This document shows positions 1-64,000 of a stretch of 64,000 nucleotides of DNA, piece by piece. This DNA is from an uncultured virus (IMG/VR IMGVR_UViG_3300017768_000003) (taxonomy: Duplodnaviria; Heunggongvirae; Uroviricota; Caudoviricetes), in the IMG/VR virus record IMGVR_UViG_3300017768_000003; one strand, written 5' to 3'. Under the pieces are notes generated by a model. It made no database searches. It worked only from the letters and a program-made list of their open reading frames with translations, and was not told the DNA's origin. Position 1 is the first letter of the stretch. Each line of letters begins with the position of its first letter. The translations under genes were made by a program, and so were the position numbers.

Positions 1-669
1 AACTGTATATGGCTGTCCTGTACCTGCCCAAGATGCTGAGACCATAGTATCACCTGTTAGTGTCGTGAACGAATGTGGATAAATACCAGAACCAGTATTA
101 CCGTTTATTAAATTTGTCATTGTTTGGTTAGCAGATGAACCAAGTGCAAAATAATAAATACCTGTAGTAGTTCCTGCAGCATTTGTAGGAATTGTTAGGT
201 TATTATCTGGTAAACCACCAGTGTCATCTTGAAGTTCAAATAAATATGTACCACCTGTTGAAGATGTATATTGAATTTGCATACCTTCGTCAATTGCAGA
301 CTCATCTAAACTCCATGTATATACTACTGGAAATGTTAATGGCGTAGATATTTTTGCCATGTGTGCAGATGATGTAGCATTTGAATAATTACCTGCCAGT
401 GTTCTTACAACTGTTAGCGGGCCACCATGCTTTAAGTATTCTTTTGCTGTTATTGATGTGAAGTATTGATAATAATCACTTCCTGACTTGAATGAGTCAC
501 CAAATAAAGTTTGATATTCTGTATAAGAAAATACTTTTGTTGGTATCATTGCCGGACCTTTTACTGTTGGTCCTACTATTGCAGCACCGATTGCCCCTAC
601 TCCTTGTTGCACAAAAGATAGGTCATTTTCTCTTGTAAATACACCAGGGCTAACTATTTTTTCAGCCAT
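1..669 (-). CDS. gp18: Tail sheath protein, N-terminal part (runs off window start)
   Basis: ATG at 669 reads MAEKIVSPGVFTRENDLSFVQQGVGAIGAAIVGPTVKGPAMIPT, a typical contractile sheath N-terminus (SPGV..E.D); AGGAGA SD at 677-682; absent from the ORF track because truncated. Confidence 0.9.
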   Translation of the reverse strand, partial: MAEKIVSPGVFTRENDLSFVQQGVGAIGAAIVGPTVKGPAMIPTKVFSYTEYQTLFGDSFKSGSDYYQYFTSITAKEYLKHGGPLTVVRTLAGNYSNATSSAHMAKISTPLTFPVVYTWSLDESAIDEGMQIQYTSSTGGTYLFELQDDTGGLPDNNLTIPTNAAGTTTGIYYFALGSSANQTMTNLINGNTGSGIYPHSFTTLTGDTMVSASWAGTGQPYTV

Positions 670-727
670 TTATTCGTCTCCTAAATTGTATAATAATTGT
701 GATAAACTATTCACGTTAATTCATATA

Positions 728-735
728 ATAAATAT
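728..735 (-). promoter_or_regulatory. Putative late promoter (sense ATATTTAT) for sheath
   Basis: Same motif recurs upstream of about 13 minus-strand units. Confidence 0.6.
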
Positions 736-757
736 AAAGATTCAATCTCAAAAATTG

Positions 758-1027
758 CTATTGCTGAGGAATAAAAACACCAGTTTCTATATCTAATGTA
801 CCTAAACCGTATTTGTCTGAGAGTATCTTAGCATATTCTACTTCTGCTTTTCTTACTTCTGAATATTCCTTCATAAGCGTATTTCTTTGTTCGTCAATTA
901 GTATTTTATCTAATTCTATTTGACCGAGATTTATTTGTATTTCATTATACTTTGTTTTAATCTCTTGAACCTTTTTCATTTCTTCTTCTGTAAATTTTTT
1001 ACCTTCATTTGTTTGTACTTGTGCCAT
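758..1027 (-). CDS. Small coiled-coil hypothetical protein
   Basis: 89 aa ORF with AGGAG SD; heptad-like helix. Confidence 0.75.
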   Translation of the reverse strand: MAQVQTNEGKKFTEEEMKKVQEIKTKYNEIQINLGQIELDKILIDEQRNTLMKEYSEVRKAEVEYAKILSDKYGLGTLDIETGVFIPQQ

Positions 1028-1053
1028 AACTTTTTTCTCCTTTATTTAATTAT

Positions 1054-1989
1054 TTAGTTACCTTGATTTACGTTGTCAATCCAGTCTTCTTGTTCTTCAT
1101 CCGTTAACTCGTCCCATATTCCTGGATAATTATATGGTCCTCCTGCAGGATTATCTGAGTCATTTTGAGCTCCATCAAAAGCTTGTTCCTGAGGTGTGCT
1201 AGGACTGCTGAATATATTATTTGTTTGGTGTCTACCTATATTATTTAATTCATTCAATGTTTTTACTGATTCTGCTGCTACTTCTACTTTAACTTGGCTG
1301 AATGTCTTAGAGCTGAAATTACTCATAGATTTTTGGATATTATCTGGTATAATAAATCCGTTCATAGTAAGTGTAAAACTGGCTTTTGATATTCTGTCTT
1401 GTCCTTGCTCGGCAACAGATTCAATGTCAAAACTGTCAATTTTAGAAAGAAATTTGAATGATTCATCCTGTCCCCAATATTGGCCTCCAGCATAATTTAT
1501 ATCTTCAACAATCTTATTTAGCTGTTCTAAATACTCTGAAAATATAATACATGTATATGTTAAATTTACATAATCAGGTACAACTACGCTATGAAATTGC
1601 TTAACAGGCTGTCTATTGTTTAATACTTCAAAGTTGTCATACTTGTTTCTTGCAGTATATTTTTTTTGAAACGATGCATACAATGGATTTTTTGCATCAA
1701 CTTTATTTCCTAGTGATTTATTTTTTTCTACACTAGTTCTTTTATATACAATAGCAGGATATTGAACTTTACCTTTGGCGTCTCTTAATAATCCAGATTT
1801 TTGAACTGATTTCCATCTTTCTGGTGAGCCGTATATTATAGGTACATTTATTTTTTGCTCGCCTTCCATAACAGTTGGCTGTATTACATTATCAAAATAG
1901 TATTTTATTACAGAATCTACATCATAAAGATTTACATATAAGTCTTTAATTTTATCATCACGTCTTATTTGGTCGGCTCGATTAACCAT
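1054..1989 (-). CDS. Tail completion/terminator protein (T4 gp15-like)
   Basis: VPIIYGSPERWK and P.I.Y.R motifs; lies between neck genes and sheath. Confidence 0.7.
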   Translation of the reverse strand: MVNRADQIRRDDKIKDLYVNLYDVDSVIKYYFDNVIQPTVMEGEQKINVPIIYGSPERWKSVQKSGLLRDAKGKVQYPAIVYKRTSVEKNKSLGNKVDAKNPLYASFQKKYTARNKYDNFEVLNNRQPVKQFHSVVVPDYVNLTYTCIIFSEYLEQLNKIVEDINYAGGQYWGQDESFKFLSKIDSFDIESVAEQGQDRISKASFTLTMNGFIIPDNIQKSMSNFSSKTFSQVKVEVAAESVKTLNELNNIGRHQTNNIFSSPSTPQEQAFDGAQNDSDNPAGGPYNYPGIWDELTDEEQEDWIDNVNQGN

Positions 1990-2584
1990 ATAATCCTCCT
2001 CTCTGCTCGTCTATTTTATTTCCTTTAACATACTCATCATATCCTGCTCTAACATTTTCAAGAGTATTTATTTTACTTCTTCTCATCTCGTGTGTATTTA
2101 CAACAACAGACCATTGAGCTCCGTGTGTACCACCAAGAGAGTCAGTGCTTGGATTTTTGCCAAATAAATATTGACCTTGAGATATAGTATCTATTTCGTG
2201 ATAATTGCCATCCCAATGTATTACATCACCAATTTCTAAAAATACATCTGCGTCTTGAGCATTTTCATTTGGTTCAGTTGTATTATTTGTAGAACCTAGT
2301 TCTAATGAAGCTAGGTCGTCTCGTAAAAATGAAAACTTAACCTGTCTTGTATAATCAGCACCTTCAGAATTTGATGTATAGTCTTTACCTTCCTTATCGA
2401 TAAGACCTGCAACTCTAACACCTGGTAAAAATACTTTTCTTAGTGCTTCTCCATATAGGTTTTCTTTACTATCAAAAATAGAATGCTTGTATATATCACA
2501 GCGAGTGTCAATTATTTCATTGATTAACTCTCTGTTAACATGTCTAAACATGCTTATATCTCTTGCTGAACCAAATAGTGCCAT
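1982..2584 (-). CDS. Neck/head-closure protein (T4 gp14-like)
   Basis: NLYGEA..K.F and EIGDVI.W motifs; synteny with gp13/gp15. Confidence 0.7.
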   Translation of the reverse strand: MALFGSARDISMFRHVNRELINEIIDTRCDIYKHSIFDSKENLYGEALRKVFLPGVRVAGLIDKEGKDYTSNSEGADYTRQVKFSFLRDDLASLELGSTNNTTEPNENAQDADVFLEIGDVIHWDGNYHEIDTISQGQYLFGKNPSTDSLGGTHGAQWSVVVNTHEMRRSKINTLENVRAGYDEYVKGNKIDEQRGGLYG

Positions 2585-2585
2585 A

Positions 2586-3731
2586 TTACCCTATGTATAT
2601 ATTAAGTGGTGCTTTATTAAGCATACCTTGTTGAAAATCTGTTATTTCGTTTTCTTTTTCCATTAAGTTTCTACGAGATGCAGCTTCTAAATCTTCTCTT
2701 AAACTAGCAATTAACGCTTCAGCTTCTGCAGCCCCTTCACTTCTAAGTGTTTCTCCATCAAGAGTTGTTTCTGAACCAGGAATTGGTATCGAACTATATT
2801 TACTTCTTACCGAACCAAGTACTTGTTTAACTAATGATAGGGTATATTTTTTTATCCATTGTAAACCTGGGTCGTTTATATTGGAATATATCATATTATC
2901 ATAACCAAAGTTTGAATAATCAGAAATAGCTTCTTCAGTTATAAGAGTGTCTCTATCAGAAGTTTCTATATAATGAATATAAAAATTAAAGTCTTGGTTA
3001 GGTCTAGGAAATATTTTTAATTTATTATTTATAAGCTCAAAAGAGTAATGAGATTTTCTTATAGTATCTGTAAATTCTACTTGCTGTATTTTTAATAAAT
3101 CATCGTATAAAGGCAGCATTAGATAATTCAATCCAGCCATCGTTCCTCCCCAACCCATACTATTCAATGCGTAGTCTGAGCCAAATTGTGGGTCATAATG
3201 TCTAGATTGAGCTGGTGTTTTTTGATGAAACACTCTTTTAACTTCTATAGACGCTGTTACATTTGTTTCATCAGAACCTGTTAATACAGATGATAAATCG
3301 TATTCTTGCTGGTATACACCATCAGAACCAGTTATTGTTTTAATATATCCTGTTTTCCAATCAACCAAGCCACCACTTCCAACTTCACTTCCATACTGTT
3401 TTGATAGACCTATTAGTCTTCCTAAATTTGGAGTTATTAACTTATGTGTATAATTTTCAGTTGTTTTATTACCTTGTGCACTTAATAGATTTTCTCTTAT
3501 ATTGAATCTATTTACTTGAGCACTGTATTCTGTTGCTGCTTCTTCAAAGCAAGCAAATAATTGTACATCTTGCAATTCTATATCTGTTACAGGATAACCT
3601 AGTCTTCTTGCGCACCAGTCTGCAACTTTAGGACCGTCAGACACAAATTTTGCATCTGAATCATATAGACCAAAAGGAGTTTGACCTATTATTGAAGCAG
3701 CGCTTCCATCATATATTGTTATGTTTGCCAT
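2586..3731 (-). CDS. Neck protein (T4 gp13-like)
   Basis: RRLGYPV.DIEL N-terminal motif and WIKKY...LG..RSKY...PIPG...TLDG C-terminal motif. Confidence 0.8.
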   Translation of the reverse strand: MANITIYDGSAASIIGQTPFGLYDSDAKFVSDGPKVADWCARRLGYPVTDIELQDVQLFACFEEAATEYSAQVNRFNIRENLLSAQGNKTTENYTHKLITPNLGRLIGLSKQYGSEVGSGGLVDWKTGYIKTITGSDGVYQQEYDLSSVLTGSDETNVTASIEVKRVFHQKTPAQSRHYDPQFGSDYALNSMGWGGTMAGLNYLMLPLYDDLLKIQQVEFTDTIRKSHYSFELINNKLKIFPRPNQDFNFYIHYIETSDRDTLITEEAISDYSNFGYDNMIYSNINDPGLQWIKKYTLSLVKQVLGSVRSKYSSIPIPGSETTLDGETLRSEGAAEAEALIASLREDLEAASRRNLMEKENEITDFQQGMLNKAPLNIYIG

Positions 3732-3743
3732 AGTTTACTCTCC

Positions 3744-4298
3744 TTAAGTTATATCTGGTGTTGTCCCTGCAGCGAATACTTCATATGAACAGCCGCTGAA
3801 GTTAGTTCCTTGTGATGTTGCATCGATGCTATCTATGTTTGTCAAAAGAGAACCTGTTATTGGGTGCGCACGTAAAGCTGCTGAAGCAGATGGGAAAGCG
3901 TTAAACGAAGATGACAAATCAGATAATAAAAAACTATCACCAGGACCTAATGAATGCCAAGATTCGCCTGCAGCAGAACCTGAAAGTCTAATTCTTAAAA
4001 TTTTGCCAGTGCCTGCTGTATGTATACCTAAATCATTCGAAGCTGTATATGTTCCTGTGCCTGTACTATCTTTATTTGTTATTCTAAGATATCTAACTCC
4101 ATCAACTTCTAAATTACTTCCTGCAAAAGAAGATGAGTTAAATGTTAACAGATTAACAAGCTTTTCGTTAGGTACATAACCTGTTGTTTTATATATATTA
4201 TTTATACCACTTGATACAGTATTTGTCCAACTTCCACCTTGCTGCGTATCATCTAATATTATATCTTCTGTAATTGTTACTTTTAGTGTGCTTCCCAT
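3744..4298 (-). CDS. Putative virion structural protein (Ser/Gly/Thr-rich)
   Basis: 184 aa, beta-rich; late promoter motif at 4327-4334. Confidence 0.6.
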   Translation of the reverse strand: MGSTLKVTITEDIILDDTQQGGSWTNTVSSGINNIYKTTGYVPNEKLVNLLTFNSSSFAGSNLEVDGVRYLRITNKDSTGTGTYTASNDLGIHTAGTGKILRIRLSGSAAGESWHSLGPGDSFLLSDLSSSFNAFPSASAALRAHPITGSLLTNIDSIDATSQGTNFSGCSYEVFAAGTTPDIT

Positions 4299-4357
4299 AT
4301 TATTTTCCCTCGATTATTGCTTTTATATAAATATCAAGAAGCAAGCTATTTGTTATA

Positions 4358-5020
4358 CTACATTCCCATTAACATTTCAAATACTTCATCGATCGCTGGG
4401 TGTCTGTGATTGTCTAATAGTATTCTTTTGTATACATACTCCGAACTTGATATTTTTGATGTATCATGTATTGCTGAATAGTTTTTGTCTTTCAAATCTA
4501 TTTGCTGATTGTCTCCACAAAATATCATAGTCGAACCCTTACCTAGTCTACCTAGTGCCATTCTTAATTGTGAGCGTGTTAAGTTTTGAAATTCGTCGAC
4601 AATAACTACTGAATTTTCAAATGTTCTACCTCTAAAATGTGCAAGTGATACTAATTCTATCTGCTCATTGTTTTCCATTTTTTCTAATATCAATGGCTTA
4701 TTGTATACCTTTCTCATATTACTTCTAATAGGTACTAACCACGGTTCCATTTTTTCTTTTTCTGAGCCTGGTAAAAATCCATTATCTTCAGTAGAAACAG
4801 TCGGTCTTGTAATAATTATTTTGTTTATCATTCTTTTGAAGAACATATCCAATGCGACCTGACATGCTAACAATGTTTTACCACTACCTGCCTTTCCAAG
4901 TATAAAATTATAAGGATGGTGTAGCACTGCTTGTTTTGCTGATTTCTGCTCCTCAGATAGTGTTATTGAAAACTTAACATTTCCTTTCGGTGGTTTCTTT
5001 TCTATATTTTCCCTTGCCAT
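4358..5020 (-). CDS. phoH: PhoH-family ATPase
   Basis: GKAGSGKT Walker A, GFLPG..EKM.PW, RGRTF, VDEFQN, GD..QIDL. Confidence 0.95.
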   Translation of the reverse strand: MARENIEKKPPKGNVKFSITLSEEQKSAKQAVLHHPYNFILGKAGSGKTLLACQVALDMFFKRMINKIIITRPTVSTEDNGFLPGSEKEKMEPWLVPIRSNMRKVYNKPLILEKMENNEQIELVSLAHFRGRTFENSVVIVDEFQNLTRSQLRMALGRLGKGSTMIFCGDNQQIDLKDKNYSAIHDTSKISSSEYVYKRILLDNHRHPAIDEVFEMLMGM

Positions 5021-5059
5021 AACATTACTCCGTATTTCTTTAGTATAAATATGCAGACA

Positions 5060-5089
5060 TAAAAAAAGCCCTACCGAAGTAGGGCCTTT
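5060..5089 (-). terminator. Rho-independent terminator after major capsid gene
   Basis: Minus strand GCCCTAC-TTCG-GTAGGGC followed by a T7 tract. Confidence 0.9.
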
Positions 5090-5120
5090 AATATTAACAA
5101 CTATATAAGTGTGTTACCTA

Positions 5121-6689
5121 TTATGAAGGTAAAGTACCTATGTTTGTCCAACTTGAATCAAGGTTACAGTTGATAACACCATAGAAGTCGTTTCTTACAA
5201 CTTTCTTAGCGTATCTTGTCATCACACCTTTTCTTGGAGTAAAGTTAGTTGGGTCATAAACTAGTGGAGTCATGATTAACGGAATGTATGGAGCAAATAC
5301 AGCACCTGTTTCTAGGAATTGATTTCCTCTGTATCCCATTAAGATTTCATTACCAGTCATATAAGGGTTTTTATAGATTGTCCATCTGTTCTTTAATGAA
5401 CCGATAGCTTCTACACCCATTGCAAACTGTCCAGCAGTACCGTCAGTGTTTGCGTTATATCCTGGGATTGACTCAACGTAAGTTGCGATGTTTGGTGACA
5501 TCACAGCAAAGTTAGCACCACCACGCATAGTTGATTGGTGGATAGCATTTGACATTGCTTGCATAGCTACACCTAACTTAGCGTATTGGTCTTGGTAAGT
5601 TTCACCACCTGCAGCAGAAGCTCCAGCAAATTCAGTTTTGAATCCTGAACCAGATGCAGCTGAATGAAGCATTGCAAGGATTTCTAAATCGATTTCCATT
5701 GTAATGTATTCAGATAGCATTGAAGTTAATTCAGCTTCCGCGTCGATTGAGTGATAAGCATTCAAATCTTGAGCGAATTCTGGTGACCATTTAACCTTAA
5801 GTTTTCTAGTCTTAGCAACCAAAGCCTCTTGAGCTAATTGAACTTCGATTTCTGGAATTTCAAGATTTGAACCAGTAGCCGTAGCTCCAATTTCTGGAAT
5901 ATCTCTATCTTCAAAATCACCTCTCTTAGTAGCATCAATAGTGTTTTTGTAGTAATATACATCAACAACACCAGTTGGCGTAAGAGTAGTACCTGAACAG
6001 TCAAATCCAAGAGCTACTGCAGTTGTTACGTTAGAACCAGCACCGTTGTTAAGCACGTTAGATGCTGTAGCAATTTTGTGGTCAGAACCTGAGATACAGT
6101 AGAATGAATTCCAGATTGACATATCGATACCATCAGTATCCGTTATGTGTACAGTACCATCAGATTCAATTACAGCTGAAGCTGAAGCAACTTTTCCTAA
6201 AGAATATCCAACCTGTCCACCAGTTGAACCTAAATCAAAGTTATCGTAAAGTCCTTTTGTTAAGTTAGCTTTACCTTTTGAAGTTGTGTTACCGAAAAGT
6301 GAATCGCCTTTTGCGTGTCTTCCTTTTCCTAAGTGTGAGCCATTTTGGCCGTATTTGAAGTCTAACCAGAAAACTAAACCAGATGGTAAGTTCATAGGTT
6401 GTACTGAAACGAATTCCTTTGCAGATAATTCGCCAAAGATTCTTCTAACTAATGGAAGTGCAACACCATTCCACTCTTCTGCAGAAGTAGTACTAGTAGT
6501 ATTAGCTTCTGAGATAAGTTGTTTAGCTTGATTTTCTAAAAGGATTGCAGTATTATGTTTGTCATACTCCTTGCTAATTCCTTCTAAAAGACCTGTGTTT
6601 TCCCATTTAGTTACAAGACCTTTTGTTTCGTTTCTCTGAGCTTTGAATTGAGCTTGAGAATCTTGTAATAAATCGTTAATTTGTGACAT
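5121..6689 (-). CDS. gp23: Major capsid protein (T4 gp23-like)
   Basis: KW..TGLLEG, LPLVRR, VQPM.LPSGL.F, AKTRKLK..WS.E.AQDL, PYIPL, P.KGVMTRY motifs. Confidence 0.97.
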   Translation of the reverse strand: MSQINDLLQDSQAQFKAQRNETKGLVTKWENTGLLEGISKEYDKHNTAILLENQAKQLISEANTTSTTSAEEWNGVALPLVRRIFGELSAKEFVSVQPMNLPSGLVFWLDFKYGQNGSHLGKGRHAKGDSLFGNTTSKGKANLTKGLYDNFDLGSTGGQVGYSLGKVASASAVIESDGTVHITDTDGIDMSIWNSFYCISGSDHKIATASNVLNNGAGSNVTTAVALGFDCSGTTLTPTGVVDVYYYKNTIDATKRGDFEDRDIPEIGATATGSNLEIPEIEVQLAQEALVAKTRKLKVKWSPEFAQDLNAYHSIDAEAELTSMLSEYITMEIDLEILAMLHSAASGSGFKTEFAGASAAGGETYQDQYAKLGVAMQAMSNAIHQSTMRGGANFAVMSPNIATYVESIPGYNANTDGTAGQFAMGVEAIGSLKNRWTIYKNPYMTGNEILMGYRGNQFLETGAVFAPYIPLIMTPLVYDPTNFTPRKGVMTRYAKKVVRNDFYGVINCNLDSSWTNIGTLPS

Positions 6690-6715
6690 TTTATAAGTCT
6701 CCTATTTTCTAAAAA

Positions 6716-7654
6716 TTATTTTAATCCCGCTAACCTTTGCATTCTTGTTGCAAACGTGTTAGCTTCGACGATTACATCTTTCGATGGCTTCGTAGATTTT
6801 GTTGTGCTAGATGCAAAGTTTTCATTAACTTTTTTCTTTGGAGTATATCCAGTTAAAGATTCTGCTAAAGTAGAATAAACTAATTTAACTTCTCTTACTG
6901 AATTTGCTCTATCGAAAGTTTCGATTACTTTCACCTTTTGCGATTCGTTCAAATTGTTGCTTCTGAATAATTTGTTAGAATAAAGTAATTTAGAGTTTAA
7001 CAAGTTAACCTCATTGATTTTACCTTTTAAGAATTTGATAACTTTATAAGCTTCTTCTAGTTCAGCTTCAGCTTCAGTTACTTCTTCCTCTTCTTCTTCC
7101 ATTTCTTCATCTTCTTGTAAAGATTTGATGATTTCTTCTAAGTCCATCTCATCTTCTTCAACTTTCTCTTCTTCTGTTTCAGATAATTCTTCTTCAGTTT
7201 CTTCCACTTCTTCCTCTTCAGCTACAGTTTCTTCAGTTTCTTCAACTTCGTCAGCTTCTAATTCTTTAATGATAGATTCTAATTCTAAATCTTCTTCAAC
7301 TTCTTCCTCTCCTTCGTACATTTCTTCTTCTACCTCTTCGCCTTCTTCGTATGATTCGTCTGCTGGTACATCTTCACCAGTTTCAGCAGTTTCGTCATCA
7401 GCAGAACCAGTGTCAGCAGCGTCAGCAGTAGTATCAGCAACTTCAGCTTCGTCATCTTCGATTGACGTATCCGTAGTTTCTAATTCATCTTCTTCTTCTA
7501 ACTCTTCGTCCATCTCTTCAGCGATTTTTTGAGATAACATAGATTGTAGTTTTGGAGTGAAAGCTTCTTCAAGAGCAAGTTTTGCGTTTGCTATAGCAGT
7601 TGAACGAACAGCCTTTGCATCAGCGATTGCTTCTTTTAATAAGTCTTTTGACAT
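6716..7654 (-). CDS. Prohead core/scaffold protein (T4 gp22-like)
   Basis: Very acidic 312 aa protein directly upstream of the capsid gene; C-terminal RMQRLAGL. Confidence 0.85.
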   Translation of the reverse strand: MSKDLLKEAIADAKAVRSTAIANAKLALEEAFTPKLQSMLSQKIAEEMDEELEEEDELETTDTSIEDDEAEVADTTADAADTGSADDETAETGEDVPADESYEEGEEVEEEMYEGEEEVEEDLELESIIKELEADEVEETEETVAEEEEVEETEEELSETEEEKVEEDEMDLEEIIKSLQEDEEMEEEEEEVTEAEAELEEAYKVIKFLKGKINEVNLLNSKLLYSNKLFRSNNLNESQKVKVIETFDRANSVREVKLVYSTLAESLTGYTPKKKVNENFASSTTKSTKPSKDVIVEANTFATRMQRLAGLK

Positions 7655-7804
7655 TATTACTCTCCTTAAATATGTTTTTGGAAATATAGGTATTATGACC
7701 TATAATAGATTGTGTTTAATCCGTATACTGTACTATATAGAAGATAGTGACATTTGTGTATACATTGTTGTATATATAAGTATATACGACTTTAGTAAAA
7801 AACT

Positions 7805-7834
7805 AAAAAAGAGAGATAAAAATTACCTCTCTTT
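7805..7834 (-). terminator. Probable terminator after bS21
   Basis: Minus strand GAGAGGTAA/TTATCTCTC stem followed by a T tract. Confidence 0.6.
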
Positions 7835-7859
7835 AATAATAATGTTAACTTTTTTTTAA

Positions 7860-8231
7860 CTATTGAGCTTTGTCTTTAACCATAGCTGTCCATATATAGT
7901 TCTTTTCCATCATAGCTTGTTTTTTAAGCTCGTATTTGTTTTTTCTTATAGCCTCATTTTTCTGTACTCGTTTTCTTTGAGAAGGCTTTATATATTCTTT
8001 TTTAGAACGATATTGTCCTATTACATCTTCATCTTTCATTTGACGTTTAAGATATTTCAACGCTCGCTCTAATGTACCTGTACTAGCATCTGGTACCTTT
8101 ACACCTGATGGGTTTCCTTCTACGAAGAATTCGTGTCTTCCTAATTTCTTTCTAAATTGTTTTCTTGGTTTATCACCTCTCTGATTTGTAGAAGAGTGAT
8201 TTCTGTGCTTTTGATTTCTGTTATAAGCCAT
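7860..8231 (-). CDS. rpsU: Phage-encoded 30S ribosomal protein bS21 with basic N-terminal extension
   Basis: VKV...LERALKYLKRQMK....I..YR.KK.YIKPS.RKR is the bS21 core; position beside scaffold/capsid genes matches known bS21 phages. Confidence 0.9.
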   Translation of the reverse strand: MAYNRNQKHRNHSSTNQRGDKPRKQFRKKLGRHEFFVEGNPSGVKVPDASTGTLERALKYLKRQMKDEDVIGQYRSKKEYIKPSQRKRVQKNEAIRKNKYELKKQAMMEKNYIWTAMVKDKAQ

Positions 8232-8263
8232 TTGTATTATTTTTAGTTAAACTTAATTTATAT

Positions 8264-8295
8264 CTAATATAACAAAAAAAATCGACATATGAAAA
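8264..8295 (-). promoter_or_regulatory. Early/host-polymerase-type promoter motif upstream of bS21
   Basis: TTTTCATATGTCGATTTTTTTTGTTATATTAG; 7 related copies in the window; 3' part resembles the Bacteroidota -7 box TAnnTTTG. Confidence 0.6.
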
Positions 8296-8330
8296 CATAT
8301 GCCGGTCTTTTTAATATTTGTTATTTTTTA

Positions 8331-9620
8331 TTATTGTTTTTTAAGTAACGATAAAAATTTTAGTATTTGTTTTGGTGATGTGCCTTGAGCCATAAATGCT
8401 TTATTTATCTGTCCCCAAGTATATGTTTTGTTATCACCGGTTGCCTCATTCATTATCGCTTCATATCTTAAATCAAACATTAAATCTTGAATTTTTCTAG
8501 ATGTAGAATTACCACCTGCTTTTTCAATAGCACGTCTAGCTTTCAATGCATGTTTAATTAGAATTACGTAATGTCCTTTTTTACCTTTAACATATCTGTC
8601 ACCTTGAATTTTAGAACCAACAGGTCTTGTATTTCCTCTTGGGTCGATTACTCCATATCCACCTTCGTTAATTATGCCTTCAGACATTTCTTTTACAATT
8701 GGTTTGTAGTTATTTTTATCCATTACTATTTTAGCTTTCTTTAATAGTTCTTGATAATATCCTTTAACTTCTCCAGCTCTTGATGCAACGTAATCTTTTC
8801 TCCAACTATCTACTCGCTCATCACCTTTTTCTTTTGCGTATTCTGCAGCATCTCTTACATAGTTCTCATAAGCTCTAACCATATTACCATAGTTATTTGA
8901 TATTGTTTGATATGAATCCCAGCCTGTAGAATACATTCCTTTTTTAAGCATATCTGTAGTAAACTTAAATACTTTTTCTGTAACAGATGTAGCTTCATCT
9001 AACATTTTCTTTAGAGCGTCTGGACCTTTTGCTAAAACTTTAGCTTGTAAAAGCTTTCTATATCTTTTTACATTTTGGTCAACAACATCTTTATTTTTCA
9101 TAAGTGCAGTTGCGCCTCGTTTAGAATCTGCTCTTGCAGCTTGTTTTTCTTTTGCTGAAGGTATGTCTGATAAAGCAATACTCAATACTTTGTCAGCTAC
9201 TTCGCTATATCTTTTATAGTTATCAAGTTTTTTACCTTGATTACCAATCATATCACCTGAACTCTTGCCACTATAATATCTTTGTTTTGGCCAATACAGA
9301 GATTTTTTACCTATTGTAACACCTATAATACCTGGCTTTAACCTCCATTCATATCCAGTGTCATATGGGTTTTTCTTTTCTGTATTTACAATAAAGATAT
9401 TCAAGTGGTCATTGGAAGGTGTAGCACCACCAAGTACATTAGCATCTTCTACATCTGACCATGCAAAACCTCTTGACTTTGCAGTTACATCAAAGAATTT
9501 TCTATCACCAGAATCCATTAGCTTAAATAGATTTGTTATTTTTGTAGATGCAAATTTCTCTGTTATTAGAGATTTCATTATCTCTTCTTTTATCATTTTC
9601 TGTAGTTCAGATTTTTTCAT
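8331..9620 (-). CDS. Putative internal head protein (modular)
   Basis: MKKSELQKMIKEE leader; (I/L/M)xE protease-type sites at module junctions (LITE, IINE, IMNE). Confidence 0.6.
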   Translation of the reverse strand: MKKSELQKMIKEEIMKSLITEKFASTKITNLFKLMDSGDRKFFDVTAKSRGFAWSDVEDANVLGGATPSNDHLNIFIVNTEKKNPYDTGYEWRLKPGIIGVTIGKKSLYWPKQRYYSGKSSGDMIGNQGKKLDNYKRYSEVADKVLSIALSDIPSAKEKQAARADSKRGATALMKNKDVVDQNVKRYRKLLQAKVLAKGPDALKKMLDEATSVTEKVFKFTTDMLKKGMYSTGWDSYQTISNNYGNMVRAYENYVRDAAEYAKEKGDERVDSWRKDYVASRAGEVKGYYQELLKKAKIVMDKNNYKPIVKEMSEGIINEGGYGVIDPRGNTRPVGSKIQGDRYVKGKKGHYVILIKHALKARRAIEKAGGNSTSRKIQDLMFDLRYEAIMNEATGDNKTYTWGQINKAFMAQGTSPKQILKFLSLLKKQ

Positions 9621-9623
9621 TTT

Positions 9624-10439
9624 TTATCCCACTTTTTCTAATTTATGAGTTTGAGTTGCCATCCAGCCGTCACCTTTGATACCTGCCATTTTAGATGCTT
9701 TCTTAATAGCTTCAACAGTTGAGCGAGCTTTTACTGTATATACCTTTTCTTTTCTTAATTCAACGCCTGATAGATTCATATCAGCAAATGACATTTTCCA
9801 AGTTGCAAAACCTTCGCTTACAACTTCTTTATTATTCATATTGATTGCGTATCCTGGAGCAGATATTACATTTTTTAATCCTTCGAAAGCTTCGTTAACT
9901 TCAGTCTTAAATTTATTTTCATTCTTAACAGCTTTAGATACCGCAGCTCTTCTTTTCTTTAAGTATTCATCAGAAGAATCAGTATCACCGTCATTGTCAA
10001 CATCATCGTCTTCTTTTCCAACAGGGTCTAATTTCTTTTCGTCTTCTACCAATTCTTTAATTTCATAATACTTACCAAGCTTACCACCTATTTCTTCGAA
10101 TACAGATTCCATTCTTTGTTGTAGTTGATGTGCTTCCTTAGCTGTAGCTTCAAATACCTTTACTGCTTCACCAATAGCTTTTGTATCTCTTTTTACAGAT
10201 ACAGAATCGAACCAATCAGCTGATTCTTCCATAGCCATTTTGCTAGCATTTTCTGCTAATTTCTTCAAGGCCTCAACCATTTCAGCCATTCCTTCTGACC
10301 TATATATTTTTGAACCATACTCGTTAAACTTTGATACTGCTTCGAGTGTAGCTTTCTTTTCAGCCTCTGTCATTCGTTCAGTTTTGAAACGAGATTCGTT
10401 GAGATTTTTCCATTCTCTAATATCAAATCTTTTTCCCAT
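9624..10439 (-). CDS. Putative internal head protein with DxDxDG motif
   Basis: LDPVGKEDDDVDNDGDTDSSDEYLKKRR segment; LNE, VNE and VSE sites. Confidence 0.6.
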   Translation of the reverse strand: MGKRFDIREWKNLNESRFKTERMTEAEKKATLEAVSKFNEYGSKIYRSEGMAEMVEALKKLAENASKMAMEESADWFDSVSVKRDTKAIGEAVKVFEATAKEAHQLQQRMESVFEEIGGKLGKYYEIKELVEDEKKLDPVGKEDDDVDNDGDTDSSDEYLKKRRAAVSKAVKNENKFKTEVNEAFEGLKNVISAPGYAINMNNKEVVSEGFATWKMSFADMNLSGVELRKEKVYTVKARSTVEAIKKASKMAGIKGDGWMATQTHKLEKVG

Positions 10440-10440
10440 T

Positions 10441-11082
10441 TTATTTTCTCCTATTTGGTAAAGAGCACTTGCAAGTTAATTCGCATAGCATCTCATTTAT
10501 TATGTTGTTTAGTTTTTCATATTTGTCTACTTTAATAGAGCCTACTGACTCATTTACAGGAGCCATAAAAGCGCCGTGAGTCGAAGGGTTACTTACAAAA
10601 TCCCAGCAAACCAATTCAAAATCTGGCTGAACTTCTAAAGAACCTTCACCGTCACCTTCTCTTATTTCTTCTACAGAACCCATACCTCTTGAACTGATTC
10701 CTAGTTTTACACCGGCCTTTAATAATTCTTTTAATATATTACCTGATGGTGTACCTAATACTTCTACTGTACCACATAAATCATTTCCTTTCCACCAAAT
10801 CTTTTTTATATTATGAGAAACATTTTGTAAGTTAACAACAGAAGATTCTGGATGGTCTAGCTCACCAAGTGCTCTGTTTTCTGCAATCTGTATTTCCGCG
10901 TATTTTTTAGCTTCACGCATTAAAGTATCTTTTGGGTAAACTCTTCCATTTTGATTTTTTGCTTCAGCTCTTTGTAACACTCCACTAACAATAACTCTAC
11001 CGTTATTTTTTCTTTCTGACTCAACTATCATCTGAGGAGTTATCTCAAACGATGAATAATCTATTAGTAATGATTTTGTCAT
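10441..11082 (-). CDS. gp21: Prohead protease (T4 gp21-like)
   Basis: NQNGRVYP, ALGELDHP, GISSRGMGS, DFVSNPST motifs. Confidence 0.95.
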   Translation of the reverse strand: MTKSLLIDYSSFEITPQMIVESERKNNGRVIVSGVLQRAEAKNQNGRVYPKDTLMREAKKYAEIQIAENRALGELDHPESSVVNLQNVSHNIKKIWWKGNDLCGTVEVLGTPSGNILKELLKAGVKLGISSRGMGSVEEIREGDGEGSLEVQPDFELVCWDFVSNPSTHGAFMAPVNESVGSIKVDKYEKLNNIINEMLCELTCKCSLPNRRK

Positions 11083-11083
11083 A

Positions 11084-11515
11084 TTAGAATCTCCTCAATT
11101 TTTCAGAAAGCCTTTCCATTTTCTCAGAAATTTTTGATAAGTTTTCTCTTGTAGACTTCCAATATTTTGTTTCGTCAATACCATCTTCTGTTTTAAGCTT
11201 TATATTTTGATTTATTACTCTTTCTATTCTAAACAACTTGCTGTTTACTTCTCTTATAGCTTTATTTACTTTCTGCTTAGAATTTAATGAATCATCGTTT
11301 TTATATTGCTTGTAATTTATTTCACTTAAATTCATAAGCTTAGACATCTTTACAAAAGTAGATTCTTCCATGTCCTTCTTTTTCTTCTTCTTAAACGCCT
11401 TTGGTGTATCATAAGCTTCACCTCCGCCAGTAACGTTTAACTCATCTATATCTTCTTCTTCAATCTTCTTAAAATCTTTTTTGAACATATTATCTAGTTT
11501 TTTATTTAATGACAT
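11084..11515 (-). CDS. Hypothetical head-region protein
   Basis: 143 aa; GGEAYDTPKAF motif; in head operon. Confidence 0.7.
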   Translation of the reverse strand: MSLNKKLDNMFKKDFKKIEEEDIDELNVTGGGEAYDTPKAFKKKKKKDMEESTFVKMSKLMNLSEINYKQYKNDDSLNSKQKVNKAIREVNSKLFRIERVINQNIKLKTEDGIDETKYWKSTRENLSKISEKMERLSEKLRRF

Positions 11516-12344
11516 TTGCTAACTCCTTAGATAAATCATAAGCTCGTAAAACAGATATAATATGCTTGTCTTTAATCTTGCTTTCATTGTTGATAAGCTT
11601 TAATTGAGAACTAACTTCATTAAGTTTGATTTTTACAACTTCGTCTTTTACGTGAGAAGATGCTTTATCAATTTTAGATGTAGTATTTTTTATTTCAGTC
11701 TTTATATATCCTTTAAGTTTTTCTGTATTTGATATATTGTTGATGTATTCTTTCAATAGAGATTTTTGTTTTCTACCTAAAGTTCCATACTTTTCATTGT
11801 ATTTTTCTAAAAGTATTTTATATGATAACATACGTACTTCTTTATCTTGTTTTGAATAAATGTCATATGTTTCATCAACTTTATTTTTAATAACTTTTTT
11901 ATTTGTTATGCTTTCTATAAGTGAATATCTAAATCTAACTTGGTTTGATGGAGATGCTCCTTCGAACAAACAATATATAGAAGCATTTTGAGGGTAGTTG
12001 GCTACCTGAGCTTTGAAAAATTCTTCTACATTATAATTATTTTTTATTTCTTTTATTAAATTATATTTTTGCTTTTTTAATATATTACCTGAAAGCTTTT
12101 TTCTTTCTTTTAACACAGCGTCAACAAAGCGCTCTGCCTTATTTTCTGTATTGAACTTTTCGTTAAGTAGAGTTTGATATAATCCAAGTTCTTTTTTAAG
12201 AGTTGTATTCTTCTTAAAAAACTCTCTAATGATTCCTATTGCCGGGGACACCTTAACACCGTTGATGGTATCACTTGTCACTTGGCGTACAAGTAATTCA
12301 AATAAGATACCTGTATTTTTATATTTTGAATGTTTTACGGCCAA
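11502..12344 (-). CDS. Hypothetical head-assembly protein
   Basis: 280 aa (TTG start) between portal and protease; late motif at 12383-12390. Confidence 0.7.
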   Translation of the reverse strand: MAVKHSKYKNTGILFELLVRQVTSDTINGVKVSPAIGIIREFFKKNTTLKKELGLYQTLLNEKFNTENKAERFVDAVLKERKKLSGNILKKQKYNLIKEIKNNYNVEEFFKAQVANYPQNASIYCLFEGASPSNQVRFRYSLIESITNKKVIKNKVDETYDIYSKQDKEVRMLSYKILLEKYNEKYGTLGRKQKSLLKEYINNISNTEKLKGYIKTEIKNTTSKIDKASSHVKDEVVKIKLNEVSSQLKLINNESKIKDKHIISVLRAYDLSKELANVIK

Positions 12345-12401
12345 TTTTTCTTCCCTATATATCTTTATATACTTATTATATAATAAATATCAAAAAATAT
12401 A

Positions 12402-14246
12402 TTAAATATCGCTATCTAATATGTTTTCCTCGCTTAATAATTTAGACTCTTTTGTTTTTTTCATATCATCAAAAATATTGACAGCCATTGCGCGTTTATC
12501 TTCTCTCTTCATATACTGTCGTTTACCTTTATTGTTTTTAAGTTTTGCGTCTCGCTTTCGTTCTTCGCTTGCAATTGGGTCTCTACCTCTAGCAGATTTT
12601 TGAGTTCCGTATTTAGGCCCTTCTTTTGGTCTTCCTTGACCTGGCTTATTTCCTTCTCCCCATAAATCTTCAAGGTCATCAGGCTGTGGTTCGAACCCTC
12701 CTTCTTCTCCAGCTGGTGGATTCATACCATGTTGAAGAGCCCAGTCAGTTGCAACTGCTTCACCAGACTTAACAGGGTCGTTTCCACTTTCAAGTTCATT
12801 ATGTCTAAAGTATCTTTTCCTATCCTGTACAACGCCTCGTTGTTGCTCCTTCATTTCTTCATCTGTCATACCTAATATATTTTTGTATGCCCATTCTTCT
12901 GAAATTATTCTACCATCTTTTATAGAACTAATTAAATCTAATTTCTGAGACCATAGTTCTACTTTCTCCTGTTCATGTATTGTAGATGAGTTTGTAAGAG
13001 ACAAATCAAAATCAACAAGTTCTTCTTCAGTAAATCCTTGAGAGTATAAATGTACCATTGCGATTTTTGTTAACTCTGAAATAAAGATTCTTTGTATTCT
13101 TTCAATTGTTCTTGCAAATCTAACATCTTGCGCAGCAAGTGTAGCTTTTCCTTCAACTCCTTCTTCATACCCTAAAAATGCTTTAGGTATTTTCAACGCT
13201 GCAAACATTCTATGTTTTAAGTATTCTACATCATCAATTCCACCGAACTCCATTCCTGACATAGTATCTATTTCAGTTCCTGATTGTCCACCTCGAACTG
13301 GAAGATAAACATCTTCTAACATATTTGACATATTAAATTTAAGATTATACTGTCCTGTTTTAGGGTCAATATATGGAGTCTTTTTCATTTGATTGATTAC
13401 TCTTTGCATATACGTATCAACTTCATTAGGAGGTATATTTCCTATATCAATTTTGTATACTCTTTTTTCTGGAGCTCTCATAATTCTATGAATCAACATT
13501 GCATCTTCCATAAGAGTTAATTGCTTGTATGTTTTTCTTGCCGGCTCAATCATCGATTTACCGTATGGTAAAAAGTTCATATCATTCAGTAGTCTAAAAT
13601 GTCCTACCTCATAATTTTCATAACCAGTTTTTGTAGAATTAGGTGCAGAGTTAGATGTTTGTCCTCCCATACTTGGGTCGTGTGTAAATCTAACCATATC
13701 AGGATTACTTGGGTCCAAGCCTTCTTCTCTAAACATTTCATATGCTGAAATTGGAATACAGTTTGTTACACCTATCTTTTCTGTTATATCAAGCTTAAGA
13801 TATAAATCGCCATATTTACACATATTTCGAACCCAAGGCCAAGCATTGAATTCTATATTTAATACATCATAAAATAAATTGTTTAATACTTTTTGTACTT
13901 TATCATTCTCTGTTTTTATTGTAAGTACATTACCGTATTCGTTTTTAAGAGTAGATTCATCTGCGTAAATATCAAGTGCTGATGATATAATCGAATCCTC
14001 GTCCATAACTTCATAGTCAGTATAAAGCTGAAGTCTCATTGTGTGAAAATTAGCTTGCTGATTATATCCGTAATTTTGACTTTGATAAATCTTGCTAAAT
14101 CTATCTATAAGTCTATTTGTTTCTAGCTTTGTATTTGATTGTACTCTACTTAAATCTGCAACTCTGAGGCCCTTGTCTGTCCTTCTTACTATTGTTCCTG
14201 TTGAAAATAAAGTTTTTAATCTTCCAAAAAATGTTTTATCTGCCAT
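12402..14246 (-). CDS. gp20: Portal protein (T4 gp20-like)
   Basis: LMEDAMLIHRIMRAPEKRVYKIDIGN, GTEIDT, ALKIPKAFLG, RFARTIERIQ. Confidence 0.95.
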   Translation of the reverse strand: MADKTFFGRLKTLFSTGTIVRRTDKGLRVADLSRVQSNTKLETNRLIDRFSKIYQSQNYGYNQQANFHTMRLQLYTDYEVMDEDSIISSALDIYADESTLKNEYGNVLTIKTENDKVQKVLNNLFYDVLNIEFNAWPWVRNMCKYGDLYLKLDITEKIGVTNCIPISAYEMFREEGLDPSNPDMVRFTHDPSMGGQTSNSAPNSTKTGYENYEVGHFRLLNDMNFLPYGKSMIEPARKTYKQLTLMEDAMLIHRIMRAPEKRVYKIDIGNIPPNEVDTYMQRVINQMKKTPYIDPKTGQYNLKFNMSNMLEDVYLPVRGGQSGTEIDTMSGMEFGGIDDVEYLKHRMFAALKIPKAFLGYEEGVEGKATLAAQDVRFARTIERIQRIFISELTKIAMVHLYSQGFTEEELVDFDLSLTNSSTIHEQEKVELWSQKLDLISSIKDGRIISEEWAYKNILGMTDEEMKEQQRGVVQDRKRYFRHNELESGNDPVKSGEAVATDWALQHGMNPPAGEEGGFEPQPDDLEDLWGEGNKPGQGRPKEGPKYGTQKSARGRDPIASEERKRDAKLKNNKGKRQYMKREDKRAMAVNIFDDMKKTKESKLLSEENILDSDI

Positions 14247-14260
14247 CTATTTCTGCTCCT

Positions 14261-15835
14261 TTATAATAGCCAGGTTAAGTCTTCGTTGTCGTTACCTATT
14301 TGTTGCTTCCAAGGGTTTTCTGAATCTATGTTTCCTTTGTAGGCACCTTTTGTATTAACTATGTTATTGATAGCATTCTTGTTCATAGCCAAACCTTCGC
14401 TATGAAGACGAAGAGCGTTATCTCTAACGTACATTCCAATAGAAAATGCCATTGTTAAATCATCATTATATCCTCTTTGAGCTTCTGCTTTATGTCCATT
14501 CCATATAAAAACAAAGAGCTCGTCGATTAGTCTTTTTGACTTAACAATACACGCCTTTTCTCTAAAATAAATATCAAGTTTCGATATCAAAAGAGGTCGA
14601 GTCCTTGACGACGTTGTAAAACCTGGGGTCATGTTTTCCCTATTTTTAAGGTCATAACCTTTACTTAATTGTGTTGCCGCATCATGAACTCCTTCATGCT
14701 TAAAAGTATAATAAAGATTTCGATAACCTCTATCAACTGCAGGCTGTATTGCGGCCCAACCTATGTTTGCGTTCTCTACAACAAGTAGAGCTTCATTATA
14801 TTCTGTGGCAACATTTACTAACATATTACCAAAATCTTTTGTAGGAATTTGAGACTTAAATTCTGCAACCTGTTCCATTGTTTCTATTTCGATTACGTGA
14901 AAAGCAGAGTAGTCCGAAGAGTCTCCTCTTGCCACGTCGGCAACGACCATATATGCTTTTGTATAATCAGGATATTTCCAAATCCACATCTCATCATTTT
15001 GACCTCTTTTTTCTATAGGGTCGCAGCACATATTATCTTGATACCATTGAAGCAGCTCGCCACTAACAACAGTGTTACCAGAAGATATAAAATCACAATC
15101 ACATTCTTGCGCTGCCATCTTTTCACCTAATAACTCTGTTTGTAATAATCTCCATGCTTCATCTCGTTCTGGATGTAATGTCCAGTGTAGTTTAATAGGA
15201 TTGAAATTGCCATCACCTCTATCTGCATCTTGCCATACTCTATGAAATAGATTACCAGTACCGTTTGGTGTAGATAGAAGTACAGCTCTACCACCAGTTG
15301 CTAATGTTTGTTGAGCAGAGGTCCATATCTCATCAATCTTGTCGATAAATGCAGCTTCGTCAATAACTAAAAGTGATAGCGCTTCCGACCTTGCAGCATC
15401 TGGTGAAGACGATACAGCCTTTACTTGCGAACCATTTTTAAGTCTTAGCGAAAGTCTATTATCTTCTTCAGAACCTACTCTTAACCAAGACGGTAACATT
15501 TCATGCATAACTCTAATTTTCGTAATAAGATTTTTAGCTGTATCTTGTTTTATCGCAATAACCAATACATTGAAGTCTTCGTTGAATACCATATTCCAAA
15601 CAGTAAGCCCTGCTGTAAGAGTTGATATTCCCATTTGTCGAGATTTAAGAATTATATTAAATCTGTTTTCTTTTAATTGTACTAACGAATCTTCTTGAAA
15701 AGGATATAAATCAAATTTAATTTTACCTTTCATTGGGTGCTGTATATAACAATACTTTCGCATAAAGTATACGGGGTCTTTTGAACACCTCATATACTCT
15801 TTTATTAAAGCTTCTTTGATTGTTTTCTTTGCCAT
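14261..15835 (-). CDS. terL: Terminase large subunit
   Basis: LKSRQMGIST, VIDEAAF, LSTPNG, ADVARG..SDYS, YNDDL motifs. Confidence 0.97.
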   Translation of the reverse strand: MAKKTIKEALIKEYMRCSKDPVYFMRKYCYIQHPMKGKIKFDLYPFQEDSLVQLKENRFNIILKSRQMGISTLTAGLTVWNMVFNEDFNVLVIAIKQDTAKNLITKIRVMHEMLPSWLRVGSEEDNRLSLRLKNGSQVKAVSSSPDAARSEALSLLVIDEAAFIDKIDEIWTSAQQTLATGGRAVLLSTPNGTGNLFHRVWQDADRGDGNFNPIKLHWTLHPERDEAWRLLQTELLGEKMAAQECDCDFISSGNTVVSGELLQWYQDNMCCDPIEKRGQNDEMWIWKYPDYTKAYMVVADVARGDSSDYSAFHVIEIETMEQVAEFKSQIPTKDFGNMLVNVATEYNEALLVVENANIGWAAIQPAVDRGYRNLYYTFKHEGVHDAATQLSKGYDLKNRENMTPGFTTSSRTRPLLISKLDIYFREKACIVKSKRLIDELFVFIWNGHKAEAQRGYNDDLTMAFSIGMYVRDNALRLHSEGLAMNKNAINNIVNTKGAYKGNIDSENPWKQQIGNDNEDLTWLL

Positions 15836-15869
15836 AACCTGTATATATAAATATATATGTTTTTAGTTT

Positions 15870-16262
15870 TTAGTGAATTTGACCAGCTAAATATATCGCT
15901 GTTGATGTACCTACAACACCTACTACAATACCAAACCATCTTTTGTTATACCAAGCATCTGTTATCTTTAATCTGTCTTCGTATAATGTTATTTGATTAT
16001 TAAGTAAAACGATTTCTTCTTTTTGATTTAACAATAAAGACTCATTTTTCTGATTAAGAAAATGATAATTTGATAGTTGCACTTCCAAGTCAGATATATA
16101 AATTGTCTTAATAGAATCTTGTTCTGTTAAAGTATCTACTGCCAAAAAGAATGCGTCTAATTCTGATTGTGGTATTTTAACAATTCTATCTTGTGCACAG
16201 CAATCTTTTGGTGCAGCACATGATATTAAAAGTATAATCAATATATATAATAATTTCTTCAT
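15870..16262 (-). CDS. Putative lipoprotein/spanin-like protein
   Basis: Signal peptide ending LISC (lipobox), coiled coil, C-terminal hydrophobic helix. Confidence 0.5.
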   Translation of the reverse strand: MKKLLYILIILLISCAAPKDCCAQDRIVKIPQSELDAFFLAVDTLTEQDSIKTIYISDLEVQLSNYHFLNQKNESLLLNQKEEIVLLNNQITLYEDRLKITDAWYNKRWFGIVVGVVGTSTAIYLAGQIH

Positions 16263-16558
16263 TATTTTTTACTCCTATATTTCTTTTCAAAATCAGAAAT
16301 TGTTTTTTTAGATGACTTTGTTGACTTTACCTTTGCTTTTGTTTTCTTAATCTTTTCATCCGTCTTTGCTATCTTCTTTTTGACAGCCTTCTTTTCTTTT
16401 TTTATTTTCTCTGACTTCTTCTTATTGTTTTTTAACTTGTTTTTATTATCTTTCAAGTCTTTCTTAAATTGTTTTTTGCTACCTGCTCCTGCAGACATTG
16501 CGAATATCGCACCAAGTACAGCACCTATTCCTAATATTATTTTCCACAACTTACTCAT
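16262..16558 (-). CDS. Membrane-anchored Lys-rich coiled-coil protein (i-spanin-like)
   Basis: N-terminal TM helix followed by a basic coiled coil. Confidence 0.45.
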   Translation of the reverse strand: MSKLWKIILGIGAVLGAIFAMSAGAGSKKQFKKDLKDNKNKLKNNKKKSEKIKKEKKAVKKKIAKTDEKIKKTKAKVKSTKSSKKTISDFEKKYRSKK

Positions 16559-17144
16559 TGTTTTGCTCCTTTATTAAATTGTTCATTTTATTTTCTTCTT
16601 CTTGTATATGTTTGTTAAAATTTTTAATAATTAAACTCTTTGCTTTAGAATCAAGACCTTCCCAATCTTCTATCAAACCTGATTCTGTAATATTCTTTTT
16701 CGAGTCCAATTCAGAAAACCATTTTTCAAATGCTATTGTCTGCTCTTCTTTCCATTTTTCGAAATTCTTTTTAGCGTTATCTATTAACCATTGATTATAT
16801 GTACCATTATTTTTCATCTCTAATTCTAATTTAGTCTGACAGCCGAAACAATGTTCGTAGTATTTATACATACTTCTATGCATTTCACTATTCATTGCTC
16901 CTTCGCATTTAGGACATTTCATAGGAATTGAGCCTATTTTTCTTGCCTTTTTCAGCTTTGTAAAATTCTGCTTGATACCATTTTTAAGTGTCCAGGTTTT
17001 ACCACCTTCTTCCCATACATCACCTTCAATTCGTTTTTTAGTATATTTTTTATAACCTGACTGCTTTTTTGTAGAGGCACCATAATTACCTGTTACGAGA
17101 TTTCTCATTCTCTGTACTTTGTTTTTTGAAATTCTTTTTTTCAT
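16551..17144 (-). CDS. Hypothetical Zn-binding protein
   Basis: CPKC...CFGC pair. Confidence 0.7.
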   Translation of the reverse strand: MKKRISKNKVQRMRNLVTGNYGASTKKQSGYKKYTKKRIEGDVWEEGGKTWTLKNGIKQNFTKLKKARKIGSIPMKCPKCEGAMNSEMHRSMYKYYEHCFGCQTKLELEMKNNGTYNQWLIDNAKKNFEKWKEEQTIAFEKWFSELDSKKNITESGLIEDWEGLDSKAKSLIIKNFNKHIQEEENKMNNLIKEQNNE

Positions 17145-17152
17145 AACCTTTT

Positions 17153-19429
17153 TTAGAAATATATCATTCCTGTAATTTGATTTATTGGAGCAAACGCTCC
17201 TGTTAATTTATATGTTTTTCCTTTATATACAAATACCAAACCTTCACTTGGTACTATCGATTTCATGCCGCCAATTGAATTTAATTTATTAAGCTGTTGT
17301 GATAATCGATTTATTTTTTTAATATCGCCACCTTTTTTTACAACTGATATTGCAGATTTTATTTGCTTTCTTATATTCTGCACTGCCTTATCAGGGTTGG
17401 CTGCCAAGAACCCTTCTGCATTTTTAAGTACCTCAGCACCTAGTTCGAAAAATAACTTTTCAAATGGAAGCATATTCTTTTTTACTTGGTCGGCATGTTT
17501 CATTTTATCTATATCAATTGCCTTTGCAAGTGTTTTTTCGTCTGATATTGTTTTCTTATTCAACCTAAATGATTTATCAAAAAATGCCCAACGTTTTACC
17601 AGTCCCATCTTTGTTTTATTATCTATCCCTTTTAGTTTTTTGTCTACATAATCACCCCACCAAGCTTGATGATATTCACCAAAAGTACTTGAGTCTGACA
17701 TGTTAAACTTTTTCATTAAACTATTTAGCTTACCTAGGAAATAAGGTTTTTTAGCAGAATAATCTTGATGGGGATTTACCTTTAAGAATTGAGGTCCTAT
17801 AATAGAAAAGTTTTTTTGTATATTTGCATCAACTTGTTTTATCATACCTGCAAGTATTCTACCACCGTCTGCTATTGCTCCAATTGGAGTGCCGTCTTTA
17901 TATTGTAGTACGTTGTGAAATTGAAGATTCGGTGCGTCATAATTAACAACATTAGAAGATGCAGGGTACATTATTTCCATATTTACCCAGTTGTTACCAT
18001 CATCAAAAATCTTTTTTATTTGTTTATCATTTAGAGATTTTATAGCATTTGACAAATCATTCATAGCGTAATTAAAAGCTTTTTCTATATTACCTCTACC
18101 TGCAAACTTTTTTGCTATTGCCTTAGAATCTACACCACCTCGTTTTATATCACCTGCATTTCTTGCTGCCTTTAATCCTTTGTTCCAAGTAATGAATAAA
18201 TTCTGACCATCTGTTTTTTCAGTTGCCTTTTCGTCAATATCTAATTTACCTTGTAATGCAATATCTATTATTTGTCGAAAATCTCCAAATGTAAGTCCTT
18301 TGTCATCAAATGGGTGAGACATGTGGCCATAAGCTCCGCCTTCTAACAAAAGCATTTCTTTAATTAACGTACCATCTTTCTGTGTTGTTGGTTCATCAGA
18401 ATTTGTCGTTGCAGATATTTCTGCTCCTAGATAATTTACAAATTCATATCCAACTCTTGTTGCAATGTACTTGGACCACTTAGCCCATCTATTAAATGCA
18501 CTTTTACCTTTTTTGTCAGAAAGATAATTTGTACCACCAATGGTTCCAGGCTTGCCAACAGGAAAATATGACACAGCTGCTGTAGGTCCTCCACTCATAT
18601 CTTTTTTGAATGCGGTATCGTGTTGAAAAAACTCTTCAGCTCCTGTAAGATAATTAAGTACTTCCATACCAGGATTTATATATTTTTCAATATTTTTGCC
18701 AAACTTTTTCCAAGACTTTTGATTGCCCCAATAACCTCTAGGTCCATCATCTACATTATCACCTATTGCTGTTGAGTTTTCTTTTAATAATTTTGGTATG
18801 TCGAAGTAATAGCAAAAGCCTTCAATTATTTCGTTTAACTTTTCAAGTTTATTTACTATTAGTTTGTAATTTTTTGTATGGCCGAAAATACCTTTGAACA
18901 ATTTTAGTTTATCTTTTTTGTCTAATGATTTATCACCAAGAGCAGTCCGTATTGTTGTACCGCTCATCTCTCCATATCCACTTACCTTTAGACTTACATG
19001 TGGAGCTATAATTGTATATGCTCCTTCTTTATATCCAACTTCAGCTTTACCTTTCCAGGGTCTGAAGAATTTACCACCTAATCTTTGTGCATCTTTTTTA
19101 CCAACCATAAATACAGCTGCAGTAGTTTCTGGGTCATATTTACTTAAGATTTCTGTAGCTTGGTATGGATTTTTAACTTGCACAACATTTGATATCCCGT
19201 GAGAATTTATTATCTTTTTCTTTTCATTAAAGCTAAATGGAGATTTCGGTAAAGCAACTTTACCAGACGTTGCAACATAAGCTTTGTCAAACTGTCCTGT
19301 TAGCCACTGATAGGTTTTTGCGTGATGCTTACCCATAGGTTGGAACCTACCAGGATATATAGCAATGATTACTTTTATTTTAGAATCTTCTTCTACAATT
19401 TGATTCGCTAGCCATTTACCTAAACTCAT
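17153..19429 (-). CDS. Multidomain protein: HIGH-type nucleotidyltransferase-like N-terminus plus ligase-like (KxDG) C-terminal domain
   Basis: YPGRFQPMGKHH and SGT.IR (Rossmann NTase); GGAYGHMSHP...EKTDG...EGLVF...YKLTG (ligase motifs I, IV, V). Confidence 0.65.
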   Translation of the reverse strand: MSLGKWLANQIVEEDSKIKVIIAIYPGRFQPMGKHHAKTYQWLTGQFDKAYVATSGKVALPKSPFSFNEKKKIINSHGISNVVQVKNPYQATEILSKYDPETTAAVFMVGKKDAQRLGGKFFRPWKGKAEVGYKEGAYTIIAPHVSLKVSGYGEMSGTTIRTALGDKSLDKKDKLKLFKGIFGHTKNYKLIVNKLEKLNEIIEGFCYYFDIPKLLKENSTAIGDNVDDGPRGYWGNQKSWKKFGKNIEKYINPGMEVLNYLTGAEEFFQHDTAFKKDMSGGPTAAVSYFPVGKPGTIGGTNYLSDKKGKSAFNRWAKWSKYIATRVGYEFVNYLGAEISATTNSDEPTTQKDGTLIKEMLLLEGGAYGHMSHPFDDKGLTFGDFRQIIDIALQGKLDIDEKATEKTDGQNLFITWNKGLKAARNAGDIKRGGVDSKAIAKKFAGRGNIEKAFNYAMNDLSNAIKSLNDKQIKKIFDDGNNWVNMEIMYPASSNVVNYDAPNLQFHNVLQYKDGTPIGAIADGGRILAGMIKQVDANIQKNFSIIGPQFLKVNPHQDYSAKKPYFLGKLNSLMKKFNMSDSSTFGEYHQAWWGDYVDKKLKGIDNKTKMGLVKRWAFFDKSFRLNKKTISDEKTLAKAIDIDKMKHADQVKKNMLPFEKLFFELGAEVLKNAEGFLAANPDKAVQNIRKQIKSAISVVKKGGDIKKINRLSQQLNKLNSIGGMKSIVPSEGLVFVYKGKTYKLTGAFAPINQITGMIYF

Positions 19430-20127
19430 TATTTTCTCAGCTCCAATTCTTTTTTAATCCACTTTTTTGCTATATGATTTTGTATAGGTCTTTTTATAAA
19501 TTCTCTTGCGCCACTCTTAATAATCTTATCAAACTCCTTATATTCACTGTTGTCTACAACAAGCATGTTACTGCTTCCAAACAATCCTTGAAATTTACCT
19601 AAATTATTTTGTACAGCTTTCCAAGACTTCTGTACCAATTCAGTCGGGAGCTTTCTTTCTCTATCATGATTTCTTTTAAGTGCAACATCTAAATCAGTAT
19701 TAACAAAAACCATAAAACAATCGTATCCTACTTCCTGTAGTCTTTTTTTCTGTTTTGCTATTTTTGCATAATCTTTTCCTGTACCATCGATTAGTAAACC
19801 TAGCCTACCGTTTATATAATTTTTTAACGCAGCATCTCTAACTTTTTTACTTTTATTTCTTAACTCCATTGCTTTTTCATATTGAGCGGGAGTCATCTTT
19901 GCAATATCTTGAGATATCCCAGACATCTGTAAATATGTTTCAAAGTATTTATCGCTATTAACAGATTTTAATCCATCAGCAGAAACATGCGGCATTTTTT
20001 CTGGCATACCGAATAGAGTTGATGCAGCATAAGATTTTCCACTACCTGGTCCGCCGGCTGTAAAGATTGCTTTGAAGATTCCTGGGTCGTATACACCTTC
20101 GTTTAATATGTCGAATAATTTAATCAC
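19429..20127 (-). CDS. P-loop kinase (zeta-toxin/polynucleotide-kinase-like)
   Basis: GGPGSGKS, NSD, IDGTG, R...R lid; likely start is GTG at 20127 giving MIKLFDILNE leader. Confidence 0.8.
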   Translation of the reverse strand: MIKLFDILNEGVYDPGIFKAIFTAGGPGSGKSYAASTLFGMPEKMPHVSADGLKSVNSDKYFETYLQMSGISQDIAKMTPAQYEKAMELRNKSKKVRDAALKNYINGRLGLLIDGTGKDYAKIAKQKKRLQEVGYDCFMVFVNTDLDVALKRNHDRERKLPTELVQKSWKAVQNNLGKFQGLFGSSNMLVVDNSEYKEFDKIIKSGAREFIKRPIQNHIAKKWIKKELELRK

Positions 20128-20296
20128 CTGACAGTGCACTCTTTATAGTATTTAATTCTGCTACCAATTCATCTATCTTTTCTTTTAGTAGTTTTATTGT
20201 TAACGTTTCTGGTAGCTCATCATTTGCCATATACGATTTTTCTATATTATGAGTACCGTCATCTAATTCTTGTGTTACTGTTTTTATATCTGCCAT
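20120..20296 (-). CDS. Small 58 aa protein not in ORF track
   Basis: MADIKTVTQELDDG...KLLKEKIDELVAELNTIKSALSGD fills the intergenic gap exactly. Confidence 0.7.
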   Translation of the reverse strand: MADIKTVTQELDDGTHNIEKSYMANDELPETLTIKLLKEKIDELVAELNTIKSALSGD

Positions 20297-20300
20297 ATTA

Positions 20301-21884
20301 TTACCTCTGAGTTATTATACAGTTTATTAAAGCTGGTGCGTTTTTAGCTGCCGTTGCATCTTCTGAGCCTATTCCTATAAATATCATATAGCCTTTGCTT
20401 AAATTTGCTGTGTGTGTAAAATCATTTGAAACAAATCTTCCTTGTACAAAAGCTTCATCATTATGAGCCAACAATGTTATATCAAGATTTGCATTAACGT
20501 TATTGTTTGGTCTGGCCGCTCCATATAAACCTACAAAGAAATTGTCACCTGTGCAGCCTGTTCCACCAGGTCTACACGAGACTTGCAATTCAACAGCGCT
20601 TACATCGAAAGGAAGTATCATTCCCCATCTAAAATTGTCTTCTGCAATTGATATTGTTGATGTAGAACCTAGAGTACCTCCTGCAGCTTGAGCAGTATTC
20701 CAGTTAGAGTCCTGATTACTATAATTGTTTCCCATATACACTGCATTTTGTGTAAAAGGATTTGCATTTATATAAATTACACCTGAATACAATAAGTGTT
20801 TTGTACCTACATATGCCGGTGCTGAAATAACAGCAGATGCTGTAACATTTGTAAACGAGCCTGTACCATCGACAGTAAGTCCTTTTGTCGAAGGATTATA
20901 TTTTAAGCCTACACTTGACTCAACAGCTTGAGCACCACTTGCCCCATCCATCACACCTACAAAAAAGTCTGTAGCATCTGTTGTTGCAACTGCAGTTACA
21001 TTTGTTGCAGTTGTTGCGGTTGTTGCGGTTGCTGCTCCACCTACTGTCATCTCACCTAAATTAACCCCTGCTAATTGTTCATTTACAGTATCCACAGTTA
21101 ATACTGCTCCTGCTCCTCCCCATACTGCACCATCTATTTCATCTGTCTTTAGCTTTCCATCTGAGTCTAGTACAACAACCGAATTGTCTACTCCTGTTCC
21201 TATATTTGCAGCATATATAGTTCCATGTAATTCTAAATTACTACTACCGCTTATAGTTCCTGATGCTGTTATATGAACATCTCCTGTGCCACCTAATTTT
21301 ATAGATGAACCAGTTATTTTTGTTATTGTTGTTTCTCTACCTACTTGGTCTTCAGCTCCATTTACCCATAGCGCTTTTACACTACCTAATTTATAGCCTT
21401 GACCTCCTGAAACTACATTTACAAAACCGTCTGTTACAATATCTCCTTGTAATTCTAAATTACTACTACCGCTTATAGTTCCTGACGCAGTTATACTTCC
21501 AGTTGCAGTTATATTACCTGACGTTCTTATACTACCATTTACTTCGACTCCGCCGTCTTGAAAAGTATAATATCCTGTTCCTGCGTCAGTACTCTTAATT
21601 ATTCTATTAGTATTAAAAACTATTGCAGTTCCACCGATGGTAGCGTAGCTAGCACTTAGCGTTCCTGTCACCTTCACATTACCCGAACCTACCTCAGCTC
21701 CATTAGAATCTAACACCTTTGAACAAGTTAACTCGCTAAAATGAAAGCTAGATTTTGTAACATTACTTGAACCTGAACCATACCATAAAGAACCCGAACT
21801 TACATTTACTGCAAATTCCCCTTGAACTAATGATGCTGGTGAAGATTCTTCACTGCCATTTTTTATTTTTATCGTCTGTGCCAT
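20301..21884 (-). CDS. Tail fibre / fibre-like virion protein
   Basis: MAQTIKIK...P.SL..GEFAVN fibre N-terminal motif; G/S/T-rich repeats; late motif at 21890-21897. Confidence 0.75.
   Translation of the reverse strand: MAQTIKIKNGSEESSPASLVQGEFAVNVSSGSLWYGSGSSNVTKSSFHFSELTCSKVLDSNGAEVGSGNVKVTGTLSASYATIGGTAIVFNTNRIIKSTDAGTGYYTFQDGGVEVNGSIRTSGNITATGSITASGTISGSSNLELQGDIVTDGFVNVVSGGQGYKLGSVKALWVNGAEDQVGRETTITKITGSSIKLGGTGDVHITASGTISGSSNLELHGTIYAANIGTGVDNSVVVLDSDGKLKTDEIDGAVWGGAGAVLTVDTVNEQLAGVNLGEMTVGGAATATTATTATNVTAVATTDATDFFVGVMDGASGAQAVESSVGLKYNPSTKGLTVDGTGSFTNVTASAVISAPAYVGTKHLLYSGVIYINANPFTQNAVYMGNNYSNQDSNWNTAQAAGGTLGSTSTISIAEDNFRWGMILPFDVSAVELQVSCRPGGTGCTGDNFFVGLYGAARPNNNVNANLDITLLAHNDEAFVQGRFVSNDFTHTANLSKGYMIFIGIGSEDATAAKNAPALINCIITQR
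21226..21485. repeat. Exact 38-bp direct repeat (21226-21263 and 21448-21485)
   Basis: TGTAATTCTAAATTACTACTACCGCTTATAGTTCCTGA twice, encoding SGTISGSSNLEL. Confidence 0.9.
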
Positions 21885-21902
21885 ATTCTATAAATATCTC
21901 GT

Positions 21903-22775
21903 TTAAGCGTTTTTGAATCCAATATTTCCTCCATATACTCTTAATGCATTGTCATCGTCACTTAGATTTATTTTAATCCATAAATAATATTCTGATGCAT
22001 TAAATTTACCTCCGTCATCAAGCTTGATATCTTTGCCTAATAAGCCTGAACCTACTTTTATTGTAGGATTACTTACTCCGTCAAATGGCATAATCCAAAC
22101 CTCTACTGCACCTGAACCTACTGAATTTGTGTATACAATTGTATTTTGCTTAGTTATGCTTGAACCTACAGGCAAAGATACTTGTGCGTGACATTCTCCT
22201 CCAGATGGAATTGTAATAATTCCGTTTGCATAATTACTTGTAGAGTTCATCATGTAAAAATCTGCTGGCACTAATTTATAATTTGTATTCGAGCCTTTAT
22301 ACCCCTTTGCGTTTGTTGCTGTTGCTGCATTTCCACTAACACTTCCTGCAATAGTACTACTAAATGTTTTTGTTCCAGCTATTGTTTGATTGCCTGTAGT
22401 ATAAACACCATTAGTTACTGTTCCAGCATTTCCTGATGTATTTTGATTCCCTGCAATATTTACACCTGGTAAGTTTATATCTCCTGTACCTGGAAACTGT
22501 ACACCACCAATTCTAGGATTTGATTTAAGTTTTAATGCGTATGTTGCAACTGAAGCACCATCGCTGCTATTTACTTCTAGAAGATTTACAAGGTCAATTA
22601 CTTCTTCTGTTTTTCTATTTATATATTGTATTGCGCCATCATAAGGATTATCATTATCAGTAGTATCATCAAACCTTTCTTGTATATTATTTATTTTAGC
22701 TTGAGTATCAGTTACATTTGAATATCCACTTCCTGTGTCATTGGCTACATTACTACCTTTTTTAATATCTGCCAT
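21903..22775 (-). CDS. Tail fibre-like protein
   Basis: TTGNQTIAGTKTFSS and GNAATATNA fibre repeats. Confidence 0.75.
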   Translation of the reverse strand: MADIKKGSNVANDTGSGYSNVTDTQAKINNIQERFDDTTDNDNPYDGAIQYINRKTEEVIDLVNLLEVNSSDGASVATYALKLKSNPRIGGVQFPGTGDINLPGVNIAGNQNTSGNAGTVTNGVYTTGNQTIAGTKTFSSTIAGSVSGNAATATNAKGYKGSNTNYKLVPADFYMMNSTSNYANGIITIPSGGECHAQVSLPVGSSITKQNTIVYTNSVGSGAVEVWIMPFDGVSNPTIKVGSGLLGKDIKLDDGGKFNASEYYLWIKINLSDDDNALRVYGGNIGFKNA

Positions 22776-24289
22776 TATTTAACTCTCCTTATTTTTAATG
22801 CAAAATTACCTCTCCAGTTTTTATTATCTAAACTTACATTTGTTCTTGGGTATACATATGAACCTTCTGAATATGTTCCTGATACTGGAACTGTAATTCT
22901 GTATTGGCCGTTTTGTTTTGACATCGTAACTCCTGCCTGGCCTTGTATGTCTATATTTGCATTTGCGTTTACAGAAGTTAATACAGGGAAAGTTATTGTG
23001 CTTGCGTCTCTAACTAATAGAGAACCTGTATACGACCCTGTTTCATTTGTGTCGAAAGCAGTTAAACAATGGACTGTATATGTACATGATACAAGCTCAG
23101 CTTTATATGGCAATACAAATGCAGAGTTAAAATGTGAAAGGCCTACATCCGGATGGTTAGAAAATTTCTTGGCCCAATAATAATATGAAGGACCTTGTGA
23201 GTTTGGTCCATACCATTCGTCTTTTTCCTGAGAGTTTTCGTTTTGATAACTATATTGTATTATTTCTGTGTTATTAGAGTATATGTTTCCACTTGCACTT
23301 ATGTCACCAGACGCTGTTATGTGGCCATTCTCAATCATTACATTCGCATTTTCTCCATCTTTCTGAGTTAGTGTTTGACCATTTGTGGCTCCTGTTATAG
23401 CAACTGTATTCATTGCATAGACATTGAGACTTGAGCTTATGTTGCCTGTTGAATTTATTTCACTTCCTGTTATACCACCTGAAAGTGTTAGTCTATCTTT
23501 ACTTGGATTATATTTTATACCACCATCATATTTTATACCTTGCGCTGAAGTATTCCCATTATCCAAAAATGCTATAAATTGCTCTTCATCTTCTGCGTTA
23601 CTTCCAGCAATAATATTTGTAGCATTTGTAGCGGTGTCAGCATTTGTAGCATCTGTAGCAGTAGTTGCGTTACCAATTACATTTCCAACAAATATACCAT
23701 CTACATTTACATAAGCAAGTAAATCTGTGCCATTTGATGCATAGTATTCAATGGGGTTGTCTGAATCGTTGTTGTTGATTATTTTTACTGCTGAACTTGT
23801 TAAGTCACCGCTCATGCTTATATGGCCATATCGCTTGAATTCAATAGGAGTTTCGCCTCTATTAAAAAGTATGTACATTGAAGAGGTAGCCGATGAGTTA
23901 TTGAATGCGAACCCACATCTTGAAGAGGCATTTGTAAATGCTGGAGAATCGTCTTGTACTATTGTAGCTGTTGCAATATTTTTAAGGAATGTTACCGCAT
24001 TGCTATTGGCCATATTTTGTTCTATTGTGGCAAGGTTATCCCAGTTAACATTAGTCGCACCAGCAAGATATGTCCATTCCGTTGCAGTTATATTTGCATT
24101 TCCAATAGCTGCTATCTCTGCCCATTCGGTAGAACTAATATCTGCAGAGCCTATCGCTTGTAGAGATGTCAGCTCAGTCTGACTTAGTACTGTACTTCCT
24201 GTACCGTCAAATATAGCGGTACCATTCGTGTGCAGTACCCGTTGGTAAGTATCTTGTATTAGCGAACCTGATAAATCTGGTAGTGCCAT
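22775..24289 (-). CDS. Tail fibre-like virion protein
   Basis: GNATTATDATNA and ITASGDISASG repeats. Confidence 0.7.
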   Translation of the reverse strand: MALPDLSGSLIQDTYQRVLHTNGTAIFDGTGSTVLSQTELTSLQAIGSADISSTEWAEIAAIGNANITATEWTYLAGATNVNWDNLATIEQNMANSNAVTFLKNIATATIVQDDSPAFTNASSRCGFAFNNSSATSSMYILFNRGETPIEFKRYGHISMSGDLTSSAVKIINNNDSDNPIEYYASNGTDLLAYVNVDGIFVGNVIGNATTATDATNADTATNATNIIAGSNAEDEEQFIAFLDNGNTSAQGIKYDGGIKYNPSKDRLTLSGGITGSEINSTGNISSSLNVYAMNTVAITGATNGQTLTQKDGENANVMIENGHITASGDISASGNIYSNNTEIIQYSYQNENSQEKDEWYGPNSQGPSYYYWAKKFSNHPDVGLSHFNSAFVLPYKAELVSCTYTVHCLTAFDTNETGSYTGSLLVRDASTITFPVLTSVNANANIDIQGQAGVTMSKQNGQYRITVPVSGTYSEGSYVYPRTNVSLDNKNWRGNFALKIRRVK

Positions 24290-24299
24290 AACCTATTCC

Positions 24300-24872
24300 C
24301 TATTTGCGTTTTTCTAAAACTTTTAGAACCTTATTTATAACCGGAGCTTTTTGGCTTTCCGTTATTGGATTTTCTTGTATATACTCTGCAATTATATTAT
24401 TTAGTTTATCTTTCTTTATTGTCAAGTTTTCTATATTGATGTTTTCCTTAATAAGCATTTTAACTAAATTTATAATATGCTCTTTTTCTGTTACTGTTGG
24501 TTGAGATAATACTTCTACCTTAGATTGAGGCGTCTTAGAGGCCTCGTTGATGGAACCTCTGTTTTGAGATTTAATTTCAACAGTTACTTTCCTTGACGCC
24601 TCAACCATAAAGGTAGATTCCCATGGTGTAAAATAAGTATCATCTGCAATTATCTCCAATTTTATTGTACCTTTAGTACTCTCATCAATTAGTCCTTTTA
24701 ATCTTTTTACTGGTACTTTTACAATACCTGATTCTGAAATTGTACCTTTGAACATTACATCAAAACCATCAGCTTCAACAACTAATCTAGCTTTTGATTT
24801 TTTTAATGACGCACCTTCGAGTTTTATTTTTGCTTCGAAATTTTCTATTTTATCCGTGTATAATTTGTACAT
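24300..24872 (-). CDS. Hypothetical virion-associated protein
   Basis: 190 aa; INE, IKE and ITE sites in the C-terminal half. Confidence 0.65.
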   Translation of the reverse strand: MYKLYTDKIENFEAKIKLEGASLKKSKARLVVEADGFDVMFKGTISESGIVKVPVKRLKGLIDESTKGTIKLEIIADDTYFTPWESTFMVEASRKVTVEIKSQNRGSINEASKTPQSKVEVLSQPTVTEKEHIINLVKMLIKENINIENLTIKKDKLNNIIAEYIQENPITESQKAPVINKVLKVLEKRK

Positions 24873-25146
24873 TTTTCTTTAACTCCTCTGCGATTAGTTT
24901 GATATCTTCGATGTGCAGTTCAATATTTTCAATTTCTTTTTCTTCATCATATACTTTTATTCCTTTTCTCCACATCAAAAGTCTTATTACTTCACGTCGC
25001 TTCTTTTTATCTTTATCGTATTTTTTCCATTTATTTTTACCACCTTTATGTTCAATTACATTGATTACAGTAGACCAATAATGGATATTACTATCCCAAT
25101 AAAAGTTTGCTTCATTCCATTTTATATTTTCAGACTCATGACTCAT
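24850..25146 (-). CDS. Hypothetical protein
   Basis: 98 aa; late motif directly abuts the ATG (25149-25156). Confidence 0.65.
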   Translation of the reverse strand: MSHESENIKWNEANFYWDSNIHYWSTVINVIEHKGGKNKWKKYDKDKKKRREVIRLLMWRKGIKVYDEEKEIENIELHIEDIKLIAEELKKNVQIIHG

Positions 25147-25167
25147 ATATAAATATCATCCTAGTTA

Positions 25168-26499
25168 TTAAAAGGTTCCTCCATCTACTGTAATTGCACT
25201 TCCAGTAAACCCTGGCATTTTTGTTGTTACTACTGTATCGAACGTTACTGAATCTCCCGTTTCTACATCTTGATTCATTGCATATACTTCAGTTGCTCCT
25301 TGACCTGTATTTATTTGTGTACATGTTAAAGCACCGCCTAGCGTTAGTGCACCACCTGCAGCTAATGAAAAGTCGCTTGTTGCTTGAGGTACATTATTAG
25401 CTGTTTGGTCTATAATAAATGCCGTTGCAGAAACATCTATTCCAGCAACCCATCTTTTTCCAGATGTATTTGTTAAAAAGTTTATATATTTATCGTCATC
25501 AGGGTCTGCAGTATTACCTAAATATATAGAACGACCTGTTACTTGTAAAATACTACCTGTCACTGTAACGCCGTCTAAATTTATTATCATTCGTTCAAGT
25601 AAAGGCTGGCCTGCTTCAGCATCACCAATTGCAAAATTCATAGAACCTTTAATTGCTGTTCCGTCAGATGCTACTGCTTCAACCTTTCCATATATCTCCA
25701 TAGCTGTTGCATCTACTCTCTCTAGTGTTCTTCCAATAGATTCATCTTCCCAAGTTATAGTTCCTAGTCTGTCACCAGCTGATGCAGTTGTTGGTATATC
25801 AAAAGTACCAGGCGAGTATGCTAATACAATTTCAGAACCAGATGTTTCTTGTACAACATCGTCATACTGTCCTCTATTTGCATATTTCTGTGCTCTCCAC
25901 TTACCATCTCTAAACTCCATTTCTTTTGAGCCATCATCAGTTCTAAATTTTATGGTATCGGCTTTAATATCTACATCATTTGTAGGAGTCTTTGTTTTGA
26001 TTCCTATCTTACCAGATGACGATACGAAATAATGTACTCTATCATTTGCTCCGTGGGCAGATGAAGTCTCGTGTATTAAAAAGTTTGAATTATCGTCAAC
26101 TATCATTTCATATGAAGATGTTTGTGTAGAACCTGATTGCCACATCGAAGGTGCTGCCCCATCAGAACCGGTTGAATATTCTCCATAACTACCTGAATAT
26201 GCCCAGCTTGCTGTAAATATAGAAGCCGAACCTACAGGTATACCGTGAGAGTTTGCACCTGATTCTGTATAATGAACATCTGAACCTGACCACACACCTA
26301 CTGCTGATGATGAGCCTGATACAGATAAGTCGAAGAACATAGGTGTATATATTTCACCTAAAAAATATCCCGAAGCGCTTCCTGATGCTATCAAATCAGG
26401 GTTACTAGAAGAAAACCAAGAACCTGTTACTGGAGTATCTTGATAACTGTGTGTTACCCATGCTGCTCCACTTCCTGTAATATATAAAGTATATGGCAT
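25168..26499 (-). CDS. Tail fibre/adhesin-like virion protein
   Basis: GKIGIKTKTP fibre motif; C-terminal VDGGTF; very high xGS content. Confidence 0.7.
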   Translation of the reverse strand: MPYTLYITGSGAAWVTHSYQDTPVTGSWFSSSNPDLIASGSASGYFLGEIYTPMFFDLSVSGSSSAVGVWSGSDVHYTESGANSHGIPVGSASIFTASWAYSGSYGEYSTGSDGAAPSMWQSGSTQTSSYEMIVDDNSNFLIHETSSAHGANDRVHYFVSSSGKIGIKTKTPTNDVDIKADTIKFRTDDGSKEMEFRDGKWRAQKYANRGQYDDVVQETSGSEIVLAYSPGTFDIPTTASAGDRLGTITWEDESIGRTLERVDATAMEIYGKVEAVASDGTAIKGSMNFAIGDAEAGQPLLERMIINLDGVTVTGSILQVTGRSIYLGNTADPDDDKYINFLTNTSGKRWVAGIDVSATAFIIDQTANNVPQATSDFSLAAGGALTLGGALTCTQINTGQGATEVYAMNQDVETGDSVTFDTVVTTKMPGFTGSAITVDGGTF

Positions 26500-29400
26500 T
26501 ATCTATCCTCCATTTTCTTGATTCTTTCTTCAAGTTCTTTTATTGTTTTTTGCTGGTCCTGAACAGACTTTATAAGTAAAGGAACCATTTCTGTAAGTGC
26601 TACTGTCATTGGAGATTCGTCTACATCTCCATGTGAGTCACCAGCAACAGCTTGAGGGAATATCTCTTCTAACTCTTGAGCAATTAAACCTACTTGCTTT
26701 CTAACTCTTCTATCTTTTGGTGTAGTCTTAAAGTCAAAGTCTCTTACACGAACTTTCAATAAGTCTTCAATACCAAACTTTGTCGGCTCTATATTTTCTT
26801 TTCTACGTTTATCAGATACCTGTTCATACACAACAGTGTTTGAATAGTTCATGCAATCTTTTCTTATACCTCCTATATACTGCTGACCACTTGTTGCTGG
26901 GTTAAAGCTACCAGCTGAGCAGTCTGTATGGAAATGGAAAAACGCAGCCAAAAATGCGTTACCTATAGGAGAAGAAAAATTAGGAGCATTAACAGGGTTG
27001 TTTATCTGACAACTATTTGAACCTCCTTTAAGTGGAATTTGTGTTGGTATCGTAGACGTCATGATTTTTATACCGTGACCAGCTTGGTCAAATGTATTAA
27101 ACCCTCCTGAACCTCCTACAGGAGCACAGCAATTTGAATCTACACGGTTAGAAGGTACACCTGTCGTATTGAATATTGCAGCGTAACCTATTCTACCTTC
27201 GAATATCTTCATACCGACCTGAGGCCAGTTGTTTACTTGTAACCATGTAGGTTCTGCGTATTTAGCTGCATAATTGGCAGCTAAGAATTGTTGTTGAGAT
27301 AAATTAGTTTTTGGAGTACCAAGTGTTTGAGGACAGTGTACCAACGCCTGTGTTGTGATAGTCTGTCCTAGACAATCGTGTATTCCAACACCAGCATCGT
27401 GTTCAATCGGCAAACCACAATAAGTACAGCAGCCACCGCCACCACCACCAAGTGCATCAAATGTTATTTCGTCACCACCAGGAGATGTTGATATATTCAT
27501 ATTTGAACCTGCAACAAACGTTACTTTATCACCACACCTATCTGCAAGAACATCATCCGAACCTGCTACTGAAAATGTTGCAAATGAATGGGAAGCGTTA
27601 ATCGTTATTTTATCTACACCTGCACTATGAGTATCAAACGAATCAATACCTATTCCGCAACCTCCTATCCATTGTACTGTTGATGCTGTATTGTGTGCAA
27701 CAACATCTGAAGCGTGTGAACCACCTCCAGCAAAAGAAAAAGTACTAAATGCGTTTTGGTTATCACCTCCACCCGAACTCACTCCACTACCAGAATTAGA
27801 ACTAGATATAACAACATTACTACCTAGTGTTGTAACAGTTATACCACCTGTACCTGTAAATGTTACTTGTTGTGTATTTGAAGATAATATATTTGCACCT
27901 GACTGACCAGATACTGTTGTAAAACCTTGTATATTTTGTATATCAGATATTGTAAGTGAAGAGGATTGTACAAGATAGTCAGGGCCTATTACCATTATAT
28001 TATCTGTTGATGCTCCTTCTGTAATACAAGGTATGTATACACTTCCTGATATTGCAACTGTGTCTGAACACGAAGTACCTAGCGTTAAAGGACCTCCAAA
28101 AATATTAGGTCCTGATGCAGATATACCAGAACTAAACGTTGCAGCTCCATTAAAGTTAAAAGGACCACTGTTAAAAACTGTAGGACCTGTAAATACGCTT
28201 GTGTTTATACTTCCGAACGAGCCAGTACTACCGCTTATTGTGTTTGTAACAATATTTGTAAATGTTGCAGTTAACTGGTTTTCCCAAGGTACTTTTTCTA
28301 TCACGGCAGGATAATTAGATATCATACCATCATCATTATAAAATTCAAACTTAAAGTCTAAAGAATCATAGTTTCCTACGTTACATTTTATTGTAGGGAA
28401 TATTACATCAAAAGTTCCTGGTGTATATCCTTTTCTATCCCAAGGCTTTATTGATATGTCGTAAAAATGCCAAACACCAGATTCAATCTTAAATTTAGGT
28501 ATACCAAATTCTGTACCATCTGCTTGGAATACAAATTTATACCCTATTTCTTTTTCGTTATCATCGTCGTCAAACTCTACATGCTTTTTTCTTACTGCTA
28601 CATCTTCTATCAAACCTATAAATTTACCTAAGCCAGTGCTTGCCTCTGTAAATGCAGAACCTGTCATATAAACTTCAACTTTCGGTTCTGCTATTGTCGT
28701 TTGTGTTAGTGTTGTCCAAGAAGGCAGTTGTGTTTTTACAGACACAGCTTTGAATGATAATTCGTACCATTGGTTTTGAAAAAACGAAGCAGACTCTAAA
28801 GCCTTGAATTCCCAATATGCAGTTCCATCTAACTCCCAAGCTTGTTGGTTTGTACCAATTTTTATATTATCGCCAACAGGAGGATTTTCCTGAGATGACT
28901 GCTGAGTATAAAGAGACATCGAAGGGTCAGACGTACCTACACCGCTTGCTGTCCAATATGTTAATACGGAATCTATACCATTATGTGCAACACCCCATGT
29001 TGTAAAATCTCCTATAGGTGCTCTATATTTTTCAAAGTCTTTTCTATATAAAAGCTCCTGAGGTTCTACAGCCATATCAGATGCAAGTACCCAGTCAAAA
29101 GGAGCTTGGTGATTTTTCATATAACATTTGATTCTAGTAACATCACCCGTTAAAGGTTCTAGATTGTTAAATGTAACATGAGCATAAGAAGTTAACAGCG
29201 GATCGCCTGTAGAGCCTGTTGGGTCAGCACTGTAGCTGATTGGCATTTCTGACCATATAAGTTCAAAATCTGAATTTTCAAATTCAAAGTGTTCGAACTC
29301 CTGATAACTAGCAGCGGTAAGACCTTGAAACGTTGTATGAGGTGTATTTACTCTTAACTCAAAAGGAGATATAACCTCTGTTATTGTAGACAGATATGCA

Positions 29401-30278
29401 CCTTGTATAAACAAATCTGTAGCTTCATCGAATATACCGTCACCCTGTTCTGTTTCTGAATATACTGGTGTTGAGCTATAGCCATTAACGGAAGAAGGTC
29501 TTGGGCTCTGAGGGTCTTTTACAATTACAATACCTCCTTCCATATCTTTAGTGAATCCTCCAAAATCAAGATAATTTGTATTTGCATTGTTTGCTGTTAA
29601 AAAATATTTACCTCCAGATTTTCTATAACTAACCTTAGCTTCAGTATTTACAGACGATGAAAGTATATAGCTTGATGTAGGATTAAAGCCTGCTGATACA
29701 GATTGAGACAAAGCTTGGTTAAACTGGAGTTGAAAGAAGGGTTTTTTAATTTCTTTTATTTCAATCACAGGTTTCTTGAATTGGTTATATATTATTTTAG
29801 ATGTATTTGCAGATTTAGGTTTTGCAGTAAACTGCCTTGTCCATCTAAAGTTTGTAATATTAACCCAGTCGGGTGGTATCATTGAGCCATCAGGTGCCTC
29901 TGTTGCAGTACCTAATATTGTAAGTCTTAAATCACCAGGTGCGGTTTCTGGTGTGATGTCTACAGAGATAACTCTATTGTGAGCATCATCGTTAAGGTCA
30001 TATACCTGTGTTTTTACCAACTCACCCGCGGCGTCAATAGCTTCAATTAGTATTTCACTATTAAGACCCATAGTGTCTGAATTACCTCTAATAGCAATTA
30101 GATTTTTACCGCCGTGAAGAATAAATGATGGGTCAAAACTAAGCCTAAAATAATTACCTGACCTATCATCGAAGTCATCGAAATATACTTCTCGATTATA
30201 TAAATCCTGAAACAGATATTGACCTGTTAAAGAACTAGGCTGTATTCGCTCTAATCTGTTTGTTGGTTGTCTTGACAT
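26499..30278 (-). CDS. Large tail fibre with C-terminal intramolecular chaperone (peptidase S74-like)
   Basis: C-terminal SDKRRKENI...GLIAQELEEIFP followed by a coiled coil. Confidence 0.85.
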   Translation of the reverse strand: MSRQPTNRLERIQPSSLTGQYLFQDLYNREVYFDDFDDRSGNYFRLSFDPSFILHGGKNLIAIRGNSDTMGLNSEILIEAIDAAGELVKTQVYDLNDDAHNRVISVDITPETAPGDLRLTILGTATEAPDGSMIPPDWVNITNFRWTRQFTAKPKSANTSKIIYNQFKKPVIEIKEIKKPFFQLQFNQALSQSVSAGFNPTSSYILSSSVNTEAKVSYRKSGGKYFLTANNANTNYLDFGGFTKDMEGGIVIVKDPQSPRPSSVNGYSSTPVYSETEQGDGIFDEATDLFIQGAYLSTITEVISPFELRVNTPHTTFQGLTAASYQEFEHFEFENSDFELIWSEMPISYSADPTGSTGDPLLTSYAHVTFNNLEPLTGDVTRIKCYMKNHQAPFDWVLASDMAVEPQELLYRKDFEKYRAPIGDFTTWGVAHNGIDSVLTYWTASGVGTSDPSMSLYTQQSSQENPPVGDNIKIGTNQQAWELDGTAYWEFKALESASFFQNQWYELSFKAVSVKTQLPSWTTLTQTTIAEPKVEVYMTGSAFTEASTGLGKFIGLIEDVAVRKKHVEFDDDDNEKEIGYKFVFQADGTEFGIPKFKIESGVWHFYDISIKPWDRKGYTPGTFDVIFPTIKCNVGNYDSLDFKFEFYNDDGMISNYPAVIEKVPWENQLTATFTNIVTNTISGSTGSFGSINTSVFTGPTVFNSGPFNFNGAATFSSGISASGPNIFGGPLTLGTSCSDTVAISGSVYIPCITEGASTDNIMVIGPDYLVQSSSLTISDIQNIQGFTTVSGQSGANILSSNTQQVTFTGTGGITVTTLGSNVVISSSNSGSGVSSGGGDNQNAFSTFSFAGGGSHASDVVAHNTASTVQWIGGCGIGIDSFDTHSAGVDKITINASHSFATFSVAGSDDVLADRCGDKVTFVAGSNMNISTSPGGDEITFDALGGGGGGCCTYCGLPIEHDAGVGIHDCLGQTITTQALVHCPQTLGTPKTNLSQQQFLAANYAAKYAEPTWLQVNNWPQVGMKIFEGRIGYAAIFNTTGVPSNRVDSNCCAPVGGSGGFNTFDQAGHGIKIMTSTIPTQIPLKGGSNSCQINNPVNAPNFSSPIGNAFLAAFFHFHTDCSAGSFNPATSGQQYIGGIRKDCMNYSNTVVYEQVSDKRRKENIEPTKFGIEDLLKVRVRDFDFKTTPKDRRVRKQVGLIAQELEEIFPQAVAGDSHGDVDESPMTVALTEMVPLLIKSVQDQQKTIKELEERIKKMEDR

Positions 30279-30321
30279 CTATAGTATTCCCATAATATTC
30301 GTTTTATATAAATATACGATA

Positions 30322-33300
30322 TTATACAATAACTCGGCTATATCCCTTGTTTTGACTTATCTCTACCAAACCATCAACCATATCTTTCATAATATCAATA
30401 TGAGATATAATCATTACAAAATCAAATTCAAATTTTAGATAATCAAATAGCATTGAAAGTGAATTTATATTGTCAGAATCTAAATTTCCAAAACCTTCGT
30501 CAATTGCAAGAAAGTTAGGTCTAGGTAAATTAGATATTTTAATAAGAGCTACACGAATAGCAAGTGATGATATGAATTTTTCCATACCACTTGTTAATTC
30601 CAGAGGCCATTTGTCATCATCTCCATATTTTATATAAGTTAAAATATTCTTACCGTCAACATCAAACTCAATTTCATATTCAACCATTTGAGAAAGTGTA
30701 TTGTTAATCTCCTCTTCTAAATATGGAAGTGTTTCTGCAATTATTTCATAAGGTATACCATCTCTTCTTATCGCATCAAGATAATATTCATATGACTTAA
30801 GCTTTAATTCTAATTCGTGGGCATCAGATATTGTTGTTTTTATATGTGATATATTCTGTTGTGTTATTGATACATTGCTATAAGCTTTTTGTATTTTTGA
30901 AGATAGCTCGTCTAACTCTAATTTTATACTTGACTTTTCTATTTCAAGATTTTCAATAACTTTATTTATTTTTTCATTTGACTTTATAGTTTCCTTATTT
31001 TTATAATACTTTTCTATATCCTTATCCACGCCTCTTAAATCAGTCTTAAACGCACGCAGGTCGGACTTTCTCTGCTCTGACTTAATGATAATTTCTGAAT
31101 TATATTGGCTTATTTGCAGTTTTTCGGCGCTTAATGTATTATATACGTTAATCAGATTTTCAACCTCTATTTTCTCTAATAATATATTGTCTGATATGCT
31201 TTTATCATGTAAAAGTTTTTTAACTATAACCTTATCCTCTTCTAATTCTATCTTAGCTTTATCTGCAGCTTTAACAAATTCATTGTTACAACAATATTTA
31301 CAATCAGGGTCATATTCATGTGTATCTAATTTCGACATAAGGTCAAGTTTATTTCTTACGCTAACCTTTTTTACTTCTATTTCTCTAATAAGTCTAGAGT
31401 TATTTTCTTTTTCAGAATCTAATACAGATTTCTTGACATTTAATTCGTCTATATTTATTTTTGACATTTTAGAAACAGTGTCAGACATTTTAACCTTATT
31501 GGCTTTTTTATAGTTTTTGTATTTTTCTAACTTTTGATTGTTAAATTCTATTTCTCGTATACGCCTAGCTTTTTTCGATTCGAGTGTATCAATATCATTT
31601 TCTACAGTTATATTCTTAAGCTCTTTTACTTTACTATGTATTTGTTCTTCTTTCTTAGAATATTTCTTTTGTGTTTTTGCTTTGCTGCTATTAAGCTCTT
31701 TGTATACAGCCTCGTATTCTGAAAGACTGTCTTCTTCATCTATAAGCTGTTGAGAATAATCAGTTTTCCCAAAATTACGAAGTAAAATTTGTACCTCCTT
31801 TATTTCTTCGTTTGCAAGTTGATATAGCTCTTCAAATACAGTAATGTCTAAAAATTGAGAAAGTAAATCTTTCTTTTCAACCTGAGACTGGTCGATAAAT
31901 CCTGTATTGTTATTTTGAACAGACATCGATGTTAATACAAAGTCGTTGTATAGTCCAAGATACCCTCTAATATTTTTATCTGTTTGAGTTCTCTGCTCTC
32001 CATTAAGAGATATTACATTGTCATCTTCTCCTACCATCCAAAAATCTACGTCAACACGTACGTGACCTGATTTTTCTTTTTTACCTTTTCTTTCTATAAA
32101 ATAATCAACTCCGTCTATTTCAAAATTTAACTTAGAATAAAAATTATTTTTTTTGTTGTTTAATACATCAGAGGCTGATTTTGTTCTTGAGCACTTGTGA
32201 AACACGTTGAACATTATAGCATCCAATATAGCAGACTTGCCTGCGTGGTTAGGTGCAAATATACCAATTACATCTCTTAGCTTTGAAAAGTCTATAATAT
32301 TATTTTCACCATAACTAAACATATTTGAAAATTCAAACGTCTTAGGTACCCATCGCACACCTCTTGATACTTCTATTGTAGATAGGTTTTTATTTAACTC
32401 TGTATTTATATTTTTAATTCTTCTTATTGTTTCGTCATCAGCAGGATGATTTGTACCAATATATTCTTCTAACAATTCATTTTGATATTGTACATCTCTA
32501 ATATCTCTTGTTACAGACCTTGTAGTTTTATTTTGAGCATTTAACTTATCATTTTTTATGATAATAATATCTTTTGTCTTACACTTACTTTTTATTTCCT
32601 TTATTATATCCTTTAATTGAGCTTGTGTTGTATTCTCAGTTTTTATTCTCACTCTAGGATATTTAGGTATATTATCTATATTAGGAAGAACTCCGTCCTT
32701 TACATTTATCGTATAAAAACCGTGCTGATTTTCAAAGTTAACAAAGCTTGCGTTTCTTGTGTCTACATTCCAAACTGCACAACCGTGGTTATCAAAAGCT
32801 TCACCAAAATTCTGCTGTATTAAAGAGCCTACCTGTAATATCGTTTCTTCTTTATTATAAAACTGTCTTTTATGTATATCACCTAACATTACCATATCAT
32901 ATCCATCGAACATAGATATTTTAAGGTCGTCACTTTCTACTTTATATCCAGCATCGGTATATGACATATCAAGCGCGCCGTGAAATAAAGCAACCTTTGT
33001 TTCGGCATCAAATGATTTTGCTCTTATAAAAGTTTTAGGGTCGTCAAATATACTAAACACTACAAAGTGAGTACCGGCAATTTCATGTACTGCAGAATCT
33101 TTTAGATAATGTAATTGTGGATGCGACAAAGATTCTACCATAGGAGATAGCGAATCAAGTCTAGATGAATTATTTAGATTTGCATCATGATTTCCAGTAA
33201 TTATTATTGTATGTCTTCTGTCAGCTAGATTTTTTAAGAACTCAGTTGTAAGTTTTATTAACTCAGGTGATATATCTGTTTTACTATGAACAATGTCACC

Positions 33301-33468
33301 TCCAACATATACTATAGAATTTTTTGGTAACGCATCAACTTGTTTATATAACTGTCGAAATACTTTTCTATACTCTTTATGTCGTTGATAATTTCTTATA
33401 TGAATATCAGCTACGTGTAATACTTTTTCTAGTTTATCAAAACCTACATCAATTTTATTAAAGTCCAA
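30322..33468 (-). CDS. Fused Mre11/SbcD nuclease - Rad50/SbcC ATPase (gp47-gp46 fusion)
   Basis: ADIH, GGD, GNHD, GDIH phosphoesterase motifs; NHAGKS Walker A, CKYC hook, SGME signature, IDEGFGNLD Walker B. Confidence 0.93.
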   Translation of the reverse strand: MDFNKIDVGFDKLEKVLHVADIHIRNYQRHKEYRKVFRQLYKQVDALPKNSIVYVGGDIVHSKTDISPELIKLTTEFLKNLADRRHTIIITGNHDANLNNSSRLDSLSPMVESLSHPQLHYLKDSAVHEIAGTHFVVFSIFDDPKTFIRAKSFDAETKVALFHGALDMSYTDAGYKVESDDLKISMFDGYDMVMLGDIHKRQFYNKEETILQVGSLIQQNFGEAFDNHGCAVWNVDTRNASFVNFENQHGFYTINVKDGVLPNIDNIPKYPRVRIKTENTTQAQLKDIIKEIKSKCKTKDIIIIKNDKLNAQNKTTRSVTRDIRDVQYQNELLEEYIGTNHPADDETIRRIKNINTELNKNLSTIEVSRGVRWVPKTFEFSNMFSYGENNIIDFSKLRDVIGIFAPNHAGKSAILDAIMFNVFHKCSRTKSASDVLNNKKNNFYSKLNFEIDGVDYFIERKGKKEKSGHVRVDVDFWMVGEDDNVISLNGEQRTQTDKNIRGYLGLYNDFVLTSMSVQNNNTGFIDQSQVEKKDLLSQFLDITVFEELYQLANEEIKEVQILLRNFGKTDYSQQLIDEEDSLSEYEAVYKELNSSKAKTQKKYSKKEEQIHSKVKELKNITVENDIDTLESKKARRIREIEFNNQKLEKYKNYKKANKVKMSDTVSKMSKINIDELNVKKSVLDSEKENNSRLIREIEVKKVSVRNKLDLMSKLDTHEYDPDCKYCCNNEFVKAADKAKIELEEDKVIVKKLLHDKSISDNILLEKIEVENLINVYNTLSAEKLQISQYNSEIIIKSEQRKSDLRAFKTDLRGVDKDIEKYYKNKETIKSNEKINKVIENLEIEKSSIKLELDELSSKIQKAYSNVSITQQNISHIKTTISDAHELELKLKSYEYYLDAIRRDGIPYEIIAETLPYLEEEINNTLSQMVEYEIEFDVDGKNILTYIKYGDDDKWPLELTSGMEKFISSLAIRVALIKISNLPRPNFLAIDEGFGNLDSDNINSLSMLFDYLKFEFDFVMIISHIDIMKDMVDGLVEISQNKGYSRVIV

Positions 33469-34366
33469 ACTTCATCTCCACTATTTTTCTAAAATCTAAC
33501 GACGGTGTGCTTTCAATTAAATTTTTTATTTTTTCTCTACCCATTTCGTTAGGGTCAGAATCTTCTGGTATATCTACCATTCTAACATCTATATCTTCAG
33601 CCATTAAATATTCACACAATTCTATGGCTTCTTTTCTTGCATCGTTATCTAAAACTATATTTACTTTCTTAACTTTCTTTTCTTGTATTTTTGCTTTTAG
33701 CTTTTTAGGTAAGAACTTACCAAATATAGGAATAGAATTTTCACCTATTGTTATGGCATCAAACACTCCTTCACATATGTTTATTGATTTATTCCAATTT
33801 ACTAAAAGTTCAAGGCCTATAACATCCTTTGACACTTTAGGGTTTTTATGCTTAAAATCTGTACTGTAATATGACCTGCCTACAAAATAATTTAACACGC
33901 CTTCTTCGTCATAACTAGGTATAATAATCATACCTGAATACGGTCCGGACTCACAATAACCTATATTATATCTCAGAACATCTATTTTTGTCAAGCCTCT
34001 ACTTTTAATATACCTAGCTGCATTTCTAAATTCCGGGCTCGAAGGTGCTCCGTTAACAAGAGGTATAAATTCAATAGGTAAAGATACATGAATATTCTTT
34101 TCTTCTTTTTTTATATTTAACTTTATTTTAGATATACTTTTTAACTTTTGTATTTTGTCAAACGCACCAAGTTTCTTAAATATTCTTTCGACACCTATAC
34201 CTTTAACACCACAAACCCAGCAGTGCCATTTTTCCGTTATTGTATTTATTACCAATTTCTTTTTATGGTGACTACAATAAGGACAACTAAATGTGGATTC
34301 GTTGCCACTATTTTTTGCAGCCCCTAATACACTTTCCAATAAGTTAATGAGTTGTCTATTCTTCAT
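33458..34366 (-). CDS. DNA primase
   Basis: CPYC..H...CWVC zinc finger; TOPRIM CEGVFDA, DND and DPNE. Confidence 0.9.
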   Translation of the reverse strand: MKNRQLINLLESVLGAAKNSGNESTFSCPYCSHHKKKLVINTITEKWHCWVCGVKGIGVERIFKKLGAFDKIQKLKSISKIKLNIKKEEKNIHVSLPIEFIPLVNGAPSSPEFRNAARYIKSRGLTKIDVLRYNIGYCESGPYSGMIIIPSYDEEGVLNYFVGRSYYSTDFKHKNPKVSKDVIGLELLVNWNKSINICEGVFDAITIGENSIPIFGKFLPKKLKAKIQEKKVKKVNIVLDNDARKEAIELCEYLMAEDIDVRMVDIPEDSDPNEMGREKIKNLIESTPSLDFRKIVEMKFGL

Positions 34367-34396
34367 TTATCTAATATAACAAAAAATTCCGATATA

Positions 34397-34837
34397 TTAT
34401 AACTTTATCTCATTTATTTGAGTTTCAATTCCTTTAGTAAACCTTACTTTAGCAAATCTTCTTGGACCTATACAATCATTATAATATTCATTTTTTGAAG
34501 ATACGTGGAACCTATGATGTAAGTTTTCTTCTAAATAATTAACCTGGCCTTTGGTTTCACCAAGTATTAAAATTTCAAATCTAAAATTATCCTTTCCTAA
34601 TTTATTTATATCGCTGTTTAGAAGTTTAGAAGAACCTGTATATTCTCTCCAATTTGAGTCTTTTCTTATAACCTTTCTTCTTTTCTTACCTGCAACTTTG
34701 ACTCTTCTAGTTGTGCCAAAATATTTTCTACCAATATATTTTTTATTAGACTTTATATTTGTAATTAAATAAACAAAACCAAAATATTCTTCTGGTGACT
34801 CAGTTAACAGCTCACCTTTATATAACCAATGGCTCAT
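34397..34837 (-). CDS. GIY-YIG endonuclease
   Basis: FVYLITN...KKYIGRK; Y.GSS; conserved E and N. Confidence 0.85.
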   Translation of the reverse strand: MSHWLYKGELLTESPEEYFGFVYLITNIKSNKKYIGRKYFGTTRRVKVAGKKRRKVIRKDSNWREYTGSSKLLNSDINKLGKDNFRFEILILGETKGQVNYLEENLHHRFHVSSKNEYYNDCIGPRRFAKVRFTKGIETQINEIKL

Positions 34838-34850
34838 AGCCTTTCTCCTA

Positions 34851-36788
34851 TTATGTATCGAAAGACACTATAAATGTTGTATCATATTCGTTAGATTTTT
34901 TTATAGGTCTTGATAATTTACCTACACCTAATAGTCTACCATAATCATCATATAAACCTATAGTTGTTACGTATGGTGACCACGCAGAGCTTGTGGTAAA
35001 ACTTTTTAATGTACCAAACTTCGACTGACTTACAATTGTTGGATTCATTGTATAACCATATTCTCTTTCTTTTATATGGCATGCATATTCATGTTCAAAT
35101 ATTGTATGAGTATTTTGCAATGACAATGTACACTCAGAAAACATTGGAAATGCTGAATGAGAATATGTGCTGCTCAATGAAGTTAAAGTAATTAAGCCGT
35201 GATTATAAAATACATTTCCAACTAAATTTGTATATTCACCTTTTGTCACATAACCATAAGATATTTCAGCAGGTGTTAAAGCTCTATCAAACATATTGAT
35301 ATTACTTATACCTCCTTGAAAGTTTCTAAAATATTGCGACATAGGTCTTGTTTGTCTTGCATATAAATTAGATTTGTTAGCTCTCTTTTTGTATTTACCT
35401 TCCCAAATTGTACGAGCACCTACAACAATCTCATCATTGTTATGTATATTACCTTTAGGTATATCGACCTCTACATTTAATTCTGCATTTACCCACAGCT
35501 GGAATTTGCTACCTGTTTTTACAGCAACTACATCGTGAAAAGCTCCAGCTATTGATGCTGTTGAATTAGCTCTAACTGTTGTGCGGCCATCACTTATTGC
35601 AGCTTGTATTCCACCTCGTATACCTGAATTATTTATACCTGTTGAGTTATCTGCATTTTCATTACAATATCTTATTGAGAAAGGAAAACCTCCTCTCTTT
35701 ACATCATTTAATTTAGACAATATAAAGTTATAAGGTCCATCATGATTTATTGAAGATGATGCTGGCTGGTCTGCCGAAGCAGATACTCTAATTGAAACTG
35801 TATAATCATCTTCTTGTCTCCAATCAAATTGTCGCTGGTGACGTATTCTCATCATACTATGACTTTCAGGATACTGACGTGATTCTGATGCGAATGGTGT
35901 ATTTATATAACCTGATTGTGAATTGGCATAGGGTGTTAACCCATCGAAAAAGACAAATGTACCTTCTGTGCTACTTGTTTTTGGCGTTACATTATAAGCC
36001 TCTACATTATTAGCATATCTAGAACGTTCAAAAAATCTTGTTCTGTTTTTAATATTAAATCTTTCACCTTTTTCTTGTGTGTATGTATTTAGTCTATTTA
36101 TACTAATTGCAGCTGCTATTTTCTTTTCATTGTCATTGTGCATATCATTAAAGTTAAACGAAAGTACACTTTTTGAAACATAGCTTAAAGACTGACTAGT
36201 AACAAGAGAACCGCTAGCTGCAGAGCCTGATATATTTTCATCATATAGATTTCCAAAACCATCGTCTCGCAATGTGACTCTATTTGCTCCACTACCTGAT
36301 TGTATAAGTACACTGCCTTTTTTTATACTTTGGCCAAATATTCTTTGAGGTATAGAAAGTATTTGTGCTTTACCATTTAATACTCTAAACTCTTTTTCAT
36401 ATCCACTGTTGTCTAATGTATAACACGGGTCATCTGGATTTGTATAGTACATTCCTTGAAGTGAATCATGCAATGCTCTCATATAAAAACCATTAGTAGT
36501 AGTTGGATGGATTGATTCTGATAGTACAGCGCCATACTTACCTAATACCTTCGGCATAAAATCTGACTCATCATGGATAGTGTCATAAGAAAAAACACTT
36601 AAAGATACTATACGCTCTTTTAATGCAGCCGACGAAGTAAGTGGGTGGTTAAATATTCTAGACTGTTCATAATAAGGTTCGAAATAACTACCTGTAAAAT
36701 TAGAAACATATACTAGATAATCTTTGTTAGCATCAAAAGGGGTAATAGTTATATCTTCGCTTCGGAATTTTTTATAAGTTCCAGACAT
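34851..36788 (-). CDS. Baseplate/virion protein with LamG-like domain
   Basis: FQGGISNINMFDRALTPAEI (LamG-like); C-terminal YVTTIGLYDD...LLGVGKLSRP. Confidence 0.7.
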   Translation of the reverse strand: MSGTYKKFRSEDITITPFDANKDYLVYVSNFTGSYFEPYYEQSRIFNHPLTSSAALKERIVSLSVFSYDTIHDESDFMPKVLGKYGAVLSESIHPTTTNGFYMRALHDSLQGMYYTNPDDPCYTLDNSGYEKEFRVLNGKAQILSIPQRIFGQSIKKGSVLIQSGSGANRVTLRDDGFGNLYDENISGSAASGSLVTSQSLSYVSKSVLSFNFNDMHNDNEKKIAAAISINRLNTYTQEKGERFNIKNRTRFFERSRYANNVEAYNVTPKTSSTEGTFVFFDGLTPYANSQSGYINTPFASESRQYPESHSMMRIRHQRQFDWRQEDDYTVSIRVSASADQPASSSINHDGPYNFILSKLNDVKRGGFPFSIRYCNENADNSTGINNSGIRGGIQAAISDGRTTVRANSTASIAGAFHDVVAVKTGSKFQLWVNAELNVEVDIPKGNIHNNDEIVVGARTIWEGKYKKRANKSNLYARQTRPMSQYFRNFQGGISNINMFDRALTPAEISYGYVTKGEYTNLVGNVFYNHGLITLTSLSSTYSHSAFPMFSECTLSLQNTHTIFEHEYACHIKEREYGYTMNPTIVSQSKFGTLKSFTTSSAWSPYVTTIGLYDDYGRLLGVGKLSRPIKKSNEYDTTFIVSFDT

Positions 36789-36803
36789 TTTATATCCCTA
36801 TTT

Positions 36804-38012
36804 TTAGAATTCTAATTTAACTCGTATCAATGCCTCTCTTGTAAATGATTTCAATAACGGTTTACTTAACTTCGCTATAGCCAGTAATTCGTTTCTGTCA
36901 TTGTATAAGCCAACAGTTGTTATATAAACCTTAGGGTCTCTATACATTGATGGGTGAGCAAATGCTCCTTGAGAACCACTGGTAAACGATGGGTTATTAC
37001 TAAAGTTATATTCAGCGTTTTTAAGTCTTATAAAATAGTGAGTAGCATATACTTTTTCAGCAGACCTTGCTTGGAATGATGCTGACGTTGCAGAGTTTCC
37101 TGAACCTACAGATACAGAGCTTGTAAAAAACCCTACCATATCATTAACTATGTGGTTTACGTTTGACGAACCTACGTCTAAATCTGTTGTACCAGGACAC
37201 CAGCAATAATTAACCTCATGAGAACCTGAATAGTCGAAAGCTCTTGGTGAAAGCATTATCACTCCCATATCTGGATAAAACCATCCATATTGAGTAGCTG
37301 ACGCATCTGATGTTCCTAACGAACCTGTAATTACTTTATATAAAGCTCCTGCATCTCCTAATGTCGCACTGTTAACTGCGCTATCATCTGTTAATGTATA
37401 TAAACCTCCACGGTTTGCTTGACCAGGAAAACCAAATGTTGAAGAAGAGATTGTTAATTCCCAATTACCAGGGTCTACTCTTTCTTTATATCTTTGTCTG
37501 TTGACGTTAATGAAAAATGAACCTGTTTCGTTAAATGTTGTACCACCTGATGTTATTGTAAAGTGTTCATCTCCAGGTGCAAGTAATAAATTTCTATATT
37601 GTTGATATACAGTTTTAGTTGGTGTCATACCTTCAGAAGCATATTCTGATATTGGTGCAGAACCTGAACCATTTGAGTTACCATAAGCGACAGCAAACTG
37701 AGGTTCAGCTGAAGCAGTTAATTGAGGTTCATCTCTATATATCTCTGCGTAGTAAAGTCCTGATGCTGCTTTCTGTACAGATGATGTATATAACTCTGTA
37801 TCTACTAACTTTAATTCACCATCATTGTTTGACCACATTGCAGCCGTAATAGTATCTGCTTGTGCGTTTTCGATAACATCACCATTTTCAAATGCTGTAT
37901 ATAGAGGAGTAACCGAACGCCTAACAGGAGATGTAAGTCGTCTGTCTCTTTGTCCTACTCGTGTAGAATAATTTCTTGATAGTGCATTATCTCTATTAAA
38001 TCTTGTTGCCAT
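36804..38012 (-). CDS. Baseplate/virion structural protein
   Basis: C-terminal YITTVGLYND..ELLAIAKLSKP, paralogous to 34851-36788. Confidence 0.7.
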   Translation of the reverse strand: MATRFNRDNALSRNYSTRVGQRDRRLTSPVRRSVTPLYTAFENGDVIENAQADTITAAMWSNNDGELKLVDTELYTSSVQKAASGLYYAEIYRDEPQLTASAEPQFAVAYGNSNGSGSAPISEYASEGMTPTKTVYQQYRNLLLAPGDEHFTITSGGTTFNETGSFFINVNRQRYKERVDPGNWELTISSSTFGFPGQANRGGLYTLTDDSAVNSATLGDAGALYKVITGSLGTSDASATQYGWFYPDMGVIMLSPRAFDYSGSHEVNYCWCPGTTDLDVGSSNVNHIVNDMVGFFTSSVSVGSGNSATSASFQARSAEKVYATHYFIRLKNAEYNFSNNPSFTSGSQGAFAHPSMYRDPKVYITTVGLYNDRNELLAIAKLSKPLLKSFTREALIRVKLEF

Positions 38013-38027
38013 TTGCTATTCCCTATA

Positions 38028-38705
38028 TTATTTTTCGTAGTAATAATCTTCAACTAAGTTTGTAGCTGTAGATTCTTTCTTAACTGTAATGTTTATCGTT
38101 ACATATCCACCAGTTTCATTTCCAATTATTGTTAGTGTAGTCTGCTTGTCTTCTACTGGTTGAGCTTTTGCTACGATTTCGAATCTTGTACCTGTAACTG
38201 ATACAGAATTTCCAGTATCTCCTATAAAGTCAGCAACTGTTGGATTATATCTTGTGTTGATTCTTCCACCGGATGCTACATTAAGATAACATGCATCTGA
38301 GTCTGCAAGAATTGCTGTATAACCATAAGTCGCATTACCATTAGCAAAGTTTGCTGTATTAGGAGTTATAGGTGCTTTATCACCACCATGCGTTAATACA
38401 ATAGATGTAACACCTACAGTAACGCTAGGCATTCTAGAAATATTTTTTGGAAGCGTAACTAATTTATGTTTCATAACGTAATTTTCATTAGGTACAGCTT
38501 CTACTATAGGCATAGCTTCAATAGCTTGTCCATAATAATTAGAACCTAGTTGGTGATTAACATCCCAAAGTGAATAATCAATTTCATCGTCTGCTAATGC
38601 GAACTGAGTTATATTAAAGTGCTCAGAACCTTTTGCTAGTAATTCTCTACCTTTCTTGGTAAGAATAGCATCGACAGTAATTGTTGTTTTATCTAAATAT
38701 CCCAT
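38028..38705 (-). CDS. Baseplate/virion structural protein
   Basis: LTKKGRELLA...ITQFALADD; late motif at 38734-38741. Confidence 0.7.
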   Translation of the reverse strand: MGYLDKTTITVDAILTKKGRELLAKGSEHFNITQFALADDEIDYSLWDVNHQLGSNYYGQAIEAMPIVEAVPNENYVMKHKLVTLPKNISRMPSVTVGVTSIVLTHGGDKAPITPNTANFANGNATYGYTAILADSDACYLNVASGGRINTRYNPTVADFIGDTGNSVSVTGTRFEIVAKAQPVEDKQTTLTIIGNETGGYVTINITVKKESTATNLVEDYYYEK

Positions 38706-38756
38706 TTTATTTCCTCTATTATATTTCTTTAATATAAATATACATTTAATTTATTT

Positions 38757-41700
38757 TTATACACTTCTCTGCATTGTTTGTCCAGTCGCTCTTAAATCAC
38801 CATCTCTAGAGTTTCGATCAGATATTATTATAGCATTAGGATTAGTGTCAGTAACTTCAACAACTGGCCCTCCATCTACAGTACCAAGTACAGGCATATT
38901 AAAATCCGAACCTACAAGCTTGCAGCCTTCATAGAATAGCTTTCTAAATCCAGCTGGTTTATAATCCTGCACCTCTGCAGCCTCATGACTTCTACTTACG
39001 GGTCTTAAACCTGACCTATACCATCCGTTCGCGGATAATTCAGCTGGAGACCAACCACTCATACTAACAGCAGATGTTGGATTGCCTCCTGTACTTCCAC
39101 TATTTCTCATATTATTTTTTGGAGCGAAGTAATAAAATTTTTCTTTTTTATATATTCTTGATAGTCTTTGATTATGATAATTTTTCATATTACCAAAATC
39201 TGCAAAATTATCTTTTTGTATATGTAATGGTGTTCCTGGCCAAGCTGGATAATAATTATTTGCCACTGCATACTGAGGTGCTAAGGCATGACCCATATAT
39301 CTTGGCACAAGGTTTGTTTTATGGTCGTATCTATGCTTGAAAGCAGCCGTTGGAGATATTGTAGCTTGAGCAGTTTGTACATCCATAAGATGCTGTACAT
39401 TCCAACCATTCTGCTGTAGTGTAGCATATCTTTGGTCACCTCTGTCTGTAAAGAATTCATAATTGTTTTCATATGAAGCACCGCCTTGTTGTATAAACGC
39501 ATCTACATTAAAAAATCCAGAACCGCTTGTATGGTTATTGGTACCTTGACCTGAAGTGTGATTACTCTTCCATTGGTGCATGTATCTCCAAATATATCTA
39601 GAGCCATTATCTAAATCATGTCCACCAGGTGTTATACGAGAATCCATTACAACTACAAGCTCACCTTCAGATTGTTCTGTCGAACCATAATCAGAACCCG
39701 AAGGCCATATTCCTGTATGTGCGTTTAGAGCAACTGTACCTGCTTGGTCTGAACCTGTTGACCATACACCTGTCTTTGGGTCTTTCCATTGGTGACGAGG
39801 ACCTCCTAGCAAAGTTGTCGTTGCAGTTATATCATAAAAACTTGTATCAATTTCGCCTTCATAATGCAACTCGTCTTTTGCAGAATCCAAAGCTTTTACC
39901 TTAGGTCTTTCTAATAAATTAGGTTTAACCAAAAGACCTACCTGAGCATTTGCTCTTGCAGGTAATATATGTTCTATCTGACTAAACAATGTATAATCTA
40001 GGTGTCGCAATATTTTTATATAATCATGAAATGAATAAGGATTTATGTGTTTATACCAATAATGATGTCTTAATATTCTAAGCCTTTTGTACTCATCATC
40101 TCTATAATCTAAAGGATTACCTACGTAATTACTAAATTTTGCACCTGCTATTTCTCTAGCTATATCCAAATCTATTTCAAAGTGAGGTGCGAAATAAACA
40201 CCTAGTCTATTCGAATCAAGTGGTGCAGAATCAAATTGGCTTCTTTCATTTTTTCTTCTGCTATCTAATCTACCTGTAAGTACAGAGCTTTCTATTCTTG
40301 TTTTATCAGTATATTCTCTAGTACCTACCAAGTCTGGCATTGCTGTATAATATCTTTCCTCTTCATGTGGCCAATCTGTTTCAATATCCATTTCAAAACC
40401 ACTGGCTGTCATGTTTGTTGTTAAGTCAGTAGCTGCTCCATAAAATCCAGCGTATGGATTTGAAAGTCTAGGAGCGGATGGTGCAGAACTTGATATTATT
40501 GCTTTTCCAGAATTTGCCTGCACTCCCCAACCTGAAGCATCAGATTGAGAAAATCTATTTAAGTCAGCACCTAAAGAATATCGAGTTGTTAATTGGCCAT
40601 ATGAGCCTGTAGCTCCATAACCTTGTATTTGTAAAGCGTCTCTTGTATGATTATGAAAAGGCTTTAAGTCATTCCAATAATCTAACGCAACTTGGTCTGC
40701 ATAAGGCATGTGCCATGTTCTAACTTCTTGCATAGAACCTGAAAAATTACTATAAGGAGCTTCAACATTTGTAGCCAACCTACCTCCAAATAGTACTCGT
40801 GCACCTTTGTTCCAAGAACCTATAGTACCTTCTGAAATAGCTACATACATTGAGCCTGTATGTGTTATTCTATTGTTTGCATGGTCAGCTGCTTTAGCTA
40901 TCGCAACATGTATATGATTCGAACCGTTGTATGAAGCTGTAGTTCTAGATAACTGTATGTTCCACCAATCATTGTCATAGAAAGGGAAGTAAGTTGACAT
41001 TGTAGCTATACCACTAACACCATTATTTAAGTTAGTTGTTACTCTACCAAAATTATAATATCCTGAAGCTTTATTACTAGCACTTGGATGAGGTTCGATA
41101 CCTACGTGCATTGTATTGGCCCAAGAAATTATAGAATACGAAGCTGGTGTCCAAGTATTAAATCTAACTTCAACTGCATCAGGTACCCTATTAGTTGCAC
41201 CGTCCATTGGCGAGGCTGGTGCTTTTTGCCATTGAGCTTCAACGTGCTGACTTCCTGTAAATTCTAATGAATATGTGAACTTGTCATATTTAACGTATGA
41301 ATCTTCAGATTTTAATTTCTGAGGGCCTCCATATTCAAATACACGTAAAAGTGTAGGGGGTAAACCATAGGTTGCAACTAATGCTTTTATACCTCTTTCG
41401 CTTCCTTTCGTTTTAAGAAGATATGGAAGATTGTTTAGCATCCGCTTCCAAGTCTCTCTCGACATTTCTTCTCTTGTAATAGAGCCAGACATCTGTTGGA
41501 GTGAAGCGTATGTATTTTTTATCGAACCTGATATTGCACCTGAAGGGCCTGGTATAAACGCTGATGACGCACCCAAACCAAAAGATGACGATTCGGCACC
41601 ATAAGCTCCATCAGAATCTAACCCTAAAGCATATTCCCATAAATCTTGAAAATGAAAGCCTTGATACGATTCCCAGCCAAGAGAAGCAAGGACATTGTAT

Positions 41701-43136
41701 ACCAAGTCTTTTGATAGACCTTCGTATAAAGGATTATCTCTTTTATGAATTTGAAGTGATTGAGATAGATATCCCCAAACCTGGTCATAGTGCTGGCCAA
41801 CCATGTTTGTAAACAATAAATAGTTTGAGTTGGCTTCATCTTCTCGTATGTGAAAAGGTATTGTATTTTCTAGATTGTGTTCATTCTTTACAGTATCCCA
41901 ATCTAAAGCGACGTTTGACTGAGAAGCAAACCATGCAGTGGCTTCGGTCGAATCAACTGTAGCATTTATAAATGGTTTTGATGTATTTTCTTTTGGCCAT
42001 GTTTTAGGATAAAACTCTCCTACAGATTCTGAAACATAAGATGACGATTCGTAATATAAGTACTTTTCATATCCATCGAATCCATTTTTTACAGCTTCGA
42101 TTTTATCTTCATACTCTGCTATATTTGTATTACCGAACGTTGTTGGTGTTGGCATAGCGTTTAACACGACTAGAGAAGAAGAGTATTGTTCTAGCAACCT
42201 CATTTTATATTTGAAGTTTTCGAGTCTTTCAACAGCAGAGCTAAAGTGTACAAAGTTTTTATAATGTCTATAATCTACATTGTTTTCTGTTTGTGTCGCA
42301 GATTGAGATATAAACTTATTCATTAAGCTTTGTTTATTATTTTTATTAGAACCTAATATATCATTCCAGCTTTGCCATCCTGATTCACCTACTTTTAATG
42401 GAGTATTTAATTCGAAGTTAGGCTTAAGAGTTCTTGTTCCTTGAGCCTTTTCTTCAATTGGTATCAGCTTTATAGCTTGACCAATTGAATCTATCATTTC
42501 TTTTACAACCCAAAGATTATCTTTAGGTAAAATGTCTTTTGGTAACGCTTCATATAGCTTAAATATTATGCCATCACCTTCTTCACCATCCCATATCCAG
42601 TTAACAACCACTGCTTGCTTGTCAGAACCAAAGTTAAGCAGTAAATCATCTAAACAATGTGCTAATCTAGATTCATTGTTGGTCGATATTCTACTTTCAT
42701 AAGAACCTTTTTTACCACCGCCTCCAGATTTCTTTTTAGCAAATTCTTTTATATCTGATAAAAATGTTGCGTTTGTATCTAGTGATTTTACTCTAACTTC
42801 TTTACGTGATGGAGATATTTCTGATATAAATAATTGCTCTACTCCTTCTTGGCCAAGTATATTTCTAAAGAAATTATATTTTACATTATAATCTCCTTTT
42901 GTATATCCAAACGATCGAATACCGCCGTGTAAATCTAAAGATACATGAGGGGTTGAGACATTGTCATAATATTGTAATTGGTATCTATCTTGATATTCAG
43001 AATCAAGTAGCGTTTCACCACCATAAACGTGCATTTCTACAACGTCGGTAGCATGCTGGCCGAAATTTGTATATATCTTTTTTCCAAGTATATTCTTGGA
43101 ATCCTGTGGTTTATATCTTGTTATTCTTTGTGCCAT
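38757..43136 (-). CDS. Large baseplate wedge-like protein
   Basis: 1459 aa; PYLLKTKGSERGIKAL wedge-type motif; LamG-like central region. Confidence 0.65.
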   Translation of the reverse strand: MAQRITRYKPQDSKNILGKKIYTNFGQHATDVVEMHVYGGETLLDSEYQDRYQLQYYDNVSTPHVSLDLHGGIRSFGYTKGDYNVKYNFFRNILGQEGVEQLFISEISPSRKEVRVKSLDTNATFLSDIKEFAKKKSGGGGKKGSYESRISTNNESRLAHCLDDLLLNFGSDKQAVVVNWIWDGEEGDGIIFKLYEALPKDILPKDNLWVVKEMIDSIGQAIKLIPIEEKAQGTRTLKPNFELNTPLKVGESGWQSWNDILGSNKNNKQSLMNKFISQSATQTENNVDYRHYKNFVHFSSAVERLENFKYKMRLLEQYSSSLVVLNAMPTPTTFGNTNIAEYEDKIEAVKNGFDGYEKYLYYESSSYVSESVGEFYPKTWPKENTSKPFINATVDSTEATAWFASQSNVALDWDTVKNEHNLENTIPFHIREDEANSNYLLFTNMVGQHYDQVWGYLSQSLQIHKRDNPLYEGLSKDLVYNVLASLGWESYQGFHFQDLWEYALGLDSDGAYGAESSSFGLGASSAFIPGPSGAISGSIKNTYASLQQMSGSITREEMSRETWKRMLNNLPYLLKTKGSERGIKALVATYGLPPTLLRVFEYGGPQKLKSEDSYVKYDKFTYSLEFTGSQHVEAQWQKAPASPMDGATNRVPDAVEVRFNTWTPASYSIISWANTMHVGIEPHPSASNKASGYYNFGRVTTNLNNGVSGIATMSTYFPFYDNDWWNIQLSRTTASYNGSNHIHVAIAKAADHANNRITHTGSMYVAISEGTIGSWNKGARVLFGGRLATNVEAPYSNFSGSMQEVRTWHMPYADQVALDYWNDLKPFHNHTRDALQIQGYGATGSYGQLTTRYSLGADLNRFSQSDASGWGVQANSGKAIISSSAPSAPRLSNPYAGFYGAATDLTTNMTASGFEMDIETDWPHEEERYYTAMPDLVGTREYTDKTRIESSVLTGRLDSRRKNERSQFDSAPLDSNRLGVYFAPHFEIDLDIAREIAGAKFSNYVGNPLDYRDDEYKRLRILRHHYWYKHINPYSFHDYIKILRHLDYTLFSQIEHILPARANAQVGLLVKPNLLERPKVKALDSAKDELHYEGEIDTSFYDITATTTLLGGPRHQWKDPKTGVWSTGSDQAGTVALNAHTGIWPSGSDYGSTEQSEGELVVVMDSRITPGGHDLDNGSRYIWRYMHQWKSNHTSGQGTNNHTSGSGFFNVDAFIQQGGASYENNYEFFTDRGDQRYATLQQNGWNVQHLMDVQTAQATISPTAAFKHRYDHKTNLVPRYMGHALAPQYAVANNYYPAWPGTPLHIQKDNFADFGNMKNYHNQRLSRIYKKEKFYYFAPKNNMRNSGSTGGNPTSAVSMSGWSPAELSANGWYRSGLRPVSRSHEAAEVQDYKPAGFRKLFYEGCKLVGSDFNMPVLGTVDGGPVVEVTDTNPNAIIISDRNSRDGDLRATGQTMQRSV

Positions 43137-43139
43137 ATT

Positions 43140-44234
43140 CTATCCGGGTGTAGGAAAGTCCCATTCATAGGACCTATTGTCTTTATCAAAATACCATTTA
43201 TTGTTAGATGCTCTGTAATATACTCTTACAAATTCATCGTTCTCATAGTCATAAGAGAATTTGTTCGCGAAAGGCGTATATCGTTCATCATGCTCATTGT
43301 CTGCCCTTTCGACCCAAGTATATTGACCTGTAAGTATTTCCTGGTCACCTACAGTCATTTTAACTTCTCGTATCTCACCAGGTCTTCTTACATATAATTC
43401 AAATGCTTTAGAAAATACTCGACCATTTATATTGCTAGCTTCTAATGTATATGTACCTATAGAATCTCTTTGTATGTTGCTTATTTTAAGCTCTCTTGTA
43501 TTACTTACAATTTTTTCTATAACATTGACATCGTAGTTTTCAGTACCTGAACTAAATCTCCAAGTATATTTTATATTTTCTCTGTTAGGTTCAGTTTCGC
43601 CAAATGGTATAAAGTTATAAGCGTTTGCAACAACAAGAAGCTCGTGATTAGCCATAATTGCGTATTGACCTTCTTTACCTTTTAGTCTAGGTATAATTGG
43701 AGGTTCATTCATAAGCATGTTTGTATTCTGTCGACTTCCACCTACTATTTGTCCAGAAATATTTCTTATTTCTAAGAAGTCAATTGTAGGTAAGTCATCA
43801 GATGTAGTAGGCACAGTAGATTCTAACTCTGTTATTTTCATGTCATCACCTAAGACTTTTTCTGCTGATGCTCGCTGTATACATCCTCGGCCTGAAGCTA
43901 TAGTAAACATTTTCCAATCAACTTCAAATGCCTCGTGAGATATAAGAACACCTCCTTCTGACATTTGCTCCTCATTCAAATCTGCATCAAGAGGAAAGTC
44001 TGTCATGTGAACACCATTTGGTTTGAATGTGTCTTCGCTTCCAAATTGAACTTCTATGTTTTGATATAAATCTCTTATTGAAGGCTCTGTAACTTCCTGT
44101 ACAACTTCTTTGGACGCACCGTCACCGACTCGTGTTGTTTTAACATGATAGTCTTTACCTACAAATGATTTATCTCGTCTTACACGTCTGCTTTTAGCAC
44201 CACCTGCTCTTGACATGTTTTTGTTATATGCCAT
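43140..44234 (-). CDS. Virion protein with Ig-like domain
   Basis: YTW...LKISNIQRDSIGTYTLEASN Ig-fold pattern. Confidence 0.6.
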   Translation of the reverse strand: MAYNKNMSRAGGAKSRRVRRDKSFVGKDYHVKTTRVGDGASKEVVQEVTEPSIRDLYQNIEVQFGSEDTFKPNGVHMTDFPLDADLNEEQMSEGGVLISHEAFEVDWKMFTIASGRGCIQRASAEKVLGDDMKITELESTVPTTSDDLPTIDFLEIRNISGQIVGGSRQNTNMLMNEPPIIPRLKGKEGQYAIMANHELLVVANAYNFIPFGETEPNRENIKYTWRFSSGTENYDVNVIEKIVSNTRELKISNIQRDSIGTYTLEASNINGRVFSKAFELYVRRPGEIREVKMTVGDQEILTGQYTWVERADNEHDERYTPFANKFSYDYENDEFVRVYYRASNNKWYFDKDNRSYEWDFPTPG

Positions 44235-44237
44235 TTA

Positions 44238-45479
44238 TTATCTCACCACCTTAAATGTATCTTTAATATCATAATATGAATAATCTGTTGATGCTGTTGT
44301 AGGTCTATGTCTTAACTGTATTCTATAATCTCTTTCTTCTATTAAGCTGTCTGAATATATTTCAAAGAAATTACCTTTTGTTGAGTGACAAGAAAGAGCT
44401 GTGTATGTATTATCAAAATGTATAACTCTTTCACTTGTCTTGCAATCTATAATAGAATAACACATTGTGTTTTGCAGTGTATATTTTACAGCTAACGCTG
44501 CTGATGTATTTCCATAGGTCTTTACAGGATATTTTAATCTTCCTTGAGTCCAAAATTTTATTTTGCCTCCTCGTTTATAAGAACCTCTGTTGTTTTTGAG
44601 ATAGAAAAATACATTACCAGTATCTGACATATCTAAAGTACTTAAACTACCAACGGCCCATGACTGATCGCTCCAACATATCTCTAATTTTGGAGGATAT
44701 ATTGTATGTGTATTTCTAGAAAAATATTGAATCATTCCATATTTGTATTTATCATGTTCAAAACTAGTTTGGTTAGCAGCAGAGCTACCATAACCAAAAG
44801 AGCCTGAAAGCTTTATTAGAAAACCGTTGTTTGTTATTGGGTTTCCACTAGAACCAATAGCTTCTGATTGACTCCAGTCGGAAAGTATATCTTTTACATT
44901 AACTCTCATATCTAAACTTTCGTTTGGATTTGTATTGTAGTTATATTCATGTACAGCAACAGAAGAAGTCCACCAAGTACCACCACCTTGATTTGTTACA
45001 CCATTTGACATTGTTTCTCCTGCAACTAATTGTGCGTTTATTATCGGCCAAGCGTGTCCAGTTGTGTCCTCACCTTTGTAGTTTACCCAACTAATACCAT
45101 CTGTTGTTTTAGGTCTGTTACCTGCACGGCCAACTCCTACATCCCAATTTTTTGAAACAGGGTGTATACTTAAACTATGGCTTCTTGGTATTGCTGCTCC
45201 TTCAGTTGCAAATAAGTTTAGATATGCAGAGTCTCTATCCGAACCGTCTGAACTCTGTGTTTCCCAAACACTAGCAGTTCCTATAATTGACCAATCAATT
45301 GGAAAATATAATAACATTCTAGAATTATACGTATTGACTGTTTGTGATGAAGATATTGTCTTACCTCTTTCAAGTATTTCATCTCCACCGGTATTCATCC
45401 ACTTTGTACTTAATCCAGTAGAAGCACCTGAGCCTTCATATATTGTCGCATCTCTTGAAGCTGTTATTGTGTATATCAT
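44238..45479 (-). CDS. Virion structural protein
   Basis: DATIY...N.G.DEIL; NNGFLIK...FSRNTHTIYPPKLEI; in baseplate cluster. Confidence 0.65.
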   Translation of the reverse strand: MIYTITASRDATIYEGSGASTGLSTKWMNTGGDEILERGKTISSSQTVNTYNSRMLLYFPIDWSIIGTASVWETQSSDGSDRDSAYLNLFATEGAAIPRSHSLSIHPVSKNWDVGVGRAGNRPKTTDGISWVNYKGEDTTGHAWPIINAQLVAGETMSNGVTNQGGGTWWTSSVAVHEYNYNTNPNESLDMRVNVKDILSDWSQSEAIGSSGNPITNNGFLIKLSGSFGYGSSAANQTSFEHDKYKYGMIQYFSRNTHTIYPPKLEICWSDQSWAVGSLSTLDMSDTGNVFFYLKNNRGSYKRGGKIKFWTQGRLKYPVKTYGNTSAALAVKYTLQNTMCYSIIDCKTSERVIHFDNTYTALSCHSTKGNFFEIYSDSLIEERDYRIQLRHRPTTASTDYSYYDIKDTFKVVR

Positions 45480-45480
45480 T

Positions 45481-47403
45481 TTAGTATCCCACTATTCTAC
45501 CTTTGATGTCATTGTCAGGATATGCAACTTCAAATATAGAAGGGTCCATAGAAGGATATATTATTGCATCTCTTGTAGCACCTTTTATATCATATATATT
45601 TCCGCTATATCCATTATCAATGTCATAAAGATTGTAAATTCTTAAATTCTTTACTGTTTGTACACCTTCGATCTTATCTAATTCGGTAGCTATTTTAGGT
45701 AGCATTATTGGCTCGTTTATAGACCAGTTATCAGGGTCAAAAATACATTTAAGCTTGTCTATACAATGTAAAAGTACCTCTTTATTTTGATAGCCTGGTC
45801 TTGGAAGTATAGAAAAATCTACACCTATATTGATAACGTGAGCCGTTTTTATATTTATAGCATCTGTCAACATTCTATATTGTGACAAGTAAGTTTGAAG
45901 GTTCGCCTTTGCCAAATCCGTCATTGGTACGCATCTTTTATCTTTATCATATGCTAATGCATATAGATTTATAGCTAAAGGATTTTTAATTTCATGTGTA
46001 CCTACAGTCTGCATCCAGTACTGCTCGTCTTTATCTAAATATGCCTTTGAAACAGAGCCATATTTTGGTGGCATTGCATATACTCTCGCAATATAATCTT
46101 CTCTTGTAACTGCTCTGTTTTGAGATGAATAATGTGCAAGTGCATTTTGTCTTATATCGTCTGTTGTTTCTTCTGAACGTCCTCCAACTGCAGGTTGTAG
46201 ATTTATACATGCTAATGAGTTTTTAACAACGGTAACTTTTCCTGCATCTAATTCATCTGTGTCTAACCAATAATAATCCCCGTCTTTAACTATTTCATTT
46301 ATTTTTCTAGCTGAAACATTAGATGCCAAACCTCCACCTTCTAAATATCTTACTGTTAATGTGCAATCCATAGGGGCCTGGCCATAAGCTCTTGTAAACA
46401 TTGTATTTGTAGGGTCAAAAGCTATATCAACGTAAGTAGTACCATTCATATAATTTGCAGAAGTATTACCATAAGGTAATGCCATACCTATATTTTCAGG
46501 GTTAGGAACTATAACCTCATCGGGCTGTGTAGATATACCTGCTCCGAACCATATTTGTGTATAGTTATCGGCTTTAACGTGAGTAGTAAATCTCCTTGAT
46601 GTTCTTCTAAGCTTTAATATATATGGAGCATCATAATTATATACAGACATTTCAGGGTCTGCGGCCCAGTTGTTAACTACGTCTTCAAATATATTATCTT
46701 GAGCAAGATATGGTACTTCATACCATTTGTTACCTGCATCGTCTTTTATATCTAACACACCTATTACTTTTGTTGAGTCAAGCTGAATTTTATCAAATTT
46801 TCTTGGGTCGTCAAATACAAATTCCTCAGATTTAACTTCACCTGCTATTGCTGATACTTCTTTTTTCAATAAAAAATATTCAGGGTCGCCAGAACCGTCA
46901 ACTTTATATACTGTAACTTCTCTACGACTCTGAGGTGTGTCTTGTTTGAAGTCGACAGAATCTTGAGTCATGAAAACTTCATTTGTTTTTGTCTTCACTT
47001 CTATTCCAGACATTATTTCCATTGCATATCTAAAATCAGGCTGCATTGTTGCTGAGTCTACTGGAACTACTTGGTACATTGACATGTTTACGATAGCAGG
47101 TACAACTGGCTTAGTTGTATACCCTAACGCTCTTGCAATATCTATAATATTAGTTCGCTCTTCTGCGTGAACCAATAAACTTTCTTTAAGCTGTGAGTCT
47201 ACATAATAAGATAAAACGTCTCCTACATAAGCTGACATTTCTATAAACATCATACCTGGTGATGATTCATTAAAGTCATTGTATATATCAGGGAAGTAAT
47301 TCTTCGCATAGTTTACTAAATCATTTCTGAAATTAGAAAAATCTTTATTTAGATATTTTATATCCCTTGTTTGTTTTTTATCCAAATTGCATTGATTAGC
47401 CAT
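45481..47403 (-). CDS. gp6: Baseplate wedge subunit (T4 gp6-like)
   Basis: DF...R..L, AYVGDVLSYY.D, A..LGY, GG..EE, QNRAVTREDY. Confidence 0.9.
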   Translation of the reverse strand: MANQCNLDKKQTRDIKYLNKDFSNFRNDLVNYAKNYFPDIYNDFNESSPGMMFIEMSAYVGDVLSYYVDSQLKESLLVHAEERTNIIDIARALGYTTKPVVPAIVNMSMYQVVPVDSATMQPDFRYAMEIMSGIEVKTKTNEVFMTQDSVDFKQDTPQSRREVTVYKVDGSGDPEYFLLKKEVSAIAGEVKSEEFVFDDPRKFDKIQLDSTKVIGVLDIKDDAGNKWYEVPYLAQDNIFEDVVNNWAADPEMSVYNYDAPYILKLRRTSRRFTTHVKADNYTQIWFGAGISTQPDEVIVPNPENIGMALPYGNTSANYMNGTTYVDIAFDPTNTMFTRAYGQAPMDCTLTVRYLEGGGLASNVSARKINEIVKDGDYYWLDTDELDAGKVTVVKNSLACINLQPAVGGRSEETTDDIRQNALAHYSSQNRAVTREDYIARVYAMPPKYGSVSKAYLDKDEQYWMQTVGTHEIKNPLAINLYALAYDKDKRCVPMTDLAKANLQTYLSQYRMLTDAINIKTAHVINIGVDFSILPRPGYQNKEVLLHCIDKLKCIFDPDNWSINEPIMLPKIATELDKIEGVQTVKNLRIYNLYDIDNGYSGNIYDIKGATRDAIIYPSMDPSIFEVAYPDNDIKGRIVGY

Positions 47404-47939
47404 TATAAAGTCCCCACATTCGCTATCGTAATCGTTTCCTTATTCATGCTGTCGTTATATAAGGCAAACGTGATAGATATATTTATTCTATTTTCAAATC
47501 CAGGTGTTTTTTCAATACCAACATTTAATATGTTTATATATGAAAGCCATATAGATACTTGCTTTAATATTCTATCTCGCAAGTCGTTTATTAGCTTAGG
47601 TGTTATATTTTCGAAAAGAGAAGCCCATACATCACAACCAAATTCTGGATGCATTACTCTCTCGCCTCTGTTTGTTAACACTAGATTTCTTAAATTTGTT
47701 TTAGCTTGTTCTTTTGTTGTATATGAAAGTGTAAAATCTCCTTGTGTTGAAGATTTAGTAGAACCATGAAAGCCATCAGTATTAGATAAGTTCAAGTCAG
47801 CCGAACCAGTCTCAGTTCCGTATGTAACCTCAAATTTTGTTACAGCGCTCGAATCATTTGTAAGAGGTAGAGTTAAACCAATTGCTCTATCTTTTTCAAA
47901 ATCTATAGGGTTATATCTAAACTCTTCTCTTTTTCTCAT
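47403..47939 (-). CDS. gp25: Baseplate wedge gp25-like protein
   Basis: NL.NL.LTNRGERVMHPEFGC motif. Confidence 0.88.
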   Translation of the reverse strand: MRKREEFRYNPIDFEKDRAIGLTLPLTNDSSAVTKFEVTYGTETGSADLNLSNTDGFHGSTKSSTQGDFTLSYTTKEQAKTNLRNLVLTNRGERVMHPEFGCDVWASLFENITPKLINDLRDRILKQVSIWLSYINILNVGIEKTPGFENRINISITFALYNDSMNKETITIANVGTL

Positions 47940-48325
47940 TATTTCTTAAATCTTTTTACCAATTCTGAGTAGTCTCTATTTAATGCTTTATTTAACGATG
48001 GGTCTAATTTCGATGCGTCTACAGGCCTGTTGTTTACATCAGTCATTGGTGCAGCACCACCTTGCATTCCTGCAAACCTACTTCGTATTGAACCTGCATC
48101 CATTGTTGGCCAGTCTTCAAATTCTCCATTAGAAGAGTCAGCTTGCATTTCGTTTAATATATTATTTATTGACTTATTTTTTGTATAAGTCTTTTCAGAT
48201 ATAGGTTTACGTTTCTTACTACTCTCCATTGAAGTTAACACTTCGTTGATTTCGTTTGTTACAGCAGTTTTTACTTCACGTTTTACAACCTCTCTGATAA
48301 TTTTTACCAAATCTTTTTTTGTCAT
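47939..48325 (-). CDS. Hypothetical (putative internal head) protein
   Basis: Likely start MTKKDLVKIIREVV at 48325 with AGGAG SD and late motif at 48352-48359. Confidence 0.65.
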   Translation of the reverse strand: MTKKDLVKIIREVVKREVKTAVTNEINEVLTSMESSKKRKPISEKTYTKNKSINNILNEMQADSSNGEFEDWPTMDAGSIRSRFAGMQGGAAPMTDVNNRPVDASKLDPSLNKALNRDYSELVKRFKK

Positions 48326-48373
48326 TTTTATGCTCCTATACTTTATATTATATAAATATAACAATAGTGAGAA

Positions 48374-48898
48374 TTAAAGCCATGTCATGGGCGTGGGTCC
48401 TGAAGTATATATTATTATTGCTTTCGTGTACCAATCATTTAACATCACCCCGCAAGCATTCATCCAGGGAAGGTTTGTTGTTGCATTATTACCGTACCCT
48501 TCTATACTTTCAAACGGAGGCTGACCTGGAGGAGGTGTCGCTGTACCTGTAGGTAAGAATCCTGGAAGTATTGCTGCAGCTTGAGCAACAAAACTATTTT
48601 TTAACGTCGAATATTTAGGCTCCGATGATTTTGCTCCAAGTAATACAGCGTATTGAGCAGCCCAGCCAGCTTTCAACATTGTGTTAGGAGGTATTAAGCC
48701 AGCACACCCAGCTTCTGTTGCGTCTGCCCAACATTTTGCCCATACTAAAGGAGGACCTGGTGGTGGAGGTTTCTGTAATTGTCCTGGTACAGGAATTGGC
48801 TTCATAGTATCACCTTCTGCACCTTCTGACCAAGTAGAAGAATTAGCATCAAGCTTTTCTTGAAGTTTCATTACGAATGGCTGTACTAAAAAAGGCAT
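48374..48898 (-). CDS. Hypothetical baseplate-region protein (Pro-rich)
   Basis: 174 aa, downstream of the spike-like gene. Confidence 0.6.
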   Translation of the reverse strand: MPFLVQPFVMKLQEKLDANSSTWSEGAEGDTMKPIPVPGQLQKPPPPGPPLVWAKCWADATEAGCAGLIPPNTMLKAGWAAQYAVLLGAKSSEPKYSTLKNSFVAQAAAILPGFLPTGTATPPPGQPPFESIEGYGNNATTNLPWMNACGVMLNDWYTKAIIIYTSGPTPMTWL

Positions 48899-48900
48899 GG

Positions 48901-49929
48901 TTATTGCTGCATTGCCATTAGTTGAGTTTTTAACATTCCATATATCGCTGCGTTTATAGGAGGACCTGATGGCCCTGCTGGTGTTGGGTGTATCTCCATT
49001 GTCAGCTGATTAAGTGTCTCTAATAATATGTCGGCAAGAGCCGTAACATCCAATTTCCATTTTTTAGTAGAAAGACTTATATTATTTTTTGCAGCTATAA
49101 ATACACTATCATTCTTAGCATTAAATATAAGACAGTCAGAGCTTATTATTATCTGAGGTTTATCCATAAACATATTCAACGGTGGCAAGTGAGGTAGTAC
49201 AGGTCCTGTTGGAACAGTAACTGTTGCGGGTGCTTCTGTATTTGCTAACGATATATCTATTTTCTGAGTACTTGTCATCATAATACTTGACATATCTGCA
49301 TTTATATCTTCTATCTTTTCATCAGCTGCAAATCCGTTTGTTATAATTGTCATTGGGTCACCGCTTGCGCCTCCGCCTATAGACCAAGTGTCTTTTGTTT
49401 TCTGTCCAATTTGTGTTGAACCAAATCTTACACCACAATCAAATCTACCTTGAAGTATTAAGTCTCCTTCAAATGGATGTATATGATTTGTTTGCTTTTC
49501 TTCAAATGTATCACCTGGTACATCATTAACACCTTTGTTAGAATGATAACTTGCATTTGGCATAGTGTTTTCATTTTTCTCACCATATAAAGCTATTGTA
49601 TCAAGCCAATAAAATGTAGAGTTTAATGGATTTGTTTGAGCTCCTAAACTAGAAGCTTTAATACATACAACTATTTCACCTAATAAAGGTAAACACATAT
49701 AATTTCTTGAAAGAGGTCTAACCCATATTGCTCCATTATCAGGACCTGAGCTAAACTTGTGGCCGCCTCCCAAAGGTTTTACTCTCATAGAACCTACAGA
49801 CACATCAGTAGTATATGAAGGGCTATCTGCATTTGTTATAATTTCTACAACTTCACCACACATGATGTGGTTAGTCTGTTGCAGCTGATGAGAATCACCA
49901 AGCTTTGTTTTCTGTACTCTGTTTCTCAT
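48901..49929 (-). CDS. Baseplate hub/spike (gp5-like) protein
   Basis: PLLGEIV OB-fold-type motif, EGD...QGRF...RFGST, C-terminal HPTPAGPSGPP. Confidence 0.6.
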   Translation of the reverse strand: MRNRVQKTKLGDSHQLQQTNHIMCGEVVEIITNADSPSYTTDVSVGSMRVKPLGGGHKFSSGPDNGAIWVRPLSRNYMCLPLLGEIVVCIKASSLGAQTNPLNSTFYWLDTIALYGEKNENTMPNASYHSNKGVNDVPGDTFEEKQTNHIHPFEGDLILQGRFDCGVRFGSTQIGQKTKDTWSIGGGASGDPMTIITNGFAADEKIEDINADMSSIMMTSTQKIDISLANTEAPATVTVPTGPVLPHLPPLNMFMDKPQIIISSDCLIFNAKNDSVFIAAKNNISLSTKKWKLDVTALADILLETLNQLTMEIHPTPAGPSGPPINAAIYGMLKTQLMAMQQ

Positions 49930-50277
49930 TTATCTATTATCCTCGACATCTTCAACTGCTTCAAGTAATTGTTTTTTCTCTTCTTCTGTAAGTAGAACAC
50001 CTGACGTGTCGCCTGTATTTCTAGTTGATGCTCTTTGTACAATTGCAGCCATCTTAATTAGATGTTCGTCGTTTTTTACAGCAACTTCTAAATACTCTTT
50101 TATTATAGGTACCAATATTGTTGCATCACCCATATTTTTAATCATAGGCTGTAATTGCTTGATTAAATCATTTATTTGAGCTTCTTTTTTAGCAGAGTTG
50201 TTGTATATGTCTTCCATAAGACCAGAGAAAGTCTTACCTTTGAATATTTCTTCGTCTTGACTTTTATTACTTTCCAT
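49930..50277 (-). CDS. Hypothetical protein
   Basis: 115 aa; AGGAG SD; late motif at 50296-50303. Confidence 0.7.
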   Translation of the reverse strand: MESNKSQDEEIFKGKTFSGLMEDIYNNSAKKEAQINDLIKQLQPMIKNMGDATILVPIIKEYLEVAVKNDEHLIKMAAIVQRASTRNTGDTSGVLLTEEEKKQLLEAVEDVEDNR

Positions 50278-50318
50278 ATTATTCTCCTATTATATATAAA
50301 TATCAGATATATACAAAA

Positions 50319-50352
50319 CAAAAGACCTGGAGTCGTTAAACCCCAGGCCTTC
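50319..50352 (-). terminator. Rho-independent terminator
   Basis: Minus strand GGCCTGGGGT/ACTCCAGGTC stem followed by TTTTGTTTT. Confidence 0.75.
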
Positions 50353-50370
50353 TATTATTTAGAACTTTTA

Positions 50371-50595
50371 TTATTTCTTAATAAAGAATGACATTACAAT
50401 TACTAATACTATCAATCCTACAAAGCCACCTTCACCAAGTGAAGTTACCAAAGCAGAAAGATTAGCGATTACATCCATTCCAAATACTGAACCGCCTGTC
50501 AAAACAGTCCAAAGGATTGTTACTGGCAAAACTGCCATCATGATAGTTAATAAACCACCAAAAAATCCTGTTACGTACTTAATTACTGAATCCAT
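50371..50595 (-). CDS. Small two-TM membrane protein
   Basis: 74 aa with two hydrophobic helices. Confidence 0.75.
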   Translation of the reverse strand: MDSVIKYVTGFFGGLLTIMMAVLPVTILWTVLTGGSVFGMDVIANLSALVTSLGEGGFVGLIVLVIVMSFFIKK

Positions 50596-50670
50596 TGTTA
50601 TCTCCGTTTTCTGTAATACTTGTTTTGTGGCAAAATTGCCGACCTATTAGCGCGATGCATATAACAATTC

Positions 50671-51084
50671 TTAGAATTTAAGACCGAATCCTAAAGTAAG
50701 ATTCGTAGTCTTCTCTACTGAATTGTATACAATTTTTGGGTCAACATACAAGTTGTTGTTCCACAACGTAAACATTTTACCTACACCGTAACTCATTCCT
50801 TCGGTGCTTAAACCACTTGTCGCTACATAAGCAAAATATCCTCTCATAAAATATCTTGCGTGAAAATTATAATCCATATCAACCGTTGAATCAGCTTGAG
50901 AAACCGAAACACCGACCATTAGATTATCCATAACACCGTAACCAACGGTAGGGCTTACTGCCCAGTCTGTCCATGCGATATTTGCAACATCTCCAGTACC
51001 TACATACCAATCACCTTTTTCTTGTGCTTGAGTAGAGAATACTACAGCAATTGCTAACATCATTGTTAAAATCAATTTTTTCAT
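50671..51084 (-). CDS. Outer-membrane beta-barrel protein
   Basis: Probable start MKKLILTMMLAIAVVFSTQA (signal peptide), alternating beta strands, C-terminal Phe (LGFGLKF). Confidence 0.8.
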   Translation of the reverse strand: MKKLILTMMLAIAVVFSTQAQEKGDWYVGTGDVANIAWTDWAVSPTVGYGVMDNLMVGVSVSQADSTVDMDYNFHARYFMRGYFAYVATSGLSTEGMSYGVGKMFTLWNNNLYVDPKIVYNSVEKTTNLTLGFGLKF

Positions 51085-51131
51085 AAAATTTCCTCTTTTT
51101 TTATTATTATTATTATTTGGTATTATTACCA

Positions 51132-51932
51132 TCATCGCGCAGACCTATTAGTTAAACTTTCATAACTAATAAGTTTTTCCTTAAAATCTTTTTTTATTAT
51201 GTTTACTACTTTAGATATATCTTGTGTTTTTTCACTTGTCATCTCTCGTATTAAAACATATATTGCTTTTTTGTTATACTTTTCTATATTTTCTCGTCTT
51301 CTAAACAATTCCAATACTGCATAAGCTATTTTCTTATCGGACTGTTTATTGAATCTTTCTTCAACACTGTCTTCGTATTTTTCTACAAATATATTTGTAA
51401 AATCTTTTAGAGAATCCCTTCTATCGCTATTGGCAATCTCTGCAGATATGTTTCTCTGAGTATCAACGGCCAATAAACTAGTTTTCTGCTTTAACATTTT
51501 ATAAGCTTTATTATTTGTTTGTATACAATAATTTTTAGCTACAATACTAAAATAAGAAAAAGCTCTCCCTTTTGATTCTGTGTATTTGTTAAGTTTCTGT
51601 AATAAAAAAGCTATTACTTCATATTGTTTATCCTCGGTTGTTCCATCCATATAAGGGAACTTAAATCTATTTATTATATTCTGACAAAGCTTCCATATAG
51701 GGTAATGCATGTGTTCAGAATATACCTTGTTTCTCTTTGAGTTGCTTTTCTCCTTATTGTAAGCAATAATTGCCTTTTCAGTTATAGGAGTGAAATACAT
51801 CTTGTTCTTTCTTTTTCTACCTCGCCTTTTTATATTAGGGTTCAGTAATATCTCTAATTCTTCCTGGTACTTAGGTAGATTTTCATAAAAATCATCAACA
51901 GGGCTTAGTTTTTTCTTAGTCATTGTTGCCAT
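51132..51932 (-). CDS. Putative late sigma factor (T4 gp55-like)
   Basis: Region-2-like KY...KGRAFSYFSIVAKNY, comparable to gp55-family FAYF motif. Confidence 0.6.
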   Translation of the reverse strand: MATMTKKKLSPVDDFYENLPKYQEELEILLNPNIKRRGRKRKNKMYFTPITEKAIIAYNKEKSNSKRNKVYSEHMHYPIWKLCQNIINRFKFPYMDGTTEDKQYEVIAFLLQKLNKYTESKGRAFSYFSIVAKNYCIQTNNKAYKMLKQKTSLLAVDTQRNISAEIANSDRRDSLKDFTNIFVEKYEDSVEERFNKQSDKKIAYAVLELFRRRENIEKYNKKAIYVLIREMTSEKTQDISKVVNIIKKDFKEKLISYESLTNRSAR

Positions 51933-52185
51933 CCAACTCTTCTACTATTTCCAACAAAGCATCGAACACCGTACCTGTTTCATCGTCTTTTTCAAACGCT
52001 CCTTTAGAATCTATTTGTCTCATTTCAGATATTGCACCCCGTACTTTTTGTTTCATATTAAAGTATTCGGAGTCTTGCTCTTCTATAACATCTTCAAAAT
52101 CTTCTATCTTTCTCATTAAGTTTATTGTAGAATAAGCAAGTATTATTGTAGTACAAATAAAGAAATACATTAGGATATCTGTCAT
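51916..52185 (-). CDS. Membrane-anchored hypothetical protein
   Basis: N-terminal TM plus acidic coiled coil. Confidence 0.7.
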   Translation of the reverse strand: MTDILMYFFICTTIILAYSTINLMRKIEDFEDVIEEQDSEYFNMKQKVRGAISEMRQIDSKGAFEKDDETGTVFDALLEIVEELDGNND

Positions 52186-52943
52186 TTTTTATCTCCATCT
52201 CCAAATAGTCCAGCAAAAATATCATCAACAGATTTGTTTGCTGTTGCAGTATCTAAAGATTTCTTTTTATGCTTTATGTTCGAAGCTTTTTTAACCTCAC
52301 CTTGCACCTTGTTTATTTCACCTTCTATTTTAGAAGCCATTAAATCTGCCTGATGTAATACCAATGGCATATTTGTTTTGAAGTTTCTATCAGCATTATA
52401 GTGTTTGAAATATTGAGTATTAGCTTCGTCATATAATCCATCGTGAACCATTATTGCTATCATTTCATTTTGAGAATACTTTATATCATGCTGCTGTAAT
52501 AACCATAAACTTCTATGCTGTACAGGCATCCAATTTAATTCTGCATTTAGATTCCAAAGCGAGCCTTGATTTTTTCTATGCCATTCACTTGGATTTGGTA
52601 CATACAAATCTTTTTCTAAATCACCATACTTACCTAAATCGTGATTAAGTGCAGCAAACATCAATTCTTCTAATGTATAACCTTCCATTGATGAACCCAT
52701 AGATTTCCAAAGCATATATGTTTGCGATGCGCATTTACAAACTCTTAATACGTGTTCTACATATCCACCTACAAAAGCGTTGTGATAGTTTATATTACCA
52801 GAAGCTGGTGTAAACATCATTCGTTCTTGAAATGATTTGTACATTGCTTTAAGTCTATCTTTTCTTTCACCTTCAAAATTCTTATCTATGACTAGCATTA
52901 AGTCATTCCAATTCTGTAGTAATTGTTCTTCTGTTAAATTCAT
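52182..52943 (-). CDS. HD-domain hydrolase (YhaM-like)
   Basis: H...GG..EH.L.V, HDLGK, HDG, LHQAD. Confidence 0.85.
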   Translation of the reverse strand: MNLTEEQLLQNWNDLMLVIDKNFEGERKDRLKAMYKSFQERMMFTPASGNINYHNAFVGGYVEHVLRVCKCASQTYMLWKSMGSSMEGYTLEELMFAALNHDLGKYGDLEKDLYVPNPSEWHRKNQGSLWNLNAELNWMPVQHRSLWLLQQHDIKYSQNEMIAIMVHDGLYDEANTQYFKHYNADRNFKTNMPLVLHQADLMASKIEGEINKVQGEVKKASNIKHKKKSLDTATANKSVDDIFAGLFGDGDKK

Positions 52944-53515
52944 GAGCTAACCTCCATTATTTTATTTTTTACTTTGTTCCAATAACTTACTGTTTCGGGT
53001 TTGTGTATACCTCTTGGTCCACCATTCCAACACCTTGCAACCTCTTCAGCCGAATCCAATCCGTAATATTCGCAGTATATTTCAAACATCTCTATAGATT
53101 TATATCTATCCCATCTGTCAAGGTATGTATATCTTTTAGAATTACCTTTTCTTTCTAATATTCTATTTATATCGTCAACCATTGTTTGTCGTATTTGTAA
53201 ACAACCAACGGCATCTTCGCTAGCGTTATAAGCCGAGTCATTATAACTTGACTCTACGTACATTATCGACGATAGCAAACTTCTACCGTTAACTTGAATA
53301 TCGAAATTCCATATATTGTTTTTCTTCATTGTATCGATTTCTTTTCTCAGACTATCAACAATACAATCCAAACTATCATTGGCATTGACATTATATTGTA
53401 ATTCTTTGTTAAGGTTTTCGATTTGCTTTTCATAGTCTAGCGACATATACAAAAATAAAACCGCAGCTACGAAAGTAGCTACCATGTAATAAGTTAAATT
53501 TCTCATTTTAATCAA
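52940..53515 (-). CDS. Membrane-anchored lysozyme-like enzyme (i-type/destabilase or transglycosylase-like)
   Basis: N-terminal TM and coiled coil; VES...G.LQI...D and ARCWNGGPRG. Confidence 0.7.
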   Translation of the reverse strand: MIKMRNLTYYMVATFVAAVLFLYMSLDYEKQIENLNKELQYNVNANDSLDCIVDSLRKEIDTMKKNNIWNFDIQVNGRSLLSSIMYVESSYNDSAYNASEDAVGCLQIRQTMVDDINRILERKGNSKRYTYLDRWDRYKSIEMFEIYCEYYGLDSAEEVARCWNGGPRGIHKPETVSYWNKVKNKIMEVSS

Positions 53516-53741
53516 ATAAAAGTTTTAATTGTGCAGGGTCACCTTTTTCAATGTCCCTACCAAATTGTTCATCTATATTTTTAGTAGAATATCCTAAAGC
53601 GTGAGCAAGTCTTTTGCATGTTCTTTTATATTCATGTATTGATAAATCAGTTGGTATACTAAATTCAATAATTTGAGGCTCTTTAGATTTTAAGCCTCGC
53701 GTATATGTTAGTTTGTCTAATGCCATTTCATATTTCTCCAT
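53508..53741 (-). CDS. Hypothetical protein
   Basis: 77 aa; early-type promoter motif at 53758-53789. Confidence 0.65.
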   Translation of the reverse strand: MEKYEMALDKLTYTRGLKSKEPQIIEFSIPTDLSIHEYKRTCKRLAHALGYSTKNIDEQFGRDIEKGDPAQLKLLFD

Positions 53742-53792
53742 GATTTGATTATATACTATAATATAACAAATTTTTCTTACATATAAAAATAA

Positions 53793-54296
53793 CTAGCTGA
53801 AAAGTTTCGTAACCAAGTTTTCGTTAACCTTGCCTTTCAAGATTTTCGAATAATTTTTTATTTTTTGCATAACAACCTTCTTGTCTTTTTTCCAACGAAG
53901 GCCTTTTAATTCTTTTTTAAGTTTATTTATTTCTAGTGCAGCATCCTGCATATATTTTTGCTTTTCTTGTTTTGTAAATCTTCGCTTCTTCTCTACTACT
54001 GTAGGGGATTTAGTACCTTTCAGCTTTGGTTGTTCTATTCCCTTAAAATAAACGTTACCATTTTTATCTACAAATTCTTTCATGAAATGCCAGCCTGATG
54101 GTCGGCCTACATTTCTTCTAGCGGTCATAACAGGTGCTTCGCACATCTCCATTACGCATTCGTGACATGTAACTGCAGTTGTGTCTTCAGATACTGATTC
54201 AAATTGACCACACAGCTTACATTCCATATATCTATAGTCCCTATCAGGACTTTGGTTCCATCTCGTTCCTTTTCTATATTCTATTGCGTATTCCAT
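53793..54296 (-). CDS. Hypothetical Zn-finger protein
   Basis: CKLC...CHEC. Confidence 0.7.
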   Translation of the reverse strand: MEYAIEYRKGTRWNQSPDRDYRYMECKLCGQFESVSEDTTAVTCHECVMEMCEAPVMTARRNVGRPSGWHFMKEFVDKNGNVYFKGIEQPKLKGTKSPTVVEKKRRFTKQEKQKYMQDAALEINKLKKELKGLRWKKDKKVVMQKIKNYSKILKGKVNENLVTKLFS

Positions 54297-54297
54297 A

Positions 54298-55293
54298 TTA
54301 TTTACCCTTAACTTTATTTCTTATATTATTAAGTATACCTGAAACAGAGTTTATTTTGCTTTCAAAGTCGTTAATTTGACGTAAACCGCTGGCTACCTTA
54401 CTATTAAGTGCCTCAACTTTTTCTAAGCGGTTCATTCCTGACAGGTCTAAGCCTAAATCCTTCATCTCACATTCCTTGTCTTCAAGGCTTTTTTGTTCTT
54501 TTATTTTAGAGAATGCAAAATTAGCTGCAACAACCAACGCTATTGCAAGTGGGTCAAATACAAATACAATTAACAGCAAAAACCAATTAACTACCTTTCC
54601 CATATCGTATCCAGTTGTCTCTGCAAGATATTTAAGAGGTCCAAGCTCTCTTTGTTCTTCATTGCCAATTTCTTTTTCTAACGATACGACATCTAACTTA
54701 TTTATTGAATCAAGTACAGCCTCAATTTTAATATTTACAGCGTCTCTATCGTCTATTGTACTATTTAATTCGTTTTGCAAAGCTTTTCTAGCAGAACTCG
54801 ATGTTGTTGTAATTAACTGACCTGATTCTCTATCAATATATTGTACTTGAGCTGGGTTTGATAATGCTATTCTTAAATCTGATATTGATTTGCTGAGTTG
54901 ACCTTTTTCTATTTGTAAATCTGCCTTTTGTTCTTGGAACCTAACTTGTTTTTGATTTATTATTGCTAGTGATTTATCTAATATCTCAGATTTTGTTGCA
55001 GTCTCTTGATATGCTCCAGATAAAAATCCATATATACCTCCTGATGTAATTATCATTAAGATAAAGCATGCAGTAGCTAAATATGTTCTAAGTATTTTAT
55101 TTATTGTGTCCCAGTATTGATATAAAAGCGATGCTACTACTAATTTAGCAAATTCTAACGAACCTGCCATTATTATCACCTCGGTCGATGCACCAGCAAA
55201 CAGCTTGCTGAGTCCAAACACTGAATAGAATGCAGCTGAACCTGAAACAGCCAAAGCTGCGATCGCTATTATAGTAGGAAAAAGTTTATTCAT
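54298..55293 (-). CDS. Multi-TM coiled-coil protein
   Basis: Three N-terminal TM helices, coiled coil, C-terminal TM (FVFDPLAIAL). Confidence 0.8.
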   Translation of the reverse strand: MNKLFPTIIAIAALAVSGSAAFYSVFGLSKLFAGASTEVIIMAGSLEFAKLVVASLLYQYWDTINKILRTYLATACFILMIITSGGIYGFLSGAYQETATKSEILDKSLAIINQKQVRFQEQKADLQIEKGQLSKSISDLRIALSNPAQVQYIDRESGQLITTTSSSARKALQNELNSTIDDRDAVNIKIEAVLDSINKLDVVSLEKEIGNEEQRELGPLKYLAETTGYDMGKVVNWFLLLIVFVFDPLAIALVVAANFAFSKIKEQKSLEDKECEMKDLGLDLSGMNRLEKVEALNSKVASGLRQINDFESKINSVSGILNNIRNKVKGK

Positions 55294-56222
55294 TAGTTCC
55301 AGTCAATTTTGTTTATATTTTGCTGGCTGTCATATACAAGTGTGTATAAATTTCGATTGTCTATTTTTTTAATTCGTATCTCTGTCTCTAATATACCAAA
55401 GCTTAACAACTGGAACCTTATTCGGTTTATTTTCTTTAAGTCAAAATTGCTTATACAAGTAAAATTATCTATAAAGCTTATCACAACTTTATTTTCATAA
55501 TCAATTTCTTCTTCACCTTCAAATATATCGTCAGCACTAAACTTTTCGCTTTCGTTATATGACGGCCAAGTTCCCGCATTTTCAGGTCCTGAGTTGTACC
55601 CCTCAAAAGGAGGTATTAGTGATTTACCTTGAACTAGTCGTTCGAGATAATATTCTTTTATTCTTTTATCAAGCTTTCCTAACCAAATATTAAAGATTTG
55701 AAAGTCATTTTCAAATATCGCTTTATCTTCTATTGAAAGTATAGACCAAAATTCTTTACTTGTTATTTCGCCACTATATTTTTTATTCCCATCTAGAAAA
55801 GTACCATCATTTATTTTTTTATCAAGTCTAGACTTCTCTTTTTCTGAAAAATTCTTTAATAAATTTATCATTTTATCTATAGAATTTTCCTTTACTGTAC
55901 TTTTCTTTTTTGGAAGGGGCAATATGTCTAAGTCACTATATGTTATTTTTGGCATGAGTACTTTTAGACTTTTGTCTAATATTTCTTTAATCTCCTGACA
56001 TTTTTCATATTCTTCAGTTTCAATGAAATATAATATCATATCCTCTAATACTTCACGGAGTTCTTTCTCATCGACATCGATAGGGTCATAGAGCATAAAA
56101 ATTTCTCTGCCTTCTTTTCCTAGATTCTCTAATTTAATCTTGCCCGTAACAACCAAATATGTTGTTTCGAAAGCCTCATCAAATCCTTTATCTTCGTCGC
56201 CTTTGTACATAGTTCTTTCCAT
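55293..56222 (-). CDS. Hypothetical protein with UVR-like helical motif
   Basis: YFIETEEYEKCQEIKE; ATG at 56222 preferred because the tracked TTG start overlaps the tmRNA end. Confidence 0.65.
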   Translation of the reverse strand: MERTMYKGDEDKGFDEAFETTYLVVTGKIKLENLGKEGREIFMLYDPIDVDEKELREVLEDMILYFIETEEYEKCQEIKEILDKSLKVLMPKITYSDLDILPLPKKKSTVKENSIDKMINLLKNFSEKEKSRLDKKINDGTFLDGNKKYSGEITSKEFWSILSIEDKAIFENDFQIFNIWLGKLDKRIKEYYLERLVQGKSLIPPFEGYNSGPENAGTWPSYNESEKFSADDIFEGEEEIDYENKVVISFIDNFTCISNFDLKKINRIRFQLLSFGILETEIRIKKIDNRNLYTLVYDSQQNINKIDWN

Positions 56223-56238
56223 AATTTTATTTTTTACC

Positions 56239-56470
56239 TCCAACCACCGAAGCTTAGACGGTATGCTTCTTCAACCGTTGGGTCAGGGTGCTTAAATTAA
56301 GCCGCCATCGCCATTTCAACTTGTGCGCCAGTTAATTGCGTATTGAACTTCCTCATACCCTTATCTCTCTGTCAAATCCAGTCAGCCCCGTATCGTTAAA
56401 ATTGTTTGTGGAGCTGGTGGGTTTCGAACCCACGTCCAAAAGAGTAGCTAATATAAGTAATAGCGTTCAA
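56239..56470 (-). ncRNA. ssrA: Circularly permuted (two-piece) tmRNA; tag GAQVEMAMAA
   Basis: Minus strand order: T-arm GTGGG-TTCGAAA-CCCAC and acceptor 3' strand CAGCTCCA (to 56409), 19-nt spacer, 5' end GGGGCTGACTGGATTTGAC (56389) giving G3:U70, then TAACT-GGC resume context and tag 56329-56297. Confidence 0.93.
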
Positions 56471-56472
56471 AT

Positions 56473-56480
56473 ATAAATAT
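56473..56480 (-). promoter_or_regulatory. Late-type promoter motif upstream of tmRNA
   Basis: ATATTTAT, identical to the motif before structural genes. Confidence 0.55.
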
Positions 56481-56488
56481 CATATATA

Positions 56489-56713
56489 TTACTGTTTAGA
56501 AGCTTTTGCTGCATTCTTATTATAAGATTTTCTTCTGTAATATTTCTTAGATTTTTTTGCGTGAGCCTCTTTTATCTGTTCTTTTAATAAACTGTTAACA
56601 AACATTTTATCTGATAACAAATCATTGACTCCTGTATATCTTCTAAGAAAGTATACTGAGGTTATAATTGCTCCTACTAGTAAACCTAATATTAAACTTA
56701 AAATTGATTCCAT
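56489..56713 (-). CDS. Small single-TM protein
   Basis: N-terminal TM, basic tail, AAGGAG SD. Confidence 0.7.
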   Translation of the reverse strand: MESILSLILGLLVGAIITSVYFLRRYTGVNDLLSDKMFVNSLLKEQIKEAHAKKSKKYYRRKSYNKNAAKASKQ

Positions 56714-56731
56714 AAATATTTACTCCTTTTT

Positions 56732-57058
56732 TTATTTTGTGTAACCTTCCCATGTACCTGAGTTATGTTCTAACATCCCCATTCTTAAAGCTTTTCTGTA
56801 TGTTGATTGAGCATCTTGAATCTCTTCTATCAATCTATTACATTCTGAATGAGTAAGTTCAAATTTACTATTTCCAATATTTAATGTACAGATTAAAGGC
56901 TGATTAGCTTCTCCCTGAGGATTTTTAGCTTTAGCTCCTTTCATAAGCTTATGGCTTATTGTACTCCATAACTTTCCATATTTGCTAGGATTAAAAGGTT
57001 TTTTCTGGTTGTGTTTAATTGGTAACTGATTACCTGGTCCTGTTCTATGTTTTAACAT
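56732..57058 (-). CDS. Hypothetical protein
   Basis: 108 aa ORF. Confidence 0.65.
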   Translation of the reverse strand: MLKHRTGPGNQLPIKHNQKKPFNPSKYGKLWSTISHKLMKGAKAKNPQGEANQPLICTLNIGNSKFELTHSECNRLIEEIQDAQSTYRKALRMGMLEHNSGTWEGYTK

Positions 57059-57269
57059 AATTATTTTAGTGGTTAAGCCACAAGCTATTTAATATGTCTT
57101 CTCTATTAGGTTTTCGACTTCCCCTATTTATATTATTTTTATAGTAATTATTTTAATTATTATTTAATAATTTATTAGTATTAAAGATTAGTAGTTATTA
57201 CTACTATTATTAGTTTTAGTACTAATATATTAAAAATTTCCGACAAATAAAAATATTTACAGTACTTTT

Positions 57270-57506
57270 TTACTTAAAAGGATAAATTCCTTCTAATAAC
57301 TGAGTCATATATACTTCTATCAGATTTTGCTTGTATTCAATTGACTCATTTTTCGACATTATCTTTTCTATATAATGACATACAGGACTATCAGCTGGCT
57401 GTATTATAGCGTCAGCTTTATATAAATCCGTTACACCTTCTGCACCATTATACTTAAATGCAGATATAATTCTCTCTTTGTCCAAATATCTTTTATTAAA
57501 TCCCAT
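57270..57506 (-). CDS. Hypothetical protein
   Basis: 78 aa, MGFNKRYL start. Confidence 0.65.
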   Translation of the reverse strand: MGFNKRYLDKERIISAFKYNGAEGVTDLYKADAIIQPADSPVCHYIEKIMSKNESIEYKQNLIEVYMTQLLEGIYPFK

Positions 57507-58242
57507 TTTTTTGTTTCTCTAATTGTTTTTCAAAATATCTTTCGTGGTTTCTTGTAGGTGTATAAAGGTATATACATGATTGTTGAGAGTTTCTAGCATT
57601 ACCAGATAGTACAGCTCCATTATATATTGACGACATAACTTTCTTGCCTTTAGGTATATGACCGCCTTTACCGTCATCTTTCCAAGTGACATTCTCATAA
57701 TGCGCCATTATCTTTCCTTTACACCTTATTAGTATTTCAGTAGCCAATACTTTATGTTCTTTATTTGAATATCCTTTTGCATAATCAATCCAGTCTATAT
57801 CTCCATACGGGTCTTGTGAAGTTGATTGTCGTACATTCAGAACCACTACCTTCCTTTTATTTTTTATAAATTCTTTTTTCAATTCAAGTAAGTCTATATC
57901 AATACCTGTATTTAATTCTTCTTCAAGTCTATTAAATTTTACAAAAAAGTCTTTACCTCCGTGACCACGTTTGATGTTTAGTAGACCTGAGGGTATACAT
58001 ATTTGTGGGAATTTCCAACAGTTTTCAATCATCATTGTCTCTGCATTTTCTGCATCTTCACGAGACTTAAATCTTCCAAGAAGTCTAAATTTGAATTCGT
58101 TGTTCTTAAGCCATTCTGCTTTTCGACTAGTATCATCTTCGCTTATATGGCTTGTTACTCTATCGCTTTGTCCTACGCCAACGTATGCATATAAATCTTT
58201 ATTGTTAAAATAACCGTATACGTAATACTTATAATTCTTCAT
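57496..58242 (-). CDS. GIY-YIG (LEM-3-like) nuclease-domain protein
   Basis: YYVYGY...YVGVG...R...H; E..A...E; L.N...GHG. Confidence 0.65.
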   Translation of the reverse strand: MKNYKYYVYGYFNNKDLYAYVGVGQSDRVTSHISEDDTSRKAEWLKNNEFKFRLLGRFKSREDAENAETMMIENCWKFPQICIPSGLLNIKRGHGGKDFFVKFNRLEEELNTGIDIDLLELKKEFIKNKRKVVVLNVRQSTSQDPYGDIDWIDYAKGYSNKEHKVLATEILIRCKGKIMAHYENVTWKDDGKGGHIPKGKKVMSSIYNGAVLSGNARNSQQSCIYLYTPTRNHERYFEKQLEKQKNGI

Positions 58243-58420
58243 ATTCTATTGATTTTATATGATTACAAAAATATAGCATGTCTCCATTTCTTAATATGGT
58301 ATCACATCGAAAAAATTTTTTAAGTATACTCATATCTGGATTTCTTAGATGACTTTCGCGAATCTTTCGCTTTACCCAATACATCTCGCCATTTTGTGTA
58401 CTTAATAATTCTCCAATCAT
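58229..58420 (-). CDS. Hypothetical protein
   Basis: 63 aa, tightly packed. Confidence 0.6.
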   Translation of the reverse strand: MIGELLSTQNGEMYWVKRKIRESHLRNPDMSILKKFFRCDTILRNGDMLYFCNHIKSIEYEEL

Positions 58421-58614
58421 TTCTTTTTCTTAAATCTATCAGCTATAATATAATATGTAAATAACACTACAAACATTATAGCCATAAAGGGTATCCACCA
58501 ATAAAATGGTAGTAATACAAACCACCAGCTTATGTTTAATACTTTAGTAATTTTTAATAAAATTAAAATTATTCCTAATGAGTAATGTGGGTATTCTTTT
58601 ATAGTTTTTATCAT
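58417..58614 (-). CDS. Small membrane protein
   Basis: LKIT.V..ISWW.VLLP.W hydrophobic motif. Confidence 0.65.
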   Translation of the reverse strand: MIKTIKEYPHYSLGIILILLKITKVLNISWWFVLLPFYWWIPFMAIMFVVLFTYYIIADRFKKKK

Positions 58615-58952
58615 TATATTTCTCCGTTAAGAAAATCACGTTGTTTTTTTATTTGCTCATCTAAACCTTCTGTAGATTCGGTTTTCTTTGTAACAACTTT
58701 TTCTTTTCTATTCAAAGCTTTAACAGCGTTTAGTGCCGTTTGCTCTAAGTTAATTATTCTAGAATCTGTCATGCAAGGATATATTGTAAAACCTCTCCTT
58801 GACTTAGAATTTTCTTCGACTCTAATTTTATATGTAGGTGTCCCATCATCTTTATAAGTATGCTCGGTAACTTTACCTACGAGTATATCGCCAGTTAAGA
58901 ACTTGAATTTAACGACGTCTCCAATATTGTATGTGTGTTTTTTCTTAGCCAT
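58614..58952 (-). CDS. Hypothetical protein (SH3/KOW-like start)
   Basis: YNIGDVVKF...G.V. Confidence 0.65.
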   Translation of the reverse strand: MAKKKHTYNIGDVVKFKFLTGDILVGKVTEHTYKDDGTPTYKIRVEENSKSRRGFTIYPCMTDSRIINLEQTALNAVKALNRKEKVVTKKTESTEGLDEQIKKQRDFLNGEI

Positions 58953-59403
58953 TTTTAGTTATTTTTAATAATTCAGTCATTGTTTTAATAGTTTCTACGA
59001 CATAAGACCAATCCATGCCGTTTTGTCCGAAGTGCATGAATTCACCTTCAAACTCTGTTTGACCTCTATATGTAGAGTCGTCAATTAAGATATCGCCTTT
59101 AAGCAAATCTTTTCTATGAGTTAAAAACATCTTTCTCTTAAGTTGAGGTATATGTTTTTCTACCCAATTTCTTTTTTGGCCCCATGCATCAGGATTATTC
59201 CACGGTGGGGTAGTTGCAATAAACACATCATGTCCCATGTCTATCAGAGCAGCCACAGCATCGATTGCACCCGGCATAGGGGTAAAGGTACTGAAGTCCA
59301 AAATAAGGTCAGGGTGGTCGATGTGGCTAGGTAATTCTTTAGCTGCTTTATTAAAGTCTGCTAAAACGCCATCCATATCTATATAGATTCTTAGCGCCGC
59401 CAT
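58945..59403 (-). CDS. 5'(3')-deoxyribonucleotidase (HAD family)
   Basis: DMDGVLADF, PMPGA, K..WV, ILIDD. Confidence 0.9.
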   Translation of the reverse strand: MAALRIYIDMDGVLADFNKAAKELPSHIDHPDLILDFSTFTPMPGAIDAVAALIDMGHDVFIATTPPWNNPDAWGQKRNWVEKHIPQLKRKMFLTHRKDLLKGDILIDDSTYRGQTEFEGEFMHFGQNGMDWSYVVETIKTMTELLKITKNG

Positions 59404-59570
59404 TATTGTTTTATTTTTTTAGTTATTTGTTCGCATATAGAATTAAATGCCGAACCTGTATCTTGAGCATTAACGGTCTTACCAAATATAAGCTCGTTGT
59501 TTTTGTATACAGTTATTAGATTTGACGTTCCCGTCAATTTTACCTCATAATTTCCAATTGTTTTTACCAT
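59403..59570 (-). CDS. Small 55 aa protein not in ORF track
   Basis: MVKTIGNYEVKLTG...ICEQITKKIKQ; stop overlaps next ATG; promoter motif at 59598-59628. Confidence 0.65.
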   Translation of the reverse strand: MVKTIGNYEVKLTGTSNLITVYKNNELIFGKTVNAQDTGSAFNSICEQITKKIKQ

Positions 59571-59656
59571 GTTTATTTGTTATTTGTTAATATACTACTA
59601 ATATACGCAATTTTTCCGAGATATGAAAGGATTTTGCAACTTTTTTTATAAAGTTA

Positions 59657-60943
59657 TTAACAATCTCTTTCACCTTCGTATATGTGTTTAAGTACCGGGA
59701 ATCTCAATGACCATTCACCATCTTTATTTTGGCTCTCCTCGAAATATTGTACTGTAACAGTTTTTCCAAGAATTTTGCTATGGTCTTTGTAGAACTCTTT
59801 ACGTTGGTCGATACTAAATCCAGAACCAACGCCGACTTTATTACCCTTATGTAATATTACTATATTACTTAGGCAGTTGATTGTTTTTTCCTTACCGTCC
59901 TCAACTATTCTTATATCTCCATTTGTCGCACCAACAACTTTGTATTCAGCATCATGCATTTCTTTAACTTTCAATATATCTTTAGAGCGCTTACCTTTGT
60001 AGCCTGAGTTTTTTCTAATCATAATACCTTCATGACCTAAGTCTGTAGCTTCTTTGCTAAGATGGTGAAAGTATTTATCGTTAGGTATAATATCCTGGTC
60101 AAGTACTTCTATAATATTTTCATTACAACCTGCTACATGTAATGCGTTAATTGAATTTTCGTATCTTACATACAAAGGCGCTACACCTTTTTGTTCATCG
60201 AATTCCTGAAGTGTTAGCATATCGAATACAAACATTTTGAGATTATCAATGGTGTGGTTTTTACGTCTTATTTGTTTCATAATATCTTGGAAATTTTCAT
60301 TTCCATTTTCATCGACAATACAAACCTCGCCATCCAAAACAAAGTCACCTTCTATTTTACTAACCTCTTCTAGTAACACACCTAGTGTTTCAAATTCTTT
60401 GCCACTTCTAGAATGAGCTGATATCTCATCTTGTTCTTTACGTATAATACATCTTACACCGTCAAGTTTTCTAGAACCAAACCATTCTTCGTTTTCAAAG
60501 TCTGGCATACTGTTCATAGCTTCTGCCAATGCAACTTTGAATTGAGGTATAAGTCCAGGCATCCCTTTATTGATAATGCTTGCCGCTGTACGAGTTTTAA
60601 GGTCCTTGTCTAGTATATTATATATAAGCTGTTCATGTTCCTTGTTTGCAAGTACAAAAGCATTGACTGCACCAACTGCCGCGTGGCCTGTAATATTTCT
60701 ATTACTTAGGTCGTCGAGTAAATCGAATAATCCGTAAGCATCATCGCTGTCGCAGATGTGAGATAGTTTCTTACAGTTTTTAGAGCCTACACCAAATTGT
60801 ATATAAGGACTATATATTCTAACAAGAATTTCTCTTATATCATTCATTTCAGAGTATTGGTCAAGCACTTTAATTTTTTCATTAGTTCTAGTAGACTGAT
60901 TAAGGTCGTCTACCAATCTTTGTAATATGTTTAATGTATTCAT
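59657..60943 (-). CDS. lig: ATP-dependent DNA ligase
   Basis: KLDGVR, LDGE, FD, EGIM, KRSK..LK.K, VGSGFS, SLRFP. Confidence 0.95.
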   Translation of the reverse strand: MNTLNILQRLVDDLNQSTRTNEKIKVLDQYSEMNDIREILVRIYSPYIQFGVGSKNCKKLSHICDSDDAYGLFDLLDDLSNRNITGHAAVGAVNAFVLANKEHEQLIYNILDKDLKTRTAASIINKGMPGLIPQFKVALAEAMNSMPDFENEEWFGSRKLDGVRCIIRKEQDEISAHSRSGKEFETLGVLLEEVSKIEGDFVLDGEVCIVDENGNENFQDIMKQIRRKNHTIDNLKMFVFDMLTLQEFDEQKGVAPLYVRYENSINALHVAGCNENIIEVLDQDIIPNDKYFHHLSKEATDLGHEGIMIRKNSGYKGKRSKDILKVKEMHDAEYKVVGATNGDIRIVEDGKEKTINCLSNIVILHKGNKVGVGSGFSIDQRKEFYKDHSKILGKTVTVQYFEESQNKDGEWSLRFPVLKHIYEGERDC

Positions 60944-60946
60944 ATA

Positions 60947-61639
60947 TTATTTATTTGAAATTTTTACTGACCATACTTTTCGTATAATCGTTCTACCATA
61001 ACCATCGTCACCATCCTCATCTTCATAAAGGTCAACATAAGCTTCAATGTCATAAGCTAAAAGCTTGTTAACAATTTCTTCACCACCACTTTTATTATAA
61101 ACTTTTATATAAGGATGTTTTGTAACGTTGCCATCAACATCTGCATGAGATGAATATCTTAAATTGTCACCTGCAATTCTTTTTATAATATCAATAGTTG
61201 GTTCTATTCCCCAGCCCTCCATTTGTTCTGTCCAATAATTCATTTTCTCCCAATCGAATCCAACCATTCCTTGTTTAGTTCTAGGGACTAATGAATCAAA
61301 GCAGCAGTATGCATAAGTTTCATGCAGTTGCCAGTTAGACATATCTTCCAATTCTTTTCTAAACTCTTTGTCTACCATTTCTAAGGTGTAACCTGAACCA
61401 TATCCAGAATACATTACATTTTTCTGAAGTTTAGTAATATCAAAAGAAGAACAAAAAGCTGACCAGGGTGTTTCTATATTTATTTCACCCAGTTCGCTAA
61501 TTAGCTTTTCCCATTTTTCAATAATGTTTGATTTTAATTCGTTAGCAACCTTATCGTTGTGAGCATACATTTCAACTGAGTGAGGTTTAGTTACCTCGAT
61601 ACCAAAGTGAATTGGATTTTGTTTTTTAGATTTAGCCAT
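60947..61639 (-). CDS. Hypothetical protein
   Basis: Probable start MAKSKKQ at 61639, just after the upstream stop. Confidence 0.65.
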   Translation of the reverse strand: MAKSKKQNPIHFGIEVTKPHSVEMYAHNDKVANELKSNIIEKWEKLISELGEINIETPWSAFCSSFDITKLQKNVMYSGYGSGYTLEMVDKEFRKELEDMSNWQLHETYAYCCFDSLVPRTKQGMVGFDWEKMNYWTEQMEGWGIEPTIDIIKRIAGDNLRYSSHADVDGNVTKHPYIKVYNKSGGEEIVNKLLAYDIEAYVDLYEDEDGDDGYGRTIIRKVWSVKISNK

Positions 61640-61640
61640 A

Positions 61641-61889
61641 TTATTGTATATTTTCAGATTCGTTAGCCCATTCCATATCGAGCTCTTTAGAGCAAGGTAT
61701 ACTGTCACTAGAAAAAGCAGATATAAAGCACATGATAGATATAATCAAAGCGCAGATACAAAATGCCATTTCGTTAAGAGGGCCAGCAAAGTTAATGTAA
61801 TTTAAGATATCACCAGTTCCGGTAATGTAAGCGATGTACAGGGAAGCTAGACCTGAAAGAGATAAGCCGATTTTTTTCAATTTTGTCAT
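61641..61889 (-). CDS. Small two-TM protein
   Basis: 82 aa; early motif at 61916-61947. Confidence 0.65.
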   Translation of the reverse strand: MTKLKKIGLSLSGLASLYIAYITGTGDILNYINFAGPLNEMAFCICALIISIMCFISAFSSDSIPCSKELDMEWANESENIQ

Positions 61890-61992
61890 TTATTAGTTAT
61901 TTGTTATTTATAGTATAAATATACGCAAAAAAACCGAGATATAAAAACTTTTAGCGGGTTATTTTCAACAAATTTTGAAAAGTTATTAACAA

Positions 61993-62070
61993 TTATAATG
62001 TACCTAGATAGAATACTACTATCATCATAAGTACATATATTGCTGGAGTTATGTCTATTTTATTTTCCAC
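61993..62070 (-). CDS. Candidate 25 aa single-TM micropeptide
   Basis: GTG start, MENKIDITPAIYVLMMIVVFYLGTL; late motif at 62075-62082. Confidence 0.4.
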   Translation of the reverse strand: MENKIDITPAIYVLMMIVVFYLGTL

Positions 62071-62136
62071 GTATATAAATATTTTGAGTTAAACTGAAGG
62101 TTGTTAACTTAATGTTAACATAAGGTTAAATTATAG

Positions 62137-62208
62137 TACCCCGACGGAGAATCGAACTCCGGTTACCAGGATGAAAACCTGGCGTCCTAACCACTAGACG
62201 ACCGGGGC
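62137..62208 (-). tRNA. tRNA-Glu (anticodon UUC)
   Basis: Full cloverleaf: GCCCCGG acceptor, CCAGG-TTTTCAT-CCTGG anticodon arm, CGGAG-TTCGATT-CTCCG T arm; CCA not encoded. Confidence 0.95.
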
Positions 62209-62213
62209 AAGTA

Positions 62214-62310
62214 ATTAAGGAGACATTAAGCTACCGCTAGGAAACTCCAGTTCACTGGATATACTGGATGTCAATACTAGTTTAAGCTACCTATTCTCAG
62301 CCTCCTTAAT
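62214..62310 (-). ncRNA. Candidate structured ncRNA upstream of tRNA-Glu
   Basis: 11-bp terminal stem, duplicated GGTAGCTTAA, inner TCCAG-TGAA-CTGGA hairpin. Confidence 0.45.
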
Positions 62311-62649
62311 TTAATCATAAAACTCTATCCCATTACTGCCGACCCATTTCTTATGCTCGTCACTAACTTGCCACTTATATTTCGTAATAAACCAAACAGC
62401 ATCAGCCTGCCATTTGTACTTAACAAAGAAAATTTTATACTCCGCCTCCCACTTATATTTTGTCCAATAAACAACATTGGCACTCAAGCTAGACTTCTGA
62501 CTACTATAATAAATAAGATAGTTAGCTTGGTATTTATGTGGGGTGACGTATACAAGAATATCGGCCTCATGTTTATATTTAGTTTCATAACAAACCTGAG
62601 CATTACCAATAAAAGGTATAAGTAATAATAACAGTAATAATTTTTTCAT
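62311..62649 (-). CDS. Secreted repeat protein (DUF6150-like)
   Basis: Signal peptide; repeated T/V-K-Y-K-W/Y-Q/E-A-D units. Confidence 0.65.
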   Translation of the reverse strand: MKKLLLLLLLIPFIGNAQVCYETKYKHEADILVYVTPHKYQANYLIYYSSQKSSLSANVVYWTKYKWEAEYKIFFVKYKWQADAVWFITKYKWQVSDEHKKWVGSNGIEFYD

Positions 62650-62651
62650 AT

Positions 62652-62822
62652 CTATTTTTTATATATAACTTCATCTGTAATATGGTTGACGAATAGACGA
62701 ACGATAGATATAACAAGTATAAATACAGCCCAACCCATACTATCATTTGCATAACTATTAAACGCCAACACTAATAACAGTAAAGGCACCTCCAATATTC
62801 TTACAGCTCTTACCCAAGTCAT
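62652..62822 (-). CDS. Small two-TM protein not in ORF track
   Basis: 56 aa MTWVRAVRILEVPLLLLVLAF...GWAVFILVISIVRLF. Confidence 0.6.
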   Translation of the reverse strand: MTWVRAVRILEVPLLLLVLAFNSYANDSMGWAVFILVISIVRLFVNHITDEVIYKK

Positions 62823-62823
62823 A

Positions 62824-63014
62824 TTACAATTCCAAGTATTTTAATAAAAATTCTATCTTGCCGTCGATAACATCTAGTTTGTCATCTATCTGTTTCAAGC
62901 GGGCCGCCAAATCTCTCATCTCGCCCGGCGCATCGGGGGCAAATTTTTTCCCATTCGGGGCGCGGCGATTAAGCTTTTGTACAAGGATTTTTTGCTTGCG
63001 TATTTGGTTAAGCA
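62824..63014 (-). CDS. Hypothetical coiled-coil protein
   Basis: Probable start MLNQIRKQK near 63014 (start approximate); C-terminal heptads. Confidence 0.5.
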
Positions 63015-63175
63015 TTCTTTTTTCTTTTCCTTTGTCCATCGTCAAATCTCTCTAAATTTTTAAGGAACTCTTTGTGTTGAGTTCGCGAATTTATGTGTTC
63101 GGATATCTGGCTACTTACGTATAAGCCAAGTGCGAAGCCGACTCCTCCAATAGTAATAAAAATAAAAATATCCAT
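63008..63175 (-). CDS. Small single-TM protein not in ORF track
   Basis: 55 aa MDIFIFITIGGVGFALGLYVSSQI...; start overlaps the upstream stop. Confidence 0.6.
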   Translation of the reverse strand: MDIFIFITIGGVGFALGLYVSSQISEHINSRTQHKEFLKNLERFDDGQRKRKKNA

Positions 63176-63552
63176 TATTCTCCTTTATTTACGTGATAGT
63201 ACCATAGAGCTGCTAGTATAAATAGTATAAATACAGAACCTATTCCATATACTAATAGTGCTGGTGTATGTATATCTACTAGTATTGCAGGCCATCCCAT
63301 ACATACTAACCAACCTACGAATATCCATCCTGTGTTAGTTTCCATTTTCTTTTCAACTTTAACTGTCAATTCTTTTTTTAACAATCGACTTAAAGCGTCC
63401 TGCATATCTTTACCGTAAGCAGGTTGTTTGTGGATAGTACCGTCTTTCTCTCCAATGGTTATCATATACTTTGCATAGCCATCGTGTGTTTTCGAGCGTT
63501 CCAATAATTTGCAATCTATTGCTCTGCGTCTATCGTACTTCTTCACTGTCAT
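63175..63552 (-). CDS. Membrane protein, hypothetical
   Basis: PAYGKDMQDAL motif; two C-terminal TM helices. Confidence 0.7.
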   Translation of the reverse strand: MTVKKYDRRRAIDCKLLERSKTHDGYAKYMITIGEKDGTIHKQPAYGKDMQDALSRLLKKELTVKVEKKMETNTGWIFVGWLVCMGWPAILVDIHTPALLVYGIGSVFILFILAALWYYHVNKGE

Positions 63553-63695
63553 TTGTTTTTACTGGTTCCATAACATAATAAAATCCTCCGCATCCGTCGG
63601 AAATTTCTACTACTTCTAATAATTCATTCATATCTATTGTTTTTATTTATATATAATATAACAAATCTTTCTGACATAGAAAAATTTATTGTATG

Positions 63696-63920
63696 TTAAT
63701 TGTACTTCATTCCTGACATAACACCATATCCTTTACGACTGGCTAGCCTGTTAATATTGTCTGCTACCTTGCTTGGTAGCACTTGTATTGTGTTTCCTGT
63801 TTTATGATTGCTAATAGCAACACAACCATAGGCTTCGACACTACTGCAATTTATACAAGTGTTATAGCCTAAGTTTATTCTACCTTCCGGTATATTGTTT
63901 CCGCATTTACATTTAATCAT
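63696..63920 (-). CDS. DksA/TraR-type C4 zinc-finger protein
   Basis: CKCGNNIPEGR..LG...CINC. Confidence 0.6.
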   Translation of the reverse strand: MIKCKCGNNIPEGRINLGYNTCINCSSVEAYGCVAISNHKTGNTIQVLPSKVADNINRLASRKGYGVMSGMKYN

Positions 63921-64000
63921 ATCTATTGTTTTTTATATATTGCTGATGGTGTACCATCATGTTCCAAACAGTTGTTTCTAGGGACAAAAATTCAACCCCG

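Follow-up and report, generated by a model that had tools for sequence, protein, structure and literature searches.

A small, circularly permuted tmRNA gene of Bacteroidota type in an uncultured marine T4-like myophage

Permutation of the tmRNA gene has been described for three main bacterial clades plus mitochondria. Two-piece tmRNAs are also published for phages: of 133 unique phage tmRNAs, 53 were called two-piece, 50 of them marine or aquatic (PMC9004378). In marine myophages, these were reported to be of the alphaproteobacterial or cyanobacterial type, that of the OM43 phage Melnitz occurring with a glutamine riboswitch (PMC9004378). For Maribacter phage Panino, the available portion of the paper reports 'one tmRNA (SsrA) gene', its permuted build being unmentioned there (PMC11590407), and tmRNA genes are annotated in the crAss-like phages (Suoliviridae) cr60_1, cr114_1, cr125_1, cr115_1 and cr52_1. 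The initial annotation of the DNA analyzed here proposed a phage-encoded permuted tmRNA and left its cataloguing open. The permuted arrangement is found, but phage two-piece tmRNAs were already in print (PMC9004378), and the same build already carries the label 'transfer-messenger RNA' in GenBank/RefSeq for Panino and crAss-like phages.

The window, i.e., the whole stretch of 64,000 nucleotides that was analyzed, is from an uncultured marine T4-like myophage. Its phage genes, all on one strand, include those for major head, portal, large terminase, baseplate wedge, tail fibre and gp25, and among cultured phages Flavobacterium phage immuto has the nearest capsid (47.5% identity). The host is likely, on indirect evidence, a Bacteroidota bacterium. 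ARAGORN called a permuted tmRNA (tmRNA*) at 56206-56500 on the minus strand, with the tag GAQVEMAMAA*. When the whole window was searched against 4227 Rfam families, tmRNA_permuted (RF04321) matched 56297-56468 on the minus strand with 66.2 bits against a gathering cut-off of 47, covering model positions 1-213 of 213 with E = 1.5e-10. This was the sole tmRNA match in the 64 kb, and together with the score and E-value it excludes chance. The ARAGORN and Rfam checks suggested in the initial annotation therefore bear out its central claim, and the phage genes in the window place the gene on a phage. The locus is a real, permuted and unusually small tmRNA gene with the following features.

56489..56713, minus strand: upstream gene of 74 aa, ending 20 nt before the acceptor piece, no PHROG or Pfam match
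56409..56468, minus strand: acceptor piece, 60 nt, placed by RF04321 coverage and by conservation and covariation in relatives; CCA presumably added later
56468-56465, minus strand: distal-helix strand GAAC of the acceptor piece, compensatory pair in relatives
56444-56439, minus strand: P2a 3' strand CUCUUU of the acceptor piece
56433-56417, minus strand: T-arm GUGGG-UUCGAAA-CCCAC of the acceptor piece
56416-56410, minus strand: acceptor 3' strand CAGCUCC
56409, minus strand: discriminator A
56390..56408, minus strand: intervening spacer, 19 nt, first bases CAA, presumed removed
56237..56389, minus strand: coding piece, about 153 nt, placed by ARAGORN, RF04321, the alignment of relatives and pair counts
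5' base 56389, minus strand: start of the coding piece, GGGGCTGACTGGATTTGAC
56389-56383, minus strand: acceptor 5' strand GGGGCUG, in which G3 pairs with U70
following the acceptor 5' strand, minus strand: D-loop-like ACUGGAUUUGAC
56370-56365, minus strand: P2a 5' strand AGAGAG of the coding piece
56348-56345, minus strand: distal-helix strand GUUC of the coding piece, followed by a 15-nt linker and the tag frame
56329-56297, minus strand: tag frame GGC GCA CAA GTT GAA ATG GCG ATG GCG GCT TAA (ARAGORN)
56329-56327, minus strand: resume codon GGC, preceded by UUAACU
56290..56302, minus strand: stop-codon hairpin (helix 5) GCUU-AAUUU-AAGC, holding UAA (pair counts)
56249..56278, minus strand: single H-type pseudoknot
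56278-56274 with 56262-56258, minus strand: pseudoknot stem 1, ACGGU/ACCGU (pair counts)
56269-56265 with 56253-56249, minus strand: pseudoknot stem 2, GAAGC/GCUUC (read by eye)
55293..56222, minus strand: downstream gene, no PHROG or Pfam family match

Direct reading of the minus strand reproduced every coordinate of the initial annotation to the base: the 3' tRNA-like half lies before the 5' half on one strand, in agreement with the permuted ARAGORN call; the halves are separated by 19 nt (56408-56390); the three bases past the discriminator are CAA and not CCA; and the frame at 56329-56297 reads as the same codons, for which ARAGORN gives the same tag, GAQVEMAMAA. The limits of the pieces (56468-56409, 56408-56390 and 56389 to about 56237) were refined from conservation and covariation among relatives. 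The coding piece ends in a G-rich tail beyond the pseudoknot, and its 3' limit is approximate, since it was placed solely where conservation fades. For the downstream gene, the ORF lister starts at TTG 56243, while relatives conserve an ATG at 56222-56220, which is clear of the RNA.

Related phages with the same permutation were sought, as the initial annotation had advised, and 67 IMG/VR contigs (59 distinct sequences) fit the end pattern; the arrangement was also found in 15 DNA runs. Pairing was counted for 31 pairs in six helices among 12 distinct IMG/VR relatives. Of the cells, 99.5% were paired, versus 38-52% when the partners were slid; each of the six helices contained a compensatory pair, and none of 500 shuffles reached the observed covariation score. 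The 7-bp acceptor stem with its G3:U70 pair, as originally described, is paired in all 12 relatives with a C-G/G-C swap, and G3:U70 (U:G) is invariant in 12/12. The T-arm shows a U-A/A-U swap, so that covariation in acceptor stem and T-arm, on which the initial annotation had staked its reading, is present in both helices. The distal helix occurs as GAAC/GUUC, GACC/GGUC and GAUC/GAUC. All four pairs of the stop-codon hairpin are formed wherever letters are present, with U-A changed to C-G in 2/12, and pairing in pseudoknot stem 1 reaches 98.3%, with a compensatory exchange of C-G for U-A. Pseudoknot stem 2, assessed by eye and not by formal count, reads GAAGC/GCUUC in the window's clade, its place being taken by GGGC/GCCC in other clades. 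Further stem variants among the 59 sequences include GGGGAUG/CAUCUCC and the T-arms CCGGG, GCGGG and GGGGG.

Mean pairwise identity among the 12 relatives was 0.906 for the acceptor piece, 0.588 for the six bases upstream of it, 0.870 for the tRNA-like part plus P2, 0.888 for the tag and 0.560 for the spacer, the least conserved segment. The spacer measures 16-22 nt in the close family and begins with CCA in only 3/59 distinct sequences; such free evolution between conserved halves fits its presumed removal. Selection thus appears to act on the structure and on both pieces. By minimum-energy folding, the precursor does not stand out from shuffles (z = -1.25), so the structural support is comparative only. 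A candidate P2b helix (CUUAU/AUAAG) was rejected, being paired in the window's own clade only (4/12) and broken in the other eight; a scan for conserved helices in this region gave 3-bp runs only, and the region is treated as an internal loop. Likewise discarded were a helix closing the pseudoknot, for which no conserved run was found, and one between the 3' tail and the acceptor piece, which gave only G-U-rich 4-bp runs.

The tag has its resume codon, an in-frame stop and a hydrophobic ...AA degron end. AMAA is constant in the relatives despite variable Ala codons (GCG/GCA, GCG/GCT, GCT/GCC), which suggests selection on the tag as a translated peptide, and ARAGORN tags end in AMAA in 44 of the 59 distinct family sequences.

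We propose that the whole locus would be transcribed from the minus strand as a single precursor, in which host RNase P would cut before G56389 to give the 5' end of the coding piece, while trimming would remove the 19-nt spacer as far as A56409, where the CCA-adding enzyme of the host would supply CCA. The two RNAs, of about 60 + 3 nt and 153 nt, would be held together by the 7-bp acceptor stem, P2a and the distal 4-bp helix. The pair would be charged with alanine via G3:U70 and would bind SmpB of the host, because the window encodes none. After its entry into a stalled ribosome, translation would resume at GGC, adding G(A/E)QVEMAMAA. A likely use would be to prevent ribosomes from being held up while host mRNAs are degraded in the course of infection, and to label incomplete proteins with a degradation tag of the phage. 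Gene order, conserved helices and the conserved tag are what the sequences show; the cutting, CCA addition, charging and all else about the RNA itself are inferred.

Contigs of 99-100% identity from four marine RNA libraries (three studies) cover 55994-56206, 56075-56290, 56199-56379, 56412-56631 and 56509-56900; none of them covers the spacer, and assembled contigs cannot show ends. The shared 29-base acceptor end breaks assemblies at that point, and DNA may be present in RNA libraries. For these reasons the contigs are neutral with regard to processing. TAnnTTTG is the Bacteroidota -7 promoter motif. A TAnnTTTG site at 56475-56468, directly before the acceptor piece, was rejected as a promoter: the motif is mildly over-represented in the window (121 matches vs 92 +/- 9) and is not enriched between genes (3/52 minus-strand matches, 6% expected), and the site is not conserved in relatives and would start the RNA past the covarying GAAC strand. 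A sigma-70 scan gave three promoter-like sites vs 2.3 +/- 1.4 in shuffles, and no terminator.

The RNA totals about 213 nt, versus 362-398 nt for the host-type one-piece genes, and the coding piece reaches its resume codon at position 61, versus 95-99 in 15 host-type genes. To our knowledge, pseudoknot 1 is found in nearly all tmRNAs. Between P2 and the resume codon of the window gene it is absent, both by spacing, as the 15 nt from the distal helix to GGC leave no room for it, and by the RF04321 alignment, in which the consensus hairpin after P2 aligns to a gap plus four flagged non-pairs. This is a clear departure, although pseudoknot 1 is not among the features that define the family. Pseudoknot 1 is important in E. 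coli tmRNA, and for that reason an RNA lacking it may function less well or in another way. What is kept is the tRNA-like part, P2, the tag, the stop hairpin and one pseudoknot.

By its tRNA-like ends and by the GGC (Gly) codon at which translation would resume, the gene matches Bacteroidota genes, as the initial annotation had supposed. The exact 29-base 3' end occurs at 17 loci in 185,579 species genomes, all of them Bacteroidota. ARAGORN calls fifteen of the 17 one-piece, with tags that start with G, and contig ends interrupt the other two; the 5' 19 bases are identical in 10/17, and 10/17 lack an encoded CCA, as does the window gene. The one-piece tmRNA of marine Flavobacteriales and other Bacteroidota (RF00023) has its resume codon GGC behind UUAAUUGG, the same Gly codon as in the window gene, and its P2a lies in the same register with compensatory differences. 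It is, in contrast, in the standard order with the tag GENNYALAA. That Bacteroidota tmRNAs are normally one-piece with G-start tags agrees with the 15/15 ARAGORN calls. Permuted forms over the RF04321 cut-off were found in 0/151 Flavobacteriales genomes (one order sampled, with many genomes incomplete) and in 0/5 genomes holding the identical 29-mer. An nhmmer profile of the non-tRNA-like part matched 4/44 loci, all in the window's own clade, and missed host one-piece genes, Panino and cr60_1. Because the profile shows no other likeness, Bacteroidota descent rests on the two conserved ends and the short resume motif. Gene conversion with the host gene could also yield conserved ends and such a motif. 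A 179.8-kb phage (G002) with the 29-mer in a one-piece tmRNA was considered as an intermediate and rejected, its capsid being unrelated.

Taken as a whole, the locus is probably a working back-to-front ssrA gene, phage-borne and reduced, which most likely arose from a one-piece Flavobacteriales-type gene by a permutation separate from those of the alpha, beta and cyano lineages. The independent permutation proposed at the outset thus stands in part: the Bacteroidota type is borne out, whereas independence from alpha/beta/cyano is likely only, the non-tRNA-like part lacking profile likeness to host tmRNAs.

That missing likeness also suits an alternative that we consider unlikely, in which a two-piece tmRNA of a known alpha, beta or cyano lineage had its ends made host-like later by gene conversion or selection, with no separate permutation. 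Phage two-piece tmRNAs of these lineages are common: a generic pattern retrieved 14 loci from IMG/VR, of which 12 have RF04321 scores of 89-146 bits and 8 reach the beta or alpha cut-off. The best match of the window gene among the three lineage models is beta_tmRNA (RF01850), but it has 41 bits against a cut-off of 84 and covers positions 78-165 of 331, i.e., the tRNA-like part only; alpha_tmRNA (RF01849) and cyano_tmRNA (RF01851) gave lower-scoring overlapping clan matches below their cut-offs. No lineage model therefore reaches its cut-off, in keeping with the earlier view that the gene is not of alpha, beta or cyano type. Furthermore, the alpha/beta-type phage tmRNAs retrieved here encode CCA, mostly have Ala-start (AN...) tags and lie in that 89-146-bit range, none of which holds for the window gene, with its Gly GGC behind UAAC/UUGG as in 15/15 Bacteroidota genes and, like 10/17 host-type genes, no encoded CCA. 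It also lacks the post-P2 hairpin of the common permuted consensus, and its 29- and 19-base ends are identical to those of Flavobacteriales genes. On the family model built here, 11/12 alpha/beta-type phage tmRNAs score 26-46 bits, versus 62-79 bits for Panino, the crAss-related group and the loci L041, L085 and L098; the twelfth, the beta-type L046, reaches 63.5 bits, within the Bacteroidota-type range, which favors the known-lineage origin. RF04321 ranks the Bacteroidota-type and alpha/beta-type phage groups in the opposite order.

A reduced tmRNA could also be a decoy that soaks up host SmpB or blocks trans-translation, like the tRNA-like-only form of mycobacteriophage DS6A, whose inhibition of trans-translation is published (PMC11915505, PMC4131195). 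The reduction of the gene to about 213 nt without pseudoknot 1 is compatible with this, and such an RNA would compete for SmpB, since its tRNA-like ends are identical to those of host-type tmRNAs. However, a decoy needs none of the tag frame, resume context, stop hairpin or pseudoknot that are conserved here; the Ala codons vary synonymously while the helices covary, and the ...AMAA tag is kept in 44/59 sequences, which makes a decoy very improbable. A dead remnant of integration or excision at a host ssrA, or an assembly artefact, is scarcely credible: integration into tmRNA genes is frequent, and their 3' parts can occur on phages (PMC9004378, PMC11590407), but the arrangement recurs across the 67 contigs and 15 DNA runs noted above, its halves covary and are conserved across a freely evolving spacer, and no integrase was seen among the window's ORFs.

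Returning to the preferred reading of a working gene of Bacteroidota origin, we lean slightly toward its wider form: a fourth origin of two-piece tmRNAs and the first on phages, in which a Bacteroidota one-piece ssrA was permuted, cut to about 213 nt with one pseudoknot and with loss of pseudoknot 1, and carried by unrelated phage groups of Bacteroidota (marine T4-like myophages, Panino and gut crAss-like phages) for takeover of ribosome rescue and for labelling stalled host proteins with a tag of their own. If true, no smaller natural tag-encoding tmRNA build would be in free use, pseudoknot 1 would be dispensable in nature, and a separate phage-borne event on a Bacteroidota gene would be a further recurrence of the same rearrangement. 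Since only the tRNA-like part, P2, tag, stop hairpin and one pseudoknot are kept, the gene would mark how little trans-translation can manage with in nature, and it puts the need for pseudoknot 1 to the test. The lineage resides in abundant marine and gut phages of Bacteroidota and, along with the ribosomal protein S21 encoded by the window's phage, points to a wider phage programme of taking over host translation. The phage-specific ...QVEMAMAA ends offer a mass spectrometry handle on proteins rescued during infection.

Residence in the phage lineage appears to be long. The window's DNA ligase (59657-60943) lies 3.2 kb from the tmRNA, and in a relative with a 45%-identical ligase (8194-9504) the tmRNA match, at about 12.5 kb on the same contig, is about 3 kb away; the kept spacing suggests an old association. 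Of the nearest cultured or named relatives, neither phage immuto nor Microcystis phage Mel-JY01 carries a tmRNA, and that of LR756508 is one-piece; the crAss-like cr6_1 gave no RF04321 match. In GenBank phages, blastn of the 3-kb region gave no match, and blastn of the tmRNA alone gave only T-arm-length matches in 79 records, none covering 80%.

Compared with the known systems, the alpha, beta and cyano two-piece tmRNAs (RF01849, RF01850, RF01851) share the gene order of the window gene (3' tRNA-like half, spacer, 5' half with the tag) and its presumed maturation, and RF04321 detects all three. Marine myophages (OM43 phage Melnitz, pelagimyophages and some cyanophages) likewise carry a permuted ssrA in a T4-like marine phage (PMC9004378). 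The tmRNA of Panino (GenBank PP540027, 27557-27889) is permuted by ARAGORN, scores 62.2 bits on RF04321 and matches the family model over its full length (68.8 bits). It has CTA in place of CCA, a Gly-start tag behind UAACUGG, and a P2a helix beside GAC/GGAC with a distal 4-bp helix 16 nt further. Panino infects a cultured flavobacterium, Maribacter halichondriae. In contrast to the window's T4-like myophage, it is a 77-kb podovirus; the spacer of its tmRNA is 39 nt and the tag GKVMNVSFAPTVRQFA, versus 19 nt and GAQVEMAMAA. Outside the ends, blastn and nhmmer detected no likeness between the two tmRNAs, and blastn with the Panino tmRNA against GenBank phages matched itself only.

The crAss-like phages are gut phages of a different order from the window phage. 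Of their annotated genes, ARAGORN was run on cr60_1 alone, the other four being known by annotation and blastn match. The cr60_1 gene (NC_055891.1, 12121-12567; RefSeq label 'transfer-messenger RNA, SsrA') was called permuted with the tag GNTSYVMDYTRLAA, which differs from that of the window gene. It has a Gly start behind AUAACUGGC, CAA for CCA as in the window gene, and a pseudoknot stem, ACGGC/GUCGU, of the kind seen in the window's family. Its spacer of about 150 nt accounts for scores of only 40.3 bits on RF04321, below the cut-off, and 21.5 on the family model; its gut-phage relatives, the L083 group, reach 71-74 bits on that model at full length. From the shared build, and with no link given by nhmmer, we infer that a single permutation event may underlie the whole lineage, which is labelled in public records and of which we found no description in the searchable literature. 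Its traits are the permuted order, a 5' end of Bacteroidota type (...UGG.UUUGAC), UAAC/U-UGG ahead of a Gly resume codon, a CCA that is usually not encoded, P2a together with a distal helix, and no pseudoknot 1. By these sequence traits, Panino, crAss-like phages and IMG/VR marine phages form an unnamed Bacteroidota-phage lineage of minimal two-piece tmRNAs, and the window gene fits all of them.

On the minus strand, the acceptor piece of the tmRNA precedes the coding piece, and the coordinates agree with the layout claimed in the initial annotation (3' part, 19-nt spacer, 5' part and tag frame).

Features of the tmRNA gene, read from the sequence
ending at 56409, minus strand: T-arm and 3' acceptor strand, GGAC-GUGGG-UUCGAAA-CCCAC-CAGCUCC-A
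56408-56390, minus strand: spacer of 19 bases, starting CAA
from 56389, minus strand: start of the coding piece, GGGGCUGACUGGAUUUGAC
56329-56297, minus strand: tag frame GGC GCA CAA GUU GAA AUG GCG AUG GCG GCU UAA

In accordance with this identification, the tmRNA finder ARAGORN returned a permuted tmRNA in the window at 56206-56500 with the tag GAQVEMAMAA, and the Rfam model for permuted tmRNAs (RF04321) matched over its entire length at 56297-56468, with 66.2 bits against a cut-off of 47 (E = 1.5e-10, whole window). A tRNA-Glu at 62136-62208 was the sole further RNA gene found in the window. The gene is a real phage two-piece tmRNA, ordinary in kind and almost certainly functional.

The genes of the window bear out that the tmRNA is phage-encoded. 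A greedy call picked 67 ORFs, every one of them encoded by the minus strand; G+C content is 31-37%, and PHROGs and Pfam identified the major head protein, portal, large terminase, head-tail adaptor, baseplate wedge, gp25, long tail fibre and a T4-type prohead protease, together with PhoH, an SbcCD-like nuclease, an ATP-dependent DNA ligase and a SegE-type GIY-YIG endonuclease (34397-34837, minus strand, 108.6 bits). The closest relative of the head protein was that of Flavobacterium phage vB_FspM_immuto (47.5% identity), followed by Microcystis phage Mel-JY01 (46.4%) and Rhodothermus phage RM378 (35.4%). The stretch is present in 15 viral-metagenome DNA runs, many of which are marked as a possible source of it, and a 115.6-kb IMG/VR contig (G003, estimated 60% complete) carries the same tmRNA and a head protein 89% identical. 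The ligase (59657-60943) lies 3.2 kb from the tmRNA; in a 75.5-kb relative, a ligase 45% identical to it (8194-9504) lies ~3 kb from the tmRNA match (~12.5 kb), and this shared spacing indicates that the tmRNA gene is old in the window's phage lineage. Among the head genes, a 123-aa ORF (7860-8231, minus strand) scores 38.7 bits (cut-off 27) on PF01165, the ribosomal protein S21 domain, which together with the tmRNA suggests that the phage tampers with host translation. A Zeta_toxin/AAA_33-type kinase domain was detected in another ORF (19429-20139, minus strand, 39.9 bits). One kb upstream of the tmRNA, an ORF at 57496-58242 (minus strand) weakly resembles homing endonucleases (phrog_314, E = 2e-4).

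Relatives were collected by pattern scans of IMG/VR, four near-identical ones first and more distant ones later, giving an alignment of 12 distinct sequences in which six helices were named: the distal 4-bp helix, P2a, T-arm, acceptor stem, stop-codon hairpin and pseudoknot stem 1. Across these sequences 99.5% of 370 cells were paired, a pair changed on both sides was found in all six helices, and none of 500 shuffles scored as high in covariation; when the partners were slid by 1-3 columns, 38-52% still paired and 0-1 pairs were compensatory. The initial annotation had described a 7-bp acceptor stem with G3:U70 and had made its reading depend on acceptor-stem and T-arm covariation among homologues; both helices hold compensatory pairs, and G3:U70 is present in 12 of 12 relatives. 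The distal helix, which links the 5' end of the acceptor piece with the coding piece immediately before the tag, occurs as GAAC/GUUC, GACC/GGUC or GAUC/GAUC, and pseudoknot stem 2, read by eye, has the form GAAGC/GCUUC within the window's clade and GGGC/GCCC in other clades. Mean pairwise identity was 0.906 for the acceptor piece, 0.870 for the coding piece's tRNA-like part together with P2, 0.888 for the tag, 0.560 for the spacer and 0.588 for the 6 bases upstream. The spacer varies freely while both flanks are conserved, as expected if it is removed. The last four residues of the tag, AMAA, are constant while their Ala codons vary; the tag frame is therefore read. The alignment argues for selection on the gene as a two-piece form.

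None of the three lineage models was reached, in agreement with a tmRNA that is not of alpha, beta or cyano type: beta_tmRNA gave 41 bits against a cut-off of 84, for the tRNA-like part only, and the alpha and cyano models scored lower still. The exact 29-base 3' end was found at 17 loci in one-genome-per-species collections (185,579 species), all of them in Bacteroidota and chiefly in marine Flavobacteriales MAGs. As had been stated for Bacteroidota, these host-type genes are one-piece with a GGC resume codon: ARAGORN called 15 of the 17 as one-piece tmRNAs 362-398 nt long, whose tags are GENNYALAA, GEYNYALAA, GDNNYALAA or GNNNYAMAA, the remaining two being cut by contig ends. The 5' end is the same as the phage's over 19 bases at 10 loci, and 10 of the 17 encode CAA, CTA or CTT instead of CCA, as does the phage, whose first three spacer bases are CAA, as previously noted. 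The resume codon stands behind UUAAUUGG in the host-type genes, whereas in the window's phage it follows UUAACUGG; the P2a register, next to GAC/UGGAC, is the same in both, with letters that differ but are still complementary. A permuted tmRNA over the cut-off was detected in none of 151 Flavobacteriales genomes sampled and in none of 5 genomes holding the identical 29-mer. On these results, a Bacteroidota-type origin is the most economical reading. The earlier proposal of an independent permutation in a Bacteroidota-phage lineage is likely; however, a profile built from the sequence beyond the tRNA-like ends matched only the window's clade (4 of 44 loci) and missed the host genes. The stop-codon hairpin motif GCUGCCUAA was not counted as evidence because it also occurs in a beta-type phage gene (L059). 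An unrelated 179.8-kb IMG/VR phage with terminal repeats (G002; loci L006 / L017) encodes a one-piece tmRNA (RF00023, 107 bits, tag AKTVQPVGMAA) whose final 29 bases equal those of the window and the Flavobacteriales genes, with TTA after the discriminator. Four Flavobacteriales genomes of ~0.6 Mb (L076-L079) gave sub-threshold RF04321 matches (24.8-27.2 bits), all at the same place, ~10.9-11.1 kb on contig 1, which may be reduced tmRNAs of endosymbionts.

The two pieces together comprise ~213 nt. Within the coding piece, translation resumes at position 61, versus 95-99 in host-type genes; the gap between the distal helix and GGC is just 15 nt, and the RF04321 consensus hairpin after P2 is replaced in the window by a gap with four flagged non-pairs. 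These features leave no room for pseudoknot 1. A single pseudoknot lies downstream of the tag; four in all are typical of one-piece tmRNAs (PMC11915505). Neither SmpB nor a CCA-adding enzyme was found among the window's ORFs, and the RNA would therefore rely on the host's.

The working that we propose builds on what Keiler, Shapiro and Williams reportedly established for two-piece tmRNAs in 2000. A single precursor would be transcribed, RNase P would cut just 5' of G56389, and the spacer would be trimmed back to A56409 before CCA addition, with pairing in the acceptor stem, in P2a and in the distal helix keeping the two pieces together. G3:U70 would be read by alanyl-tRNA synthetase, host SmpB and EF-Tu would deliver the RNA to stalled ribosomes on broken mRNAs, and translation would restart at GGC. 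The phage would probably benefit from ribosomes freed while host mRNA is degraded or cleaved by defence nucleases, and from disposal of the fragments under its own tag. The working of two-piece tmRNAs is summarised in PMC11915505 and PMC9004378. Marine RNA-library contigs (four libraries, 3 studies) match parts of the locus at 99-100% identity, although contigs cannot show ends.

With a generic pattern, 21 loci were found in IMG/VR; of the 14 scanned that lie outside the window's clade, 12 were high-scoring alpha/beta types with encoded CCA and mostly Ala-start tags. The Bacteroidota-type build proved common as well: a pattern for it returned 67 IMG/VR loci with 59 distinct sequences, 44 with ARAGORN tags ending AMAA and only 3 encoding CCA. 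A comparison model built solely from the window's family gave 124-149 bits for unseen family members, 62-79 for Maribacter phage Panino, a crAss-related gut group and the loci L041, L085 and L098, and 26-46 for 11 of 12 alpha/beta-type phage genes, the beta-type outlier L046 scoring 63.5; under RF04321 the order of the groups was reversed.

Several loci have features of their own. The family members L066 (= L103) and L127 have a far longer tag frame: by eye, the L066 tag has 37 residues ending ...ESVYAMAA (ARAGORN made no call on L066 and a different one on L103), and that of L127 was called ATLAAIRLLGTKEIATKEPVLAMAA. This long-tag variant seems conserved, a ...LAAIRLL... stretch being common to both. 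L041 and L051, on IMG/VR contigs, are two more permuted tmRNAs that are rich in AT and do not encode CCA; the tag of L051 is GNFNVVDYTCVA (RF04321, 68.2 bits), and L041, located among tRNA genes, has 57.9 bits, no ARAGORN tmRNA call and, by eye, a possible Asp-start tag DEQLLAAA. The complete 99.3-kb gut phage G163 (L147, L148) has 2 ORFs of at least 350 aa in its first 40 kb under table 11, a scarcity that may reflect a reassigned stop codon, and one of its proteins is 25% identical to a giant protein of crAss-like cr6_1.

With regard to known systems, OM43 phage Melnitz and pelagimyophages carry two-piece tmRNAs, and of 133 unique phage tmRNAs in one survey, 53 were called two-piece (PMC9004378). 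In Maribacter phage Panino, a tmRNA annotated at 27557-27889 is permuted according to ARAGORN (RF04321, 62.2 bits) and has the same build as the window's; the annotated tmRNA of crAss-like cr60_1 (RefSeq) is likewise permuted according to ARAGORN, and in four more crAss-like records a blastn match falls on a gene labelled as tmRNA. A partial RAGATH-20 RNA match, cut by the locus end, lies ~250 nt upstream of the cr60_1 tmRNA (NC_055891.1; L150, 1-61; 61.9 bits against a cut-off of 101.4). Full-text searches found no paper on a Bacteroidota-type or phage-born tmRNA permutation; the lineage may sit uncommented in the 2025 tmRNA database, whose paper refers to 'three main bacterial clades' and includes 79 phage sequences (PMC11915505). 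Its novelty, left undecided by the initial annotation, is thus partial: phage two-piece tmRNAs are in print and the Panino and cr60_1 genes carry annotations, but the lineage, already labelled by annotation pipelines, seems undescribed. The window's tmRNA is unusual in descent and build, with its Bacteroidota-type ends, lack of pseudoknot 1 and small size.
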